DNA of 64,000 nt from Betaproteobacteria bacterium HGW-Betaproteobacteria-1 (GTDB lineage Bacteria > Pseudomonadota > Gammaproteobacteria > Burkholderiales > Methylophilaceae), in contig PHCX01000004.1 of the NCBI GenBank assembly GCA_002842435.1, positions 180,209 to 244,208 on the forward strand, written 5' to 3'. Below, in pieces: positions 1-64,000 of this stretch (positions are counted from its first letter, which is position 1; the number at the start of each line of letters is the position of its first letter). The notes under the pieces were generated by a model. That model searched no databases and was not told the origin of the DNA. It saw only the letters and a program-made list of their open reading frames with translations. The position numbers and the translations under genes are program-made.

Positions 1-36
1 TTTCCATACGGCAGCAAGGCATAGAAAGCGGAAACG

Positions 37-1305
37 ATGGCTAACAGTATATTTGGAGAGAACTACGGGCTGAAGCAGAAGGCAGATCAGGACTTTCAGG
101 ATATGAAGTTCCAGTTGCATCGTCATTTGATCGCAGAAATCGAGCGCGAGAATGTCGATCTGTTTATTCTGTCCCGCGACCGACTTTCCGAATATGTGCA
201 TAACAAGATCCGGGAATACATTTCCGAGAAGCGTCTGCCCGTCAGTGGTTATGAGCTGCAAACACTGAGTGGTCAAATCGTCGATGAATTGGCAGGTTAC
301 GGACCGTTGGAGAGCTTGATCAATGATGATCATGTCGACGATATCCTGGTTAACGGCCCGCGCCAGATTTTTATCGAACGTAACGGCAAGCTTGAAGGCA
401 CGAACTACCGCTTTATTGACGATGACCATGTACTGCGCGTCATTCGCCGTATTCTTGCCCCGCTGGGGCGTCGCATCGACGAATCCAGCCCAATGGTGGA
501 TGCGCGCTTACCGGATGGCAGCCGCGTCAATGCCATCATTCCGCCGCTGGCGCTGGACGGCCCTTGCATTTCCATCCGTAAGTTTCGCAAGGAGCCCTTG
601 CTGGCAGCGGATTTGTTGAAACTGGGCTCTTTCGATGACGCTATGCTTGCGTTTCTGACAGCTGCGGTTCAGCAACGCTGCAACATTATCATCACTGGCG
701 GTACCGGTTCAGGCAAGACGACGTTGCTTAATGTATTGAGCCGCTTCATTCCCCAGGATGAGCGGGTCGTGACAATCGAGGATGCGGCAGAGCTGCAACT
801 CAAGCATGAGCATGTGGTGCGTCTGGAAACGCGCCCACATAATATTGATGGTGTGGGAGAAATCACTGCTCGTGATCTGGTGCGTAACACCTTGCGCATG
901 CGGCCGGACCGTATTGTTCTTGGCGAAGTGCGCGGTAATGAGGTCATGGATGTATTGCAGGCGATGAACACAGGCCATGACGGGTGTATGACGACCTTGC
1001 ATGCCAATAACTGTACGGATGCCATGCTGCGTCTGGAAATGCTGGCAGGCCTGGCGAATTTTCAGGGGTCTGAGAAAACCCTGCGCCAGATGATAGCCGC
1101 AGCGATTGAACTGGTTGTGCATATCAGCCGCTTGCCGAACGGTCAGCGCAAGGTGGTTTCGATCACAGAGATAGCCGGCGTGCGTGATGGGCAGTTTGTC
1201 ATGAGCGAGTTGTATGCCTACGATGTTGCAGGCAAGCAGTTCGTCCGGGCGAATGTGCAGTCGGTCAATTATAAATTGCAAGCGATAACGGCGGGCGGGC
1301 AATGA
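37..1305 (+). CDS. tadA: Tad/Flp pilus assembly ATPase (CpaF/TadA)
   Basis: Walker A GGTGSGKTT, TIEDAAEL, LRMRPDRIVLGEVRG and MNTGHDG motifs; followed by TadB/C-like membrane genes. Confidence 0.95.
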   Translation: MANSIFGENYGLKQKADQDFQDMKFQLHRHLIAEIERENVDLFILSRDRLSEYVHNKIREYISEKRLPVSGYELQTLSGQIVDELAGYGPLESLINDDHVDDILVNGPRQIFIERNGKLEGTNYRFIDDDHVLRVIRRILAPLGRRIDESSPMVDARLPDGSRVNAIIPPLALDGPCISIRKFRKEPLLAADLLKLGSFDDAMLAFLTAAVQQRCNIIITGGTGSGKTTLLNVLSRFIPQDERVVTIEDAAELQLKHEHVVRLETRPHNIDGVGEITARDLVRNTLRMRPDRIVLGEVRGNEVMDVLQAMNTGHDGCMTTLHANNCTDAMLRLEMLAGLANFQGSEKTLRQMIAAAIELVVHISRLPNGQRKVVSITEIAGVRDGQFVMSELYAYDVAGKQFVRANVQSVNYKLQAITAGGQ

Positions 1306-2225
1306 TCGCAATCAACTATATCGGGGTTATTATCATCGCAGCTGCATTTCTGGTGCTGGCGCTGGCACTCTGGCTCTATTATCACAGCAGGAATGTGCAC
1401 TTCCTCGAACAGGTCGACTCACGCTTCGAGCAGGTTTTGCGACAGGCTGCGGTTGTTGACTTGCCTGCAGGCAAACGTCTGACCAACTGGCAGAAGCTGC
1501 GCTTGCGGGCTTCCATCTATGCCGGTTTTGAAATCAAGGAAAGGCATTTCTTCATTATCCCTCTGCTTTTTATAGCATTTGGGTTGATGGGGCTGGCGTT
1601 ATTTGGCTGGGCTGGGGCATTCCTGTTTTTTGGATTGTCTGTGCTGATCTTTGGTTTTGTTTTGCCCTATCGGCGCTTGCGCCGCAAAAAGGCTTTGGTG
1701 ATTTCGCAGATTCCCCTGTTTATTGACCAGGTGTTACGCAGCCTCAGCACCGGGCGCAGCCTGGAAAGCGCAATTCGTCTCGCTGCCGATGAGGCCAAGC
1801 CGCCGTTCAAACACATGCTGGATCGCATCATGCGAGAGACCGACCTGGGGGCCGATATGGCGGACAGCTTTGGTCAGACGGCAGAATTGCATGGTCTCAA
1901 GGAACTCAGCCTGATTGCTCTGGCCATGCGTATAAGCAACAGCTTTGGCAGCAGCCCGAACGAGATGCTGGAAAGGGTCGTGCAGATGATACGCCAGCAG
2001 GAACTGGCACGGCGGGAACTGGCGGCGATGACTGGCGAAACCCGTATCTCCGCCTGGGTACTGGGTTTGACTCCCATTCTACTGGCGGTGTACATGATGT
2101 TGGTCAATCCGAACTATATCAACCTCATGCTGCAGGAGGATTCAGGCAAGACCATACTGATGGTGGCGTTCGGATTGCAGGGTGTCGGTGCACTCCTGCT
2201 TTGGCGCATGTTGAAGAGCATCTGA
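1302..2225 (+). CDS. tadB: Tad pilus inner-membrane platform protein TadB (T2SSF family)
   Basis: TM segments, IDQVLRSLSTGRSLESA, ELAAMTGETRISAWVL; ATGA overlap with tadA. Confidence 0.88.
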   Translation: MIAINYIGVIIIAAAFLVLALALWLYYHSRNVHFLEQVDSRFEQVLRQAAVVDLPAGKRLTNWQKLRLRASIYAGFEIKERHFFIIPLLFIAFGLMGLALFGWAGAFLFFGLSVLIFGFVLPYRRLRRKKALVISQIPLFIDQVLRSLSTGRSLESAIRLAADEAKPPFKHMLDRIMRETDLGADMADSFGQTAELHGLKELSLIALAMRISNSFGSSPNEMLERVVQMIRQQELARRELAAMTGETRISAWVLGLTPILLAVYMMLVNPNYINLMLQEDSGKTILMVAFGLQGVGALLLWRMLKSI

Positions 2226-2230
2226 CGAAT

Positions 2231-3142
2231 ATGAGCTTCTGGTGGTGGATGACAACGATATTGATGATTGCGGCAGCCGCTGTCGTGATGATCGCAGCCC
2301 AGCGCGGCAAGACTTCTGTGCATGTCAGGCAGCGTTTCCGTGAGGTGCTTCGACAGGAGGGAGTGAACGACCCTCTGCAGTCCGGCGGCCATGACGCCGG
2401 GCAATGGCAGCATGAGCTGTTGGAGCGTATCTCACGCAGTGATATGGATGAGTTGCCGGGTCTCTTGCGCCAGGCCGGTTGGGGTGGCGAGCAGTCCCGT
2501 TATTATTATTTGCTGGCCGCATGGTTGCTGCCTGTGATCGGCGGGCTGGTCAGCGGTATTTATGCCATGTCCCGGGGTGAGACCCTGGCGCATGTGCTGT
2601 TTTATGTATTGTTCGGTTTTGGCTTGTTGTTTGTTGGTATCCGGCGTTTCTTGCGCTGGAAAGCCAGGAGTCGACAAGCGGCAATTCGCCGTGAAGTCCT
2701 TACCTGGCTGCATCTTTTGCGCATGCTGTTTGATGCGGGATTGTCGCTTGAACATATACTGCATGTGACCGAAGATCAGGGACGTGAGCTGATACCGAAT
2801 ATTGCACATGAGCTGCGGCAGGTGCTGGTTCGTATCCGCGCCGGTCAGGAACGCGGGGAGGCACTTGCCGAGATGGCGGCGCCGCTCGATGTGCCGGAGT
2901 TGAATGATACGGTGGCCATGATGAAGCAGGTGACGAAATATGGCGGCAATATCAGTGAGTCACTGGCTGAATATGCTGAACTGCTGGAGCAGCGGCAGGT
3001 GTCAGAGCTGCGTGAATATGTCAGCAAGCTTTCGGCGAAGATGACGATCGTCATGATGTTGTTTCTGTTTCCCGCACTCATTATCTTTCTGGCAGGCCCG
3101 GGTTTCATGGGGCTGGTCAGGGCGCTGAAAGGTCTGGCATGA
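2231..3142 (+). CDS. tadC: Tad pilus inner-membrane platform protein TadC
   Basis: LRMLFDAGLSLE, KYGGNI, KLSAKMTIVMMLFLFPAL; start set at ATG 2231, 5 nt after the tadB stop, rather than the track start 2201. Confidence 0.88.
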   Translation: MSFWWWMTTILMIAAAAVVMIAAQRGKTSVHVRQRFREVLRQEGVNDPLQSGGHDAGQWQHELLERISRSDMDELPGLLRQAGWGGEQSRYYYLLAAWLLPVIGGLVSGIYAMSRGETLAHVLFYVLFGFGLLFVGIRRFLRWKARSRQAAIRREVLTWLHLLRMLFDAGLSLEHILHVTEDQGRELIPNIAHELRQVLVRIRAGQERGEALAEMAAPLDVPELNDTVAMMKQVTKYGGNISESLAEYAELLEQRQVSELREYVSKLSAKMTIVMMLFLFPALIIFLAGPGFMGLVRALKGLA

Positions 3143-3873
3143 AGTATCTGCGATTCAATTTGAGGATTTGGTTCGGCATGCTCGGTCTGGCATGCCTGTT
3201 GGCATCGCAGCTATTGGCAGCTGCAGAAATGATGAGCAATCAGCAGGGTCGCCAACCGGCCAAGGCCAGAAATGCCGCATGTGCCGAGTTGCCGGCCGAA
3301 GATGCCACCAATCTCGGCCTGATACGCCAGACGCTGGCAGACGGCAAGCCGCACGCAGCGCTGGCCTTTCTCGATGCAAGCGGGATTGCACACCCGCAGG
3401 CTGAAGTGTTGCGCGCGGATGGTTTGCGGCAGAGCGGACGGGAAGGGCAGGCCGAACAGATTTACCGGCAATTGCTGAGTACCTGCGTTTCCGGCTATGC
3501 CTATCGGGGCTTGGGGCTGATAGCCGCCAACGCCGGCAATATACAGGAAGCAGTCGAGCATTTGCGCATGGCCAGTGCAGCCCTGCCGACAGAACATACC
3601 ATTCGCAATGATTACGGCTACATGCTGATGCTGGCCGATAAGGGCAATGCGGCGCTGCATGAGTTTCTGACAGCCGTCGAACTGGTCGCCGATTATCGAC
3701 AGGCGGCGCACAATTTATTGTTGTTGCTTTATCGCAATGGCGACGATCAGCGCGCGCAGGTATTTGCCCGCCAATTCGGCGTTACTGCGGAAGAGATGAC
3801 GCATCTGCAGGAGATGGCCCGCCAGCCCCTGTCGCATGCAAATATCAATCAGGAAAGAACAGGAGTGCAATGA
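3139..3873 (+). CDS. tadD: TPR protein, TadD-like pilotin
   Basis: N-terminal signal-like segment, TPR helices (AYRGLGLIAA, IRNDYGYMLML, AAHNLLLLL); position after tadC. Confidence 0.75.
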   Translation: MKYLRFNLRIWFGMLGLACLLASQLLAAAEMMSNQQGRQPAKARNAACAELPAEDATNLGLIRQTLADGKPHAALAFLDASGIAHPQAEVLRADGLRQSGREGQAEQIYRQLLSTCVSGYAYRGLGLIAANAGNIQEAVEHLRMASAALPTEHTIRNDYGYMLMLADKGNAALHEFLTAVELVADYRQAAHNLLLLLYRNGDDQRAQVFARQFGVTAEEMTHLQEMARQPLSHANINQERTGVQ

Positions 3874-4148
3874 TGAACTGCAAAATCTTGCTGACATTGG
3901 CGTTCATGCTCAGTGCCGCAGCAGCCCGCGCCGAGGGCGTGGCTGAACAGCCGCCAGCCGGGCAGCAGACCCCGTCGACAACTGCCACGCGCGCCTGGAT
4001 GGATCTGCAGAGCAGCGGACAGGAAGCATCCAAACAGCCGCAACCGCTCTCCGGTGAAACAATGGAGAAGATACATAAGCGCTATATAGACAGCTTCGGC
4101 AAGCCGATTCCTGAATATTACGAACATGAGTCGTTTACCGATAACTAA
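3870..4148 (+). CDS. Small exported Tad-locus protein (DUF3613-like)
   Basis: Signal peptide (AARA/E); TRAWMDLQSSG and KRYIDSFGKPIP resemble the small protein between tadD and tadG in Pseudomonas-type loci (recalled, not searched). Confidence 0.65.
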   Translation: MMNCKILLTLAFMLSAAAARAEGVAEQPPAGQQTPSTTATRAWMDLQSSGQEASKQPQPLSGETMEKIHKRYIDSFGKPIPEYYEHESFTDN

Positions 4149-5772
4149 CTTGCATCGCCAGTGCGGCGCCATCGGTTTGATGGGTACGCTGACGCTGTTG
4201 ATGGCGATATTGTTCACTGCACTGGCAGTGGATAGCGGGCGTCTGTGGATGCAACAGAAAAATTTGCAGGTGATTGCCGATATCGCGGCAATTGAGGCAG
4301 CCCGTAGCCTTGGTTGTGCTGCCGATGTGACGGATGCGCTGGCTGCGGCGCAGGCAGCCGCTGCGAATAACGGCTACGCCGGCAATCTTGCCAACAGTCC
4401 CAATCTGGTCGATCTGGGTAGTGCCAACTCCAGCAGCGGCATACGTGAATTCATCCCAGGTGACGGAGCCGCGGCGGTCTATGTACGTGCCACCCAGGAG
4501 GTTCCCAGGAGCCTGGTCGCAGGCGGTCTGTTCGGTGGCAATATCATGCTTTCCGCAGAAGCTGTCTCGCTTGCGGATCCTTCCCTGGCCGCATTCAGCG
4601 CCGGTAGCTATACGGCAAGCCTGAATAGCGAGGACTCTGTGTTGCTCAACGCACTTTTGGGTAACATGTTAGGCGCACCGCTCAATCTCGGTGTAATCGG
4701 TTATCAAGGGATTGCCCAGACCAACATTACCTTGCAGGATCTGCTGCAAGTGTCAGCAGATGCAGGCAATTATGAGGATTTGCTCAATTCCAGCGTGCAG
4801 GTGTCGGAGTTGCTGCAAATCTTCGTCGATGCGGCCACCGAAAATGGCGCAGCCGATGTGCAGGCAATTGCCGCCATGCAAAGCATTGCCAATGTGGCGG
4901 TGCGCGACCTGAGTCTGCGGTTGGGCGATGTGCTCGCAGTGACGACAGCGGAGGCAAATGCGGCTGCCACAGTAGGCCTCAATGCGCTCTCGTTAATCAC
5001 CACCAGCGTGCTGGTGGCCAACGGTACGCATGCCGTGACCCTGCCGCTGGGCATCAACCTGGCTTCAATTGCCAGTATCGATGCGCTGGTCACCGTGGTC
5101 GAGCCGCCGCAAATGGCGCTCGGCCCGCCGGCAAATGCCGACGGGACGATCTGCACCAGCATGAAGACTGCAGAGGTTCGTGTGCAGGTGCCGGTAGTCG
5201 TTAATATTCCATTGCTGGCAAGAGTTGACCTGTCACTCAACATTGAAGTTGCGCAGGGTGGAGCCGATTTGCTTGCGATCGATAGCGGCGATACCTCGAC
5301 CGATGTGCAGATTGCTGCCCAGCCTGGTATAGCCTCCATCACTTTGACTGATACGACCGGCACTGCCCCTGCCCGTATCAGCACGCTTAATCTGCCGTTG
5401 ATTCCAGGCATTCCGATTGCCGATATCGGCCTTGATCTGCCGGTTCAACCGCCCGGCAGCGAAACGCTCGATTTTAGTGTGGCGCATCCTGTAGCTGACG
5501 ACTTGCCGCAGCTCCAGACGGTAACCAGTCCGCTCGGCAGCAGTCTGCAGAACGCCTTGAGTCAATCTGGCGCACTGGATATTACGGTGTTGAGCATACT
5601 CAATCTGGGGCTGGTCAACGATGTGGTGTCTGCTGTTATCAGCCCGCTGCTAGGCGAGATCGGCCGTGTACTGCTGGACCCTTTGCTTGAACTGCTGGGT
5701 ATTCGGCTCGGGGGGCTGGATGTCACGCTTGAGGGGGTGCAGTATCATTATTCCAGTCCGTTGGTGATTTAG
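4126..5772 (+). CDS. tadG: TadG-like pilus-associated protein
   Basis: Pseudopilin-like N-terminus RQCG/AIGLMGTLTLLM...ALAVDSGRLW...NLQVIADIAAIEAA; last gene of the Tad run. Confidence 0.8.
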   Translation: MSRLPITNLHRQCGAIGLMGTLTLLMAILFTALAVDSGRLWMQQKNLQVIADIAAIEAARSLGCAADVTDALAAAQAAAANNGYAGNLANSPNLVDLGSANSSSGIREFIPGDGAAAVYVRATQEVPRSLVAGGLFGGNIMLSAEAVSLADPSLAAFSAGSYTASLNSEDSVLLNALLGNMLGAPLNLGVIGYQGIAQTNITLQDLLQVSADAGNYEDLLNSSVQVSELLQIFVDAATENGAADVQAIAAMQSIANVAVRDLSLRLGDVLAVTTAEANAAATVGLNALSLITTSVLVANGTHAVTLPLGINLASIASIDALVTVVEPPQMALGPPANADGTICTSMKTAEVRVQVPVVVNIPLLARVDLSLNIEVAQGGADLLAIDSGDTSTDVQIAAQPGIASITLTDTTGTAPARISTLNLPLIPGIPIADIGLDLPVQPPGSETLDFSVAHPVADDLPQLQTVTSPLGSSLQNALSQSGALDITVLSILNLGLVNDVVSAVISPLLGEIGRVLLDPLLELLGIRLGGLDVTLEGVQYHYSSPLVI

Positions 5773-5791
5773 TCTGGTGTAGAGACCAAGT

Positions 5792-5826
5792 AAAAAGGCC
5801 GGAAGCAATACGCTTCCGGCCTTTTT
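5792..5826. terminator. Bidirectional intrinsic terminator between tadG and nrdJ
   Basis: Perfect 15-bp inverted repeat AAAAAGGCCGGAAGC-aatac-GCTTCCGGCCTTTTT between convergent genes. Confidence 0.9.
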
Positions 5827-5846
5827 GTTTACTGTTCTCAGTTTAA

Positions 5847-7991
5847 TCAGAACTTGCCGTAGTAACCTTCCTTCATTGCATCGTACAAGTTGGCAGCGGA
5901 ATGGATCTCGCCGTCATACTCGATCTCTTCGTTGCCCTTGGCTTCGATGACGGTGCCGTCTTCCAGCGTGAACTTGTAGGTGGTGTTTTCCAGATCCTTC
6001 TCGGTCACCAGCACGCCCTGGAAGGCTTCCGGGTTGAAGCGGAAAGTGGTGCAGCCCTTCAGGCCCTTGTCGTAGGCGTAGAGATAGATGTTCTTGAAGT
6101 CCTCGAAATCGTAGTCGGTCGGCACGTTGATGGTCTTGGAGATGGAGCTGTCGATCCATTTCTGCGCGGCCGCTTGAATGTCGACATGCGCCTTGGCCTG
6201 GATCGTCGAGGAGTCGAGGAAATAGTCCGGCAACTGCTCTTCCGGCTTGTCGGAGAACGGCATGGCGCTTGAGTTGACCAACTCGCGGTAGGCCAGAAGT
6301 TCGTAGGAGAAGACGTCGACTTTCTCTTTGGATTTCTTGCCTTCGCGAATCACGTTGCGTGCATAGTGGTGGGCGAACGAGGGTTCGATACCGTTGCTGG
6401 CGTTGTTGGCCAGTGACAGTGAAATGGTGCCGGTCGGTGCGATCGAACTATGGTGCGTGAAGCGCACGCCGTTCTTGGCGATCTCCTTGCGCAGGGCTTC
6501 CGGAAACTGCTGCATGTACTTGCTGTACAGGCCCATCAGCACCTTGCCCTTGACCTTGGCACCGAGCTTGATGCCGTCGGCCTTCATTTCAGGACGCTTG
6601 GCCAGCATGTCGGCGGTGATGACGAACTCTTCATCCATGATCGGTGCCGGGCCTTTTTCCTTGGCCAGTTCAACGCCGACTTCCCAACCTACTTCGGCCA
6701 TGACCTTGGTCACTTCTTCGGTGAATCTCAATGAATCGGCTTCGCCGTATTTCATCTTGAGCATGGTCAGTGTGGAGCCGAGGCCGAGGTAACCCATGCC
6801 GTGGCGGCGCTTGCGGGCGATTTCGTCACGCTGTTGTTGCAGCGGCAGGCCGTTGATCTCGACCACGTTGTCCAGCATGCGGGTGAAGGTGGCGACTACT
6901 TCGCGGTATTCGTCCCAGTCGAAATACGCCTTGTCGGTGAAAGGCTGGCGCACGAACTTGGTCAGGTTGACCGAGCCCAGCAGGCAGGCACCATAAGGTG
7001 GCAGTGGCTGTTCGCCGCAGGGGTTGGTGGCGCGGATGTTCTCGCAGAACCAGTTGTTGTTCATCTCGTTGACGCGGTCGATGAGGATAAAGCCCGGTTC
7101 GGCGAAGTCGTAGGTGGAGGACATGATGACATCCCACAGACGCTGCGCCTTGATGGTCTTGTAGACGCGGCAGGCGACCTTGCCGTCGGATTCGCGCGTC
7201 AGGTATTTGTTCTTCACCGGCCATTCGCGCCAGACCACCTTGCTGTCGTCTTTCAGGTCGAGCTTGTCGGCTTCGGCTTCCTTGGCAGTGACCGGGAATG
7301 CCAGTTTCCATTCGGCATCGGCTTTCACCGCTTCCATGAATTCCTTGGTGATCAGGCAGGACAGGTTGAACTGGCGCAGGCGGCCGGCTTCGCGCTTGGC
7401 CTTGATGAAGTCGGTGACATCCGGATGGGAGATGTCGAAAGTCGCCATCTGTGCGCCGCGACGGCCACCGGCGGAGGAGACGGTAAAGCACATCTTGTCG
7501 TAGATATCCATGAAGGACAACGGGCCGCTGGTGTAGGCACCGGCGCCGGCGACAAATGCGCCCTTCGGACGCAGGGTGGAGAATTCGTAACCGATACCGC
7601 AACCGGCTTTCAGGGTCAGGCCGGCTTCATGCACTTTTTCCAGGATGCCGTCCATGCTGTCTTCAACCGTGCCGGATACGGTGCAGTTGATGGTGGAAGT
7701 GGCAGGCTTGTGTTCCAGCGCGCCGGCATTGGAGGTGATGCGGCCGGCAGGGATGGCGCCACGGCGCAATGCCCAGACGAACTTCTCGTACCACAATTCA
7801 CGTTTTTCTTCGGTGTCTTCGGCATCGGCCAGGGCACGCGCCACGCGACGATAGGTGTCGTCCATGTTCGCGTCGAGACATTCACCCTGCTTGGTCTTCA
7901 GGCGGTATTTTTTGTCCCAGATATCGAGGGAGACAGATTGCATGGGAACTTCTTTTTCGGTCTCTTGAGACATTTTCACGGCCTTGAGCAT
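5847..7991 (-). CDS. nrdJ: Class II (adenosylcobalamin-dependent) ribonucleotide reductase, NrdJa-type large subunit
   Basis: PAGRI, TINC, NPCGEQPL, GACLLGS, GYLGLG, IAPTGTIS, SISKTINVP; ends YYGKF with no C-terminal Cys pair; SD AGGAAGGA upstream. Confidence 0.93.
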   Translation of the reverse strand: MLKAVKMSQETEKEVPMQSVSLDIWDKKYRLKTKQGECLDANMDDTYRRVARALADAEDTEEKRELWYEKFVWALRRGAIPAGRITSNAGALEHKPATSTINCTVSGTVEDSMDGILEKVHEAGLTLKAGCGIGYEFSTLRPKGAFVAGAGAYTSGPLSFMDIYDKMCFTVSSAGGRRGAQMATFDISHPDVTDFIKAKREAGRLRQFNLSCLITKEFMEAVKADAEWKLAFPVTAKEAEADKLDLKDDSKVVWREWPVKNKYLTRESDGKVACRVYKTIKAQRLWDVIMSSTYDFAEPGFILIDRVNEMNNNWFCENIRATNPCGEQPLPPYGACLLGSVNLTKFVRQPFTDKAYFDWDEYREVVATFTRMLDNVVEINGLPLQQQRDEIARKRRHGMGYLGLGSTLTMLKMKYGEADSLRFTEEVTKVMAEVGWEVGVELAKEKGPAPIMDEEFVITADMLAKRPEMKADGIKLGAKVKGKVLMGLYSKYMQQFPEALRKEIAKNGVRFTHHSSIAPTGTISLSLANNASNGIEPSFAHHYARNVIREGKKSKEKVDVFSYELLAYRELVNSSAMPFSDKPEEQLPDYFLDSSTIQAKAHVDIQAAAQKWIDSSISKTINVPTDYDFEDFKNIYLYAYDKGLKGCTTFRFNPEAFQGVLVTEKDLENTTYKFTLEDGTVIEAKGNEEIEYDGEIHSAANLYDAMKEGYYGKF

Positions 7992-8070
7992 GGGAACGCA
8001 TCCTTCCTGATTTTGCTAGATTTTCTTGTTAGTGACTACGGTGCAGCTTTTCGAGTAAAACAGGCTGCAA

Positions 8071-8086
8071 CCACAATATATTGTGA
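8071..8086. promoter_or_regulatory. NrdR box upstream of nrdJ
   Basis: cCACAATATATTGTGa: 14-bp perfect palindrome matching the acaCwAtATaTwGtg consensus, 80 bp upstream of nrdJ; degenerate second box 31 bp away (8102-8117). Confidence 0.85.
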
Positions 8087-8279
8087 TTGGATGTAAAGTT
8101 ATGTCATTAAGTAGGGTTCGTCAACCATAAATTTGTATCAGGAACTGCACCGGAAATGTGCATCAAAGGCAATAGCCAGACTGGCCTTGCGATTGCTCAA
8201 GGTGAGTCCTTGCTTACTTGCCGGAAAATAATTTTCTGGACATTTTTTCGCAGCTGGTGATGTGTGAGAAAATCGGTCC

Positions 8280-9533
8280 ATGTCCAGATTTTTCTATTCG
8301 TTACTACTCTATGTGCTGCTACCTTTTACGCCCTTGAAACTCTTGTGGCGTGGTATGCGTCAGCCGGAATACCGGCAGCATCTGGCGGAACGCTACGGTT
8401 TCTACGCAACAAAGCCGCAGCAGCCCGTGATCTGGCTGCACTGTGTCTCGCTCGGCGAGACCCGCGCCGCAGCGCCGCTGGTGCAAGCGCTCATGACTCA
8501 GTATCCGCAGCACCGCATCCTGCTGACCCATGCTACCCCGACCGGGCGCGAAGCTGGCGAGCAGTTGTTCGGCGACCGTGTGGACCGTGTTTACCTGCCC
8601 TACGATACACCGGATGCGGTTGCCAGGTTCCTCAATCATTTCCGCCCCGCCATTGGTCTCCTGCTGGAGACCGAACTGTGGTTCAACCTGATTGCTGGTT
8701 GCAAGGTGCGGGATATTCCCTTGCTGCTGGTTAATGCGCGCTTGTCCGAACACTCGGCCCGGGGCTATGGCAAGGTGGCGAACCTGACGCGGCAGGGTTT
8801 GCAGGATTTGACGGCGATTGCGGCGCAGACCGAACAGGATGCCGCGCGTTTCAGGCAACTCGGCGCAGCGCAGGTGACAGTCTGCGGCAACCTCAAGTTC
8901 GATGTGCAGCCGCCTGCCAGTGCGAACAGCGCCGGCGTTGCCTTGCGCGCCCTGTTTGGCGAGCGGCCGGTGTTCCTCGCCGCCAGCACGCGCGACGGCG
9001 AAGAGTCCTTGATTCTGGACGCCTTGCGACAATTGCAGATACCCGGTCTTCTGACGGTCATTGTGCCGCGTCACCCGCAGCGTTTCGATGACGTGGCGGT
9101 CCTGCTGCAAAAGCGTGGGCTGCGTTTCGCACGCAAGTCATCCCTGGTCGCGCCTCTGCCGGCCGATGTTGAGGTGCTGCTGGGCGACAGCATGGGCGAG
9201 ATGTTTACTTATTATGCGGCTTGTGACCTGGCCTTTATCGGCGGCAGCCTGCTGCCGCTGGGCGGCCAGAACCTGATCGAGGCTTGTGCCATGGGCAAGC
9301 CGGTACTGATCGGCCCGCATACCTTCAATTTCGAGCAGGCAAGCGAGCAGGCCATCGCTCACGGCGCGGGCCTGCGCGTGATGAATCCGGGTGAGTTGAC
9401 GCAGGCGCTACAAAAACTCTTAAGTAATCAGACAATGTATCAACGCATGTCTGTAGCGGCGCAAAATTTTAGTCAGAGTGCAACGGGCGCTACGGGTAGG
9501 ATTGTTGCTTTGATTGATACGTATGTTAAGTAA
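8280..9533 (+). CDS. waaA: 3-deoxy-D-manno-octulosonic acid (Kdo) transferase
   Basis: IWLHCVSLGE, ETELWFN, VNARLS, GNLKFD, LAASTR, VPRHPQRF, FIGGSL...GGQNLIE. Confidence 0.96.
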   Translation: MSRFFYSLLLYVLLPFTPLKLLWRGMRQPEYRQHLAERYGFYATKPQQPVIWLHCVSLGETRAAAPLVQALMTQYPQHRILLTHATPTGREAGEQLFGDRVDRVYLPYDTPDAVARFLNHFRPAIGLLLETELWFNLIAGCKVRDIPLLLVNARLSEHSARGYGKVANLTRQGLQDLTAIAAQTEQDAARFRQLGAAQVTVCGNLKFDVQPPASANSAGVALRALFGERPVFLAASTRDGEESLILDALRQLQIPGLLTVIVPRHPQRFDDVAVLLQKRGLRFARKSSLVAPLPADVEVLLGDSMGEMFTYYAACDLAFIGGSLLPLGGQNLIEACAMGKPVLIGPHTFNFEQASEQAIAHGAGLRVMNPGELTQALQKLLSNQTMYQRMSVAAQNFSQSATGATGRIVALIDTYVK

Positions 9534-9648
9534 AGGGGGTTGATGGCGAAACTATCGTATCGATTTATTGCATATAGTTTTCCTAGATATTAGAGTGGCG
9601 CTACATTTGCAAAAAAAGAACTACAAAAATTATGCAAAAATTTACATC

Positions 9649-9694
9649 AAAAATGCCTTGTCTGACCTGATTCCAGGTGGCAAGGCATTTTTTT
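9649..9694. terminator. Long hairpin or terminator between waaA and the DUF2339-type gene
   Basis: AAAAATGCCTTG...ACCTG-attc-CAGGT...CAAGGCATTTTTTT. Confidence 0.65.
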
Positions 9695-9750
9695 GTGGTG
9701 AGTCCTGAAGAACTGAAATTTAATAACAACATAAAAATGAAGGAAATTTC

Positions 9751-12700
9751 ATGGTGTCTATGATGTTTGTCGGATTGATCGCGGTGCTCGTTGTGTCCCT
9801 GTTAATACTGGAAACAAAGGATGGCGGACAAAAATTGTCCTTGAATCCCGCAGGTCTGTGGACTTGGCTGTTCAGTGGGAACTGGCCGGCAAAAATGGGT
9901 GCTGGATTGCTGATTATCAGCACGGGCGCGCTTTTAAGATATCTGATGTTGAATGTCGAGTTACCGGCAAACTACAAACTGCTGTTTGGTATCTTCATGG
10001 CGCTGGTGTTCAGTGTCTTTTCACTGGCGTTTAAATCCAATCCAAAATTTCGGGCACTGCATCTGGCGTTGGGGGGTGCTGCGCTGGGTGTAGCTTACCT
10101 GACAGCATACAGTGCTTACGGATTCTTTCATTTCATTAACGACTTTCAGGCGTTAGGTTTGTTGTTTCTGGTTGCACTTGGCGCCACCGCTTTTGCATTG
10201 ACAAGTAACGCGCTCTCTATCGCTGTTTTGGCAATGATAGGGGCGTATATCGCTCCCGCGTTTGCCTTGGAGTCGCCTGGCATCATGCCGGTGTACGGCT
10301 ATTATGTTGGCGCAAGCCTGCTCTCGTTATTAATGGTCTGGCAAAGGGGCTGGCGTCCGCTCATTCATCTGAGTTTCCTGTTTACCTTGGCGGGAGGTTT
10401 GTTTTTTGGGTGGACGCAGGGCTTTTACGCCGAGGCTTATTATGTACAGATGCAGCCTATGCTACTTGCACTGGTTGCCATCCACTTGGCAATGCCGATA
10501 CTTGAGTCCGGATACAAGCATGAGTCTGCGGCAGACTGGCTGTATCGTTTCGATCTCAGTTACTTCTTACTTTTACCTTTGGTTGCTCTTGTCCTGACGC
10601 TGACAATTGCTCCTAATATAACCCCCGAGGGTTCTTTGGGCTTGTTTGCTCTTTCCCTGTTATGGTTTTGCGCGGGCGGCTTGCAGTATGTCAGCAAGGG
10701 AGAAGGGGCATATCGCTACGTTTCGATCGCTGTAGTGCTGATGGTCATCGCTGGCCTGCTGCACTTGCATGGAGTTTCCTACTTGTTGGTGGCAAGTGTG
10801 ACGGCGGCACTATTGCTGGCGCTGGGACCAAAATGCGGGGTATCAGAGCGTTATGATGCTTTGTTGATGATGGTCGCATATGCAGCTGCAGCTTGTTATT
10901 TGCTGCAATCGTTATTCGAGCCAGTGGCAGTTGAGCCTTTCAGGAATGCTGAATTCCTGCAGCAGATCATTTTCGTGCTTGCTTTTGGTATCGCCGGTTT
11001 TTGTTTGATGCGGCGCGAGCATAGTCAGGGACCGGTGATGCTGACGATTGCTGTGGGATGGTTCTTGTTCTCTATCCTGCGGGAACTGGTGCGCTTGGAC
11101 TTTGATTACTTTGCACTGGCTTTTCATGTCATGCTGCTGGCTGCGGCTTTTGCCTACGCTCTGTGGCTCAGAAATAGACAACCTGACACTTTATGGGTGC
11201 TGTCACTGGTTGGCGCGCTGTTTGTTTCTGCATTTCTGGCGAGTGCCGATCTGTCGCTTACCGGTGTACTGATTTTGATGGTAGCTGGTCAGGCTGTATT
11301 TTCATATGTGGCATATATGGCAAGCCGGCAAGGGGAAGACGGGCAATCAATAGCAGGACTGACCCGTAGCATGCTGCCGATAGTCATTTATCCATGGGCA
11401 GTTGCGCTGAGTGATTTGCTGTCTGCCACCAGTCAGCCTGTCGTGATGACCGTATTGGTCATCAGCGCTTTGTTGGCCTCATTTCAGGCGCAGCTTAGTC
11501 CGCCTGGTACACGCAAATGGCCCAATCTCCTGTCCCCCGTCGGATTTGTCATTTTTGGCCTCTGGTTCTTTTTCCAGACGCTATTCAATATCGAGCGCGA
11601 AGTATGGGCGATCTTCTATGAGATTTTCGCGCTGGCTTATCTGCTACTGACAGTTAGTTTCATGGCGGAATCGAAGCAAAGGGATATGCGTTATTTTGGC
11701 GCTGTGGCGGTATTCGCGGTAGCCAGTTTCGTATCGGCCATGTTGTTGCGGGTAATAGGACCAAGTGGCCCCCTCACCGTGATGGCATATAACGATATGC
11801 TACTACCGGCAATGATATCGCTGCTGCTTGCTGTAGCTGGTGGGTTGACTGCATGGTGGGCAACTCGAATCATTTCGCGGGGGATGTGGTCTGTTGGCGC
11901 GGGCTTGCTGGTTTTCGCCGCAGTGAAACTGGTGCTGTTTGATTTTGGCTCACTTGGGCAACTCGGCAATATTCTGGCCATGATGGCAGCTGGCGGCGTC
12001 TTTCTGCTGGTGGCCTGGCTTGCCCCTATTCCGCCTAAAGCATCGGTTGAAGAGCGGCAAAAACGGTCAACGGCAGAAACTGGATCTGCGTCACCGGTGG
12101 TCGGTGCACCTGCCTCCAGTGCGCAGGCTGAGAAAAATACAGCTGGCATGGCAGCTAAACCGGCCCATAGCACTGTAAAGTCTTCTATATCCCAACATCA
12201 GGATGAGGCTACTTCTGGTCGAGGCTGGATATGGATCGTGGTCGCGTTGATTGCAATTGCGGTATACACCGAAGCAGGCAAGTCCAAAGTTAGTCGCAAT
12301 AAGGTTTTTTCTTCCTACAATTCACAGAGCTGTGAGTTCAAGCATTTGTATCTGCCTTCTGATATGAAGATTGTTGCAACCGGCGCCTTTAAAGGCAGGG
12401 GCGTGGCGGTGCCGGTTGACAGGCGGGCTGAGTATTCATCCCAGTTTATCGTCACGGTCAATCAGCAGGACTCGCCTGTGGTGCTGATGCTGGGGGCGCA
12501 TGAGTCGGCGTTGTGGAATATAAGCCTGGCTGAAAATACTAAAATACTTGCGGTAGTATTGACCGGGTTTCACAAACAGACCATTGATGGTTTGAGCGAG
12601 TCAGTGCCTGTAATCAACAGCAGCGGGGATGCAAGAGAGATTTGTGGATATTTTCATCTGCCGGGCAAGTTTGATGCGGTAAACCAGATTTCACGAAAGC

Positions 12701-13230
12701 TTTTTAATCGCGTTCCCGATATGTTGATTACGGCGAATGATGGAGTGGTGCAACTTGGAACAGGGGTATCGCAAATAAATGAATCCCTATCAGGGCAGGC
12801 GTCTATTAACAACGCCAAAGATCCAGCTTATTTGGCTGATACGCATGCCACGGAGGAACCAGCTACTGTCATTAAGGTGCCAGGCCAGCAACTGGACGAA
12901 GCCAAGCAGAGTGTCGAGGTACTTACAGGCATTAGCGCAGTGGAAGAGGCAGTCCGAAGAGGTGAACTGAGAAGGGCAACCATGTCTGACGTGAAGGCAT
13001 GGGAGAGATCGCCTGGTGGTCGTCAGAGAATGGATCCACGGGCAGCTAGTTTATACAGAACCTATTTTGCCCAAAGAGAATTTGTTTTCCCGGCTGAGCT
13101 ATATGGAGCAAACAGTATCGTGCTTTTTGTCGGTAGAGGTGTGCCCTACCCCAAAGGGGATCCCGGACACTCTGAAATTTATGACTTCAATGACTATACT
13201 TGCAGAGGTTTGGGTTGTGATAGTCATTGA
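9751..13230 (+). CDS. Large multi-pass membrane protein (DUF2339-like) with a C-terminal soluble domain of unknown family
   Basis: NWPAKMGAGLLIISTGALLRY start, many hydrophobic helices ending AVKLVLFDFGSLGQLGNI; then a low-complexity linker, one TM and about 320 soluble residues. Confidence 0.7.
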   Translation: MVSMMFVGLIAVLVVSLLILETKDGGQKLSLNPAGLWTWLFSGNWPAKMGAGLLIISTGALLRYLMLNVELPANYKLLFGIFMALVFSVFSLAFKSNPKFRALHLALGGAALGVAYLTAYSAYGFFHFINDFQALGLLFLVALGATAFALTSNALSIAVLAMIGAYIAPAFALESPGIMPVYGYYVGASLLSLLMVWQRGWRPLIHLSFLFTLAGGLFFGWTQGFYAEAYYVQMQPMLLALVAIHLAMPILESGYKHESAADWLYRFDLSYFLLLPLVALVLTLTIAPNITPEGSLGLFALSLLWFCAGGLQYVSKGEGAYRYVSIAVVLMVIAGLLHLHGVSYLLVASVTAALLLALGPKCGVSERYDALLMMVAYAAAACYLLQSLFEPVAVEPFRNAEFLQQIIFVLAFGIAGFCLMRREHSQGPVMLTIAVGWFLFSILRELVRLDFDYFALAFHVMLLAAAFAYALWLRNRQPDTLWVLSLVGALFVSAFLASADLSLTGVLILMVAGQAVFSYVAYMASRQGEDGQSIAGLTRSMLPIVIYPWAVALSDLLSATSQPVVMTVLVISALLASFQAQLSPPGTRKWPNLLSPVGFVIFGLWFFFQTLFNIEREVWAIFYEIFALAYLLLTVSFMAESKQRDMRYFGAVAVFAVASFVSAMLLRVIGPSGPLTVMAYNDMLLPAMISLLLAVAGGLTAWWATRIISRGMWSVGAGLLVFAAVKLVLFDFGSLGQLGNILAMMAAGGVFLLVAWLAPIPPKASVEERQKRSTAETGSASPVVGAPASSAQAEKNTAGMAAKPAHSTVKSSISQHQDEATSGRGWIWIVVALIAIAVYTEAGKSKVSRNKVFSSYNSQSCEFKHLYLPSDMKIVATGAFKGRGVAVPVDRRAEYSSQFIVTVNQQDSPVVLMLGAHESALWNISLAENTKILAVVLTGFHKQTIDGLSESVPVINSSGDAREICGYFHLPGKFDAVNQISRKLFNRVPDMLITANDGVVQLGTGVSQINESLSGQASINNAKDPAYLADTHATEEPATVIKVPGQQLDEAKQSVEVLTGISAVEEAVRRGELRRATMSDVKAWERSPGGRQRMDPRAASLYRTYFAQREFVFPAELYGANSIVLFVGRGVPYPKGDPGHSEIYDFNDYTCRGLGCDSH

Positions 13231-13333
13231 TAATATTTTAGATTACAGAAATTGATACAACCAGACCAGTTCACAGGCGTCCTTGCCCGTCTCGTTGCGT
13301 ATGAGTGAACTGCAAATGTCAGCCATTCTGCTG

Positions 13334-15373
13334 CTATCTGGATTCAGGAAATAATTTCTCGACCTGATCGGCTGGAATTGCGGGACTAAACAGATGGCCT
13401 TGTACCTTTGTGCAATGATGCGCTTTAAGGAAATCGAGTTGTTGCTCGGTTTCGACACCCTCGGCAACGACAGCCAGCTCCAGGCTTTTTGCCAATGCAA
13501 AGATTGATTCGATAATCGCGCAATCCACTTTATCCTGCGGCAGTCCTTGTACAAAACTTTGATCAATTTTCAGCGCTTTAACCGGGAATTGTTTCAGGTA
13601 ATTCATGGATGAATGGCCGGTGCCAAAGTCATCAATCGATATGCTACTGCCAATTTTCTTAAGGGCGTTGAGAATGCCCACAGTTTTATCTACATCATCC
13701 ATCAGTATGGATTCGGTCAGTTCAAAATTTACGGTGCTGGCATCAAGCATGTATTGGTTTATTGAAAGACGAATCTTGTTGACCAGCTGTTTGTCATGGA
13801 ACTGGCGACCGGAGATGTTAATGTTGATGAAAAGATTGGGGTTGTAGCGTTCTTGCCAGATCTTGATCTGGGCCAGCGCGCTGTTGATTACCCAGTCCCC
13901 GATCGGTGTAATCAGGCCGGTGCTTTCAGCGATGGGGATGAAAACGGTCGGGTTGATCATTCCCATGCTGGGGTGGTGCCATCGCAAAAGTGCTTCAACG
14001 CCTACAGTCAAACCTGTTTCCACATTGATGATGGGTTGGTAGTACAGCTCAAGCTCATTATTTTTCAGGGCATTTTGCAGGCCGTTAATCAATGATTGCT
14101 GGTGATATTTGGCCGCTTCGATTTCCTTGGAATAAAACTTGTGGGTATTCTTGCCGTCGGATTTTGCCCAGTACATGGCTACATCTGCATTTTTGATCAG
14201 ACTGGATTTGGAATAATTGTTGTCGTATTCAATCACGCCGATACTGACGCCAATAAAAATTTCGTGATTATCGATATTGAATTTTTGAGATAAGGCATGC
14301 GTGATTCTTTGACAAATCTTTTCGACATCCTCATGAGGTTTCCTGCCCACCAATGTGATGGCAAATTCATCGCCGCCGATCCTGAATATATTGTCTTTAT
14401 GCTTGAGGACTGAGCGCAGCCTTTTGCCGCAATCCCTGAGCAGTATGTCGCCAGCCCCATGGCCGATGGTGTCATTGACGGTTTTGAAATTATCCAGATC
14501 CAGCAGCAATAGATGAAAACGCCCTTCATCCTGCGAGCTGGCTCTCATGAGTCGGTCAATATGTTCTGCGAAAGCATGCCGGTTAGGCAGGTCGGTTTGA
14601 TGATCAATATAAGCCAGCCGGTCCAGCTTATGCTGGAACTCTTTTCTGTGTTCCAGTTCCTCATGGAGCTTGGCATCCCTGAACGTAATGTTTTCCAGCA
14701 TGTTATTGATACCTGCTGAAAGTGCGCCGATTTCATCCTGAGTCTGAATACTGGATCGATGTGTATAGTCCTGTTTGCTGGTGATGTTACCAACCAGTTT
14801 TTCGAGGTAGCTGATAGGTTCGGTTATATATCGATTCAGGTATCTGGAGATGATACTTGCCAGTGTGATGGCTAAAAAGACGGCCATTAACAGTACGATA
14901 GAAAAAATCTTTATTCGGTCAGTGATCTTGTTCAGGCTTGCATCCAGGTGAATCGTGCCGACTTGCACCTCATTGACCAGGATTTTTCTGTTCAGGTGAA
15001 TCATTCCGTTGAGCGGCAAAAGATTTTTTGATTTCTTTGCGTTTCTTTCCATGTAAGCCGGCGACTGGTAGTCGGCAAACAGTGAGCCGTCATTCAGCAG
15101 GATATAAGCATGCTCGATGCTTGTGTTCAGGCTGAGTGAATTGAGTGTTTCGCTGGCCGAACGTTGATCCTCGAATGCAATGGCGGCACCGATGTTGTTT
15201 TCTATTACTGAAAGATGCGACTCAAGATCATCGACTAAATCATGTTTGAAACTGAGATGCTGGGCGGTAATGGCCAGGGCAAATACCAACAGCATTGCTG
15301 CGCCAGTCACCAGCAGGTGCATAAGATACAGTTTTTGCCGTATTGCCAGCTTGTCAAAATAGAATTTCAGCAT
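13334..15373 (-). CDS. YfiN-like CHASE8-HAMP-GGDEF-EAL diguanylate cyclase/phosphodiesterase
   Basis: Two TMs around AAIAFEDQRSASETLNSL, HAMP (DEIGAL), DLDNFK...GGDEF, EALLRW, DDFGTG, KIDQSF, AEGVE; start at MLKFYF (15373). Confidence 0.9.
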   Translation of the reverse strand: MLKFYFDKLAIRQKLYLMHLLVTGAAMLLVFALAITAQHLSFKHDLVDDLESHLSVIENNIGAAIAFEDQRSASETLNSLSLNTSIEHAYILLNDGSLFADYQSPAYMERNAKKSKNLLPLNGMIHLNRKILVNEVQVGTIHLDASLNKITDRIKIFSIVLLMAVFLAITLASIISRYLNRYITEPISYLEKLVGNITSKQDYTHRSSIQTQDEIGALSAGINNMLENITFRDAKLHEELEHRKEFQHKLDRLAYIDHQTDLPNRHAFAEHIDRLMRASSQDEGRFHLLLLDLDNFKTVNDTIGHGAGDILLRDCGKRLRSVLKHKDNIFRIGGDEFAITLVGRKPHEDVEKICQRITHALSQKFNIDNHEIFIGVSIGVIEYDNNYSKSSLIKNADVAMYWAKSDGKNTHKFYSKEIEAAKYHQQSLINGLQNALKNNELELYYQPIINVETGLTVGVEALLRWHHPSMGMINPTVFIPIAESTGLITPIGDWVINSALAQIKIWQERYNPNLFININISGRQFHDKQLVNKIRLSINQYMLDASTVNFELTESILMDDVDKTVGILNALKKIGSSISIDDFGTGHSSMNYLKQFPVKALKIDQSFVQGLPQDKVDCAIIESIFALAKSLELAVVAEGVETEQQLDFLKAHHCTKVQGHLFSPAIPADQVEKLFPESR

Positions 15374-15380
15374 GATTGGT

Positions 15381-15896
15381 TCAGTAAACCTCGGCCGCAA
15401 GCCGCAGTAGCCTTGAGCTTAATGTCAGGTTGGAGTCCCTGGCGGTTTCATTATTGATGGTGAAATTGAACCGGTTGTTAATTAACAGGATATTGATAAT
15501 GCCGGTGTTGGTTGTATTTTCAGTACTGTTTACGATGGTCAGGATCGAGTTGTTCTGCAGAGTGTCTGCAAGTCTTTTGTTTCTGATTTTCTTCGCTTCC
15601 AGATATAGAACCTGGCAATTGTTGATGGCATTGATATTGCGAATTACAACCAGACTGGTTTGTTTGCCGCTTATCTTTTTGGTTTTCAACAGTTGCTCAT
15701 TGATGTTTTCCCTGTCCTCTTCAAATACACAAATGTTAAAGGTCTCGCCTGCAATGAGTGGCCAGGTTGTGAAAACTGCGAAATTATAGATAAGCGCTGT
15801 TTTCATATCACGTTCACTGATCTGCTCGGACCTGCCATTGACCGGCAATGCGAATAGCAGTGACAACCAGAATAGATAAATGAGTTTTCTCATCAC
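15381..15896 (-). CDS. YfiR-family (DUF4154-like) periplasmic protein
   Basis: Signal peptide, MKTALIYNFAVFTTWP, FNFTINNETARDSNLTLSSRLLRLA. Confidence 0.85.
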   Translation of the reverse strand: MMRKLIYLFWLSLLFALPVNGRSEQISERDMKTALIYNFAVFTTWPLIAGETFNICVFEEDRENINEQLLKTKKISGKQTSLVVIRNINAINNCQVLYLEAKKIRNKRLADTLQNNSILTIVNSTENTTNTGIINILLINNRFNFTINNETARDSNLTLSSRLLRLAAEVY

Positions 15897-17911
15897 TATT
15901 TGAAGTCGTAGCTCAATTGGAACCAGACATTGCTTTTATCCTGCACAAAGCGATCCGGCAGGTAAAAGGTGGGTGCCGGGACCGAATAATGCCGGTTAAA
16001 TAAATTCTTGACGCTGGCGCTAATGGTTGTGTTTTTAATGAGGGTAGTGCTGTGGAGTGTCAGGTTTGTTAACGTGTATCCATCCAGACGGTCTCTTGCC
16101 TCAGTCAAGCGGCTGCCGACATATTGCACTTCAATGCCGGCATGTAGGCGATTGCCAAACATGCCATGGGCAATGTTGAGTTTGGCCAGGTGTTTGGGGG
16201 AGTTTGCCAGCCACTTGTCATTTTGGTCTGTGGCTAGTTGCCAGGCGTAGCTTGCTTTCAGGCGGGAGGATTTGCTCCATTGCTTGTCGTATTCAAAGTC
16301 TATGCCCCGGGTTTTGCTTCGGTCGACATTGGTAAAACGCTCCGCACCCGCTGGTGACATGATGGTTTCCGACTGGATAAGATCTTTTGTTGTGTAATGG
16401 AACAGTGAGCTCATCCATTTGCTGGAGCTGTCTGGTCGGTATTCAAATACCAGTTCCGAGGCGTATACCATCTCCTTGTTCAAATTGGAGTTTGGAATGA
16501 TGGTTGAACCATCTCCGTAATATTTTTCGTAGGCATTGGCCTTCCTGAAGGCGGTTGCATACGAAGCCTTGATATCCAATGAGGCAGTGGGTGAATAGAT
16601 GACAGCAAGCCTGGGGCTCAGGTTTTTTGCATGATGTCCGCCATGGTCCGCCCGTACACCGGCATTCAGCAACCAGTGGTCGTTCAACCGGTATTCATCT
16701 TGTATATAGGCACTTGCCATGTAGGCGCTGTGCTCTATGTCGTCTGCGGGCAGGTAAAAATCCTGTTGGTAGTCGTTGCGATACTCAAGCCCATAGACAA
16801 GGCGATGCTGGTCTAGTCCCGAATAAACAAATTTGGCTTCCGTGCCCCACCATCGCCCCGTATTCTTTTCGCGATAATAACCGTCGCTGTAAATGGCTTC
16901 TGCGGAATAGTTATATTGACCATAGTAGATTTTCAGCGCGCGTTTCAGCTGGTCGCTGATATCGTCTTCATGCCGCAGGGTGACGTAACCGTTCGCGTCC
17001 TGCATATACGATGGGTGTGTATTGAAGTTGGCGTTATATGCAGCTGCCGGATCATCTTTCTTTCTTGTGACATAAGCACTTTCCAGCGACCACGCCTCAA
17101 AGTGTCCTTTGAAGAACAAGCGACGGTTCTTCTCGTCATCCAGGTTTCTGGCGACACCAAAGTTGGTCGATGGGCTGTCGAAGTCCCTGAAATAAAAATT
17201 TTGCCCCTGGCTGCGAAGTGTCGAAGCGGACAAGAGGATATCCGCCCCATTATCAAATTGGGTGCCGTAAGTTATTCGTTCTTTATAGGTTTGATGGCTG
17301 GCAGCATCGACGGCAAGTTGTGCGCCGTCGAAATCACTGCCTTTTTTTGTCACGATATTGATGATGCCGTAGAAGGCGCCATTTCCGTGTGACACCGAAC
17401 CTGGGCCGGAGACGTATTCAACCCGTTCTATCAGTTCCGTATCCAGGATGCCGTCATTACTCAAATAGGAGGCATTGTATAAATTGTCATTGGCCTGATG
17501 CCCATCAATTAGCAACATGACCCTGCCGGGGTAGTCGCCGGGCCTGCCGAAGCCCCTGCCACTCATGTAGGTGTAAACGTGGTCACTGATAGTATTTAAA
17601 CCCCGCATGCTGCTGATGATCTCAGCCAGGGTGCGATAGCCATAGGATTGGATATCCTTGGCGGTAACGATACTGACGGCAGATGGTGAGTCGCTGATCT
17701 GCTTGGCAATTCTGGATGCAGTGACGACTTCTTTCGAAAGCAGCTCTTCCAGCGGGGTGTCGGTCAGATATTCGCTGTTGTCAGCCTCAGCGAGGACGAG
17801 AGAACTATATAGACAGAAACAAATACCTATAAGACTGGCAGGAACGGCAAGGTATGCGCGATTGCACAGTAACTGGTGTTTGAGCAAGCCTGCATTGAAA
17901 TTTGATTGCAT
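15896..17911 (-). CDS. TonB-dependent outer-membrane receptor
   Basis: Signal peptide, LEELLSKEVVTAS TonB-box region, plug motifs (RVMLLIDG, IERVEYVSGPGSVSHG), amphipathic beta strands, C-terminal LSYDFK. Confidence 0.93.
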   Translation of the reverse strand: MQSNFNAGLLKHQLLCNRAYLAVPASLIGICFCLYSSLVLAEADNSEYLTDTPLEELLSKEVVTASRIAKQISDSPSAVSIVTAKDIQSYGYRTLAEIISSMRGLNTISDHVYTYMSGRGFGRPGDYPGRVMLLIDGHQANDNLYNASYLSNDGILDTELIERVEYVSGPGSVSHGNGAFYGIINIVTKKGSDFDGAQLAVDAASHQTYKERITYGTQFDNGADILLSASTLRSQGQNFYFRDFDSPSTNFGVARNLDDEKNRRLFFKGHFEAWSLESAYVTRKKDDPAAAYNANFNTHPSYMQDANGYVTLRHEDDISDQLKRALKIYYGQYNYSAEAIYSDGYYREKNTGRWWGTEAKFVYSGLDQHRLVYGLEYRNDYQQDFYLPADDIEHSAYMASAYIQDEYRLNDHWLLNAGVRADHGGHHAKNLSPRLAVIYSPTASLDIKASYATAFRKANAYEKYYGDGSTIIPNSNLNKEMVYASELVFEYRPDSSSKWMSSLFHYTTKDLIQSETIMSPAGAERFTNVDRSKTRGIDFEYDKQWSKSSRLKASYAWQLATDQNDKWLANSPKHLAKLNIAHGMFGNRLHAGIEVQYVGSRLTEARDRLDGYTLTNLTLHSTTLIKNTTISASVKNLFNRHYSVPAPTFYLPDRFVQDKSNVWFQLSYDFK

Positions 17912-18129
17912 CTTCGACCTGTTTGCCGGCTGGTATCGTTTGGAGCTTCTCCAGCTTGCCGGTCATTTACCAGAATTTTGATGTCTTTGATTATGTTATT
18001 GGCATCCCTGGATTCAAGCATATCAAAATTTGTTGAATTGATATTGAGAAATATCGTTTGTGCTGATTTAAATCAAGAAAGTCGCTGTTGCCCGGCCTGA
18101 AATCTGAAGGTTCAGGTGTGTGAATGGGG

Positions 18130-18684
18130 CTAGCGAATCAATTGGCTGACAGGCTTGAATGCCGGGCCTTCAGCTTTTCCCAGCCACTCGAAGATGACGG
18201 ACTCGGTGTTGCTGACGACGATGCCGGCCTGACGCAGGCGCGTGAGCGCGTTGCTCTTGTTGGCCGCATTGCGTGAGAGCACGGCATCCTCGACGACGAA
18301 GACTTGCCTGCCCTGATCACGTAGCGCCAGTGCGGTCTGCAAAATGCAGATGTGTGCTTCCATGCCGGCCAGAACCACTTGCGGCCGGTCGCCGACCAGT
18401 TTGCGCTGGAAGGTCGGTTCATCGCAGCAGGAGAAAGCTGTCTTGCTCACCGCAGCCTGAGTCAGCAGGGGCTGCAGTTCGGCGCAGGTCGGTCCCAGCC
18501 CCTTGGGGTACTGTTCCGTATGGATGACCGGCACTTCCAGCAGCGCGGCGGCCTGCAGCAGAATTTCGCTGTTCTTCAATACCTGCTGCATGCCTTCGGC
18601 GGGCATGGCGCTCGCCAGTCTTTCCTGCATATCTATGACGACCAGCTGGCTGCTGGCGGCTTGGCAGATCAGGTGGGTTTGCAT
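18130..18684 (-). CDS. Isochorismatase-family cysteine hydrolase
   Basis: VVIDMQERL, TEQYPKGLG, KTAFSC, GMEAHICILQT. Confidence 0.9.
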   Translation of the reverse strand: MQTHLICQAASSQLVVIDMQERLASAMPAEGMQQVLKNSEILLQAAALLEVPVIHTEQYPKGLGPTCAELQPLLTQAAVSKTAFSCCDEPTFQRKLVGDRPQVVLAGMEAHICILQTALALRDQGRQVFVVEDAVLSRNAANKSNALTRLRQAGIVVSNTESVIFEWLGKAEGPAFKPVSQLIR

Positions 18685-18689
18685 GAGCT

Positions 18690-20093
18690 TCAGTTCCTAG
18701 CGATAAGCTGCTGGTTGACTTCGGCCAGGTCGGCTTCGGTCAGTATGCCGCTGGCGAACTTGAGGCGCACCGTGCTGATCAGGTAGTTATAGCGCGCCTG
18801 CAACAGGTCGCGTTTGGCCGTGAAGAACTGTTGTTGCGCGTTGAGCACGTCGACGCTGGTGCGCACGCCGACCTCATAGCCCAGATTGGTCGAATCCAGC
18901 TGGCTCTGGCTGGAAAGCAGTGCCTGTTCGTAGGCCCTGATCTGCGCGACGCCGCTGCTGACATCCAGGTAGGCCTGCCGCGTTTCGAGGTCGGCCTGTC
19001 GTCTGGCGACTTCCATGTCTTCCTGCGCCTTTTGCAGATTGGCGGCTGCCTCGCGTACGCGCGAACTGACAGCCCCCCCCTGATAGATGGGGATCGCCAG
19101 CTGCAGGCCGACGGTGAGGTCTTCCAGGTCGGAAGCAAAGCCGCTGGCGCTGCCGTTGTTGCGGTTGTCGCTGTAGCGGGCAACGGCGTCGAGTGTCGGC
19201 ATGTGGCCGGCGCGCATGCGCTCGACCTCGCGATTGGCGATCTGGAAATTGTGCTGCTGGATGGCCAGCGCCAGGCTGTTCTGCTCCGCCAGGTCAACCC
19301 AGGCTTGCATATCGGTTGGTTCTGGTATCTGCGGATTGAGGTCTTCGCGCACGGTGGCGAGGTTTTGCGGCATCTTGCCAATGATGGACTGCAACGCGCG
19401 CTTCTTGATTTCCAGCTGGTTGATGGCAGCGATTTCCTGCGCCGTGGTCAGGTCGAAACGCGCCTGTGCTTCGTTGACATCGGTGATGGTGGCGGTACCC
19501 ACCTCGAAATTGGCCTTGGCTTGTTCCAGTTGGTTGCTGATGGCGGATTTCTGCGCGTTGATCAGCTCGATGCTGTCCTGCGCCAGCAGGACGTCGAAAT
19601 AGGCTTGCGTCACGCGCAGCATGAGGTTTTGCCGGTCCAGCATCAGCTGGCGGTCAGCCTGAGAGACGATCAGTTTGGATTGCTGGTACTGGACGAAATT
19701 ATCGCGGCGGAACAAGGGCTGCGTGACATTGAGGCTATAGCCCCAGCTATCGAAACGTTCGCTACCGCTGCCGCCGATCGGATTGCCGCGGGCGTCGATG
19801 CCGCTGCCGTTGAGATCGCGGTCGAGAGTGGTGCGGGATTCGCTGACATCGCTGTTCAGCGTGACAGTGGGCCGGTATAGCGCCTTGCCTTGTTCCAGTT
19901 TTTCCTGCGCGGCAAGATTGGCGCTGCGCGAAGAGGCCCAGGAAGGGTCCTGGCTCAGCGCGTTCTGATAGATGGCCATCAGGTCCTGGGTGGCTGTATC
20001 GTCTGCCTGTGCCGGCATGCCGGCGAATAACATCACGAATACGAATATCAGTGCTGACAGGGATTGATTTTTTGCAGCCATTTTTGCAGGCAT
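18690..20093 (-). CDS. tolC: TolC outer-membrane channel
   Basis: Signal peptide, FEVGTATITDVNEAQARFD, YEVGVRTSVDVLNAQQQ; downstream of pcm. Confidence 0.92.
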   Translation of the reverse strand: MPAKMAAKNQSLSALIFVFVMLFAGMPAQADDTATQDLMAIYQNALSQDPSWASSRSANLAAQEKLEQGKALYRPTVTLNSDVSESRTTLDRDLNGSGIDARGNPIGGSGSERFDSWGYSLNVTQPLFRRDNFVQYQQSKLIVSQADRQLMLDRQNLMLRVTQAYFDVLLAQDSIELINAQKSAISNQLEQAKANFEVGTATITDVNEAQARFDLTTAQEIAAINQLEIKKRALQSIIGKMPQNLATVREDLNPQIPEPTDMQAWVDLAEQNSLALAIQQHNFQIANREVERMRAGHMPTLDAVARYSDNRNNGSASGFASDLEDLTVGLQLAIPIYQGGAVSSRVREAAANLQKAQEDMEVARRQADLETRQAYLDVSSGVAQIRAYEQALLSSQSQLDSTNLGYEVGVRTSVDVLNAQQQFFTAKRDLLQARYNYLISTVRLKFASGILTEADLAEVNQQLIARN

Positions 20094-20100
20094 GAAAACC

Positions 20101-20778
20101 TTAAAATTGAAAACGTTCTGGTTGCGGAGCGTTGTTCAGGGGCGGTATGCAGGTCTCGAAGATGACGTCATGCTTGAAACTGTTTTCGCTGATGCGGCGG
20201 ATCATGGTCGCCTGCATCGCAGGTGCATCACCAGTGACAACGAACATACGACCACCGATGGTGAGACTTTGTTTCACGCTTTCCGGGCTGACGGGCAGGG
20301 AGCCGGTAAATACGATGACATCATAGGGTGCTTGGGCCGGCCAGCCTTCGGCGGCATCGCCGACTTCCAGCGTCACATTGCTGATGCCGGACTTGGTCAG
20401 GCGTTCCCCGGCGATCTTGCTCAGTGAAGCAATCAGTTCAACGCTGACCACTTCCCTGGCGGATTTGGCCAGCAGGGCGGTGAGGTAGCCGCTGCCAGTA
20501 CCGATTTCCAGCACCTTGTCGGTATTCCTGATTTCCAGTGCCTGCAGAATGCGGCCTTCCAGTTTGGGTGAGAGCATGCTCTGGCCTTCACTGATGGGGA
20601 TTTCGATGTCGGCAAATGCCAGACCTGCATACTGCGGCGGTACGAAGTCCTCGCGCGGCACTGCTTTCAACAGATCCAGCACCTTGGTATCCAGCACCTC
20701 CCAAGTGCGGATCTGCTGTTCGATCATGTTGAAGCGGGCTTGCTCGCGGCTGTTGGTTTGAGCTGGGTCGGTTTGCAT
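20101..20778 (-). CDS. pcm: Protein-L-isoaspartate O-methyltransferase
   Basis: ARFNMIEQQIR, VPREDFVP, VLEIGTGSGY, APYDVI; start ATG 20778 chosen, TTG 20811 is the alternative. Confidence 0.9.
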   Translation of the reverse strand: MQTDPAQTNSREQARFNMIEQQIRTWEVLDTKVLDLLKAVPREDFVPPQYAGLAFADIEIPISEGQSMLSPKLEGRILQALEIRNTDKVLEIGTGSGYLTALLAKSAREVVSVELIASLSKIAGERLTKSGISNVTLEVGDAAEGWPAQAPYDVIVFTGSLPVSPESVKQSLTIGGRMFVVTGDAPAMQATMIRRISENSFKHDVIFETCIPPLNNAPQPERFQF

Positions 20779-20840
20779 GATGTTGTCTGGACTGAAATTG
20801 AGATCATTCAATTATAGCCCAAGCCTGCGGAAATTGACGG

Positions 20841-22225
<1,385 letters not shown>

Positions 22226-22229
<4 letters not shown>

Positions 22230-23902
22230 GATGCTTCCTTCAGGTTCGGTAGTCGCAGGCGGAATTCTGCACCCTGCATGGGGCTGACGCCAACATTGAT
22301 TTCGCCGTGATGCGCGGCAACGATCTGGCGCACGACGGCCAGACCGAGGCCGAGACCGCCGCTGCGTTTGGTGTAGAAGGGGTCGAACACTTGATCGCGC
22401 TGATCAGCCGGGATGCCCGGGCCGTTGTCTGCGACACGGACTTCAACGGCATTTTTCAGCTGCTGCACGCTGACCTGGATCTTGCCGCCTTCGGGCAGTA
22501 TCTGAATCGAGTTCAGCAGCAGGTTGAGCAGCACCTGCATGATCTGTTCATGGTCGCATTCTGCCATCGCTACGCCCTCAGCGTTGCAGTCGAGCTCTAT
22601 GCTTTTCTTGTCGGCCTGCGCGCGCAACATGCCAACCGCCTGCCGCGTCAGTTCGGCAATGTCCGTGGGAGCGAATTCCGGCTGGCGTGGTCGCGCCGTA
22701 TCGATCAGTGTGGAAACCAGTTTGTTCAGGCGCTCCGTCTCCGAGATGATGAATCCGCAGACCTCGCGCCCTTCCTTGCTCAATTCCGGTTCGCGCAGCA
22801 ACACCTGGGCGGAAGAGCGCAGGATGCCGAGCGGGGTGCGTACCTCATGGCTCATGGCGGCGGCCATCTCGCCGACGACCGCCAGCTTGGCGGCACGGGT
22901 CAGGTGTTCCTTGGAGCGCTCCAGGTCTTCGATCATCTGCGCAAAGGCTTGGGACATGGCGTCGATCTCAGCCGGGCCGCCGGCAGGGGGGCGCAGATTG
23001 CTCGGTGAGCGGATGAAGCGATTGGCGAAATCGGTCAGTTTCAGCAAGGGGCCGCTGATGGTGCGGGCTACCGGGATGGCGATGAAGCTGGCAAGCAGGA
23101 TGGTGATGACCAGCAGGCCGATAAAGATAAGTCCCATGCGCCGGATCGGTTCAAGTGCCTCATCGCGATGCTGTGAAAAGGTGACGCGCCAGACGCTGTT
23201 GGTTAAGCCCTGAAAGCCCTGAATGTTTGCAGTGGCCGAGATTCTGGCCTTGACTGTGTTTTGCCAGTGTGTGGTCGCGGCGATGGTCTGTCCCTGTTCG
23301 TCCAGCAGGGCGGCGGATGTGCGCCCGGAAACGGCACCGCTTAGAATATCCTCGACTTCGGACCAGCTGAATTCCGCCACCAGAATCCCGATCGGTTGCT
23401 CTTCTATCGTGTCGAAGATGACGCTGCTCATCTGCATGACGCCCTGCGATGGGGGTGTGAAATGCACATGGCCACCGGCGATGGTGACTTCCAGCCACTG
23501 CGGATCCAGCTTCAGTTCCGAGCCGAGCAAGGCTGCATTGCTTGAGGCGATGATGCGGCCGTTACTGTCAATCACGTACAGGCCGCGATAGACGCGCTGA
23601 TAGCTGGTTTTCAGTTCGGAAAGAAAGCGTGAAAGGCGTTTGTCGACATCGCCGATGCGAGCATCCTGCATCACTTCCAGTTTGTGCCAGGAGGCGATGT
23701 TTTGCAGGCGTTCGAACATCATGCGGTCTATGTCGTCGGCCGTTGCATGCGCGCGGGTTTCCAGATCGTGCTGGATCTCGGTCTTGAGTGCGGTGCGTGC
23801 CTCGTAGAATGCCAGCCCGGTAATCAGTGTCGTCGGCAGCAGGCTGGTGAGCAGGAAAGCGCCCAGAAGCAGATAGCGTATAGGCAGGGTGCTCAGCTGC
23901 AT
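22226..23902 (-). CDS. Membrane sensor histidine kinase (periplasmic Cache-like domain, HAMP)
   Basis: Two TMs, HAMP, H-box SHEVRTPL, NLLLNS, DNGPGIP, FDPFYT, GLGLGL; ATGA overlap with the regulator. Confidence 0.94.
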
Positions 23903-23928
23903 GTGTGAGTCAGAATAATGAGGGTGTG

Positions 23929-23944
23929 TGGCATGGCATTTGCA
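23929..23944 (+). promoter_or_regulatory. Sigma54 -24/-12 promoter of the porin-periplasmic protein pair
   Basis: TGGCATGGCATTTGCA: GG(23930-31)-N10-GC(23942-43). Confidence 0.8.
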
Positions 23945-24015
23945 ATGAATTCGGACTTATTGGATTGAACAAGATTAGAATGTCCGCCAAAACATGGCAA
24001 GAACATGGTGAAAAT

Positions 24016-25059
24016 ATGATGACATCGAATCGAAAGGTATGCGCAGCTATCTGGCTATCGGTTTGCTATTTTTGCATTCCGGTGCAGGCGTTACACGCCG
24101 CAGAGGAGGCGGTAGCCGAGCCGATGGAGCAGCTGGCAGAGGGTCCGGCCAGTGTCTGGGATGGCTTCAATCTGGGTGGCTACGGCAGTGCCGGGATTAT
24201 CGTGCCACGGCACGAGAAAACCGAGATCGCCGTCAATGAAATCAGTTTGATCATCACCTGGGATGGCGACAGCCGTTTCAAATTCTTCTCCGAACTGGAA
24301 CTGGAACATCCGCTGATCTGGCGTGAGGGCGATGATTTTTCCAAGCAGAAATCCTTTCTCGATATCGAGCGCCTGTATCTGGATTACAACCTCAACGAGA
24401 AACTCAATCTGCGCGCAGGCCGTTATCTGACCCCGGCCGGTCGCTGGAACCTGATCCATGCCTCGCCGCTGGTCTGGACCTCATCCCGGCCGCTGGCTAC
24501 CAGCCGTCTGTTCCCCACGGCGCTCAACGGCGTCATGCTGTACGGCGCCATTCCCTACAAGGAAGCGGCTTTCGAATACATGCTGTTCGGCGAACTGCTG
24601 AAGGATCAGGATCTTGAGCGCGACGAGATCGACTTCCGCGATACCTTTGGTGCGCGTTTCACACTGAGCGGCAGGACGGAGTGGGGCTTGTCGCTGCTGG
24701 AATTCTCCGAACGAGATGTCGGTCGGCGGCGCTATCAGATGCTGGGGCTGGATTTTCAGCACAAGCAGCATGGATGGGAATGGAGCGGCGAGGCTTTCCA
24801 GCGTTTTCGCAATGACGGCAAGGATGGCGGTCATGGCGCCTATCTGCAGGCAGTGGCGCCGCTCACCGGGCACTGGTTTGCCATCGCCCGGCTGGAGAAT
24901 TTCAGGCGGCCGACAGAATCGTCGGTTGATCGCTGGCTGATAGGCACGGCTTGGCGTCCTGTCCCCAATCGCATCTTCAAGATGGAATATGTGGGGGGCG
25001 ATGAGCAACGCGAAGACTCGCCCAAGGGCTTTCTTGCCTCATTTGCAATCCTGTTCTGA
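24016..25059 (+). CDS. Outer-membrane beta-barrel (porin-like) protein
   Basis: Signal peptide ending ALHA/AE, alternating beta strands, C-terminal FAILF; start moved to ATG 24016, downstream of the sigma54 promoter. Confidence 0.75.
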   Translation: MMTSNRKVCAAIWLSVCYFCIPVQALHAAEEAVAEPMEQLAEGPASVWDGFNLGGYGSAGIIVPRHEKTEIAVNEISLIITWDGDSRFKFFSELELEHPLIWREGDDFSKQKSFLDIERLYLDYNLNEKLNLRAGRYLTPAGRWNLIHASPLVWTSSRPLATSRLFPTALNGVMLYGAIPYKEAAFEYMLFGELLKDQDLERDEIDFRDTFGARFTLSGRTEWGLSLLEFSERDVGRRRYQMLGLDFQHKQHGWEWSGEAFQRFRNDGKDGGHGAYLQAVAPLTGHWFAIARLENFRRPTESSVDRWLIGTAWRPVPNRIFKMEYVGGDEQREDSPKGFLASFAILF

Positions 25060-25550
25060 TGCCGACGATGTTGAATTTGCGCGTGTTGCTGTTACTGCTT
25101 GGCTTGAGCCTGCTACCGGCTGCGCCGGCACATGCGGCGGAGTCCGAGGTGCTGGCCATCATCGTGCCGGCGAATCTGGCCGTGAAGCGGCTTAGTGCTT
25201 CCGAGCTCAGTCTGATTTTTCTGCGCAAGAAACTCTATTGGCCCAACGGCAAGCGTATGCGGCCGGCCAATCTGCCGACACAACATGATCTGCGCCAGCG
25301 TTTTTCGTTGCGCGTGCTGGGCAGTCTGCCGGAAACGCAGGCGGAATACTGGAACGAGCAATACTTCCACGGCGTGTCGCCGCCACATGTGGTGAATTCG
25401 CAGGAAGCGATGCTGCGTTATGTCGCCGACACCGCCGGTGCCATCGGCTATGTTGATGCCTGTGCTGTTGATAGCCGGGTCAGGGTCGTGGCCTGGATTG
25501 ATTCTGACGGTAGTTGGCTGGCATCCCCGCCGCCGCTGGCCTGCGATTAA
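25059..25550 (+). CDS. Small periplasmic protein, phosphate-binding-protein-like
   Basis: Signal peptide AHA/AE, LAIIVP, IFLRKKLYW, YWNEQYFHG, MLRYVADTAGAIGYV; 1-bp overlap with the porin gene. Confidence 0.7.
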   Translation: MPTMLNLRVLLLLLGLSLLPAAPAHAAESEVLAIIVPANLAVKRLSASELSLIFLRKKLYWPNGKRMRPANLPTQHDLRQRFSLRVLGSLPETQAEYWNEQYFHGVSPPHVVNSQEAMLRYVADTAGAIGYVDACAVDSRVRVVAWIDSDGSWLASPPPLACD

Positions 25551-25614
25551 GCCTGCAAAATTGGTAAGGTCATACGAAATTTGCAGGGTATTGGCCTGCA
25601 AATTTCGTATGACC
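25551..25614. promoter_or_regulatory. Candidate enhancer (UAS): perfect 20-bp inverted repeat plus a third degenerate copy
   Basis: GGTCATACGAAATTTGCAGG (25568-87) / CCTGCAAATTTCGTATGACC (25595-614); extra gcctgcaaaattggtaa at 25551-67; about 140 bp upstream of a sigma54 promoter. Could also act as a terminator hairpin. Confidence 0.65.
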
Positions 25615-25751
25615 GACCGTCAAATCCCTTTCTTCTGGTTCCATATCACTCCGGATTACTCCGAAAATTTACCTGAATATTGTTATATATAATTGATTAT
25701 AAAAGTTAAATAATATTTACCGTGTGACATTTGAGTGACAGCGGCAAGTGT

Positions 25752-25767
25752 TGGCATGGCGCTTGCG
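25752..25767 (+). promoter_or_regulatory. Sigma54 -24/-12 promoter of the 11-gene operon
   Basis: TGGCATGGCGCTTGCG: GG(25753-54)-N10-GC(25765-66); preceded by a very AT-rich stretch (about 25675-25720). Confidence 0.85.
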
Positions 25768-25802
25768 CACTATTCAGGTATTCAAATCTGGAGTACCTGA
25801 AT

Positions 25803-26543
25803 ATGTTGCCGGAAACCATGCCAATCGCGTCTGAAGCCAATGATGAATTGCAGCCGGACCAAGTAGAAAATCCATGCGCTGCAAATCCTGGCACTGCGAC
25901 AGGAAGCATCGCTGATGACCTGCATCGCTATTTCAGCCACAGACGTCTCACGGCACAAATACACCTGCATTCCGCGGAAAACGTGCATACCTCCATCTCG
26001 GGTCCCGAGGCAGAGGACAGGGCGGAGCTGGAGCAGTTTGTCCACCGCATTTTCTCCAAGGCTTATGATGCCAACGTCAAGGAGTTCATGCCGCAACTGA
26101 TGAGCCTGCGCAATGCCGGCGGTGAGTTGCTGGCCGTGTGTGGCTTGCGTCACGCCGAAAACAACAGCCTGTTCCTCGAGCGCTACCTGCCACAGCCGGT
26201 GGAGCATGTGATTTCAGCACAAAGCGGCCAGCTGGTGGTGCGCAATGACATCGTCGAGATCGGTAATCTGGCCGTTGCCCATCCGGAAACGGTACGCAGC
26301 CTGCTGGCGAGTATCAGCCTTTATCTGCATGGCACCAGTACCACATGGGGCGTGTTTACCGGTATCCCCAGCCTGCGCAACGCGCTGAGCAAGCTCAATA
26401 TGCATCTGTTGCCGTTGGGTTGGGCCAGTCTGGCGCACCTGGCGGAAAACGAGCGGGCGGACTGGGGCCGTTATTACGACGAGAAGCCGCAAGTGATGGC
26501 GGTCAAACGACTTTCCCCACCGGTCTGCACGAGCGCTGCATGA
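25803..26543 (+). CDS. Thermostable-hemolysin-family protein, probable GNAT-fold acyltransferase
   Basis: AYDANVKEFMPQL, CGLRHAENNSLFLERYL, IVEIGNLA, ADWGRYYDEKPQV; no signal peptide; start ATG 25803 with GGAG SD. Confidence 0.8.
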   Translation: MLPETMPIASEANDELQPDQVENPCAANPGTATGSIADDLHRYFSHRRLTAQIHLHSAENVHTSISGPEAEDRAELEQFVHRIFSKAYDANVKEFMPQLMSLRNAGGELLAVCGLRHAENNSLFLERYLPQPVEHVISAQSGQLVVRNDIVEIGNLAVAHPETVRSLLASISLYLHGTSTTWGVFTGIPSLRNALSKLNMHLLPLGWASLAHLAENERADWGRYYDEKPQVMAVKRLSPPVCTSAA

Positions 26544-28087
26544 TGGCATCGCGTATCCTGCGGGCCATCAAAGGCCATGCGTCTCAGCATCCTGATCGCG
26601 TCGCCTTGCAAGGCGGTAATGCGACCTTGAGCTATGCTGAACTGGTTTACGAGGTCGATCGCATGCGGCGGCACTTCTTTGTCGATGGCGCACGCGTTTT
26701 GGGCCTGGTGGCAGACAACAGCCTTGCCTGGGCCGTCACCGACCTGGCGGCAATGGCGTCCGAACTCCCCATCGTGCCATTGCCCGCCTTTTTTTCAGCA
26801 GAGCAGCTGGCGCATGCCGTTCGTGATGCCGGCATCAATCAGTTGATCACCGACCAGCCCGTTGTCATGGAACATTTGCTGCAGGGCGCCGGCTTCAGTA
26901 TCAGGGCCTCGCAACAGTACGAGCTTGCCGGGCGCCGGCTGACGCAGTTCACGCTGGCTGATGTAGAGGCGGTGAAGCTGCCGCAGGCAACCGTGAAAAT
27001 CACCTACACCTCGGGCACAACAGGTAATCCAAAGGGCGTCTGTCTCGGCCTGCAGGCGCTTGAAGAAGTCGCCGATAGCCTGCTGACAGCGACGCGTGCG
27101 AATGAAAACGATGTGCACCTCAGCGTGCTGCCGCTTTCAACCCTGCTGGAAAACATCGCGGGTCTTTATGTGCCATTGCTGGCCGGCGCACGCGCGGTGA
27201 TCCGGCCCTGTCAGGAAGTTGGCTTGAGCGGCGCCAGCGGACTAGATCCGCAAAAGATGTTGCAGGCCATGCTGCTGGCGAAAGCCAGCACGCTGGTGCT
27301 GACGCCGGAACTGCTGAAGGCCTTGGTGATGATGGCGGAAGCCGGTGCGCCGGTGCCTGACAGCCTGCGTTTCGTCGCCGTCGGCGGCGCGACCGTTTCC
27401 CATGCCCTGCTCGAGCGCGCAGAGCGTGCCGGGCTGCCGGTATTCGAGGGTTATGGCTTGTCCGAATGCTGTTCCGTGGTTGCCGTCAACACACCGCAGG
27501 CCCGTCTGCAGGGCAGTGTCGGCAAGCCGTTGCCGCATGTGCAACTGCGCTTCGCCGAAGACGGAGAGATCATGGTTGCCGGCAGCATCATGCTGGGTTA
27601 CACCGGTGCGGCCCAAACGGACACAGACCAAGCGGAACAGGAGGCGAAAGGTAACAGCTTCTGGCCTACCGGCGACATCGGCTATCTGGATGATGCCGGC
27701 TATCTGCATATCAGCGGGCGCAAGCGCAATGTGTTTATCACCTCCTTCGGCCGCAACGTCTCTCCTGAGTGGGTCGAAAGCCAGCTCGCGCAATCGCCGA
27801 AGATCGCGCAAGCCGCACTGTTTGGCGAAGCCCGGCCATGGAACACTGCGCTGATCGTGCCGGCAGCCGGCGCCAGCGATGCGGATATCGAACAGGTCGT
27901 CAGCCAGGTCAACGCCGGATTGCCGGATTACGCACGCGTCGGCCGCTGGCTTTACGCCGATGCGCCATTCAGTAGCCAGAACCGGCAGTTGACCCCCAAT
28001 TTCAGGCTGCGCCGCGATGTGATATGGCAGGCCTATGCTCCAAGAATCAATACTTTGTATGAGGAAATCGATAATGTCTGTGTATGA
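26540..28087 (+). CDS. AMP-binding (ANL) ligase, long-chain acyl-CoA synthetase-like
   Basis: TYTSGTTGNPKGV, EGYGLSE, TGDIG, ISGRKRN; ATGA overlap with the previous gene. Confidence 0.92.
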   Translation: MMASRILRAIKGHASQHPDRVALQGGNATLSYAELVYEVDRMRRHFFVDGARVLGLVADNSLAWAVTDLAAMASELPIVPLPAFFSAEQLAHAVRDAGINQLITDQPVVMEHLLQGAGFSIRASQQYELAGRRLTQFTLADVEAVKLPQATVKITYTSGTTGNPKGVCLGLQALEEVADSLLTATRANENDVHLSVLPLSTLLENIAGLYVPLLAGARAVIRPCQEVGLSGASGLDPQKMLQAMLLAKASTLVLTPELLKALVMMAEAGAPVPDSLRFVAVGGATVSHALLERAERAGLPVFEGYGLSECCSVVAVNTPQARLQGSVGKPLPHVQLRFAEDGEIMVAGSIMLGYTGAAQTDTDQAEQEAKGNSFWPTGDIGYLDDAGYLHISGRKRNVFITSFGRNVSPEWVESQLAQSPKIAQAALFGEARPWNTALIVPAAGASDADIEQVVSQVNAGLPDYARVGRWLYADAPFSSQNRQLTPNFRLRRDVIWQAYAPRINTLYEEIDNVCV

Positions 28088-28754
28088 AAAACTGCTTGCT
28101 GCCACCGTTCAGGAACGTGAATCGCTGCTCAGTCTGCCTCTGCTGCGTGCAGGGGTCGCCGGTCAGGTCAGCCTGGAAGCCTATATTGCCTTTCTGACCG
28201 AGGCCTATCACCACGTCAAGCACACCACGCCCTTGCTGATGGCCTGCGGCGGCCGCCTGCCGGAGCGTTATGAGTGGCTGCGCGAAGGCATGGCCGAGTA
28301 TATCGAGGAAGAACTGGGCCATCAGGAATGGATATTGAACGATATCACCGCCTGCGGCGGAGATGCCGAAGCCGTGCGCCGTGGCAAACCGGGGCAGGCG
28401 ACCGAACTGATGGTGGCCTATGCCTATGACATGGTGTATCGCGTCAATCCGGTCGGGTTCCTCGGCATGGTGCTGGTGCTGGAAGGCACCAGTACGGCCA
28501 TGGCAACGCAGGCCGGTGCCGCTATCCAGCAAAGCCTGGGTCTGGGCAAGCAGGCGTTCACTTACCTTACGTCACACGGTTCACTGGATATCAGCCACGT
28601 TGCTTTCTATGAAACCCTGGCAAACCGTATTGAAGATCCTGCAGACCAGCAGATGGTGATAGACAGCGCCAAGATGTTCTACAAGCTTTATGGCGACATT
28701 TTCCGCGACCTGGGGCAACGTTTTCTGCCCGCTGAGATGCTGGAGGCGGCATGA
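28074..28754 (+). CDS. Heme-oxygenase-like/TenA-fold diiron redox enzyme (HDO family)
   Basis: YHHVKH, EEELGH, VLEG, HGSLDISH (H-x3-D-x2-H); GAGGA SD. Confidence 0.85.
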   Translation: MSVYEKLLAATVQERESLLSLPLLRAGVAGQVSLEAYIAFLTEAYHHVKHTTPLLMACGGRLPERYEWLREGMAEYIEEELGHQEWILNDITACGGDAEAVRRGKPGQATELMVAYAYDMVYRVNPVGFLGMVLVLEGTSTAMATQAGAAIQQSLGLGKQAFTYLTSHGSLDISHVAFYETLANRIEDPADQQMVIDSAKMFYKLYGDIFRDLGQRFLPAEMLEAA

Positions 28755-29566
28755 ATCTGGCCGGCAAAAGAGTCCTGCTGACCGGCGCTACCGGCGGCAT
28801 CGGTCGTCATCTGGCGTTGCAGTTGGCGTCAGAAGGTGCCGAGTTGGCCTTGGTTTGTTATGACGCGCAAAAACTCAACGCCCTGACTGATGTGATTTCG
28901 TCCCGCGGCGGCAAGGCCAGTATCATCGTCGCCGATTTCAACCACGCACATGCCGCGCAAGGCGTCGCCGATGCAGCGAAGCTGAAGATGGGCGGTGTCG
29001 ATGTGCTGGTCAACAATGCGGGCATCCTCGATTTCGTGCAGTTTGCCGAACAGGACCCGCAACGCATCGCCCAGATGATCCAGGTCAACCTGACCGTTCC
29101 CTTGCAGCTGACACGCGCATTGCTGCCGGATTTCATCGCGCGCAATAGCGGCCAGATCGTCAATATCGGCTCCATTTTCGGTTCCATCGGTTTTCCGCAT
29201 TACGCCAGCTACAGCGCGACCAAGTTCGCCATGCGCGGATTTTCGCAGGCCCTGCGCCGCGAACTGGCCGGTCATGATATCGCCGTCACCTATGTCGCGC
29301 CGCGTGCGGTGAAGACGCCGATCAACGACGCGGTTGCCACCGAGATGTTCAAGGCGACCGGCACCAATCTGGATGAACCGGAGTTTGTCGCCGAAAAGAT
29401 TCTGCAGGCCATGATTCGCGGCAATCGCGACAGCTACATCGGCCAGCCGGAATCGATTTTTGCCTGGCTCAATGGCTTTTTGCCAAGCCTGGTCAGTATG
29501 GGTCTGAAAAAGCAGACCGAGATCGCCCGGCCTTATGCAAGCCGTTCTCAAACCGCACCCAAGTAA
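28751..29566 (+). CDS. Short-chain dehydrogenase/reductase
   Basis: TGATGGIG, NNAG, VNIGS, YSATK. Confidence 0.95.
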   Translation: MNLAGKRVLLTGATGGIGRHLALQLASEGAELALVCYDAQKLNALTDVISSRGGKASIIVADFNHAHAAQGVADAAKLKMGGVDVLVNNAGILDFVQFAEQDPQRIAQMIQVNLTVPLQLTRALLPDFIARNSGQIVNIGSIFGSIGFPHYASYSATKFAMRGFSQALRRELAGHDIAVTYVAPRAVKTPINDAVATEMFKATGTNLDEPEFVAEKILQAMIRGNRDSYIGQPESIFAWLNGFLPSLVSMGLKKQTEIARPYASRSQTAPK

Positions 29567-29585
29567 ACCTGGAGGAGATACCACC

Positions 29586-37856: not shown

Positions 37857-39116
37857 ATGTATGTCCGTTCGTTTATCCAACTTGCCGTTGGACTTAGTTT
37901 AGCTTCCTCCTTGCTACTGTCTGCGACAGTTGCTGCAGTTGAGCTTGAACACCAGGATGTGCTGGAAACCAATCCGGTATTGAGCCTGAAAGAGACGCTG
38001 GAGCTGACCTTCAAGCGCAATCCGCAGCAGTACCAGTTGCAGGCACGGGATCGGGATGTGCTCGCACGCCAGTCCCGTTCTGCCACTCTTTTGCCCAAGC
38101 CGCCTGCGCTGGCGTTGAGCCATCAGAACGATGGTCTCGGCAGTGGTCGCGGTGAACGCGAATGGCAGGCGGATGTCGAGATTCCGCTCTGGCGTCTGGG
38201 TCAGCGTGCCGCACGCACGGCCGTGGCAGAAAATGCCCAGCTTGGCGTACAGGCCAGTCGCGAGAGCCTGTTGCTGGCGGTTGCCGGTCAACTGCGTGAG
38301 GCGGTTTGGGAACTGAAGATGACGGAGAGCCAGCTGGCGCTCGCCAAATTGCGCCATGAAACAGCGCTGGCGCTGGAGCGTGATGTCGAGCGCCGGTATC
38401 AGGCCGGTGAGCTGGCCAAAACCGATCTCATGCTGGCGCAGCAGGAATCACTGCAAGCGAGGACCGAGACCGTGCGTGCCGATGCCGAACTGAATCATGC
38501 CCGCCATCGTTACTCAGTGCTGACCGGATTGCAGCAGATTCCCGGTCAGCTGGAAGAGGCACAGTCTTCGCTGGAAACCTATAGTGAAGCACACGCGTTC
38601 TGGCAGGAAGCGGAAGCACGGGTCAAGTTGGCGGAACAGGAACGTAACCTGAGTACGGTGGAAAGCCGCGACAATCTGCAACTGGTGGTCAATACGCGCA
38701 GCCAGCGCGGCGCATTCGACAACGCCTACAACGACAGCGTCGGTCTCAGCGTCCGTATTCCGCTCAGCAGCGAGAGCCATACCGCACTGCAGCTGGCTGC
38801 CGCCGACATGCAGGTGGCGCAGGCGATCGCCGACCGTGAGCGGTTGCGTTATCAGCTCGAGACCGCCATGCACGAGGCGGAACACAATCTGGCCGTGACC
38901 CGGGCCGAACTGCAGATCGCCAGCGAGAATGAGGCGATCGCGCGGGAGAGCCTGCGACTGGCCGAGAAGGCCTTCCAACTGGGCGAGACCGATCTGGTCG
39001 CGCTGTTAAGGGTGCGCACGCAGGCCTATGAGGCCGAGCGCGCGCTGAGTGCGCGGCAGATACAACTTCAATGGGATATTGCCCGCTTTAACCAGGCTGT
39101 AGGAGTTTTGCCATGA
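37857..39116 (+). CDS. Outer-membrane factor of a heavy-metal RND system (CzcC-like)
   Basis: Signal peptide, RRYQAGELAKTDL, KAFQLGETDLVALL. Confidence 0.88.
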   Translation: MYVRSFIQLAVGLSLASSLLLSATVAAVELEHQDVLETNPVLSLKETLELTFKRNPQQYQLQARDRDVLARQSRSATLLPKPPALALSHQNDGLGSGRGEREWQADVEIPLWRLGQRAARTAVAENAQLGVQASRESLLLAVAGQLREAVWELKMTESQLALAKLRHETALALERDVERRYQAGELAKTDLMLAQQESLQARTETVRADAELNHARHRYSVLTGLQQIPGQLEEAQSSLETYSEAHAFWQEAEARVKLAEQERNLSTVESRDNLQLVVNTRSQRGAFDNAYNDSVGLSVRIPLSSESHTALQLAAADMQVAQAIADRERLRYQLETAMHEAEHNLAVTRAELQIASENEAIARESLRLAEKAFQLGETDLVALLRVRTQAYEAERALSARQIQLQWDIARFNQAVGVLP

Positions 39117-40255
39117 ATAGCAGTTTTACCATGAACAAGAACAAAAGCATCCGCTTCGTATTTTTCCTCGTCGTGTGCCTGATGCAACCGGCACTGGCCG
39201 CTGAGTCGCAGACGACACCGATCGCCATCACCCCGGCACAGCAGCAGACGCTGGGTATCAAGGTGGCGGAACTCGGCAAGGACGGCAATCTGGCAAGCCA
39301 GCGCCTGGCAGGCGAAGTGGTCATCCCCGTCGCACAGGAACGCGTGGTGACTGCACCGCAAGCCGGGCTGGTTACCGAGCTTTATGTGTCGGCTGGGCAG
39401 TCGGTGAAAAAAGGCCAGTCGCTGGCGCAGATCAGCAGTACGGAAATGGTTGGCTTGCAAAGCGAGTACCTGCAGGCGCTGACCCAGTATCAATTGGCGG
39501 CCGACATGCTGGCACGCGACAAGGAGCTCTATCAGGAAGGCATCATTGCGCAACGCCGTTTCCTGACGACGCAGAGCCATCATGCCGAGACTTCGGCCAT
39601 ACTCGCCCAGCGCAAGCAGGCCTTGCAGTTGGCCGGCATGAGCAGCGCCGGCATCAGTCAGCTGCAAAAAAGCGGCAACATGAGCAGCAGCCTGACGCTG
39701 ACCGCGCCGATGGATGGCCAGGTGCTGGAGCAGATGGCGAAAGTGGGTCAGCGCGTGGAGATGGCGATGCCGCTCTATCGCGTCGCCAAACTCAGCCCGC
39801 TATGGGTGGAGATCCGGGCACCGCTGGCGTTGTTCGAAACGCTACGGCCGGGGTTGCAGGTGAAACTGCCGCAGGTCGGTGTCGAAGGCAAGCTGGTCAA
39901 TATCATTCGCAGCGTCAACCGCAATGACCAGACCCTGCAACTGCGTGCAGAAGTGGTCGCGGGTGCTGACAGGCTGATACCGGGGCAGTATGTGGAAGTC
40001 GAGATCGTGCCGGAAGGCGTTGCTGCAAACGCTGGTCAGTCTTTTGTTCTGCCCAAGTCGGCCGTGGTCAGAAGCGGCGCCGAGTACTACATTTTTGTGC
40101 AGGACTCGCAGGGTTTTGTCGCCACGGTGGTTGAGTTGCTCGGTGAGAAGTCCGGCATGGTGTCGATCAGGGCAGGGTTGAAAGGTGATGAAAAGGTCGC
40201 CGTGGCAGGCACTGCTGCCATCAAGGGCAAGTGGCTGGGCGTGGGAGACGAATGA
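39113..40255 (+). CDS. RND membrane-fusion protein (CzcB-like)
   Basis: VTAPQAGLVTELYVSAGQSVKKGQ, LTAPMDGQV, LPKSAVV. Confidence 0.9.
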   Translation: MNSSFTMNKNKSIRFVFFLVVCLMQPALAAESQTTPIAITPAQQQTLGIKVAELGKDGNLASQRLAGEVVIPVAQERVVTAPQAGLVTELYVSAGQSVKKGQSLAQISSTEMVGLQSEYLQALTQYQLAADMLARDKELYQEGIIAQRRFLTTQSHHAETSAILAQRKQALQLAGMSSAGISQLQKSGNMSSSLTLTAPMDGQVLEQMAKVGQRVEMAMPLYRVAKLSPLWVEIRAPLALFETLRPGLQVKLPQVGVEGKLVNIIRSVNRNDQTLQLRAEVVAGADRLIPGQYVEVEIVPEGVAANAGQSFVLPKSAVVRSGAEYYIFVQDSQGFVATVVELLGEKSGMVSIRAGLKGDEKVAVAGTAAIKGKWLGVGDE

Positions 40256-43200
40256 TGCTGGCTCGTCTCATACAATTCGCGCTGACCCAGCGGCTATTGA
40301 TGCTGGTAGTGACAGCTTTGCTTTTGGGCCTGGGTGTTGTTTCTTTCCGGGCCTTGCCGATTGATGCCTTCCCCGACGTTTCCACCACCCAGGTCAAGAT
40401 CATCATCAAGGCACCGGGCATGACGCCGGAAGAAGTTGAAAGCCGTATCACCTCGCTGATCGAGGTGGAGATGCTGGGCTTGCCGCGGCAGACCATGTTG
40501 CGTTCCGTCGCCAAATACGCGATGACCGACATCACAGTCGATTTCGCTGAAGGCACCGACATTTACTGGGCCCGGCAACAGGTGGCCGAACGTCTTGGCG
40601 GTGTCTGGGACAGTCTTCCGGCCGACATCTCCGGCGGCATGGCGCCGATGACTACGCCGCTTGGTGAGATGTTCATGTTCACCATCGAGAGCGATGCGCT
40701 CAGCCTTCAGGAAAAACGCAGCCTGCTGGACTGGGTCATCCGGCCGCAATTGCGCACCGTGCCTGGAGTAGCCGATGTGAACGCGCTCGGCGGTCTGGTG
40801 CGTACCTTCGAGGTGATTCCGGACAATGCCCGCATGTATGCTAGGTCCGTGACCTTGCAGGATTTGCAGACGGCGCTGACGCAGAACAACAGCAACGATG
40901 GCGCCGGCCGCCTGGATGATGGCGAGGAATCCCTGCTGGTTCGATCCGAAGGCCGTTTTGTCACGCTGGAGGATGTCGCCAACACGGTTATCAGCAGCGA
41001 ACAAGGCGCGCCATTGCGCATCATGGACGTGGCTGAAGTGAAGATAGGCGAGTTGACGCGCTATGGCGCCGTCACCAGCAACGGCAAGGGTGAGGCGGTG
41101 CAAGGTCTGGTACTGGGCTTGCGCGGTGCCAATGCCCAGTTGCTGGTGCGGGGTGTCAAGGACAAGCTGGCAGAGATCGCACCGACCTTGCCGGCCGGTG
41201 TCGCTATCAATGTGTTTTATGATCGTGGCAGTCTGGTTGAGCGTGCGATCAATACCGTATCCAAGGCGCTGATCGAGGCCATCGTGCTGGTGCTGATCCT
41301 GCTGGTGCTGTTTCTCGGCAACCTGCGAGCCGCGCTGACTGTGGCGCTGGTGCTGCCGTTGGCGGCGCTGATCACCTTCATCCTGATGCGGCAGTTCGGT
41401 ATCTCCGCCAACCTCATGAGTCTGGGCGGGCTGGCAATCGCTATCGGCATGCTGGTCGATGCGGCGGTGGTGGTGGTGGAGAACATCGTTTCCCATCTGG
41501 CCGACAGCAAACGTGCCGAAAACCTGCCGCGCCTGCATTTGATCTATCGCGCCGTGCGTGAAGTCAGCGTGCCCATGTCTTCCGGCATCATGATCATCAT
41601 CATCGTCTTCCTGCCGCTGCTGACCTTGCAGGGTCTGGAAGGCAAGCTGTTCTCACCGGTGGCGCTGACCATTGTCTTTGCGCTCGGCGGTTCGCTGCTG
41701 CTGTCGCTGACGGTGATTCCGGTACTGGCGTCCTTCTTGCTGAAAAAAGTCTCGCATGAGGAGCCGTGGCTGGTGCGCAAGGCGCAGGCGATCTACCTGC
41801 CGTCACTGCAGTGGGCGCTGGCGCATAGCCGTATCGTCATCGGCAGCGCCTTGCTGGCGCTGGCGTTGACCGTGCTGGTCTATCTGCAGATCGGCAAGAC
41901 CTTCATGCCGACCATGGATGAAGGCGACATCATCATCGGCGTCGAGAAGCTGCCCTCGGTCAATCTGCAGCAGAGTGTGGAAACCGATCTGATGATACAG
42001 CGCGCCATCATGGAAAAGGTGCCGGAGGTGCAGGGCGTTTATTCCCGCGTGGGCTCTGATGAACTGGGGCTGGACCCGATGGGGCTCAACCAGACCGACA
42101 ATTTTCTCGTGCTGAAACCGCAGTCCGAGTGGCGCATGAAGACCAAGGAAGGCCTGATCGACCATCTGCGCGAGGTAATGGAGCAGATGCCGGGCATCGC
42201 CTACAGCTTCACGCAGCCGATCGACATGCGCGTCAACGAGATGATTCTCGGCGTGCGTGGCGACCTTGCCATCAAGCTGTTCGGCACCGATCTGGATGTG
42301 CTGGCGGAAAAGGCTGAGCAGATGGTCGCGGTGCTGCAGAGCATAGAAGGCAGTGAGGATGTCTATACGCCGCAGAACAGCGGTATCCAGTATCTGCAGG
42401 TCGAGATCGACCGCATGGCGGCCGGCCGCCTCGGTTTCACCATCGCCGAGGTCGAGTCCATCCTCAGGATGCAACTGGAAGGCAAGGTACTCGATATCGT
42501 GCAGGAAGGCCAGCGCCGCACGCCGTTGATGATACGCGGCAATGAGGGGCTGCGGAATTCGCCGGCGGAATTCGCCAATCTGCTGCTGACTCTGCCGGAT
42601 GGCAGCAATGTGCCCTTGTCGACGGTAGCCAAACTGGTACGGGTCGAGGGTCCGGTGAAGGTCGATCGCCAGCGCGGCGCGCGCATGGTGGTGGTGACTG
42701 CCAATGTACGCGACCGCGATCTGGTCGGTTATGTGGAAGAGGCGAAAGCCAAAATAGCCAGTGAGGTAAAACTGCCTGAAGGCTACTCGATCCTGTGGGG
42801 CGGCCAGTTCGAGAACCAGCAGCGGGCGGCTGCGCGACTTTCCATGGTGGTGCCGATTGCCCTTGGTCTGATCTTCCTGCTGCTGTTCGCTACCTTCGGC
42901 TCGGCCGGACAGTCCGTGCTCATCCTCTCCAATATTCCGTTTGCCATGATAGGCGGTGTGTTTGCCTTGTGGTTGTCGGGTGAGTATCTTTCCGTGCCGG
43001 CATCGGTCGGTTTCATTGCGCTGCTGGGGATTGCCGTCTTGAATGGCGTGGTCATGGTGACCTATTTCAACCAGCTGGCAGCCAGCGGCATGGCCTTGGC
43101 GGAAGTGGTCATCGAGGGTGCAAAAAGGCGGTTGCGGCCCGTGCTGATGACGGCTTTTATCGCCGCATTCGGCTTGGTGCCACTGGTGTTCGCCACCGGC

Positions 43201-43317
43201 CCCGGCTCGGAGATTCAGCGACCATTGGCCATCGTTGTCATCGGCGGTCTGGTCACCTCGACGCTGCTGACGCTGATATTGCTGCCCATACTCTATCGCC
43301 GTTTCGGGAGGTCCTGA
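40252..43317 (+). CDS. CusA/CzcA-family heavy-metal RND pump
   Basis: LPIDAFPDVST, GMLVDAAVVVVENI, RRLRPVLMT, GSEIQRPLAIVVIGG. Confidence 0.95.
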   Translation: MMLARLIQFALTQRLLMLVVTALLLGLGVVSFRALPIDAFPDVSTTQVKIIIKAPGMTPEEVESRITSLIEVEMLGLPRQTMLRSVAKYAMTDITVDFAEGTDIYWARQQVAERLGGVWDSLPADISGGMAPMTTPLGEMFMFTIESDALSLQEKRSLLDWVIRPQLRTVPGVADVNALGGLVRTFEVIPDNARMYARSVTLQDLQTALTQNNSNDGAGRLDDGEESLLVRSEGRFVTLEDVANTVISSEQGAPLRIMDVAEVKIGELTRYGAVTSNGKGEAVQGLVLGLRGANAQLLVRGVKDKLAEIAPTLPAGVAINVFYDRGSLVERAINTVSKALIEAIVLVLILLVLFLGNLRAALTVALVLPLAALITFILMRQFGISANLMSLGGLAIAIGMLVDAAVVVVENIVSHLADSKRAENLPRLHLIYRAVREVSVPMSSGIMIIIIVFLPLLTLQGLEGKLFSPVALTIVFALGGSLLLSLTVIPVLASFLLKKVSHEEPWLVRKAQAIYLPSLQWALAHSRIVIGSALLALALTVLVYLQIGKTFMPTMDEGDIIIGVEKLPSVNLQQSVETDLMIQRAIMEKVPEVQGVYSRVGSDELGLDPMGLNQTDNFLVLKPQSEWRMKTKEGLIDHLREVMEQMPGIAYSFTQPIDMRVNEMILGVRGDLAIKLFGTDLDVLAEKAEQMVAVLQSIEGSEDVYTPQNSGIQYLQVEIDRMAAGRLGFTIAEVESILRMQLEGKVLDIVQEGQRRTPLMIRGNEGLRNSPAEFANLLLTLPDGSNVPLSTVAKLVRVEGPVKVDRQRGARMVVVTANVRDRDLVGYVEEAKAKIASEVKLPEGYSILWGGQFENQQRAAARLSMVVPIALGLIFLLLFATFGSAGQSVLILSNIPFAMIGGVFALWLSGEYLSVPASVGFIALLGIAVLNGVVMVTYFNQLAASGMALAEVVIEGAKRRLRPVLMTAFIAAFGLVPLVFATGPGSEIQRPLAIVVIGGLVTSTLLTLILLPILYRRFGRS

Positions 43318-43318
43318 T

Positions 43319-43636
43319 ATGCAACAAGCTTTATTAACCCTGATCGTTTCGCTCGAGCTGGAGGAGTCCCTGGTCGATTGGCTGCTGGAGCAGGATCATG
43401 TGCAGGGGTTCACCAGCATACAGGTCTATGGACATGGCTCCGGTGTCTCAGCGATGACTGTAGGTGAACAGGTGCTGGGCAGGCAGAAACGCACCCAGTT
43501 CATGGTGCACGGCGAAGTCTCCGGACTGGAAAGGCTTTTGCAGGACCTGCGGCAGGAATACCCAAGGGCCGGGTTGCATTATTTCCTCTCGCCTATCATC
43601 AGCGCCGGACCGATCACTGGAGAGTCCCCGGAATGA
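43319..43636 (+). CDS. PII-like small protein (DUF3240-like)
   Basis: LVDWLL, GFTSIQVYGHG, EQVLGRQKR; 1 bp after the czcA-like gene. Confidence 0.7.
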   Translation: MQQALLTLIVSLELEESLVDWLLEQDHVQGFTSIQVYGHGSGVSAMTVGEQVLGRQKRTQFMVHGEVSGLERLLQDLRQEYPRAGLHYFLSPIISAGPITGESPE

Positions 43637-43659
43637 GGAAATGCCTCTAAAGATGCCTG

Positions 43660-43803
43660 GCCACAGAGCACACAGAGTTCACAGAGAAAACCAGTTACTG
43701 AACGGATGCATGGTGCCAGCCATACGGCTGCCGCGATAGGGGTATGCATTTGCTTTAACTCTGTGCCCTCTGTGCCCTCTGTGCCCTCTGTGTGCTCTGT
43801 GGC
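43660..43803. repeat. 144-bp element bounded by inverted arrays of a 9-bp CACAGAG unit (MITE/REP-like)
   Basis: GCCACAGAGCACACAGAG (43660-77) is the exact reverse complement of 43786-803; 3 units left, 5 units right. Confidence 0.85.
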
Positions 43804-43914
43804 AAGATGGATTTTCCTGAGCGCAATCGCTAAATCCATGACTATTGAAGGGTCTTGCTGACTGCCTGAACGCAGCTTTTACTTGCATTTCAGGCCACTT
43901 TCGCGTAACTTCGG

Positions 43915-44003
43915 CCCATTGCTGGGGGTCTGCAGAATGTCTGTTTTGCAGTGAGAAACACCCTTTGAACCTGATGCGGGTAATGCCGCCGTAGGGAATG
44001 CAG
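43915..44003 (+). ncRNA. TPP riboswitch
   Basis: GGGGGTC...GTGAGAAACACCCTTTGAACCTGATGCGGGTAATGCCGCCGTAGGGA upstream of thiC; GTGCTCC/GGAGCAC hairpin (44011-44040) covers the SD; boundaries approximate. Confidence 0.95.
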
Positions 44004-44029
44004 ATTCACTGTGCTCCTTACGTAAATGA

Positions 44030-45928
<1,899 letters not shown>

Positions 45929-45962
45929 AAACTTTTTGGTTGGTTTATCAGACGACCTGATT

Positions 45963-46014
45963 GCAGAGTCTGCCAACAGAGTCCGGGAGCAGAATCCGAT
46001 AGCAGAACCGGATG
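45963..46014. repeat. Four degenerate 13-bp tandem repeats in the thiC 3' region
   Basis: gcagagtctgcca / acagagtccggga / gcagaatccgata / gcagaaccggatg; CAGA at 45964, 45977, 45990, 46003. Confidence 0.55.
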
Positions 46015-46021
46015 CCATAAA

Positions 46022-46050
46022 AAAACAGCCAGCTTCGTGCTGGCTGTTTT
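46022..46050 (+). terminator. thiC terminator
   Basis: AAAACAGCCAGC-ttcgt-GCTGGCTGTTTT followed by ATTTATT. Confidence 0.9.
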
Positions 46051-46144
46051 ATTTATTCCTGCAAGTCATGATGCCTGTCGTCATTAGCCAACATGAACTA
46101 ATGACGGCCAACAATAGTTTGTTAGAATGACCCCTTATTGAAAG

Positions 46145-47311
46145 TTGACTTTGACCACACTCAAACTCCCATCCTCCAAATCCAAACCCGGCAATTCGGC
46201 GCACAAGCCGGTGCGTCGTCCTGACGCTGCCAAGCGGGTACGCACCAGCGCACCGGCAAACACGGAAAATCCTCAACCCAACACTGCCGGGCAGGTAAAG
46301 GCACCGGTAGTCGACAAGCCGGAACGCCAGCGTAACCATCGCCATGACGGCAAGCCGCGTCAGCCTGCGACGCCGGATAGTCGTGCGCCTGCAGAGCGCC
46401 CTTTGCAGCGAGGCGAGTTCAAGCGCGATGAGTACAAACGCAATCCGCCGAAAACCCTGGTGCAGGGGCGCGATACGCCGCGACGCGGGGGCAAGGCACG
46501 GGATGGTTTCGAGCAGGGCGATTTCAATCAGGATCGTGCGACCAACCCGATGTTTGCCCCCAAGCCGCTGGCCTCCAATCCTGATTTTCCGCGCCTGTCC
46601 AAACGTATGGCGGAGCTGGGACTGTGTTCGCGCCGCGAAGCGGACGAGTGGATCGTCAACGGCTGGGTAAAGGTCGATGGTCAGGTGGTTGATGTACTGG
46701 GCACCCGCGTAGCGCCGGAAGCCAGAATCGAAGTCAGCAAGGCGGCGGAAAAGCATCAGTCGGAAATCGTCACGATTCTGCTGCACAAGCCGGTGGGTTA
46801 CGTTTCAGGCCAGGCCGAGGATGGTTATGAGCCTGCCGTGGTGCTGGTGCACCCGGATAATCAATGGGCAGAAGACCCGGTCAGAAAAACTTTCCAGCGT
46901 GGATTCCTCAAGGGACTAGCGCCGGCCGGCCGGCTGGATATCGATTCCACCGGTTTGCTGGTGCTGACGCAGGATGGCCGCGTCGCCAGGCAGCTGATCG
47001 GTGAGGATTCGACTACCGAGAAGGAATACCTGGTCAGGGTCGAAGGCACGCTGTCGGCAGAAGGGCTGAAGAAACTCAATTTCGGTCTGGCGCTGGATGG
47101 CGTTGCGCTCAAGCCGGCCAAGGTCTCCTGGCAGAACGAAGACCAGTTGCGCTTTGTGCTGCGCGAGGGCAAAAAGCGCCAGATCCGTCGCATGTGCGAG
47201 CTGGTGGGTCTGCATGTCGTCGGTCTCAAGCGGGTACGTATCGGCAGTGTGACGTTGGGCAAATTACCCGTAGGGCAATGGCGTTATCTGCGGCCGGGTG
47301 AGCGTTTTTAG
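46145..47311 (+). CDS. rRNA pseudouridine synthase (RsuA/RluB/RluF family) with a long basic N-terminal extension
   Basis: S4 domain RLSKRMAELGLCSRREAD, GRLDIDSTGLL, EGKKRQIRRM; TTG start uncertain. Confidence 0.9.
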   Translation: MTLTTLKLPSSKSKPGNSAHKPVRRPDAAKRVRTSAPANTENPQPNTAGQVKAPVVDKPERQRNHRHDGKPRQPATPDSRAPAERPLQRGEFKRDEYKRNPPKTLVQGRDTPRRGGKARDGFEQGDFNQDRATNPMFAPKPLASNPDFPRLSKRMAELGLCSRREADEWIVNGWVKVDGQVVDVLGTRVAPEARIEVSKAAEKHQSEIVTILLHKPVGYVSGQAEDGYEPAVVLVHPDNQWAEDPVRKTFQRGFLKGLAPAGRLDIDSTGLLVLTQDGRVARQLIGEDSTTEKEYLVRVEGTLSAEGLKKLNFGLALDGVALKPAKVSWQNEDQLRFVLREGKKRQIRRMCELVGLHVVGLKRVRIGSVTLGKLPVGQWRYLRPGERF

Positions 47312-47342
47312 TTAGTTTGAAAAAAAGAAAGATTCTCAGTTT

Positions 47343-48146
47343 ATGGAATTGATGCTGTTATTGAAGGCCTTTATCCTGGGCATGATCGAAGGGGCCACCG
47401 AGTTCTTGCCGGTCAGCAGTACCGGCCATCTGATCATCGTCGGTGACCTGCTCGAATTCAATGATGAGAAAAGCAAGGTCTTCAAGATATTCATTCAGTT
47501 GGGTGCGATTCTGGCGATCTGCTGGGAATACCGTTCACGTCTGCAGCATATCGCCAGCGGCGCATTCAGTGACAGGACGGCACAACGCTTCATTTTCAAT
47601 CTGGGTGTCGCTTTCATGCCGGCTGCACTGCTTGGCCTGGCTTTCCACAGCCAGATCAAGGCTTATCTGTTTTCGCCATTCACGGTTGCCATCGCCCTCA
47701 TCGTTGGCGGTTTCGTCATTCTGATCGTGGAAAAATTCGCACCTGCGCCGACGACGGAAACCGTCGATGACATGAGTTTCATGCAGGCATTGAAGGTCGG
47801 TTGTGCACAGTCGATGGCATTGATACCGGGGGTTTCCCGCTCCGGCGCCACCATTCTCGGCGGCGTCATCTTCGGCCTGTCACGCAAGGCCGCCACCGAG
47901 TTCTCCTTCTTCGTCGCCATCCCCATCATGTTTGCTGCGACGACTTTCGATCTGCTGAAGAACTACGATCTTTTGAGCTTGGGCGATGTCCCCGTCTTCG
48001 CCGTCGGCTTCATCACCTCTTTCTTTGCAGCCCTGCTGGCAGTCAAGACCTTCATTCGCTATGTCGCGCACCACGATTTCCGCCTGTTCGCCTACTACCG
48101 CATCGTCTTTGGCAGCATCGTCCTCGCCTATTTCTGGAACGCCTGA
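47343..48146 (+). CDS. uppP: Undecaprenyl-diphosphate phosphatase
   Basis: [31 protein letters not shown]. Confidence 0.96.
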
Positions 48147-48153
48147 TGAGCGC

Positions 48154-48780
48154 ATGAATGATTACGAGCGTTTGCTAGCGAGTCTGTCCCGCTTCGAGGA
48201 GCAGGCGAAACTGAAGCCGCTGACGCTGGGCGAGGCGCTGGACAGTCTGCATGGTTCGGCCTATGCCCTGATTTGCCTGATCCTGGTCATCCCTTTTTTT
48301 CAGCCGGTACCGCTCGGACCCATGACGATACTGGGCGGGCTGGCTTTCAGTTTTCTCGGCTGGCAGATGTGGTGCGGGCGTACTTCTCCAGTGTTGCCGA
48401 AAGCGATGCGCGACCTGGCTTTGAGCGAGGAAGCCTGGCGCCTGATCGGCCATGGCTGTTTGAAGATCGTGCATTTTTGTCATAAATTTACCAAACCCAG
48501 GCTTTACCGTCTGGTCGAAGGCAGACAGGGACAGAGAATCGGCGGTATCATTCTGATGATGGCAGGCGCTCTGATGGCCATTCCGTTCGGTATCCTGCCG
48601 ATGAACAACACCCTGCCGGGATTGGCGATACTGTTCTTCTGCCTGGCGGACATGGAAAGTGACGGGCTGATGACATTGATTGCATTTGGCTGGATCGTGG
48701 TCACCATTCTCTATTTCACGGCCTTTTTCATCGGCCTGTATTTTCTTGGCAATGAAGTGTTCGAATATCTAAAAATTTGA
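48154..48780 (+). CDS. ExoD-family membrane protein
   Basis: LTLGEALDSL, WCGRTSPVLP, IPFGILPMNNTLPG, DGL; start ATG 48154. Confidence 0.8.
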   Translation: MNDYERLLASLSRFEEQAKLKPLTLGEALDSLHGSAYALICLILVIPFFQPVPLGPMTILGGLAFSFLGWQMWCGRTSPVLPKAMRDLALSEEAWRLIGHGCLKIVHFCHKFTKPRLYRLVEGRQGQRIGGIILMMAGALMAIPFGILPMNNTLPGLAILFFCLADMESDGLMTLIAFGWIVVTILYFTAFFIGLYFLGNEVFEYLKI

Positions 48781-48800
48781 ATAATGAATCGAGTTCAGAC

Positions 48801-51476
48801 ATGAATAAAATACTCAAATACGGCGCTATCGCGCTGGCAGGCCTGATCGTACTGGTACTGGTCGTGGTCGGCATCGTCGCCGCCACGTTCAACCCAAACG
48901 ACTACAAGCCGATGGTCGTTAAAATGGTGCAGGAGAAGAAACAGCGCACCCTTAACATCGAGGGCGACATCAAGCTTTCATTCTGGCCGAAGATCGGCGC
49001 CAATCTCGGGCGCATCTCCATTTCCGAGCACAAGAGCGACAAGGAGTTTGCCGCAGTGGAGAGCCTCAAGGTCTCACTGGCATTGCTGCCGCTGCTGAAG
49101 AAAGAGCTGATCGTCGACACCATCTATGTCGATGGCGCACGCGCCAACATCGTGCGCTATGAAGACGGCACGACCAATTATGATGACTTGCTGAGCGAGG
49201 ACGAAAGCGAGTCTGAACAGATCAAGTTCGATGTCGACGGTGTCATCGTCACCAATTCCGCAATCACCTACACCGATCTGCAGGCCGGTAACGAGATCAA
49301 GCTGAGCAAGTTCAATCTGGAAACCGGGCATGTGGCGCTTGCCAGCCCCTTCGATGTGGCGACCGACTTCGAACTCTCCGCCAAGCAGCCGGAACTCAAC
49401 ATTGCCGCGAAGATCAAGGGCAACTTCATGGCTGATCCGGAACAAAAGCATTTCGTCGCCAAAGGACTGGATGCCAATGTGCAAGGCGATTTTGCCGGCG
49501 GCAAGGAAGTGGTCGTCAAACTGACCGGCGACGTCGATGCCAGGCCGGAGAATATGGAGTTTCTGGTTGACGGCCTGAAGCTGGCCATGACCGGCAATTT
49601 TGATGGCGCCAAGGTTGCGGTCGATCTGGTAGCACCGAAGCTGGTGGTGCAGGAGGACGAGGTCAGTGGCAAGGAAGCCAGCTTGAGCCTGACCCGGGAA
49701 AAAGGCAGCGACAGCGTCAAGGCCAATCTGGTGCTGGCCGATATCAAGGGCTCGCCCAAGGCAGTGCAAAGCAGCGGCATCAGCGGTGACATTGCTGCCA
49801 AGCAGGGCGCACGTACCGTGCAGGGCAAGTTCTCTTCGCCTTTCAGCGGCAACCTCGAACAGCTGATATTCGATCTGCCCAAGCTGGCCGGTAATCTGGA
49901 TGTGAAGGACCCGGCGCTGCCGGGTGGTGCCATGAAGGGTGATTTCGCGCTCAAGCTGCATGCCGACGTCAAGCAGGAGCAGGTCAAGAGCGATTTCAAT
50001 CTGGCCATCGATACGACCAAGCTCAACGGTGATGTGGCCGTGGCAGGCTTCAAGAAGCCCAATATCAAATTCAACCTGAATGCCGACACGCTGGACCTCA
50101 ACAAGCTGCTGGGACAACCGTCGGCCAAGGCTGAGAAGGCGGCAGACAGCGGTCCGGCCAAGCCGACAGACCTTTCTGCATTGAAGGACCTCTTGCTGGA
50201 AGGCAAGGTCAGCATCGGCAGCATTCTCTATGACAAGTACCGCCTGACCGGCCTTAACATGGGCATCAAGGCCGATGGTGAGCGTCTCAACGTCAGCCCG
50301 TTCGCCGTCAAGCTGGATGAATCGCAGATCAAGGGCAGCTTCGGCATCAGCCGTTTTGCCAAGCCGATCTATCATTTTGATGTGGATATCGACAAGCTCG
50401 ATGCCGACCGTTACATCGCCAAGTCCGACGACAAGCCGGCGGCCGCGGACAATAAGCCCGCCACCGATACGCCGATCGACCTGTCGGCGCTGAAGGCGAT
50501 CAATGCCGATGGCGAACTGCGTATCGGCTGGCTCAATCTGGCCAACGTCAAGTCGACCAATGTCCGCATCAAGCTCAAGGCGGATGACGGCGTGGCGCAA
50601 CTGGCACCGTTCTCTGCCAATCTGTATGAAGGCGCCATGAATGGCTCGCTGCAGGTGGATGCCCGTGCCATACCGCAGATCGCCTTCAAGCAGAACATGA
50701 CCGGTATTGCCATCGGTCCCCTGCTGGTCGATGCCATCAACAACGACATGTTGAGCGGTAAGGGCAATCTGAATCTGGATGTGAAAACCAGTGGAGCGAC
50801 GGTCAATACGCTAAAAAAGTCGCTTAACGGTACTGCCGGCCTGAATCTGGCCGATGGTGCCGTCAAGGGTATTGATATCGCCGGCACTATCCGTGGCTAC
50901 AAGGACAAGCTCAGCTCACTCAAGGGTCAGGCCAGTGTCGAGGGTGACAAGACGCAGAAGACCGATTTCAGCGAAATGTCGGCGACCTTCAATATCAAGA
51001 ATGGCGTCGCGCATAACGACGATCTCAACATGAAAGCGCCTTTGTTCCGTATCACCGGTAGCGGCGATATCGACATCGGCAATGAAACCATCGACTATCT
51101 GGCCAAGCCGACCGTGGTCAAGACGCTGGCCGGTCAGGGCGGTGCCGGTCTCGATGAGTTGAGCGGTGTCACCATTCCGGTCAAGCTGACAGGGACCTTC
51201 GCCAAACCCAAATATGCGCTGGATTTTGCCGGTGTGGCGACAGCCATGGCCAAGAAGAAGGTCATCGACAAGGTCGGTGGTGAAAAAGGCGAGGCGGTGC
51301 AGAAGCTGCTGGATGGCGATGCCGCGGGTGGGCTGGAAGGTTTGCTGAAGAAGAAAGCCGAGCCGGCGCCGACAGAGAAAACCGCAGATCCGGCAACGAC
51401 GCCTCCGGCTGAAGAGCAACCGGCGAGCAAGGAAGACAAGGTCAAGCAGAAGCTGGATAAGCTGCTCGGCTTTTAA
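48801..51476 (+). CDS. AsmA-family protein
   Basis: N-terminal anchor, FNPNDYKP, IEGDIKLSFWP, KTDFSEMSATF, NDDLNMKAPLFRITGSG. Confidence 0.9.
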   Translation: MNKILKYGAIALAGLIVLVLVVVGIVAATFNPNDYKPMVVKMVQEKKQRTLNIEGDIKLSFWPKIGANLGRISISEHKSDKEFAAVESLKVSLALLPLLKKELIVDTIYVDGARANIVRYEDGTTNYDDLLSEDESESEQIKFDVDGVIVTNSAITYTDLQAGNEIKLSKFNLETGHVALASPFDVATDFELSAKQPELNIAAKIKGNFMADPEQKHFVAKGLDANVQGDFAGGKEVVVKLTGDVDARPENMEFLVDGLKLAMTGNFDGAKVAVDLVAPKLVVQEDEVSGKEASLSLTREKGSDSVKANLVLADIKGSPKAVQSSGISGDIAAKQGARTVQGKFSSPFSGNLEQLIFDLPKLAGNLDVKDPALPGGAMKGDFALKLHADVKQEQVKSDFNLAIDTTKLNGDVAVAGFKKPNIKFNLNADTLDLNKLLGQPSAKAEKAADSGPAKPTDLSALKDLLLEGKVSIGSILYDKYRLTGLNMGIKADGERLNVSPFAVKLDESQIKGSFGISRFAKPIYHFDVDIDKLDADRYIAKSDDKPAAADNKPATDTPIDLSALKAINADGELRIGWLNLANVKSTNVRIKLKADDGVAQLAPFSANLYEGAMNGSLQVDARAIPQIAFKQNMTGIAIGPLLVDAINNDMLSGKGNLNLDVKTSGATVNTLKKSLNGTAGLNLADGAVKGIDIAGTIRGYKDKLSSLKGQASVEGDKTQKTDFSEMSATFNIKNGVAHNDDLNMKAPLFRITGSGDIDIGNETIDYLAKPTVVKTLAGQGGAGLDELSGVTIPVKLTGTFAKPKYALDFAGVATAMAKKKVIDKVGGEKGEAVQKLLDGDAAGGLEGLLKKKAEPAPTEKTADPATTPPAEEQPASKEDKVKQKLDKLLGF

Positions 51477-51519
51477 GGAAGATAAGCCCTTCAAGCTGTT
51501 TCAAGTTAAATCCAACTCA

Positions 51520-51567
51520 AAGCGCTCTTGCCGGACTGATCAATGTTCATCTCCGGCAAGGGCGCTT
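51520..51567. terminator. Hairpin between convergent asmA-family and micro-lipoprotein genes
   Basis: AAGCGCTCTTGCCGGA...TCCGGCAAGGGCGCTT (one G-U). Confidence 0.7.
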
Positions 51568-51585
51568 GTTATTGTCCGCTGAGGA

Positions 51586-51723
51586 TTAGCGTTTGTTGTG
51601 ACCAGGGGCGTTCTCGCTGTTACCGGGGCCGTGAGGGTCGTGGCCGGGCGGTACGCCGTGACGATGGTGATGGCAGGCGCTGAGAAATAACGTCAGCAGC
51701 ACGATAGAAAGCAGGGTTTTCAT
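51586..51723 (-). CDS. 45-aa His/Pro/Gly-rich micro-lipoprotein (not in ORF track)
   Basis: Hand translation MKTLLSIVLLTLFLSA/CHHHRHGVPPGHDPHGPGNSENAPGHNKR; lipobox LSAC; SD GAGGT 6 nt upstream. Confidence 0.8.
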   Translation of the reverse strand: MKTLLSIVLLTLFLSACHHHRHGVPPGHDPHGPGNSENAPGHNKR

Positions 51724-51839
51724 GGTATGACCTCAATGATGATGAACAAAGTACACACAAGCATGGTGCCCGTGCCTCAACAGTGTATCCTGAAGTGCGC
51801 ACCTGTATTCATTCAAGTTGCGCGGCCGGTTGCTTCAAG

Positions 51840-52892
51840 GTGAATCAAGTCGTGTCCGGTTTCGCCGGTCTGATCATTCAATGGCAAAAGCAGCATGGGC
51901 GTCATGACCTGCCCTGGCAGAATACGCGCGATCCCTATGCTATCTGGGTGTCCGAGATCATGCTGCAACAGACGCAGGTAACGGCGGTCATCGGCTATTA
52001 CCAGCGCTTCATGCAACGCTTTCCCGATATCGCCAGTCTGGCTGCAGCCACTCAGGATGAAGTGCTGCAGCATTGGAGCGGGCTGGGTTATTACTCAAGA
52101 GCCAGAAACCTGCATCGCGCCGCACAGATCATGGTCGAGCAGCATGCGGGCAGGTTTCCCGATCTGCTGGAGCAGATTCTGGCCTTGCCGGGTATCGGCC
52201 GTTCTACTGCCGCGGCCATTTCCAGCTTTGCTTTCGATCATCCCGAGCCGATTCTGGATGGTAACGTCAAACGTGTTTTCGCCCGCCATTTTCTGGTCGA
52301 GGGTTGGCCCGGTCTGCCAAAAGTGGAAAAACAGATGTGGCAATTGGCCGACAGCCTGATGCCGCAAACGGAGGTCGTCGCCTATACGCAGGGCCTGATG
52401 GATCTGGGCGCGACGCTGTGCACGCGCAGCAAGCCGCGCTGTGCTGAGTGTCCCCTGCATGTCAGCTGCGGCGCCCTCGCACAGGATAAAGTGAAGCAGC
52501 TGCCTGCTGCCAAGCCGCGCAAGGCGCTGCCGGAAAGAAGTGTCACCATGCTGCTGTTGCTGCAGGGCGACGAGATTTTGCTGGAAAGGCGTCCGCCCAG
52601 CGGTATCTGGGGCGGGCTATGGAGCTTGCCGGAAGTTGAAACCGGAAGCGATGTACAAGTTACGGCACGCGAACGTTATGGCCTGGAAACCGAGCAGTTG
52701 CAGTCATTGCCTGTGCTGAGCCATGCCTTTACCCATTTTCGCCTGCATATCACACCACAACCCTTGCGCATCATCGGCAATTTGCCTCGCTTGCAACAGA
52801 ACTCCAGCGTCATGCTGAGCCGGAAAGATGCGATTGGTGCTGCGTTACCGACACCCATCAGAAAAATACTCCGCGAATTGGGATCGGCCTAA
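51840..52892 (+). CDS. mutY: A/G-specific adenine glycosylase
   Basis: WVSEIMLQQTQV, LPGIGRSTA, DGNVKRV, CTRSKPRCAECPLHVSC; GTG start 51840. Confidence 0.96.
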   Translation: MNQVVSGFAGLIIQWQKQHGRHDLPWQNTRDPYAIWVSEIMLQQTQVTAVIGYYQRFMQRFPDIASLAAATQDEVLQHWSGLGYYSRARNLHRAAQIMVEQHAGRFPDLLEQILALPGIGRSTAAAISSFAFDHPEPILDGNVKRVFARHFLVEGWPGLPKVEKQMWQLADSLMPQTEVVAYTQGLMDLGATLCTRSKPRCAECPLHVSCGALAQDKVKQLPAAKPRKALPERSVTMLLLLQGDEILLERRPPSGIWGGLWSLPEVETGSDVQVTARERYGLETEQLQSLPVLSHAFTHFRLHITPQPLRIIGNLPRLQQNSSVMLSRKDAIGAALPTPIRKILRELGSA

Positions 52893-53593
52893 CCCGCCTT
52901 GCGAAAAGTCAGGTTGATGCGCTGATTGCCCAAGGCCGGATGACGGCCTGCCATGATGGGCAGGACGCCGTGATAGCGCAGGCGGTCCTCGCCACCCCAT
53001 ACCACCACGTCTCCATGTTGCAGTTCCATGCGTAGTGCCTTGTCGCTGCGACGCAGGCCGCCGAACAGGAAAGTGGCGGGCAGGCCGAGGGAGACCGAGA
53101 CGATAGGCTGGCTGAAATCGCGTTCATCCTTGTCCTGATGCAAGCCCATTTTGGCACCGGGGCTGTACTGGTTGACCAGGCAGGCATCCGGTTCGAAATC
53201 AGAAAATCCGGCCGCGTCGGCGGCGGTAGCGGCCAGCGAGGAAAAGACATCGGGCATGGCCGGCCAGGGTCGGCCGCTGACCGGATCCCTGTCCTCGTAG
53301 CGGTAGCCTTTTCTGTCCGACACCCAGCCCAGTCGGCCGCAACTGGTGGTTCTGACCGACATATTCTGGCCGCCGGGCGTGATCATCTGGCGCAAGGAGG
53401 CTTCTGCAATAATGCGCTTCAGTGCTTGTAACAGCTCCGTTTCATGTTCGAGTGCGAAACCCCGTAGAAGCCATGATTCCGGGCCAATTTGCAGTGTTGT
53501 GGCGTCAGATAATCCATCGAACAGAACCAGGTTCTGCCCCTTCAACGTGGTTTCCCGGTATACCTCTCGACCATCTTCTGATTCAAAGACCAT
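52889..53593 (-). CDS. alkB: Alpha-ketoglutarate-dependent dioxygenase AlkB
   Basis: GWVSDRKGYRY, CLVNQY, LHQD, YHGVL, RINLTFR; start uncertain. Confidence 0.92.
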   Translation of the reverse strand: MVFESEDGREVYRETTLKGQNLVLFDGLSDATTLQIGPESWLLRGFALEHETELLQALKRIIAEASLRQMITPGGQNMSVRTTSCGRLGWVSDRKGYRYEDRDPVSGRPWPAMPDVFSSLAATAADAAGFSDFEPDACLVNQYSPGAKMGLHQDKDERDFSQPIVSVSLGLPATFLFGGLRRSDKALRMELQHGDVVVWGGEDRLRYHGVLPIMAGRHPALGNQRINLTFRKAG

Positions 53594-53613
53594 GACCGCT
53601 ATAGCTGTTTTAC

Positions 53614-56073
53614 TCAGATAGAAACCGATCTGACCTGGCCGATATCAGTCAGGCCCTCCAGCACTTTCAGTATGCCGTCCTGCTTGATGGTTCTCATGCC
53701 AAAAGTCTGGGCAGCGTTCAATATTTCGCTGACCGGCGCACGCGTCTGAATCAGATGCTTGATGGTTGGTGTTACCAGCAGCAACTCATGCAGACCCATG
53801 CGCCCGCGATAGCCGGTATTGGCGCAGGCATTGCATCCGCGTGCGTGATACAACTGGAACTTCTTGTCGGCTGCAAAACGGAATTGCCAATCCTGCAGAA
53901 CTGCGGCGGCATCCAATTGTGTACCACTGACATATTCTTCTGCCAGCTCATCCATTTCAGTTGGTTCCGGTTCGTAGGCTTCCTTGCATTCAGGACATAG
54001 TGCCTTTGCCAGACGTTGCGCCAGTATTGCCTGCAAGGCATCAGCAAAGTTGAAAGGATCCATACCCATATCCAGCAGCCTGATGATACTTTCGGATGCG
54101 CTATTGGTGTGCAGTGTGGACAGCACCAGGTGGCCGGTGAGTGAGGCCTCGATGGCGATCTTGGTGGTCTCCTGGTCGCGCATCTCGCCGACCATGATGA
54201 CGTCCGGGTCCGCCCGCAGGAAACTGCGCATTGCGGCGGCAAAAGTCCAGCCAATCTTGGCGTTGACCTGAACCTGCCTTAATCCGGCTTGTGTGATTTC
54301 AACCGGGTCTTCTGCTGTCCAGATCTTGCGGCCCGGGGAGTTGATGTAGCCGAGCAGGGAATGCAAGGTCGTGGTCTTGCCGGAGCCGGTAGGGCCGCAA
54401 ACCAGTATCAGCCCGTAAGGACGCTGCATGACCTTTTGCAGATCGTGCAGCGTGCTGCTGGCCATGCCCAGTTTTTCCATGGATAGCGGCTTGTTGGAGG
54501 CAAGCAGGCGCATGACTATGTCTTCCATGCTGTTACTGGTCGGGATGGTGGCTACCCGCAACTCGACCTTGGATGGACCGAACAACTGAAAGTTGATCTT
54601 GCCGTCCTGCGGTTTGCGCCGCTCTGAGATATCCAGTTGCGCCATGATCTTGATGCGCGAGATTATGGCATCGCGTGCGCTGGAGGGGATTTCCATATAT
54701 GGGACCAGTGTGCCGTCCTTGCGGAAGCGAATGCGGGTATTCTGTTTGCCTGAGTAGGTTTCGATGTGGATGTCTGAAACGCCGTCCTTGTGCGCGTCCA
54801 TGATCATCGTGTTGACGAATTGCACCAATGTGTTGTCTGATTCCGCTACCGGTTTTTCCGGTATCTCCAGTTCGATGCCTTCATCAAACAGTTTTTCAGT
54901 CAGTTCGCCGGCATCGATGCCCTCGCTCGGGTCGTGATGAAAGCTGTATTCGTCTCTGCCCTGCTTGCTGAATTGGACATCGAATGGCAGGGCTTCGGTT
55001 TTGTTGGGATATATCCGGTCGATTGCTGCGAAGATCTCTTCGCGTGAGGCCATCGCCGGCACGACCTTGCGTTGTATGGCGAAACGCAGGTAATCCAGTG
55101 TCTTGCGATTGAGCGGGTTCTCCAGAGCGACAATCAGCGTTTCGTCATGCAGGCAGAGAGGAGCTACCCCATGCCTGTGTGCCATGCCGCGATCCATCAG
55201 TGCGACAGCTTTCGGATCAAAGTTGAATTTGGCCAGACTGACGTAGGGAATGCCAAGCTTTTTCGCCAGCGCTCCTTTCAGCGTCTGTTCGTCAATTACT
55301 TTCATCTGTAGCAGGATCTGCCCCAATTGCATGTTGCGGTTTTTCTTCTGCTCTTCGAGTGCTTTTTCCAGTTGGGTCGTGTCTATCAGCCCAAGCTGTT
55401 GTAAAGCTTCACCGAGCCTCAGGATCGGCTGGCTTTCCTGTATTTTGATTGCCGCATTCAATTCCTCACTGGAAATGATTTTGTGCTCTGACAAATAGTC
55501 GCCGATACGTTTGTTACGGAGCTCTCTCTGATTTAAAAGGGCTTCGTCAACTTTTTCCGGGCTGGCCAGCTGTTCGTCAATCAGCATTTCGCCGATACGC
55601 AGGCCCATCTGGCAGTGGGCGATCGCCTCGTGCGGGATAAATTGGCGGACGATGCGTTCGTCAGTTGTCGGCGAGAATAAATAGATACCATTGGCGGTGT
55701 TGTAAAAACCGAGAGTCTCGCCCTGTTGTATTTCCTTGTCGTGGAATTCAATGTGATAGGGCTGGCGCTCTGAGGGGTCAAACATTTCCTCGGCGCGAGA
55801 CTCCAGTTCTGTCTTCTGTTTACGGATCTGCATCGAGCGTATCAGGCGCATGCTCTTGATATCTTCGAAGCGGATGGTTTCCTTTGCATCGCTGCGAGAG
55901 GATTGGAATACGATACTGGAGGCATCCGGTAGAAATTCCAGCAACTCACCCAGTAACTTGTCACCGTTACGCAGATAAATCAGGCAGCTCTCGAGGGCTG
56001 TTTTGTCGCTGTCATTCTGCGGCAGAAATTCAAAAAAGAGTGGTGTGGGCCATTCAAGTTGGGCGTTATGCAT
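53614..56073 (-). CDS. GspE/PilB-family secretion ATPase with tandem MshEN-like motifs
   Basis: GPTGSGKTTTL, EDPVE, FLRADPDVIMVGEMRD, TGHLVLSTLHTN, CPEC...CNAC; four RLG-type motifs in the N-terminal half. Confidence 0.92.
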   Translation of the reverse strand: MHNAQLEWPTPLFFEFLPQNDSDKTALESCLIYLRNGDKLLGELLEFLPDASSIVFQSSRSDAKETIRFEDIKSMRLIRSMQIRKQKTELESRAEEMFDPSERQPYHIEFHDKEIQQGETLGFYNTANGIYLFSPTTDERIVRQFIPHEAIAHCQMGLRIGEMLIDEQLASPEKVDEALLNQRELRNKRIGDYLSEHKIISSEELNAAIKIQESQPILRLGEALQQLGLIDTTQLEKALEEQKKNRNMQLGQILLQMKVIDEQTLKGALAKKLGIPYVSLAKFNFDPKAVALMDRGMAHRHGVAPLCLHDETLIVALENPLNRKTLDYLRFAIQRKVVPAMASREEIFAAIDRIYPNKTEALPFDVQFSKQGRDEYSFHHDPSEGIDAGELTEKLFDEGIELEIPEKPVAESDNTLVQFVNTMIMDAHKDGVSDIHIETYSGKQNTRIRFRKDGTLVPYMEIPSSARDAIISRIKIMAQLDISERRKPQDGKINFQLFGPSKVELRVATIPTSNSMEDIVMRLLASNKPLSMEKLGMASSTLHDLQKVMQRPYGLILVCGPTGSGKTTTLHSLLGYINSPGRKIWTAEDPVEITQAGLRQVQVNAKIGWTFAAAMRSFLRADPDVIMVGEMRDQETTKIAIEASLTGHLVLSTLHTNSASESIIRLLDMGMDPFNFADALQAILAQRLAKALCPECKEAYEPEPTEMDELAEEYVSGTQLDAAAVLQDWQFRFAADKKFQLYHARGCNACANTGYRGRMGLHELLLVTPTIKHLIQTRAPVSEILNAAQTFGMRTIKQDGILKVLEGLTDIGQVRSVSI

Positions 56074-56226
56074 CGTTTCTATCCCCGCAGTTAGCAAACC
56101 GGCACTCCATCATCAGTGTTAAAGGATACCATCAAATCGTATCGGTCTTGGTAGCAATGAACTAGGCTGTTGTGATTGTCCAGACGGATATTTAAAGACG
56201 TGAGATATTGCTTTTTCCGGGCGTAA

Positions 56227-56250
56227 AAAAAGCAGCCGAAGCTGCTTTTT
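56227..56250 (-). terminator. Terminator after the fae paralogue
   Basis: AAAAAGCAGC-cgaa-GCTGCTTTTT. Confidence 0.85.
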
Positions 56251-56265
56251 AATGGGTGTCCGGGT

Positions 56266-56817
56266 TTAGATGTCGCCCCAGCTTTCGTCCCACATGCAGT
56301 GCTTGATGGTGCGACGGTTCTTGATCAGTTCGTCGATCGAAGGCTCGTCGTTCAGAGCACGCTTGATCGCCAGCTTGGTGGCTTCGTAGTTGTTCTTGTA
56401 CATGTCGGCCTTGTCCAGCTTGCCTTCTTTCGCCAGTGCGGCGCAGCCCGGATCGATCCAGACCAGGGAGACGATGCACAGGTCGTTGACCTGGTCCTTG
56501 GGGATGATGCCTTCGATCACGCAGTCGACAATCGCATCTGCAGTGGCAGCCTGGACAACACCGCCGAACAGTTCGATGTTGATGGAATCCTTCAGGGTGA
56601 CCTTGGGTACCATCATGGCGGCAGGGCGCACCAACTGGTTGATGTCACGGACGACGAACATGGCGGTGTGGCCCTTGCTTTGCGCCATCATGTTGGCGAA
56701 TGCAGTGCCGACCGGGCCGTCAACGGCACCGATGAGGATTTCCGGCATGGCAGCGGTAACGTCCTTGCCTTCAGTGAAAATGGTGGCTTCACCAGCCTTG
56801 AAAACGATCTTGGACAT
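56266..56817 (-). CDS. fae: Formaldehyde-activating-enzyme family paralogue (Fae2/Fae3-type)
   Basis: GEAT, ILIGAVDGPVGTAFAN, KVTLKD, VQAATADAIVDCVIEGIIP, NNYEATKLAIKRAL. Confidence 0.88.
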   Translation of the reverse strand: MSKIVFKAGEATIFTEGKDVTAAMPEILIGAVDGPVGTAFANMMAQSKGHTAMFVVRDINQLVRPAAMMVPKVTLKDSINIELFGGVVQAATADAIVDCVIEGIIPKDQVNDLCIVSLVWIDPGCAALAKEGKLDKADMYKNNYEATKLAIKRALNDEPSIDELIKNRRTIKHCMWDESWGDI

Positions 56818-56951
56818 GGAATTCCTTTGATTAACGAGTGGGGAAAGGCGCTATTTTACCGAAGCAGGCAACAATCAACAAATGGCAACCGCATGCCAAG
56901 CGGATTGAAAATCAGGAGCTTAGGTCATCACAATGTGGCGACCGACACTAC

Positions 56952-57392
56952 TCAAGTCAGTTGCATGTCGCAGTGCGGGATACCGGCATCCGGATATTCC
57001 TCACTGCAGACCCGGAAGCCGGCACGTTCATAGAAGGGAATGGCATGCGTTTGTGCCGAGAGCCGGATCGGGCCATGGCCGCGCTGGCGGCACAGGCGAA
57101 CGGCCGTTGTCAGCAAGGCATCGCCAATGCCATGTCTGCGCCAGGATTTACACACGGCCATGCGGCCGATGATATTGGGTTCGAGGATACGGGCGCAGCC
57201 TATCGCCCGGCCATCTGCATCCAGCGCCAGCAGATGAATTGCGGTTTCATCCAGCCCGTCCCATTCCAGATCGGGCGGCACCTGTTGTTCTTCAATGAAA
57301 ACTTCAGTGCGTATGCTGCTCAGTCGTGCCTTTTCGCCAGGCCAGTCGACTATCTCGATTGTGAATGGCCGGGGGGTGTCAGCGTGTTTCAA
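56952..57392 (-). CDS. GNAT acetyltransferase (ElaA/YjcF-like)
   Basis: IRTEVFIEEQQVP, IGRMAV, RRHGIG, LSAQTHAIPFYERAGF. Confidence 0.9.
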   Translation of the reverse strand: MKHADTPRPFTIEIVDWPGEKARLSSIRTEVFIEEQQVPPDLEWDGLDETAIHLLALDADGRAIGCARILEPNIIGRMAVCKSWRRHGIGDALLTTAVRLCRQRGHGPIRLSAQTHAIPFYERAGFRVCSEEYPDAGIPHCDMQLT

Positions 57393-57616
57393 TTGGATTG
57401 TGCATCAATATCCTGCTGCATTTGTGCTGCAGATTGCTCGATGGAGGCAGCGGCCTCTTCTGCACTTTTCAGAACCTCGCGTTGATCCTCTGCGATTTTC
57501 GGGGTCGAATCGGGCGGTGAGCAGGCGGCCAATGCCAGACAGAGCAGCATTAGTACGGACAATAATGGAACGGAAAGTAAGGGCCCGGAAATAAAATCAC
57601 TGGTACGGTCCTGCAT
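57389..57616 (-). CDS. Small lipoprotein
   Basis: GGAG SD, lipobox LAAC, Ala/Gln/Glu-rich helix; TTGA overlap with the GNAT gene. Confidence 0.7.
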   Translation of the reverse strand: MQDRTSDFISGPLLSVPLLSVLMLLCLALAACSPPDSTPKIAEDQREVLKSAEEAAASIEQSAAQMQQDIDAQSN

Positions 57617-57702
57617 GATGTCTCCCTGCTGCAGACTTGCAGCCATAAGTACTTCCGTGCATTATGCAGCATCTTTTTCACGATACAAACAAGGGTAAAT
57701 CG

Positions 57703-58080
57703 ATGAACAAATATCTGGCAGTGTTGGGTCGCGTGCTGCTCGCCCAAATTTTTCTGGTGCAGGTTATCATGCTGATCAACAGTTTCATGAGCAATCCGAC
57801 CGGTTATGAACAGTATCAGATGGGACTTGCCAGCCACGGCTTACCCGGCATCTTTGCGCCGTTGATCATACTCATTCAGATGGTCGGTGGGCTGGCCTTG
57901 CTGTTGGGCTACAAGACGCGTATCGCTGCCATTGTCATGGCGGTCTATGCCTTGTTCATCATGCTGGCCGGTTTGACGCCTGCACCGCTGCAGTACCTTG
58001 CTATCGTCGGTGGTCTGCTGGTGCTGGCAGCCAATGCCGAGACGGCATTCAGTCTGGATAGCTGTAGGAAGAAGTCTTGA
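57703..58080 (+). CDS. DoxX-family membrane protein
   Basis: LGRVLLAQIF, GGLALLLGYKTRIAA, LAIVGGLL. Confidence 0.88.
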   Translation: MNKYLAVLGRVLLAQIFLVQVIMLINSFMSNPTGYEQYQMGLASHGLPGIFAPLIILIQMVGGLALLLGYKTRIAAIVMAVYALFIMLAGLTPAPLQYLAIVGGLLVLAANAETAFSLDSCRKKS

Positions 58081-58094
58081 TTTAAAAAAAACAG

Positions 58095-58117
58095 AAAAGG
58101 CGCCAACGGCGCCTTTT
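58095..58117. terminator. Bidirectional terminator between doxX-family gene and ispH
   Basis: AAAAGGCGCC-aac-GGCGCCTTTT. Confidence 0.85.
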
Positions 58118-58132
58118 TTATTGACCAGGGGA

Positions 58133-64000: not shown

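Follow-up and report, generated by a model that had tools for sequence, protein, structure and literature searches.

The window, a 64,000-nt stretch of the genome of Betaproteobacteria bacterium HGW-Betaproteobacteria-1 (PHCX01000004.1:180209-244208), carries on its minus strand three co-oriented genes coding, in this order, for a TonB-dependent receptor (TBDR; 671 aa, 15896..17911), a periplasmic YfiR-like protein of the DUF4154 family (170-171 aa with its signal peptide, 15381..15896) and an inner-membrane sensor enzyme with a CHASE8-HAMP-GGDEF-EAL architecture (688 aa, 13334..15400). Open reading frames, translations and Pfam analyses bore out both the identities and the orientation given in a first-pass annotation of the locus. 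At the receptor/YfiR-like junction (TAGTGATG), the G of the receptor stop codon TAG is also the first base of the GTG start codon of the YfiR-like gene, resulting in a 1-nt overlap; an alternative ATG start lies 3 nt past the GTG. Between the TGA that ends the YfiR-like gene and an ATG at position 15373 lie 7 nt (ACCAATC); this ATG is a likelier start for the sensor than the TTG opening its longest reading frame at 15400. The overlap and the 7-bp gap were thus correctly annotated, and the frames at both junctions rule out a natural read-through fusion between the cassette genes. The 218-nt region upstream of the receptor gene (17912..18129, minus strand) contains a sigma-70-like site (TTGAAT-16-CATAAT, 18017-17990) whose match score is no better than for shuffled sequence, as well as inverted repeats at about 18019-18058; its best match to a Fur box is only 12/19. 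This region is nearly identical in locus L001.

The CHASE8, HAMP and GGDEF domains of the sensor scored over their Pfam cut-offs. The periplasmic CHASE8 domain (residues 53-152, 14945..15244; PF17152, 51.4 bits) is flanked in the translation by two hydrophobic segments, and the HAMP (14687..14839; PF00672, 31.1 bits), GGDEF (14147..14614; PF00990, 139 bits) and EAL (13382..14080; PF00563, 238.7 bits) domains are likewise encoded on the minus strand. As annotated, the GGDEF active-site motifs are intact (RIGGDEF and DLDNFKTVND...GHGAGD), the I-site is degenerate and reads KHKD (K-x-x-D), and the EAL catalytic motifs are complete (EALLR, N, FELTE, DDFGTG, KID, EGVE and QG). With both motif sets intact, the sensor is predicted to be a bifunctional enzyme that can synthesize and break down c-di-GMP. 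The first-pass annotation had described the EAL domain as an extra; the domain is indeed present and is not exceptional: the 25 GGDEF-type sensors of the fetched loci include at least 15 with EAL motifs, and several of the others end at contig edges. Residues 20-238 of the sensor scored 143.7 bits against NF053592 ('sensor histidine kinase, YfiR-like protein-associated'; cut-off 194), while the score against the DgcN/YfiN model NF007423 was 233.9, below its equivalog cut-off of 325.

The YfiR-like protein matches PF13689 (108.9 bits) and scored under the cut-offs of NF053591 (TOL_0243 YfiR-like; 78.4, cut-off 125) and of the YfiR equivalog NF053586 (38.6, cut-off 85). Its AF2 model (pLDDT 86.9) retrieved YfiR for all of the top 15 PDB fold matches (TM 0.65-0.76, probability 1.0), and the most conserved columns of YfiR-like proteins map onto the PaYfiR surface that contacts YfiB and YfiN (PMC4655355, PMC4887326). 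By homology, the protein is predicted to pair in the periplasm with the CHASE8 domain of the sensor, as YfiR does with YfiN. Alignment with PaYfiR indicated that the C71/C110 pair is kept as C56/C94, whereas the C145-C152 disulfide, essential in PaYfiR, has no equivalent cysteines in the window protein. Two pocket residues are also altered (L166 to N and P178 to S), the serine being conserved in the YfiR-like family. In a tree that included canonical YfiRs, the window protein falls within a clade of eight receptor-linked proteins (100/99 support), outside the clade formed by PaYfiR with two YfiB-linked YfiRs (100/100 support). A branch with 99% support divides the YfiR-like tree into a DGC-rich half, containing the window protein, and an HK-rich half. 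Glu27, located before helix alpha1, is altered in 6/13 proteins without an upstream TBDR compared to 4/68 with one (p = 8e-4 uncorrected), a signal that is alignment-dependent and barely significant once corrected for about 24 columns.

Pfam analysis of the receptor revealed a Plug domain (54 bits) and a TonB_dep_Rec_b-barrel domain (140 bits) only, and no STN (FecA-type signalling) domain. Its AF2 model consists of a plug and a barrel (pLDDT 89, pTM 0.90), with BtuB and PqqU as the closest folds. The predicted signal peptide (residues 1-41, 17789..17911, minus strand, its end falling between VLA and EAD in the translation) precedes a family-specific motif plus TonB box (LTDTPLEELLSKEVVTASR, residues 49-67, 17711..17767, minus strand). 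The motif of the window receptor (LTDTPLEELLSKEVVTAS, LTDTPLEELL) lies directly before the TonB box and fits the consensus D-L-t-x-h-P/S-h-E-E/Q-L. It is kept across the full-length cassette receptors that were aligned and is common also to the kinase-linked receptors of the surveyed loci; the N-terminal region as a whole is common to the window receptor and that of L001. L57 is invariant in a 61-sequence receptor alignment, a conservation equal to that of core plug residues. Within this genome, the cassette receptor is the only one of 13 TBDRs to have the motif, the other 12 being without it. Of the TBDRs with a match extending over the N-terminal motif, 52/60 lie within 6 kb of a DUF4154 gene, compared to 0/26 generic TBDRs (Fisher p = 2.5e-15), and the cassette receptors constitute a dedicated subfamily. 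In the AF2 model the motif segment is flexible (pLDDT below 50) and periplasmic, and LEELLS forms a short helix; the motif could be a mere lineage-specific extension of the TonB box. NF053590 (TOL_0244 TBDR) was the third match of the receptor by score and the only cassette-specific one (128.7 bits, cut-off 645).

Neighbourhood statistics, proposed in the first-pass annotation as a check, established that the three genes are kept together as a unit, contrary to one of the refuting conditions set in that annotation. Across 80 loci drawn from many phyla, a receptor of this type is found directly upstream of 69/82 YfiR-like genes, and 52 of these 69 have a CHASE8 sensor directly downstream, hence all three genes in the same order. 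The median gap is 4 nt between the TBDR and YfiR-like genes (33/69 overlapping) and 5 nt between the YfiR-like and sensor genes. Such a TBDR adjoins 18 of the 20 assessable YfiR-like genes in 41 relatives. Among 201 genomes drawn evenly from the phylum, 28% contain DUF4154; such a TBDR lies within 6 kb of 50/69 of the DUF4154 genes (about 72%), whereas only 2/69 (3%) are YfiB-linked. The trio is a real unit recurring across many bacterial phyla, and since dozens of unrelated genomes have its three genes in this order, it does not result from chance. The receptor-linked arrangement is far commoner than YfiBNR and is not a rare rewiring of it. In view of this ratio of 50 to 2, the earlier suggestion that the receptor replaces YfiB probably reverses the history. 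Among classifiable loci, the output is a kinase in 33 and a GGDEF(-EAL) protein in 26. A genome from the same genus (L003) has lost the receptor and has an intact YfiR-like/sensor pair, showing that the pair can persist without it. L105 has a natural fusion in which a hybrid kinase uses DUF4154 as its periplasmic input domain, without a receptor in the vicinity.

NCBIfam already names a kinase-output cassette (NF053590, NF053591 and NF053592), its models supplying names only. The window cassette has the same three-part architecture, the same order of receptor, YfiR-like protein and CHASE8 sensor, and the same tight packing, and NF053591 and NF053592 are the best family-specific NCBIfam matches of its YfiR-like protein and sensor N-terminus. 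Unlike the NCBIfam version, all three proteins are under the curated cut-offs and the output is a GGDEF-EAL enzyme instead of a histidine kinase. The cassette thus belongs to a widespread, catalogued kind of envelope sensor, of which it is a variant with a c-di-GMP output. Our literature search found no paper on the kinase-output or the c-di-GMP-output cassette and no published function or mechanism, in agreement with the annotation, which knew of no mechanistic study.

The cassette also resembles YfiBNR (TpbB) of Pseudomonas aeruginosa, DgcN-YfiR-YfiB of E. coli and HmsCDE of Yersinia in combining a periplasmic YfiR-fold protein of the DUF4154 family with an inner-membrane CHASE8(PAS-like)-HAMP-GGDEF enzyme and an outer-membrane third component from the same operon; the C-terminal partner-binding surface is conserved together with the C71/C110 pair. 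However, the outer-membrane partner is here a 22-strand TonB-dependent receptor rather than the OmpA-like lipoprotein YfiB, the order is receptor-YfiR-sensor rather than yfiR-yfiN-yfiB, and the enzyme has an intact EAL domain and a degenerate I-site. There is no OmpA-like gene within the cassette, and the absence of yfiB, initially noted for the locus, extends to the whole genome (99.9% complete), in which the best NF053585 scores were 94.9-96.7 bits compared to a cut-off of 128. The corresponding proteins were rejected as YfiB candidates, being a better fit to LptF, YiaD or Pal.

From this context we infer that a dedicated TonB-dependent receptor provides the input, and the context lends good support to the view that the receptor signals to the enzyme via the YfiR-like protein. 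The receptor could do so either by capturing the YfiR-like protein or by importing a ligand for it to bind. Our tentative proposal, to which we give somewhat less than an even chance, is that the three genes code for one envelope-spanning signalling unit in which the receptor motif captures the YfiR-like protein and frees the CHASE8 enzyme. Binding of a ligand at the cell surface would release the flexible N-terminal segment of the receptor, with its motif before the TonB box, into the periplasm. The exposed segment would then capture the YfiR-like protein at its conserved alpha1/beta7-alpha3-alpha4 surface, much as the unwound N-terminal linker of YfiB inserts a hydrophobic residue into YfiR. 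Removal of the YfiR-like protein from CHASE8 would change the HAMP output, thereby shifting the balance between GGDEF and EAL and the level of c-di-GMP. Such a relay would require neither an ECF sigma factor nor a transcription step.

More speculatively, motif-driven capture of a soluble adaptor, freeing a CHASE8 kinase, cyclase or cyclase/phosphodiesterase, might constitute a third general mode of TonB-dependent signalling beside the FecA-type sigma/anti-sigma mode and import-then-sense, YfiBNR being an uncommon, derived branch with an OmpA-like lipoprotein having taken over from the receptor; we find this generalization possible and hold it with more doubt than the proposal for the window cassette. 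c-di-GMP enzymes are very numerous and the input signal for most is not known, while here the operon itself encodes a dedicated outer-membrane receptor. If true, the relay would link an extracellular ligand to a second messenger without a transcription factor or ligand entry into the cytoplasm, and YfiBNR, a clinically studied biofilm switch, would be a minority within a much larger family. The conserved N-terminal motif offers a precise and cheap experimental handle through peptides and point mutants.

Import followed by periplasmic sensing is known from P. aeruginosa, in which enterobactin imported by the TBDR PfeA is sensed by PfeS. As in PfeA-PfeS/PfeR, where PfeS responds to the PfeA substrate, a TonB-dependent receptor is encoded here next to a sensor; unlike here, that system has no YfiR-like intermediary, and PfeS, a kinase, regulates the gene for the receptor. 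In NspS-MbaA of Vibrio cholerae and ScrB-ScrC of V. parahaemolyticus, a binding protein docks in the periplasm on the periplasmic domain of a GGDEF-EAL enzyme and determines if c-di-GMP is made or degraded. These systems share with the cassette a soluble periplasmic partner and a membrane GGDEF-EAL enzyme with a periplasmic domain, but the partner is an unrelated full substrate-binding protein instead of DUF4154, the periplasmic domain is not CHASE8 and, to our knowledge, no dedicated outer-membrane receptor is encoded alongside. By analogy, the receptor could merely transport a small molecule that the YfiR-like protein, with its half-binding-protein fold, binds; its ligand-bound or its ligand-free form would switch the CHASE8 enzyme between synthesis and hydrolysis, without any contact with the receptor. 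This explanation, which we consider somewhat unlikely, fits the data almost as well as contact between the receptor and the YfiR-like protein. The conserved TonB box is expected of a real transporter, and both the receptor-less pair of L003 and the fusion of L105 are consistent with an input that needs no receptor contact. PaYfiR binds vitamin B6 and L-Trp in its YfiB-binding pocket, weakly (Kd 35-77 mM; PMC4887326), and given this binding and the binding-protein-like fold of YfiR, the YfiR-like protein could itself be the ligand sensor. However, the known affinities are millimolar, and ligand import leaves unexplained why a short periplasmic motif matches the conservation of the core plug across phyla, where ligands should differ, and why it is confined to DUF4154-linked receptors.

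TonB-dependent transducers carry out cell-surface signalling by direct contact between the receptor and an inner-membrane protein. Like FecA-FecR-FecI, FpvA and HasR, the window receptor is proposed to signal ligand occupancy across the envelope, through an N-terminal element ahead of the TonB box. Unlike in these systems, that element is a motif of only about 12 residues instead of an STN domain of approximately 80, a soluble periplasmic protein stands between receptor and sensor, and the output is a second messenger instead of transcription. No anti-sigma or ECF sigma gene adjoins the cassette, which, together with the lack of an STN domain, is in line with the initial view that a link to c-di-GMP would involve no ECF sigma factor. 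Should the receptor motif contact the CHASE8 sensor directly, as the FecA N-terminus does with FecR, the YfiR-like protein would be a modulator or a redox checkpoint and not the messenger. Retention of the redox-variable cysteine pair would suit such a role, but the extension before the TonB box, about 20 residues, is short for spanning the periplasm, and the invariably middle position of the YfiR-like gene, often translationally coupled, suggests a central rather than an accessory function; we regard direct contact as improbable. Even less probable is the absence of any signalling link, with the receptor an ordinary nutrient transporter encoded in one operon with an envelope-stress or redox sensor of the YfiR/YfiN type. 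The generic, BtuB/PqqU-like fold of the receptor would agree with this, yet across phyla the association is nearly exclusive in both directions, the receptors belong to a subfamily dedicated to the cassette context, and with c-di-GMP as its output the sensor has no transcription factor by which to control the transporter.

Within the genus, the cassette is accessory, an insert of low GC that occupies a fixed site. Its neighbours here are isochorismatase-family, OEP and DUF2339 genes. Only one DUF4154 gene is present in the genome, and five TonB_C genes are located elsewhere in the genome. Seen for this genome alone, the locus is ordinary, one accessory copy of a widespread cassette.

The three genes of the cassette lie on the minus strand and code for a TonB-dependent receptor (15896-17911, 671 aa), with Plug and receptor barrel domains over the Pfam cut-offs and a plausible signal peptide that ends in VLA, before EAD; a YfiR/HmsC-like DUF4154 protein (15381-15896, 171 aa), also over the Pfam cut-off; and a sensor (13334-15400, 688 aa) in which CHASE8, HAMP, GGDEF and EAL domains all exceed their Pfam cut-offs. 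At the receptor/YfiR-like junction, TAGTGATG, a GTG start shares 1 base with the receptor stop codon and an ATG follows 3 nt further, and at the YfiR-like/sensor junction, TGA-ACCAATC-ATG, 7 nt precede the sensor ATG at 15373; the longest sensor ORF begins with a TTG at 15400. Reading of the ORFs thus bears out the 1-nt overlap and 7-nt gap described in the first-pass annotation. A natural read-through fusion of the genes is ruled out, as their reading frames differ. Translation of the sensor revealed an intact cyclase site (RIGGDEF, DLDNFKTVND, GHGAGD) and a complete EAL motif set (EALLR, N, FELTE, DDFGTG, KID, EGVE, QG), both as previously reported, and the I-site reads KHKD, which agrees with the KxxD instead of RxxD that had been claimed.

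The 2.5-Mb genome containing the window is 99.9% complete and carries a single DUF4154 gene, together with 13 TonB-dependent receptors, 24 GGDEF ORFs and 18 EAL ORFs (counted with our own profiles), five TonB_C genes and nine OmpA-domain genes, none of which is near the cassette. None of these nine reaches the YfiB cut-off (best scores of 94.9-96.7 vs 128), which extends to the whole genome the earlier remark that the trio lacks a YfiB-like lipoprotein. Three small lipoproteins were rejected as a YfiB encoded elsewhere because they better fit Pal, YiaD and LptF, all below cut-off.

With each species represented by one genome, a scan by pattern and tblastn recovered 333 relatives of the YfiR-like protein, of which the best 80 loci were fetched and annotated with iterated profiles built from the window proteins. 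These 80 best loci of 333 span Beta-, Gamma-, Delta- and Epsilonproteobacteria, Acidobacteriota, Verrucomicrobiota, Nitrospirota, Elusimicrobiota, Armatimonadota, Gemmatimonadota and Poribacteria. Within them, a receptor lies directly upstream and on the same strand of 69 of the 82 YfiR-like genes, and a CHASE8 sensor directly follows as well in 52 of these 69, so the trio, real and correctly described at first sight, is conserved as a unit. Many of the exceptions are contig ends or other gene orders. The genes are closely spaced: between receptor and YfiR-like gene the median of the minimal gap is 4 nt (33/69 overlapping), and between YfiR-like gene and sensor the median gap is 5 nt. Over the full set of loci, 33 sensors have a histidine kinase as output and 26 have GGDEF, either alone or with EAL. 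Of the 20 YfiR-like genes that could be assessed across the 41 nearest genomes, 18 are adjacent to a receptor that scores at least 483 bits against our own receptor profile, and receptors scoring 358 bits or less against it never abut a YfiR-like gene. Receptor/YfiR-like pairs of the Azonexus/Dechloromonas clade (L049, L055, L056, L071, L075, L076 and L078) have no CHASE8 sensor directly downstream; a large kinase is encoded some 3 kb beyond the pair at L075 and L078. The ORFs that follow the YfiR-like gene at these loci were rejected as partners, having no or unrelated Pfam matches, and are probably spurious frames.

Of 201 genomes sampled evenly across the phylum, all with a completeness of 90% or more, 56 (28%) contain DUF4154. 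A receptor is directly upstream of 31 of the 69 strong DUF4154 genes, adjacent in another orientation to 2 and within 6 kb of 17, where the order is often YfiR-sensor-receptor, as in family f44 of this sample. For 19 of the 69 genes no receptor was detected, some of these perhaps being misses since only six receptor candidates were scored per genome. Just 2 genomes of the 201 have a YfiB above its cut-off, both times in a canonical yfiR-yfiN-yfiB locus. Because 50 of the 69 DUF4154 genes are receptor-linked and 2 belong to such loci, DUF4154 occurs in this sample mainly in the receptor-linked form, and YfiBNR is the rarity. The same counts indicate that the first-pass proposal of a receptor replacing YfiB probably inverts the history.

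The receptors of the cassette form a subfamily marked at its N-terminus. Full-length sequences share at the mature N-terminus the segment D-L-t-x-h-(P/S)-h-E-(E/Q)-L-h-x-h-(E)-V-x-(S/T)-A-S-K, which reads LTDTPLEELLSKEVVTASR in the window receptor; the TonB box makes up the second half of this segment, and the first half, which is extra, is absent from all 12 other receptors of the genome. In the 201-genome sample, 60 receptors have a match that covers the region of this motif, and 52 of them are located within 6 kb of DUF4154, vs 0 of 26 generic receptors (Fisher p = 2.5e-15). L57 is invariant in an alignment of 61 sequences, the remaining invariant columns all being core plug or barrel residues. 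An AF2 model of the receptor is confident for plug and barrel (pLDDT 89, pTM 0.90). Since pLDDT stays under 50 over the first 32 mature residues, where a short helix is placed at LEELLS, the model suggests that the N-terminal segment is a flexible periplasmic linear motif. A fold search returned generic transporters alone, BtuB, PqqU and PfeA scoring alike, and the structure therefore gives no clue to the ligand. A FecA-type transducer was rejected, as Pfam finds no STN signalling domain in the receptor. Fur regulation was likewise rejected: the best upstream Fur-box match (12/19) is not convincing, and there is thus no evidence of an iron role for the cassette. A promoter and terminator scan gave counts no better than those of shuffled sequence. 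Nested inverted repeats upstream of the receptor (about 18019-18058, minus strand; GATAT-TTCTCA-ATATC and ATATCAA-N11-TTGATAT) adjoin sigma-70-like hexamers in a region that is near-identical in the related locus L001, and could be a regulator site.

Homology shows that the YfiR-like protein is a periplasmic protein of the YfiR fold and that the sensor is of the YfiN type. The top 15 PDB matches of the AF2 model of the former (pLDDT 86.9) are all P. aeruginosa YfiR (PaYfiR), with TM-scores of 0.65-0.76 normalised by target, and its family profile matches YfiR chains with E = 4e-5. Residues were mapped to PaYfiR via the family-profile alignment. The redox-variable pair C71/C110 of PaYfiR is kept as C56/C94, near-invariant or invariant in 81 sequences, whereas the C145-C152 disulfide, reported to be essential to PaYfiR folding (PMC4655355), is missing. 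The most conserved columns fall in helix alpha1 (KAAYxYNFAxFTxWP) and in the C-terminal beta7-alpha3-alpha4 region (F..N...A...L..SS.LL.LA). In PaYfiR, these elements make up the conserved surface that binds YfiB and, according to mutation data, also YfiN (PMC4655355; PMC4887326). In the hydrophobic pocket into which F57/M59 of YfiB fit, three positions still have a hydrophobic or small residue (I169 to A, V176 to L, L181 to L), but two differ (L166 to N and P178 to S, the serine being conserved in the family). The partner surface thus appears to have been retained yet tuned to a different partner. Glu27 (numbered from the ATG; 15813-15815), located just before helix alpha1, is altered in 6 of 13 YfiR-like proteins without an upstream receptor vs 4 of 68 with one, an alignment-dependent signal (p = 8e-4, uncorrected) that makes it a candidate contact residue. 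The same-genus protein whose receptor was deleted is in the altered set.

In the YfiR-like tree, a branch with 99% support divides a half rich in histidine kinase outputs (27 kinases, 1 diguanylate cyclase) from a half rich in diguanylate cyclases (25 cyclases, 6 kinases), only about two switches between outputs being needed. The window protein belongs to an 8-member Methylophilaceae clade (support 100/99) with GGDEF-EAL outputs. All GGDEF-type sensors retain GGDEF and most have a canonical RxxD I-site, which is lost in this clade (14147-14614 in the window, and the sensors of L001-L007), where KHKD, SKKD, RKNA, NAED and NGDD are found. Outside it, the lone GGDEF-type cassette sensor without RxxD is that of L027 (GDGD). 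Since the clade has lost RxxD yet kept every EAL motif, its c-di-GMP level may be limited by the enzyme's own phosphodiesterase domain, not by product inhibition. PaYfiR and two YfiB-linked YfiRs group in a separate clade on a long branch (100/100), which joins the Azonexus clade at only 92/93, so that its placement among receptor-linked clades is insecure. Rooting the YfiB-linked YfiRs inside the receptor-linked tree was rejected for this reason, and we claim no evolutionary direction from the tree.

The kinase-output form is already catalogued, as NCBIfam release 20 includes a linked set of three models: the receptor model TOL_0244, the YfiR-like model TOL_0243 and 'sensor histidine kinase, YfiR-like protein-associated'. 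TOL_0243 is the best family-specific match of the YfiR-like protein, the kinase-associated model is that of the sensor N-terminus, and TOL_0244 is the sole cassette-specific match of the receptor, all below cut-off. A full-text literature search on DUF4154, CHASE8 and YfiR-like proteins, and on TonB-dependent receptors with YfiR, YfiN or HmsC, found no paper on the arrangement, in line with the earlier statement that no mechanistic study was known. The cassette is a c-di-GMP-output variant of a widespread, catalogued and experimentally untouched envelope sensor.

Genomic context strongly supports that receptor, YfiR-like protein and sensor act together, and the relay first proposed, in which the receptor would signal through the YfiR-like protein to the c-di-GMP enzyme, is plausible but unproven. 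We tentatively favour, as the likeliest of several readings, that a ligand would trigger capture of the YfiR-like protein by the N-terminal motif of the receptor, because capture would explain a dedicated, motif-bearing receptor subfamily. It would also parallel YfiB, which inserts its unwound N-terminal linker into YfiR. Only slightly less likely is a reading in which the receptor imports a ligand which the YfiR-like protein itself then binds: the YfiR-like fold resembles binding proteins, PaYfiR binds small molecules weakly, and a natural DUF4154-kinase fusion exists with no receptor nearby (L105). Both readings are preferable to a direct contact between receptor and CHASE8, which we consider improbable, and to a mere co-location of the receptor with the YfiR-like/sensor pair, which is less probable still.

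The fusion at L105 (3042-5636, minus strand) is an 864-aa protein that joins DUF4154 (residues 50-189) to HisKA-HATPase-REC and adjoins a REC-HD-GYP gene. In its genome, G196, DUF4154 is matched seven times, once at less than full strength, and six receptors are of the cassette type.

The cassette has a GC content of 46.9% vs a genome mean of 54.9%, within the lowest 1.5% of 4.6-kb windows, and a GC3 of 0.54-0.58 vs 0.70-0.77 in the flanking genes. Two genomes of the same genus (G006 and G010) carry it at the same site, in the order kdtA / sensor-YfiR-receptor / isochorismatase-OEP. A third, G007, has at this site (locus L003) an intact YfiR-like/sensor pair, 51% identical, from which the receptor was deleted (L003:4600-6000), leaving a 28-residue C-terminal remnant at 5909-5992 (tblastn E = 0.001); the two ORFs in its place (196 and 138 aa) have no Pfam match. 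The site is empty in three further same-genus genomes (98-99% complete), where kdtA lies about 600 bp from OEP. Given these filled, receptor-deleted and empty versions of one site, the cassette is accessory in this genus. Between kdtA and the sensor, and converging on the latter, the window also contains a gene for a DUF2339 membrane protein (9751-13230, plus strand, 1159 aa), whose GC3 of 0.53 is low like that of the cassette. It looks like a separate insertion, as it occupies the site only in the window's genome and is absent there from G006, G010 and G007.

Follow-up and report, generated by a model that had tools for sequence, protein, structure and literature searches.

Gene order at the locus

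The window, a stretch of 64,000 nucleotides from a Methylophilaceae genome of 2.5 Mb, was analysed for a candidate sigma-54 circuit. An original prediction had described twin promoters, a triple enhancer site and an AT-rich spacer, and every sequence feature that it named is present at its position. The genes involved are as follows.

20841..22229, minus strand: AtoC-like sigma-54 activator (bEBP), a response regulator with receiver, AAA+ and HTH_8 domains
22226..23902, minus strand: sensor histidine kinase (dCache-HAMP-HisKA-HATPase by Pfam), with a 4-nt overlap with the regulator gene
24016..25059, plus strand: 347-aa exported protein, syntenic in all family loci fetched
25059..25550, plus strand: 163-aa exported protein, with orthologues in 17 of 36 other family genomes
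25803..30254, plus strand: target operon, encoding (Pfam) a T_hemolysin-family protein, an acyl-AMP ligase, a heme-oxygenase-like diiron enzyme, an SDR and a TPR protein

The regulator matches the Pfam families Response_reg, Sigma54_activat (9e-71), AAA_lid_14 and HTH_8. Across its entire length it shares 45% identity with E. coli AtoC, and D55 and GAFTGA align between the two; AtoC is its best NCBIfam model (NF008469; 469.9 bits, below the cut-off of 714). Within the genome it has no close paralogue, the most similar one sharing 41% identity. The genome further encodes one rpoN gene (Sigma54_DBD, 226 bits) and ihfA.

Two genes lie between this kinase/activator module and the target operon. 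Neither of their products gave a Pfam or NCBIfam match or a PDB relative, and the 163-aa protein is without an assignable family. For the 347-aa protein, a sub-threshold match to the BBP2 porin family (E 0.3) makes a beta-barrel possible. The gene order at the locus is kept in 17/17 family loci fetched; the count of 163-aa orthologues refers to 36 other family genomes searched, with the window's own genome counted additionally.

Within the target operon, whose Pfam families include T_hemolysin (PF12261), AMP-binding, Haem_oxygenas_2 and SDR, the coding regions overlap or nearly abut, and a methyltransferase and further genes downstream may also belong to it. This cassette is kept in 80 loci from several classes. 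Beyond the name of PF12261, no NCBIfam or PDB relative pointed to a function of the T_hemolysin-family protein, and literature searches turned up nothing about the cassette or about Methylophilaceae sigma-54 circuits.

The predicted promoter P2 and the candidate enhancer motif

Between the 163-aa gene and the target operon, the following elements were located, the promoter and the enhancer sites being predictions.

25552..25568, plus strand: enhancer site 1, CCTGCAAAATTGGTAAG, centre 25560; PWM score 17.6, rank 7 in the genome
25571..25587, minus strand: enhancer site 2, CCTGCAAATTTCGTATG, centre 25579; PWM score 21.2
25595..25611, plus strand: enhancer site 3, CCTGCAAATTTCGTATG, centre 25603; PWM score 21.2
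25568..25614, plus strand: perfect 20-bp inverted repeat made up of sites 2 and 3 plus flanks, arms 25568-87 and 25595-614, 7-nt loop
25615..25751, no strand: AT-rich spacer, 66% A+T overall
25752..25767, plus strand: P2, -24/-12 element TGGCATGGCGCTTGCG, predicted TSS ~25778
25771..25803, plus strand: 13-nt inverted repeat spanning the predicted TSS, the SD sequence (GGAG, 25790-93) and the start codon

P2 agrees with the consensus TGGCAYGNNNNTTGCW at 15/16 positions. In P2, as in a second element termed P1 upstream of the 347-aa gene (see below), the GG and GC dinucleotides stand exactly 10 nt apart within TGGCAC-N5-TTGCW. Since the consensus at ≤1 mismatch is not enriched in the window (3 occurrences, 3.05 expected), the case for P2 rests on conservation and not on the match alone. 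A -24/-12 element is found at the equivalent place in 15/17 family orthologues and directly upstream of the T_hemolysin gene in the remaining 2/17; in a wider set, it is present in 27/29 loci of the Methylophilaceae type. On this comparative basis, P2 is a convincing predicted sigma-54 promoter of the T_hemolysin operon.

The three dyad-symmetric sites lie 150-193 bp upstream of the P2 GG, a number and distance in line with a bEBP enhancer (at least two sites at ~80-200 bp). The centre of site 1 is 19 bp from that of site 2 and 43 bp from that of site 3, its direct copy, and positions 25552-66 and 25573-87 form an inverted pair of 87% identity. At ≤1 mismatch, the 2.5-Mb genome contains exactly three copies of CCTGCAAAWTTSGTA, all of them at this locus. 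The copies are therefore far beyond chance and do not represent a dispersed repeat; an origin as REP or MITE could be ruled out on the same count. The PWM was built from 67 sites that include the window's own (12/67), which slightly inflates their rank. The motif consensus is a palindrome, CCTGCAAA-W-TTTGCAGG, a putative dimer site, from which all three sites in the window deviate in their degenerate right halves (TTGGTA, TTCGTA). Site 1 is kept in four close relatives; in sites 2 and 3, the 13-bp core does not vary among five genus genomes, while the loop and the outer stem drift. Orthologous loci contain one to three sites 60-230 bp upstream of the -24/-12 element, and the site spacing of 42-43 bp recurs in loci of Methylophilus and Methylotenera.

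The inverted repeat, which starts 18 nt past the stop codon of the 163-aa gene, could in RNA form a hairpin at the upstream operon's 3' end. It might then act mainly to terminate the 347-aa/163-aa transcript or to stabilise its 3' end, with the motif copies as by-products of the stem. The predicted fold is indeed stable (-41.7 kcal/mol, z -6.2, equalled by 0/200 shuffles), and several substitutions in the nearest relative would yield G-U wobbles. However, the terminator scan gave no call for an intrinsic terminator and a T tract is lacking, the tail reading GACCGTCAAATCC. A search for known RNA families at the locus returned only sub-threshold matches to generic hairpins. Moreover, only the 13-bp cores are conserved, and the outer stem drifts with no compensating changes. 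In one family genome (G002), all three motif copies are direct and therefore cannot form a long stem, and in genomes with insertions or unlinked modules the motif goes with the T_hemolysin promoter and not with the 3' end of the 163-aa gene. We thus regard a main role as RNA hairpin as quite unlikely; the repeat may have a secondary hairpin role, limited to the genus. Action solely as a terminator, which the original prediction had set against its own reading, is not the conserved function of the repeat. The predicted functional unit is instead the 13-17-bp palindrome, a dimer site, and not the 20-bp hairpin arm.

The spacer between enhancer and P2 stands out by composition, with a GC content of 0.30-0.34 over 25600-25749 compared to about 0.55-0.65 in the flanks. 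The IHF-like TAATCAA that had been proposed in it is present on the minus strand (25693-99), and the 13-mer at 25686-98 on this strand matches WATCAANNNNTTR at 12/13 positions. Such a match is at chance level, being equalled in 32% of the spacer dinucleotide shuffles, and the two nearest relatives have CTGATTA in place of its core. By eye, perfect WATCAANNNNTTR matches are seen in some distant orthologues.

The repeat at 25771-25803 would place a hairpin of -8.9 kcal/mol at the 5' end of the P2 transcript, and one compensatory double change in it was observed in a related genome (G007). A family-wide hairpin that sequesters the SD sequence was rejected, as the structure is found in some orthologues only.

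The motif, the regulator module and related systems

According to the original prediction, the motif is the operator of the adjacent activator. In 15/17 family orthologues, a -24/-12 element and one to three motif copies in varying orientation occur 150-233 bp past the stop codon of the 163-aa gene. Two genomes have insertions of 2.9 and 6.1 kb, and here the motif pair and the -24/-12 element adjoin the T_hemolysin gene and not the 163-aa gene. In Methylophilus flavus, the kinase/activator module is encoded on a different contig, and motif and -24/-12 element are still found at the T_hemolysin gene. The module is further present in Methylovorus mays, Methylobacillus sp. MM3 and Methylophilus medardicus, which can be cultured. 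Among 74 cassette loci, both elements are present in 27/29 of the Methylophilaceae type and neither in 43/45 from other lineages. None of the latter 45 has an adjacent kinase or activator gene; the same cassette exists in Gallionella, Zetaproteobacteria and Gammaproteobacteria without the motif, the -24/-12 element and an adjacent kinase/activator pair. Of the family genomes without the 163-aa gene, 11/13 also lack the cassette, the two exceptions being MAGs of 73-85% completeness. This co-occurrence is largely confined to one family and therefore reflects few independent events.

The regulator itself has both the AAA+ domain with GAFTGA and the HTH expected of a cognate bEBP, and its occurrence tracks that of the motif. 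Another regulator, either a different bEBP or an unrelated repressor or activator, might bind the motif in its place. The genome encodes eight further bEBPs, and its top PWM match overall is not at this locus but at contig C7:79312, where there is no -24/-12 element. These eight, however, are at most 41% identical to the regulator and differ in their HTH sequences. The presence of the motif follows the kinase/activator module across genomes, including the unlinked case, and the motif resembles the box of AtoC, to which the adjacent regulator is the similar one. We consider binding by another regulator very unlikely, and the comparative evidence (family-wide conservation, co-occurrence with the module even when unlinked, likeness to the AtoC box) supports the adjacent activator as the one that would use this operator.

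The idea that the motif could define a wider regulon was not supported. Whether run with the exact motif, with mismatches allowed, with half-site pairs or with the PWM, whole-genome scans revealed no second motif cluster, and no motif was found near any other -24/-12 element. As the motif is unique to the locus in the 2.5-Mb genome, the predicted regulon is one operon.

The closest parallel is AtoS/AtoC with atoDAEB of E. coli, where a kinase and an NtrC-family regulator likewise adjoin a sigma-54 operon. The verified AtoC target consists of two inverted 20-bp boxes, GCTATGCAGAAATTTGCACA (PMC3118216), with centres 19 bp apart. In both systems, the enhancer begins just past a stop codon with inverted, A/T-centred TGCA...TGCA boxes of 19-bp centre spacing, and is followed by an AT-rich spacer and TGGCA-N6-TTGC. 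The systems differ in that the core here is TGCA-N5-TGCA and not TGCA-N6-TGCA, and that three sites at 150-193 bp from the GG replace two at about 94-113 bp. The kinase here bears a dCache sensor, and the regulator genes are divergent from the target, with two genes in between. The regulator, at 469.9 versus the NCBIfam cut-off of 714, is not an AtoC orthologue, and the target is a biosynthetic cassette instead of acetoacetate catabolism. Orthology to AtoSC-atoDAEB was ruled out on the score and on targets that do not belong to acetoacetate or short-chain fatty acid catabolism.

NtrC-type activators oligomerise, loop the DNA and can act from a distance. As at glnAp2, the target of NtrC, multiple dyad-symmetric sites containing TGCA lie upstream of a -24/-12 promoter, whereas the half-site (TGCAAA here, TGCACC there), the spacing, the signal and the target genes are different; the regulator scores below the cut-offs of the NtrC equivalog models. 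LuxO sites at the qrr promoters read TTGCA-W3-TGCAA. They share with our motif the A/T-centred TGCA palindrome, an NtrC-family regulator and a sigma-54 promoter, but have a spacer of N3 compared to N5 here, and no sRNA gene lies downstream of P2. The score against the LuxO model is 374.5, at a cut-off of 800.

Taken together, it is likely that P2 is the sigma-54 promoter of the operon and that the copies at 25552-25611 are dimer-binding sites, predicted from sequence, for the AtoC-like regulator encoded ~3.3 kb upstream on the other strand. The proposed arrangement of enhancer, AT-rich spacer and -24/-12 element served by an adjacent NtrC-family activator holds for P2, with comparative support. 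The analysis shows the sequence elements, how they are conserved, that they co-occur with the regulator module and that they resemble the AtoC system; binding by the regulator, its control by phosphorylation, the looping and the nature of the signal are inferred. In the proposed mechanism, a signal would be sensed by the dCache kinase, which may then phosphorylate the regulator at D55. Regulator dimers on the three sites could assemble into an active AAA+ ring, and bending of the 138-bp AT-rich spacer, intrinsically or with IHF, would allow the ring to meet the closed E-sigma54 complex, with ATP hydrolysis opening the promoter.

By its sequence, the locus is a conserved textbook-style switch for a biosynthetic operon in the methylotrophic Methylophilaceae, an architecture that would be unsurprising to a specialist. 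For an orphan AtoC-like two-component system of this family, the palindrome CCTGCAAA-W-TTTGCAGG provides a specific and testable cis-element and a predicted regulon of a single operon. It would tie the system to a widespread, unstudied cassette around a heme-oxygenase-like diiron enzyme, and the switch may serve as a handle to induce the cassette and find its product.

The P1 element upstream of the 347-aa gene

Two further features lie between the kinase gene and the 347-aa gene.

23929..23944, plus strand: P1, -24/-12 element TGGCATGGCATTTGCA, facing the 347-aa gene, predicted TSS ~23955
23970..24018, plus strand: near-invariant leader island (alignment of genus genomes), unique in the genome

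The original prediction had treated P1 and P2 as twins. Both elements are present, but their equivalence did not stand: P2 is kept family-wide, while P1 is kept only within the genus and in one further genome (G022), is missing from most other genera of the family, and lies beside a sigma-70-like -10 element. This -10-like TAGAAT (23976-81) is part of the leader island, together with a direct repeat AACATGG-N4-AACATGG (23991-24008).

Also proposed was a 10-nt match to site 1, TTTTGCAGGC, as a site for P1. It is present within the kinase gene at 23700-09, where it encodes the conserved residues ERLQN; the nearest relatives have another base at its CAA/CAG wobble position. Coding constraint explains the match, which is not retained at the synonymous position. 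In the kinase gene and the P1 operon, motif and PWM scans found no activator site for P1: no PWM score in 20000-25540 exceeds 11.6, and 171 positions of the genome score at least as high. A match at 24062 (score 11.0) was rejected, as it decays in near relatives and sits in signal-peptide codons.

The single enhancer at 25552-25611 might also serve both promoters, P2 from an upstream position at 150-190 bp and P1, through long-range looping, from a downstream position at 1.6 kb, which we regard as unlikely. With a shared enhancer, kinase and activator would induce the biosynthetic cassette along with a small periplasmic protein and a candidate outer-membrane channel. Such an arrangement could form a self-reinforcing signalling or envelope-remodelling loop, with the dCache kinase sensing the product or a precursor.

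The missing enhancer motif near P1 bears also on whether P1 works as a sigma-54 promoter. The 347-aa and 163-aa genes might be transcribed from a sigma-70-type -10 at 23976-81, with P1 being non-working or minor and its -24/-12 match incidental or of other role. Consistent with this, a -10-like element (TGnGAGAAT, GATAAT or CACAAT) occurs family-wide at this place, in other genera as extended TGnGAGAAT or GATAAT, while the -24/-12 element is missing in most genera and from the M. flavus module. Against it, P1 agrees with the consensus TGGCAYGNNNNTTGCW at 16/16 positions and is one of nine perfect matches in the 2.5-Mb genome (~0.3 expected by chance, our own estimate). Furthermore, the genus -10 element lost its upstream TG, and the promoter scan called no sigma-70 promoter. 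Transcription from the sigma-70-type element in place of P1 thus appears somewhat unlikely, and P1 probably serves the 347-aa/163-aa pair as a second sigma-54 promoter, one that is specific to the genus. Within P1, the island GGCATGGCxTxTGC is invariant in the five genus genomes, although its flanks have diverged beyond recognition.

Predicted promoter P2 and its probable AtoC-like regulator

The genes and predicted sigma-54 promoters (P1 and P2) of the region are arranged as follows:

20841-22229, minus strand: NtrC-family sigma-54 activator with receiver, AAA+ domain with GAFTGA, and HTH_8 (the regulator)
22226-23902, minus strand: dCache-HAMP histidine kinase
23929-44, plus strand: P1, TGGCATGGCATTTGCA, a perfect -24/-12 element with exact GG-N10-GC spacing
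24016-25059, plus strand, divergent from kinase and activator: 347-aa exported protein of no known family
25059-25550, plus strand, divergent from kinase and activator: 163-aa exported protein of no known family
252 bp between the 163-aa gene and the operon: intergenic region in which the repeats and P2 lie
25752-67, plus strand: P2, TGGCATGGCGCTTGCG, with exact GG-N10-GC spacing
25803-30254, plus strand: tightly packed operon (the cassette) encoding a T_hemolysin-family protein (PF12261), an acyl-AMP ligase, a heme-oxygenase-like diiron enzyme, an SDR and a TPR protein

Both promoter elements lie where the original prediction had placed them. Within the window, the -24/-12 pattern at up to one mismatch occurs three times, compared to 3.05 times in shuffles, so P2 is not acceptable from the match alone. 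Its proposed place in an enhancer/-24-12 layout with the adjacent activator was supported by comparative evidence. Among the 36 other genomes of the family, Methylophilaceae, that were searched, 17 carry an orthologue of the 163-aa gene; the named relatives include Methylovorus, Methylobacillus, Methylotenera and Methylophilus, with the HGW-Betaproteobacteria-2 MAG as the closest record. All 17 loci fetched share the order regulator, kinase / 347-aa, 163-aa / T_hemolysin cassette. A -24/-12 element follows the 163-aa stop codon by 150-233 bp in 15 of them, with one to three copies of the enhancer motif in between. The other two genomes carry 2.9- and 6.1-kb insertions at this position, and here a motif pair and a -24/-12 element are found directly 5' of the T_hemolysin gene. 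In both loci, L033 (8453-11338) and L034 (8588-14732), the insertion separates the 163-aa gene from the T_hemolysin operon. Methylophilus flavus has its kinase/activator/347/163 module on a separate contig with neither element adjoining, whereas its T_hemolysin operon retains both.

The genome encodes one RpoN, nine sigma-54 activators (bEBPs) and IhfA. The regulator's top NCBIfam model is AtoC (469.9, below the equivalog cut-off of 714). Its full-length alignment with E. coli AtoC gives 45% identity and pairs D55 and GAFTGA; the other bEBPs are at most 41% identical to the regulator and differ in their HTH sequences. The verified AtoC target consists of two inverted 20-bp boxes, GCTATGCAGAAATTTGCACA and GCTATGCAGAAAATTGCGCA (PMC3118216). 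In the E. coli atoC-atoD intergenic region, the boxes start 14 bp past the atoC stop codon, have TGCA-N6-TGCA cores with centres 19 bp apart, and are followed by an AT-rich stretch and then TGGCACTCCCCTTGCT. The window shares the 19-bp spacing (sites 1 and 2) but has TGCA-N5-TGCA cores and adds a third site 24 bp further on. Judged from sequence comparison, the predicted system follows the canonical sigma-54/bEBP layout of the AtoC type, here joined to an uncharacterised cassette.

The AT-rich spacer described between the repeats and P2 is borne out by a drop in GC content to 0.30-0.34. The IHF site proposed within it was not supported: the 13-mer at 25686-98 (minus strand) matches WATCAANNNNTTR at 12 of 13 positions, a score equalled by 32% of shuffled spacers, and the two nearest relatives have CTGAT in place of its TTGAT core. 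As judged by eye, perfect IHF-consensus matches occur in the spacer of some distant orthologues. Help from IHF, or a spacer that bends intrinsically, is plausible.

Two further repeats flank P2. A direct repeat, GTGAC-N6-GTGAC (25724-25739, 11-bp period), lies just 5' of the -24 element and is kept in the four closest relatives only. An inverted repeat, TATTCAGGTATTC / GAGTACCTGAATA (25771-25803), covers the predicted transcription start, SD and start codon; a third copy, TACCTGAATAT, is situated 124 bp upstream (25670-25682). Possibly a hairpin at the 5' end of the mRNA or else a second operator, this inverted repeat has undergone a compensatory double change in one relative (G007; CAGGCA / TGCCTG) and is not universal in the family.

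Proposed enhancer cores and the 20-bp inverted repeat

Just 3' of the stop codon at 25550, the intergenic region contains a perfect 20-nt inverted repeat (25568-87 / 25595-614, 7-nt loop) and an imperfect third copy (25552-66), with 43 bp separating the direct copies, all as originally described. A whole-genome search allowing up to one mismatch located the 15-mer CCTGCAAAWTTSGTA at three positions, all of them in this locus, and on this basis both a chance origin and a dispersed REP-like element were rejected. What had been read as a half-site is predicted to be a whole dimer site, since the PWM consensus built from 67 sites (CCTGCAAAWTTTGCAGG) and the form common among orthologues, (CC)TGCAAA-N-TTTGCA(GG), are full palindromes. 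Within the genus, the left half is perfect and the right half degenerate (TTGGTA, TTCGTA). Among orthologues, sites are repeatedly placed 19, 31-33 or 42-43 bp apart.

Alternatively, the repeat could act as an RNA hairpin or terminator, and as RNA it folds stably (-41.7 kcal/mol, z -6.2). However, no T tract follows it, and a terminator scan gave no flag. In the five genomes compared within the genus, sites 2 and 3 are free of substitutions in their 13-bp cores. About 20 substitutions affect the loop, the CC/GG flanks and the 5-7 outermost positions of the stem, and some of these are uncompensated. Motif orientation varies among orthologues, the motif is linked to the T_hemolysin promoter, and in G002, a member of this genus, the three copies are all direct and incapable of forming the long hairpin. 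Core invariance, orientation changes and promoter linkage place the conserved constraint on the predicted protein-binding cores rather than the stem; within the genus, the repeat may have a secondary role as a hairpin.

Probable promoter P1 and the leader region

P1 is among nine perfect -24/-12 matches in the 2.5-Mb genome, nearly all of which precede an ORF. Its GGCATGGCxTxTGC is invariant across five genus genomes while the flanking intergenic DNA has diverged. The implied equivalence of P1 and P2 was not supported, as the P1 element is absent from most other genera of the family. These share an extended -10-like element (TGnGAGAAT, GATAAT or CACAAT), whose counterpart in the window, TAGAAT (23976-81), lacks the TG. 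In the kinase/347-aa intergenic region of L030-L040, the extended element takes the form TGnGAGAAT, TGGGATAAT or TGGCACAAT. In the window's genus, sigma-70 appears to have given way to sigma-54 by promoter turnover, and P1 is probably a genus-specific sigma-54 promoter.

Neither the kinase gene nor the operon behind P1 contains an enhancer motif. The 10-nt match at 23700-09, suggested to serve P1, encodes the conserved kinase residues ERLQN; it was rejected as a coding coincidence because the nearest relatives read CAG instead of CAA there yet retain P1. P1 might be activated from the distal enhancer, which lies 1.6 kb downstream of it, or by another bEBP, or it may have no activator site at all.

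A 49-nt stretch reaching the 347-aa start codon (23970-24018) is almost invariant in five genus genomes, with diverged neighbouring intergenic DNA. It holds TAGAAT and a direct repeat, AACATGG-N4-AACATGG (23991-24008, 11-bp period), both units of which read ACAAGG in G007. The reading frame is not maintained, which puts the constraint at the level of DNA or RNA, and the stretch could be a promoter/operator of the kinase operon or a leader element.

Predicted regulon and distribution of the cassette

Whole-genome scans with the exact motif, core palindrome, half-site pairs and PWM detected neither a second motif cluster nor a motif copy close to any other -24/-12 element. The wider regulon that the motif might have defined thus did not emerge, and the predicted regulon is the target operon alone. 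Of all genome positions ranked by PWM, numbers 2, 3 and 7 are the three sites at this locus. The top match, TCTGCATAATTTGCATG (contig C7:79300-79330), lies outside the window; it sits at C7:79312 in a tandem TAATTTGCAT repeat, just past a terminator-like hairpin and with no -24/-12 element nearby.

Querying with the heme-oxygenase-like protein yielded 80 loci of several classes, 74 with enough upstream sequence for scoring. Both -24/-12 element and motif precede the T_hemolysin gene in 27 of 29 Methylophilaceae-type loci; of the 45 loci that come from Gallionellaceae, Zetaproteobacteria and Gammaproteobacteria, 43 have neither, and none has the kinase/activator pair adjoining. The 163-aa orthologue was absent from five of eight non-Methylophilaceae cassette genomes searched whole, and the other three had homologues at most 31% identical. 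Among family genomes lacking the 163-aa gene, the cassette is also missing in 11 of 13, the two exceptions being MAGs 73-85% complete. Regulator module, motif and sigma-54 promoter travel together, mostly inside one family, and therefore represent few independent events.

No literature was found on the cassette, its product or this circuit. The cassette's gene order is kept, without the sigma-54 promoter, in Gallionellaceae, Zetaproteobacteria (Mariprofundus) and many Gammaproteobacteria, including Thiodiazotropha, Methylophaga, Hahella and Zhongshania (loci L045-L123). Beyond the TPR gene, Pfam identified a methyltransferase. It belongs to a stretch 3' of the cassette (30305-37160) that also contains a 292-aa ORF, guessed from its translation to be LPS/Kdo-kinase-like, two large membrane proteins, putatively of the sulfatase family, and PAP2-like and cytochrome b561-like proteins. 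These names, read from ORF translations, hint that the whole region may serve envelope lipid or LPS modification.
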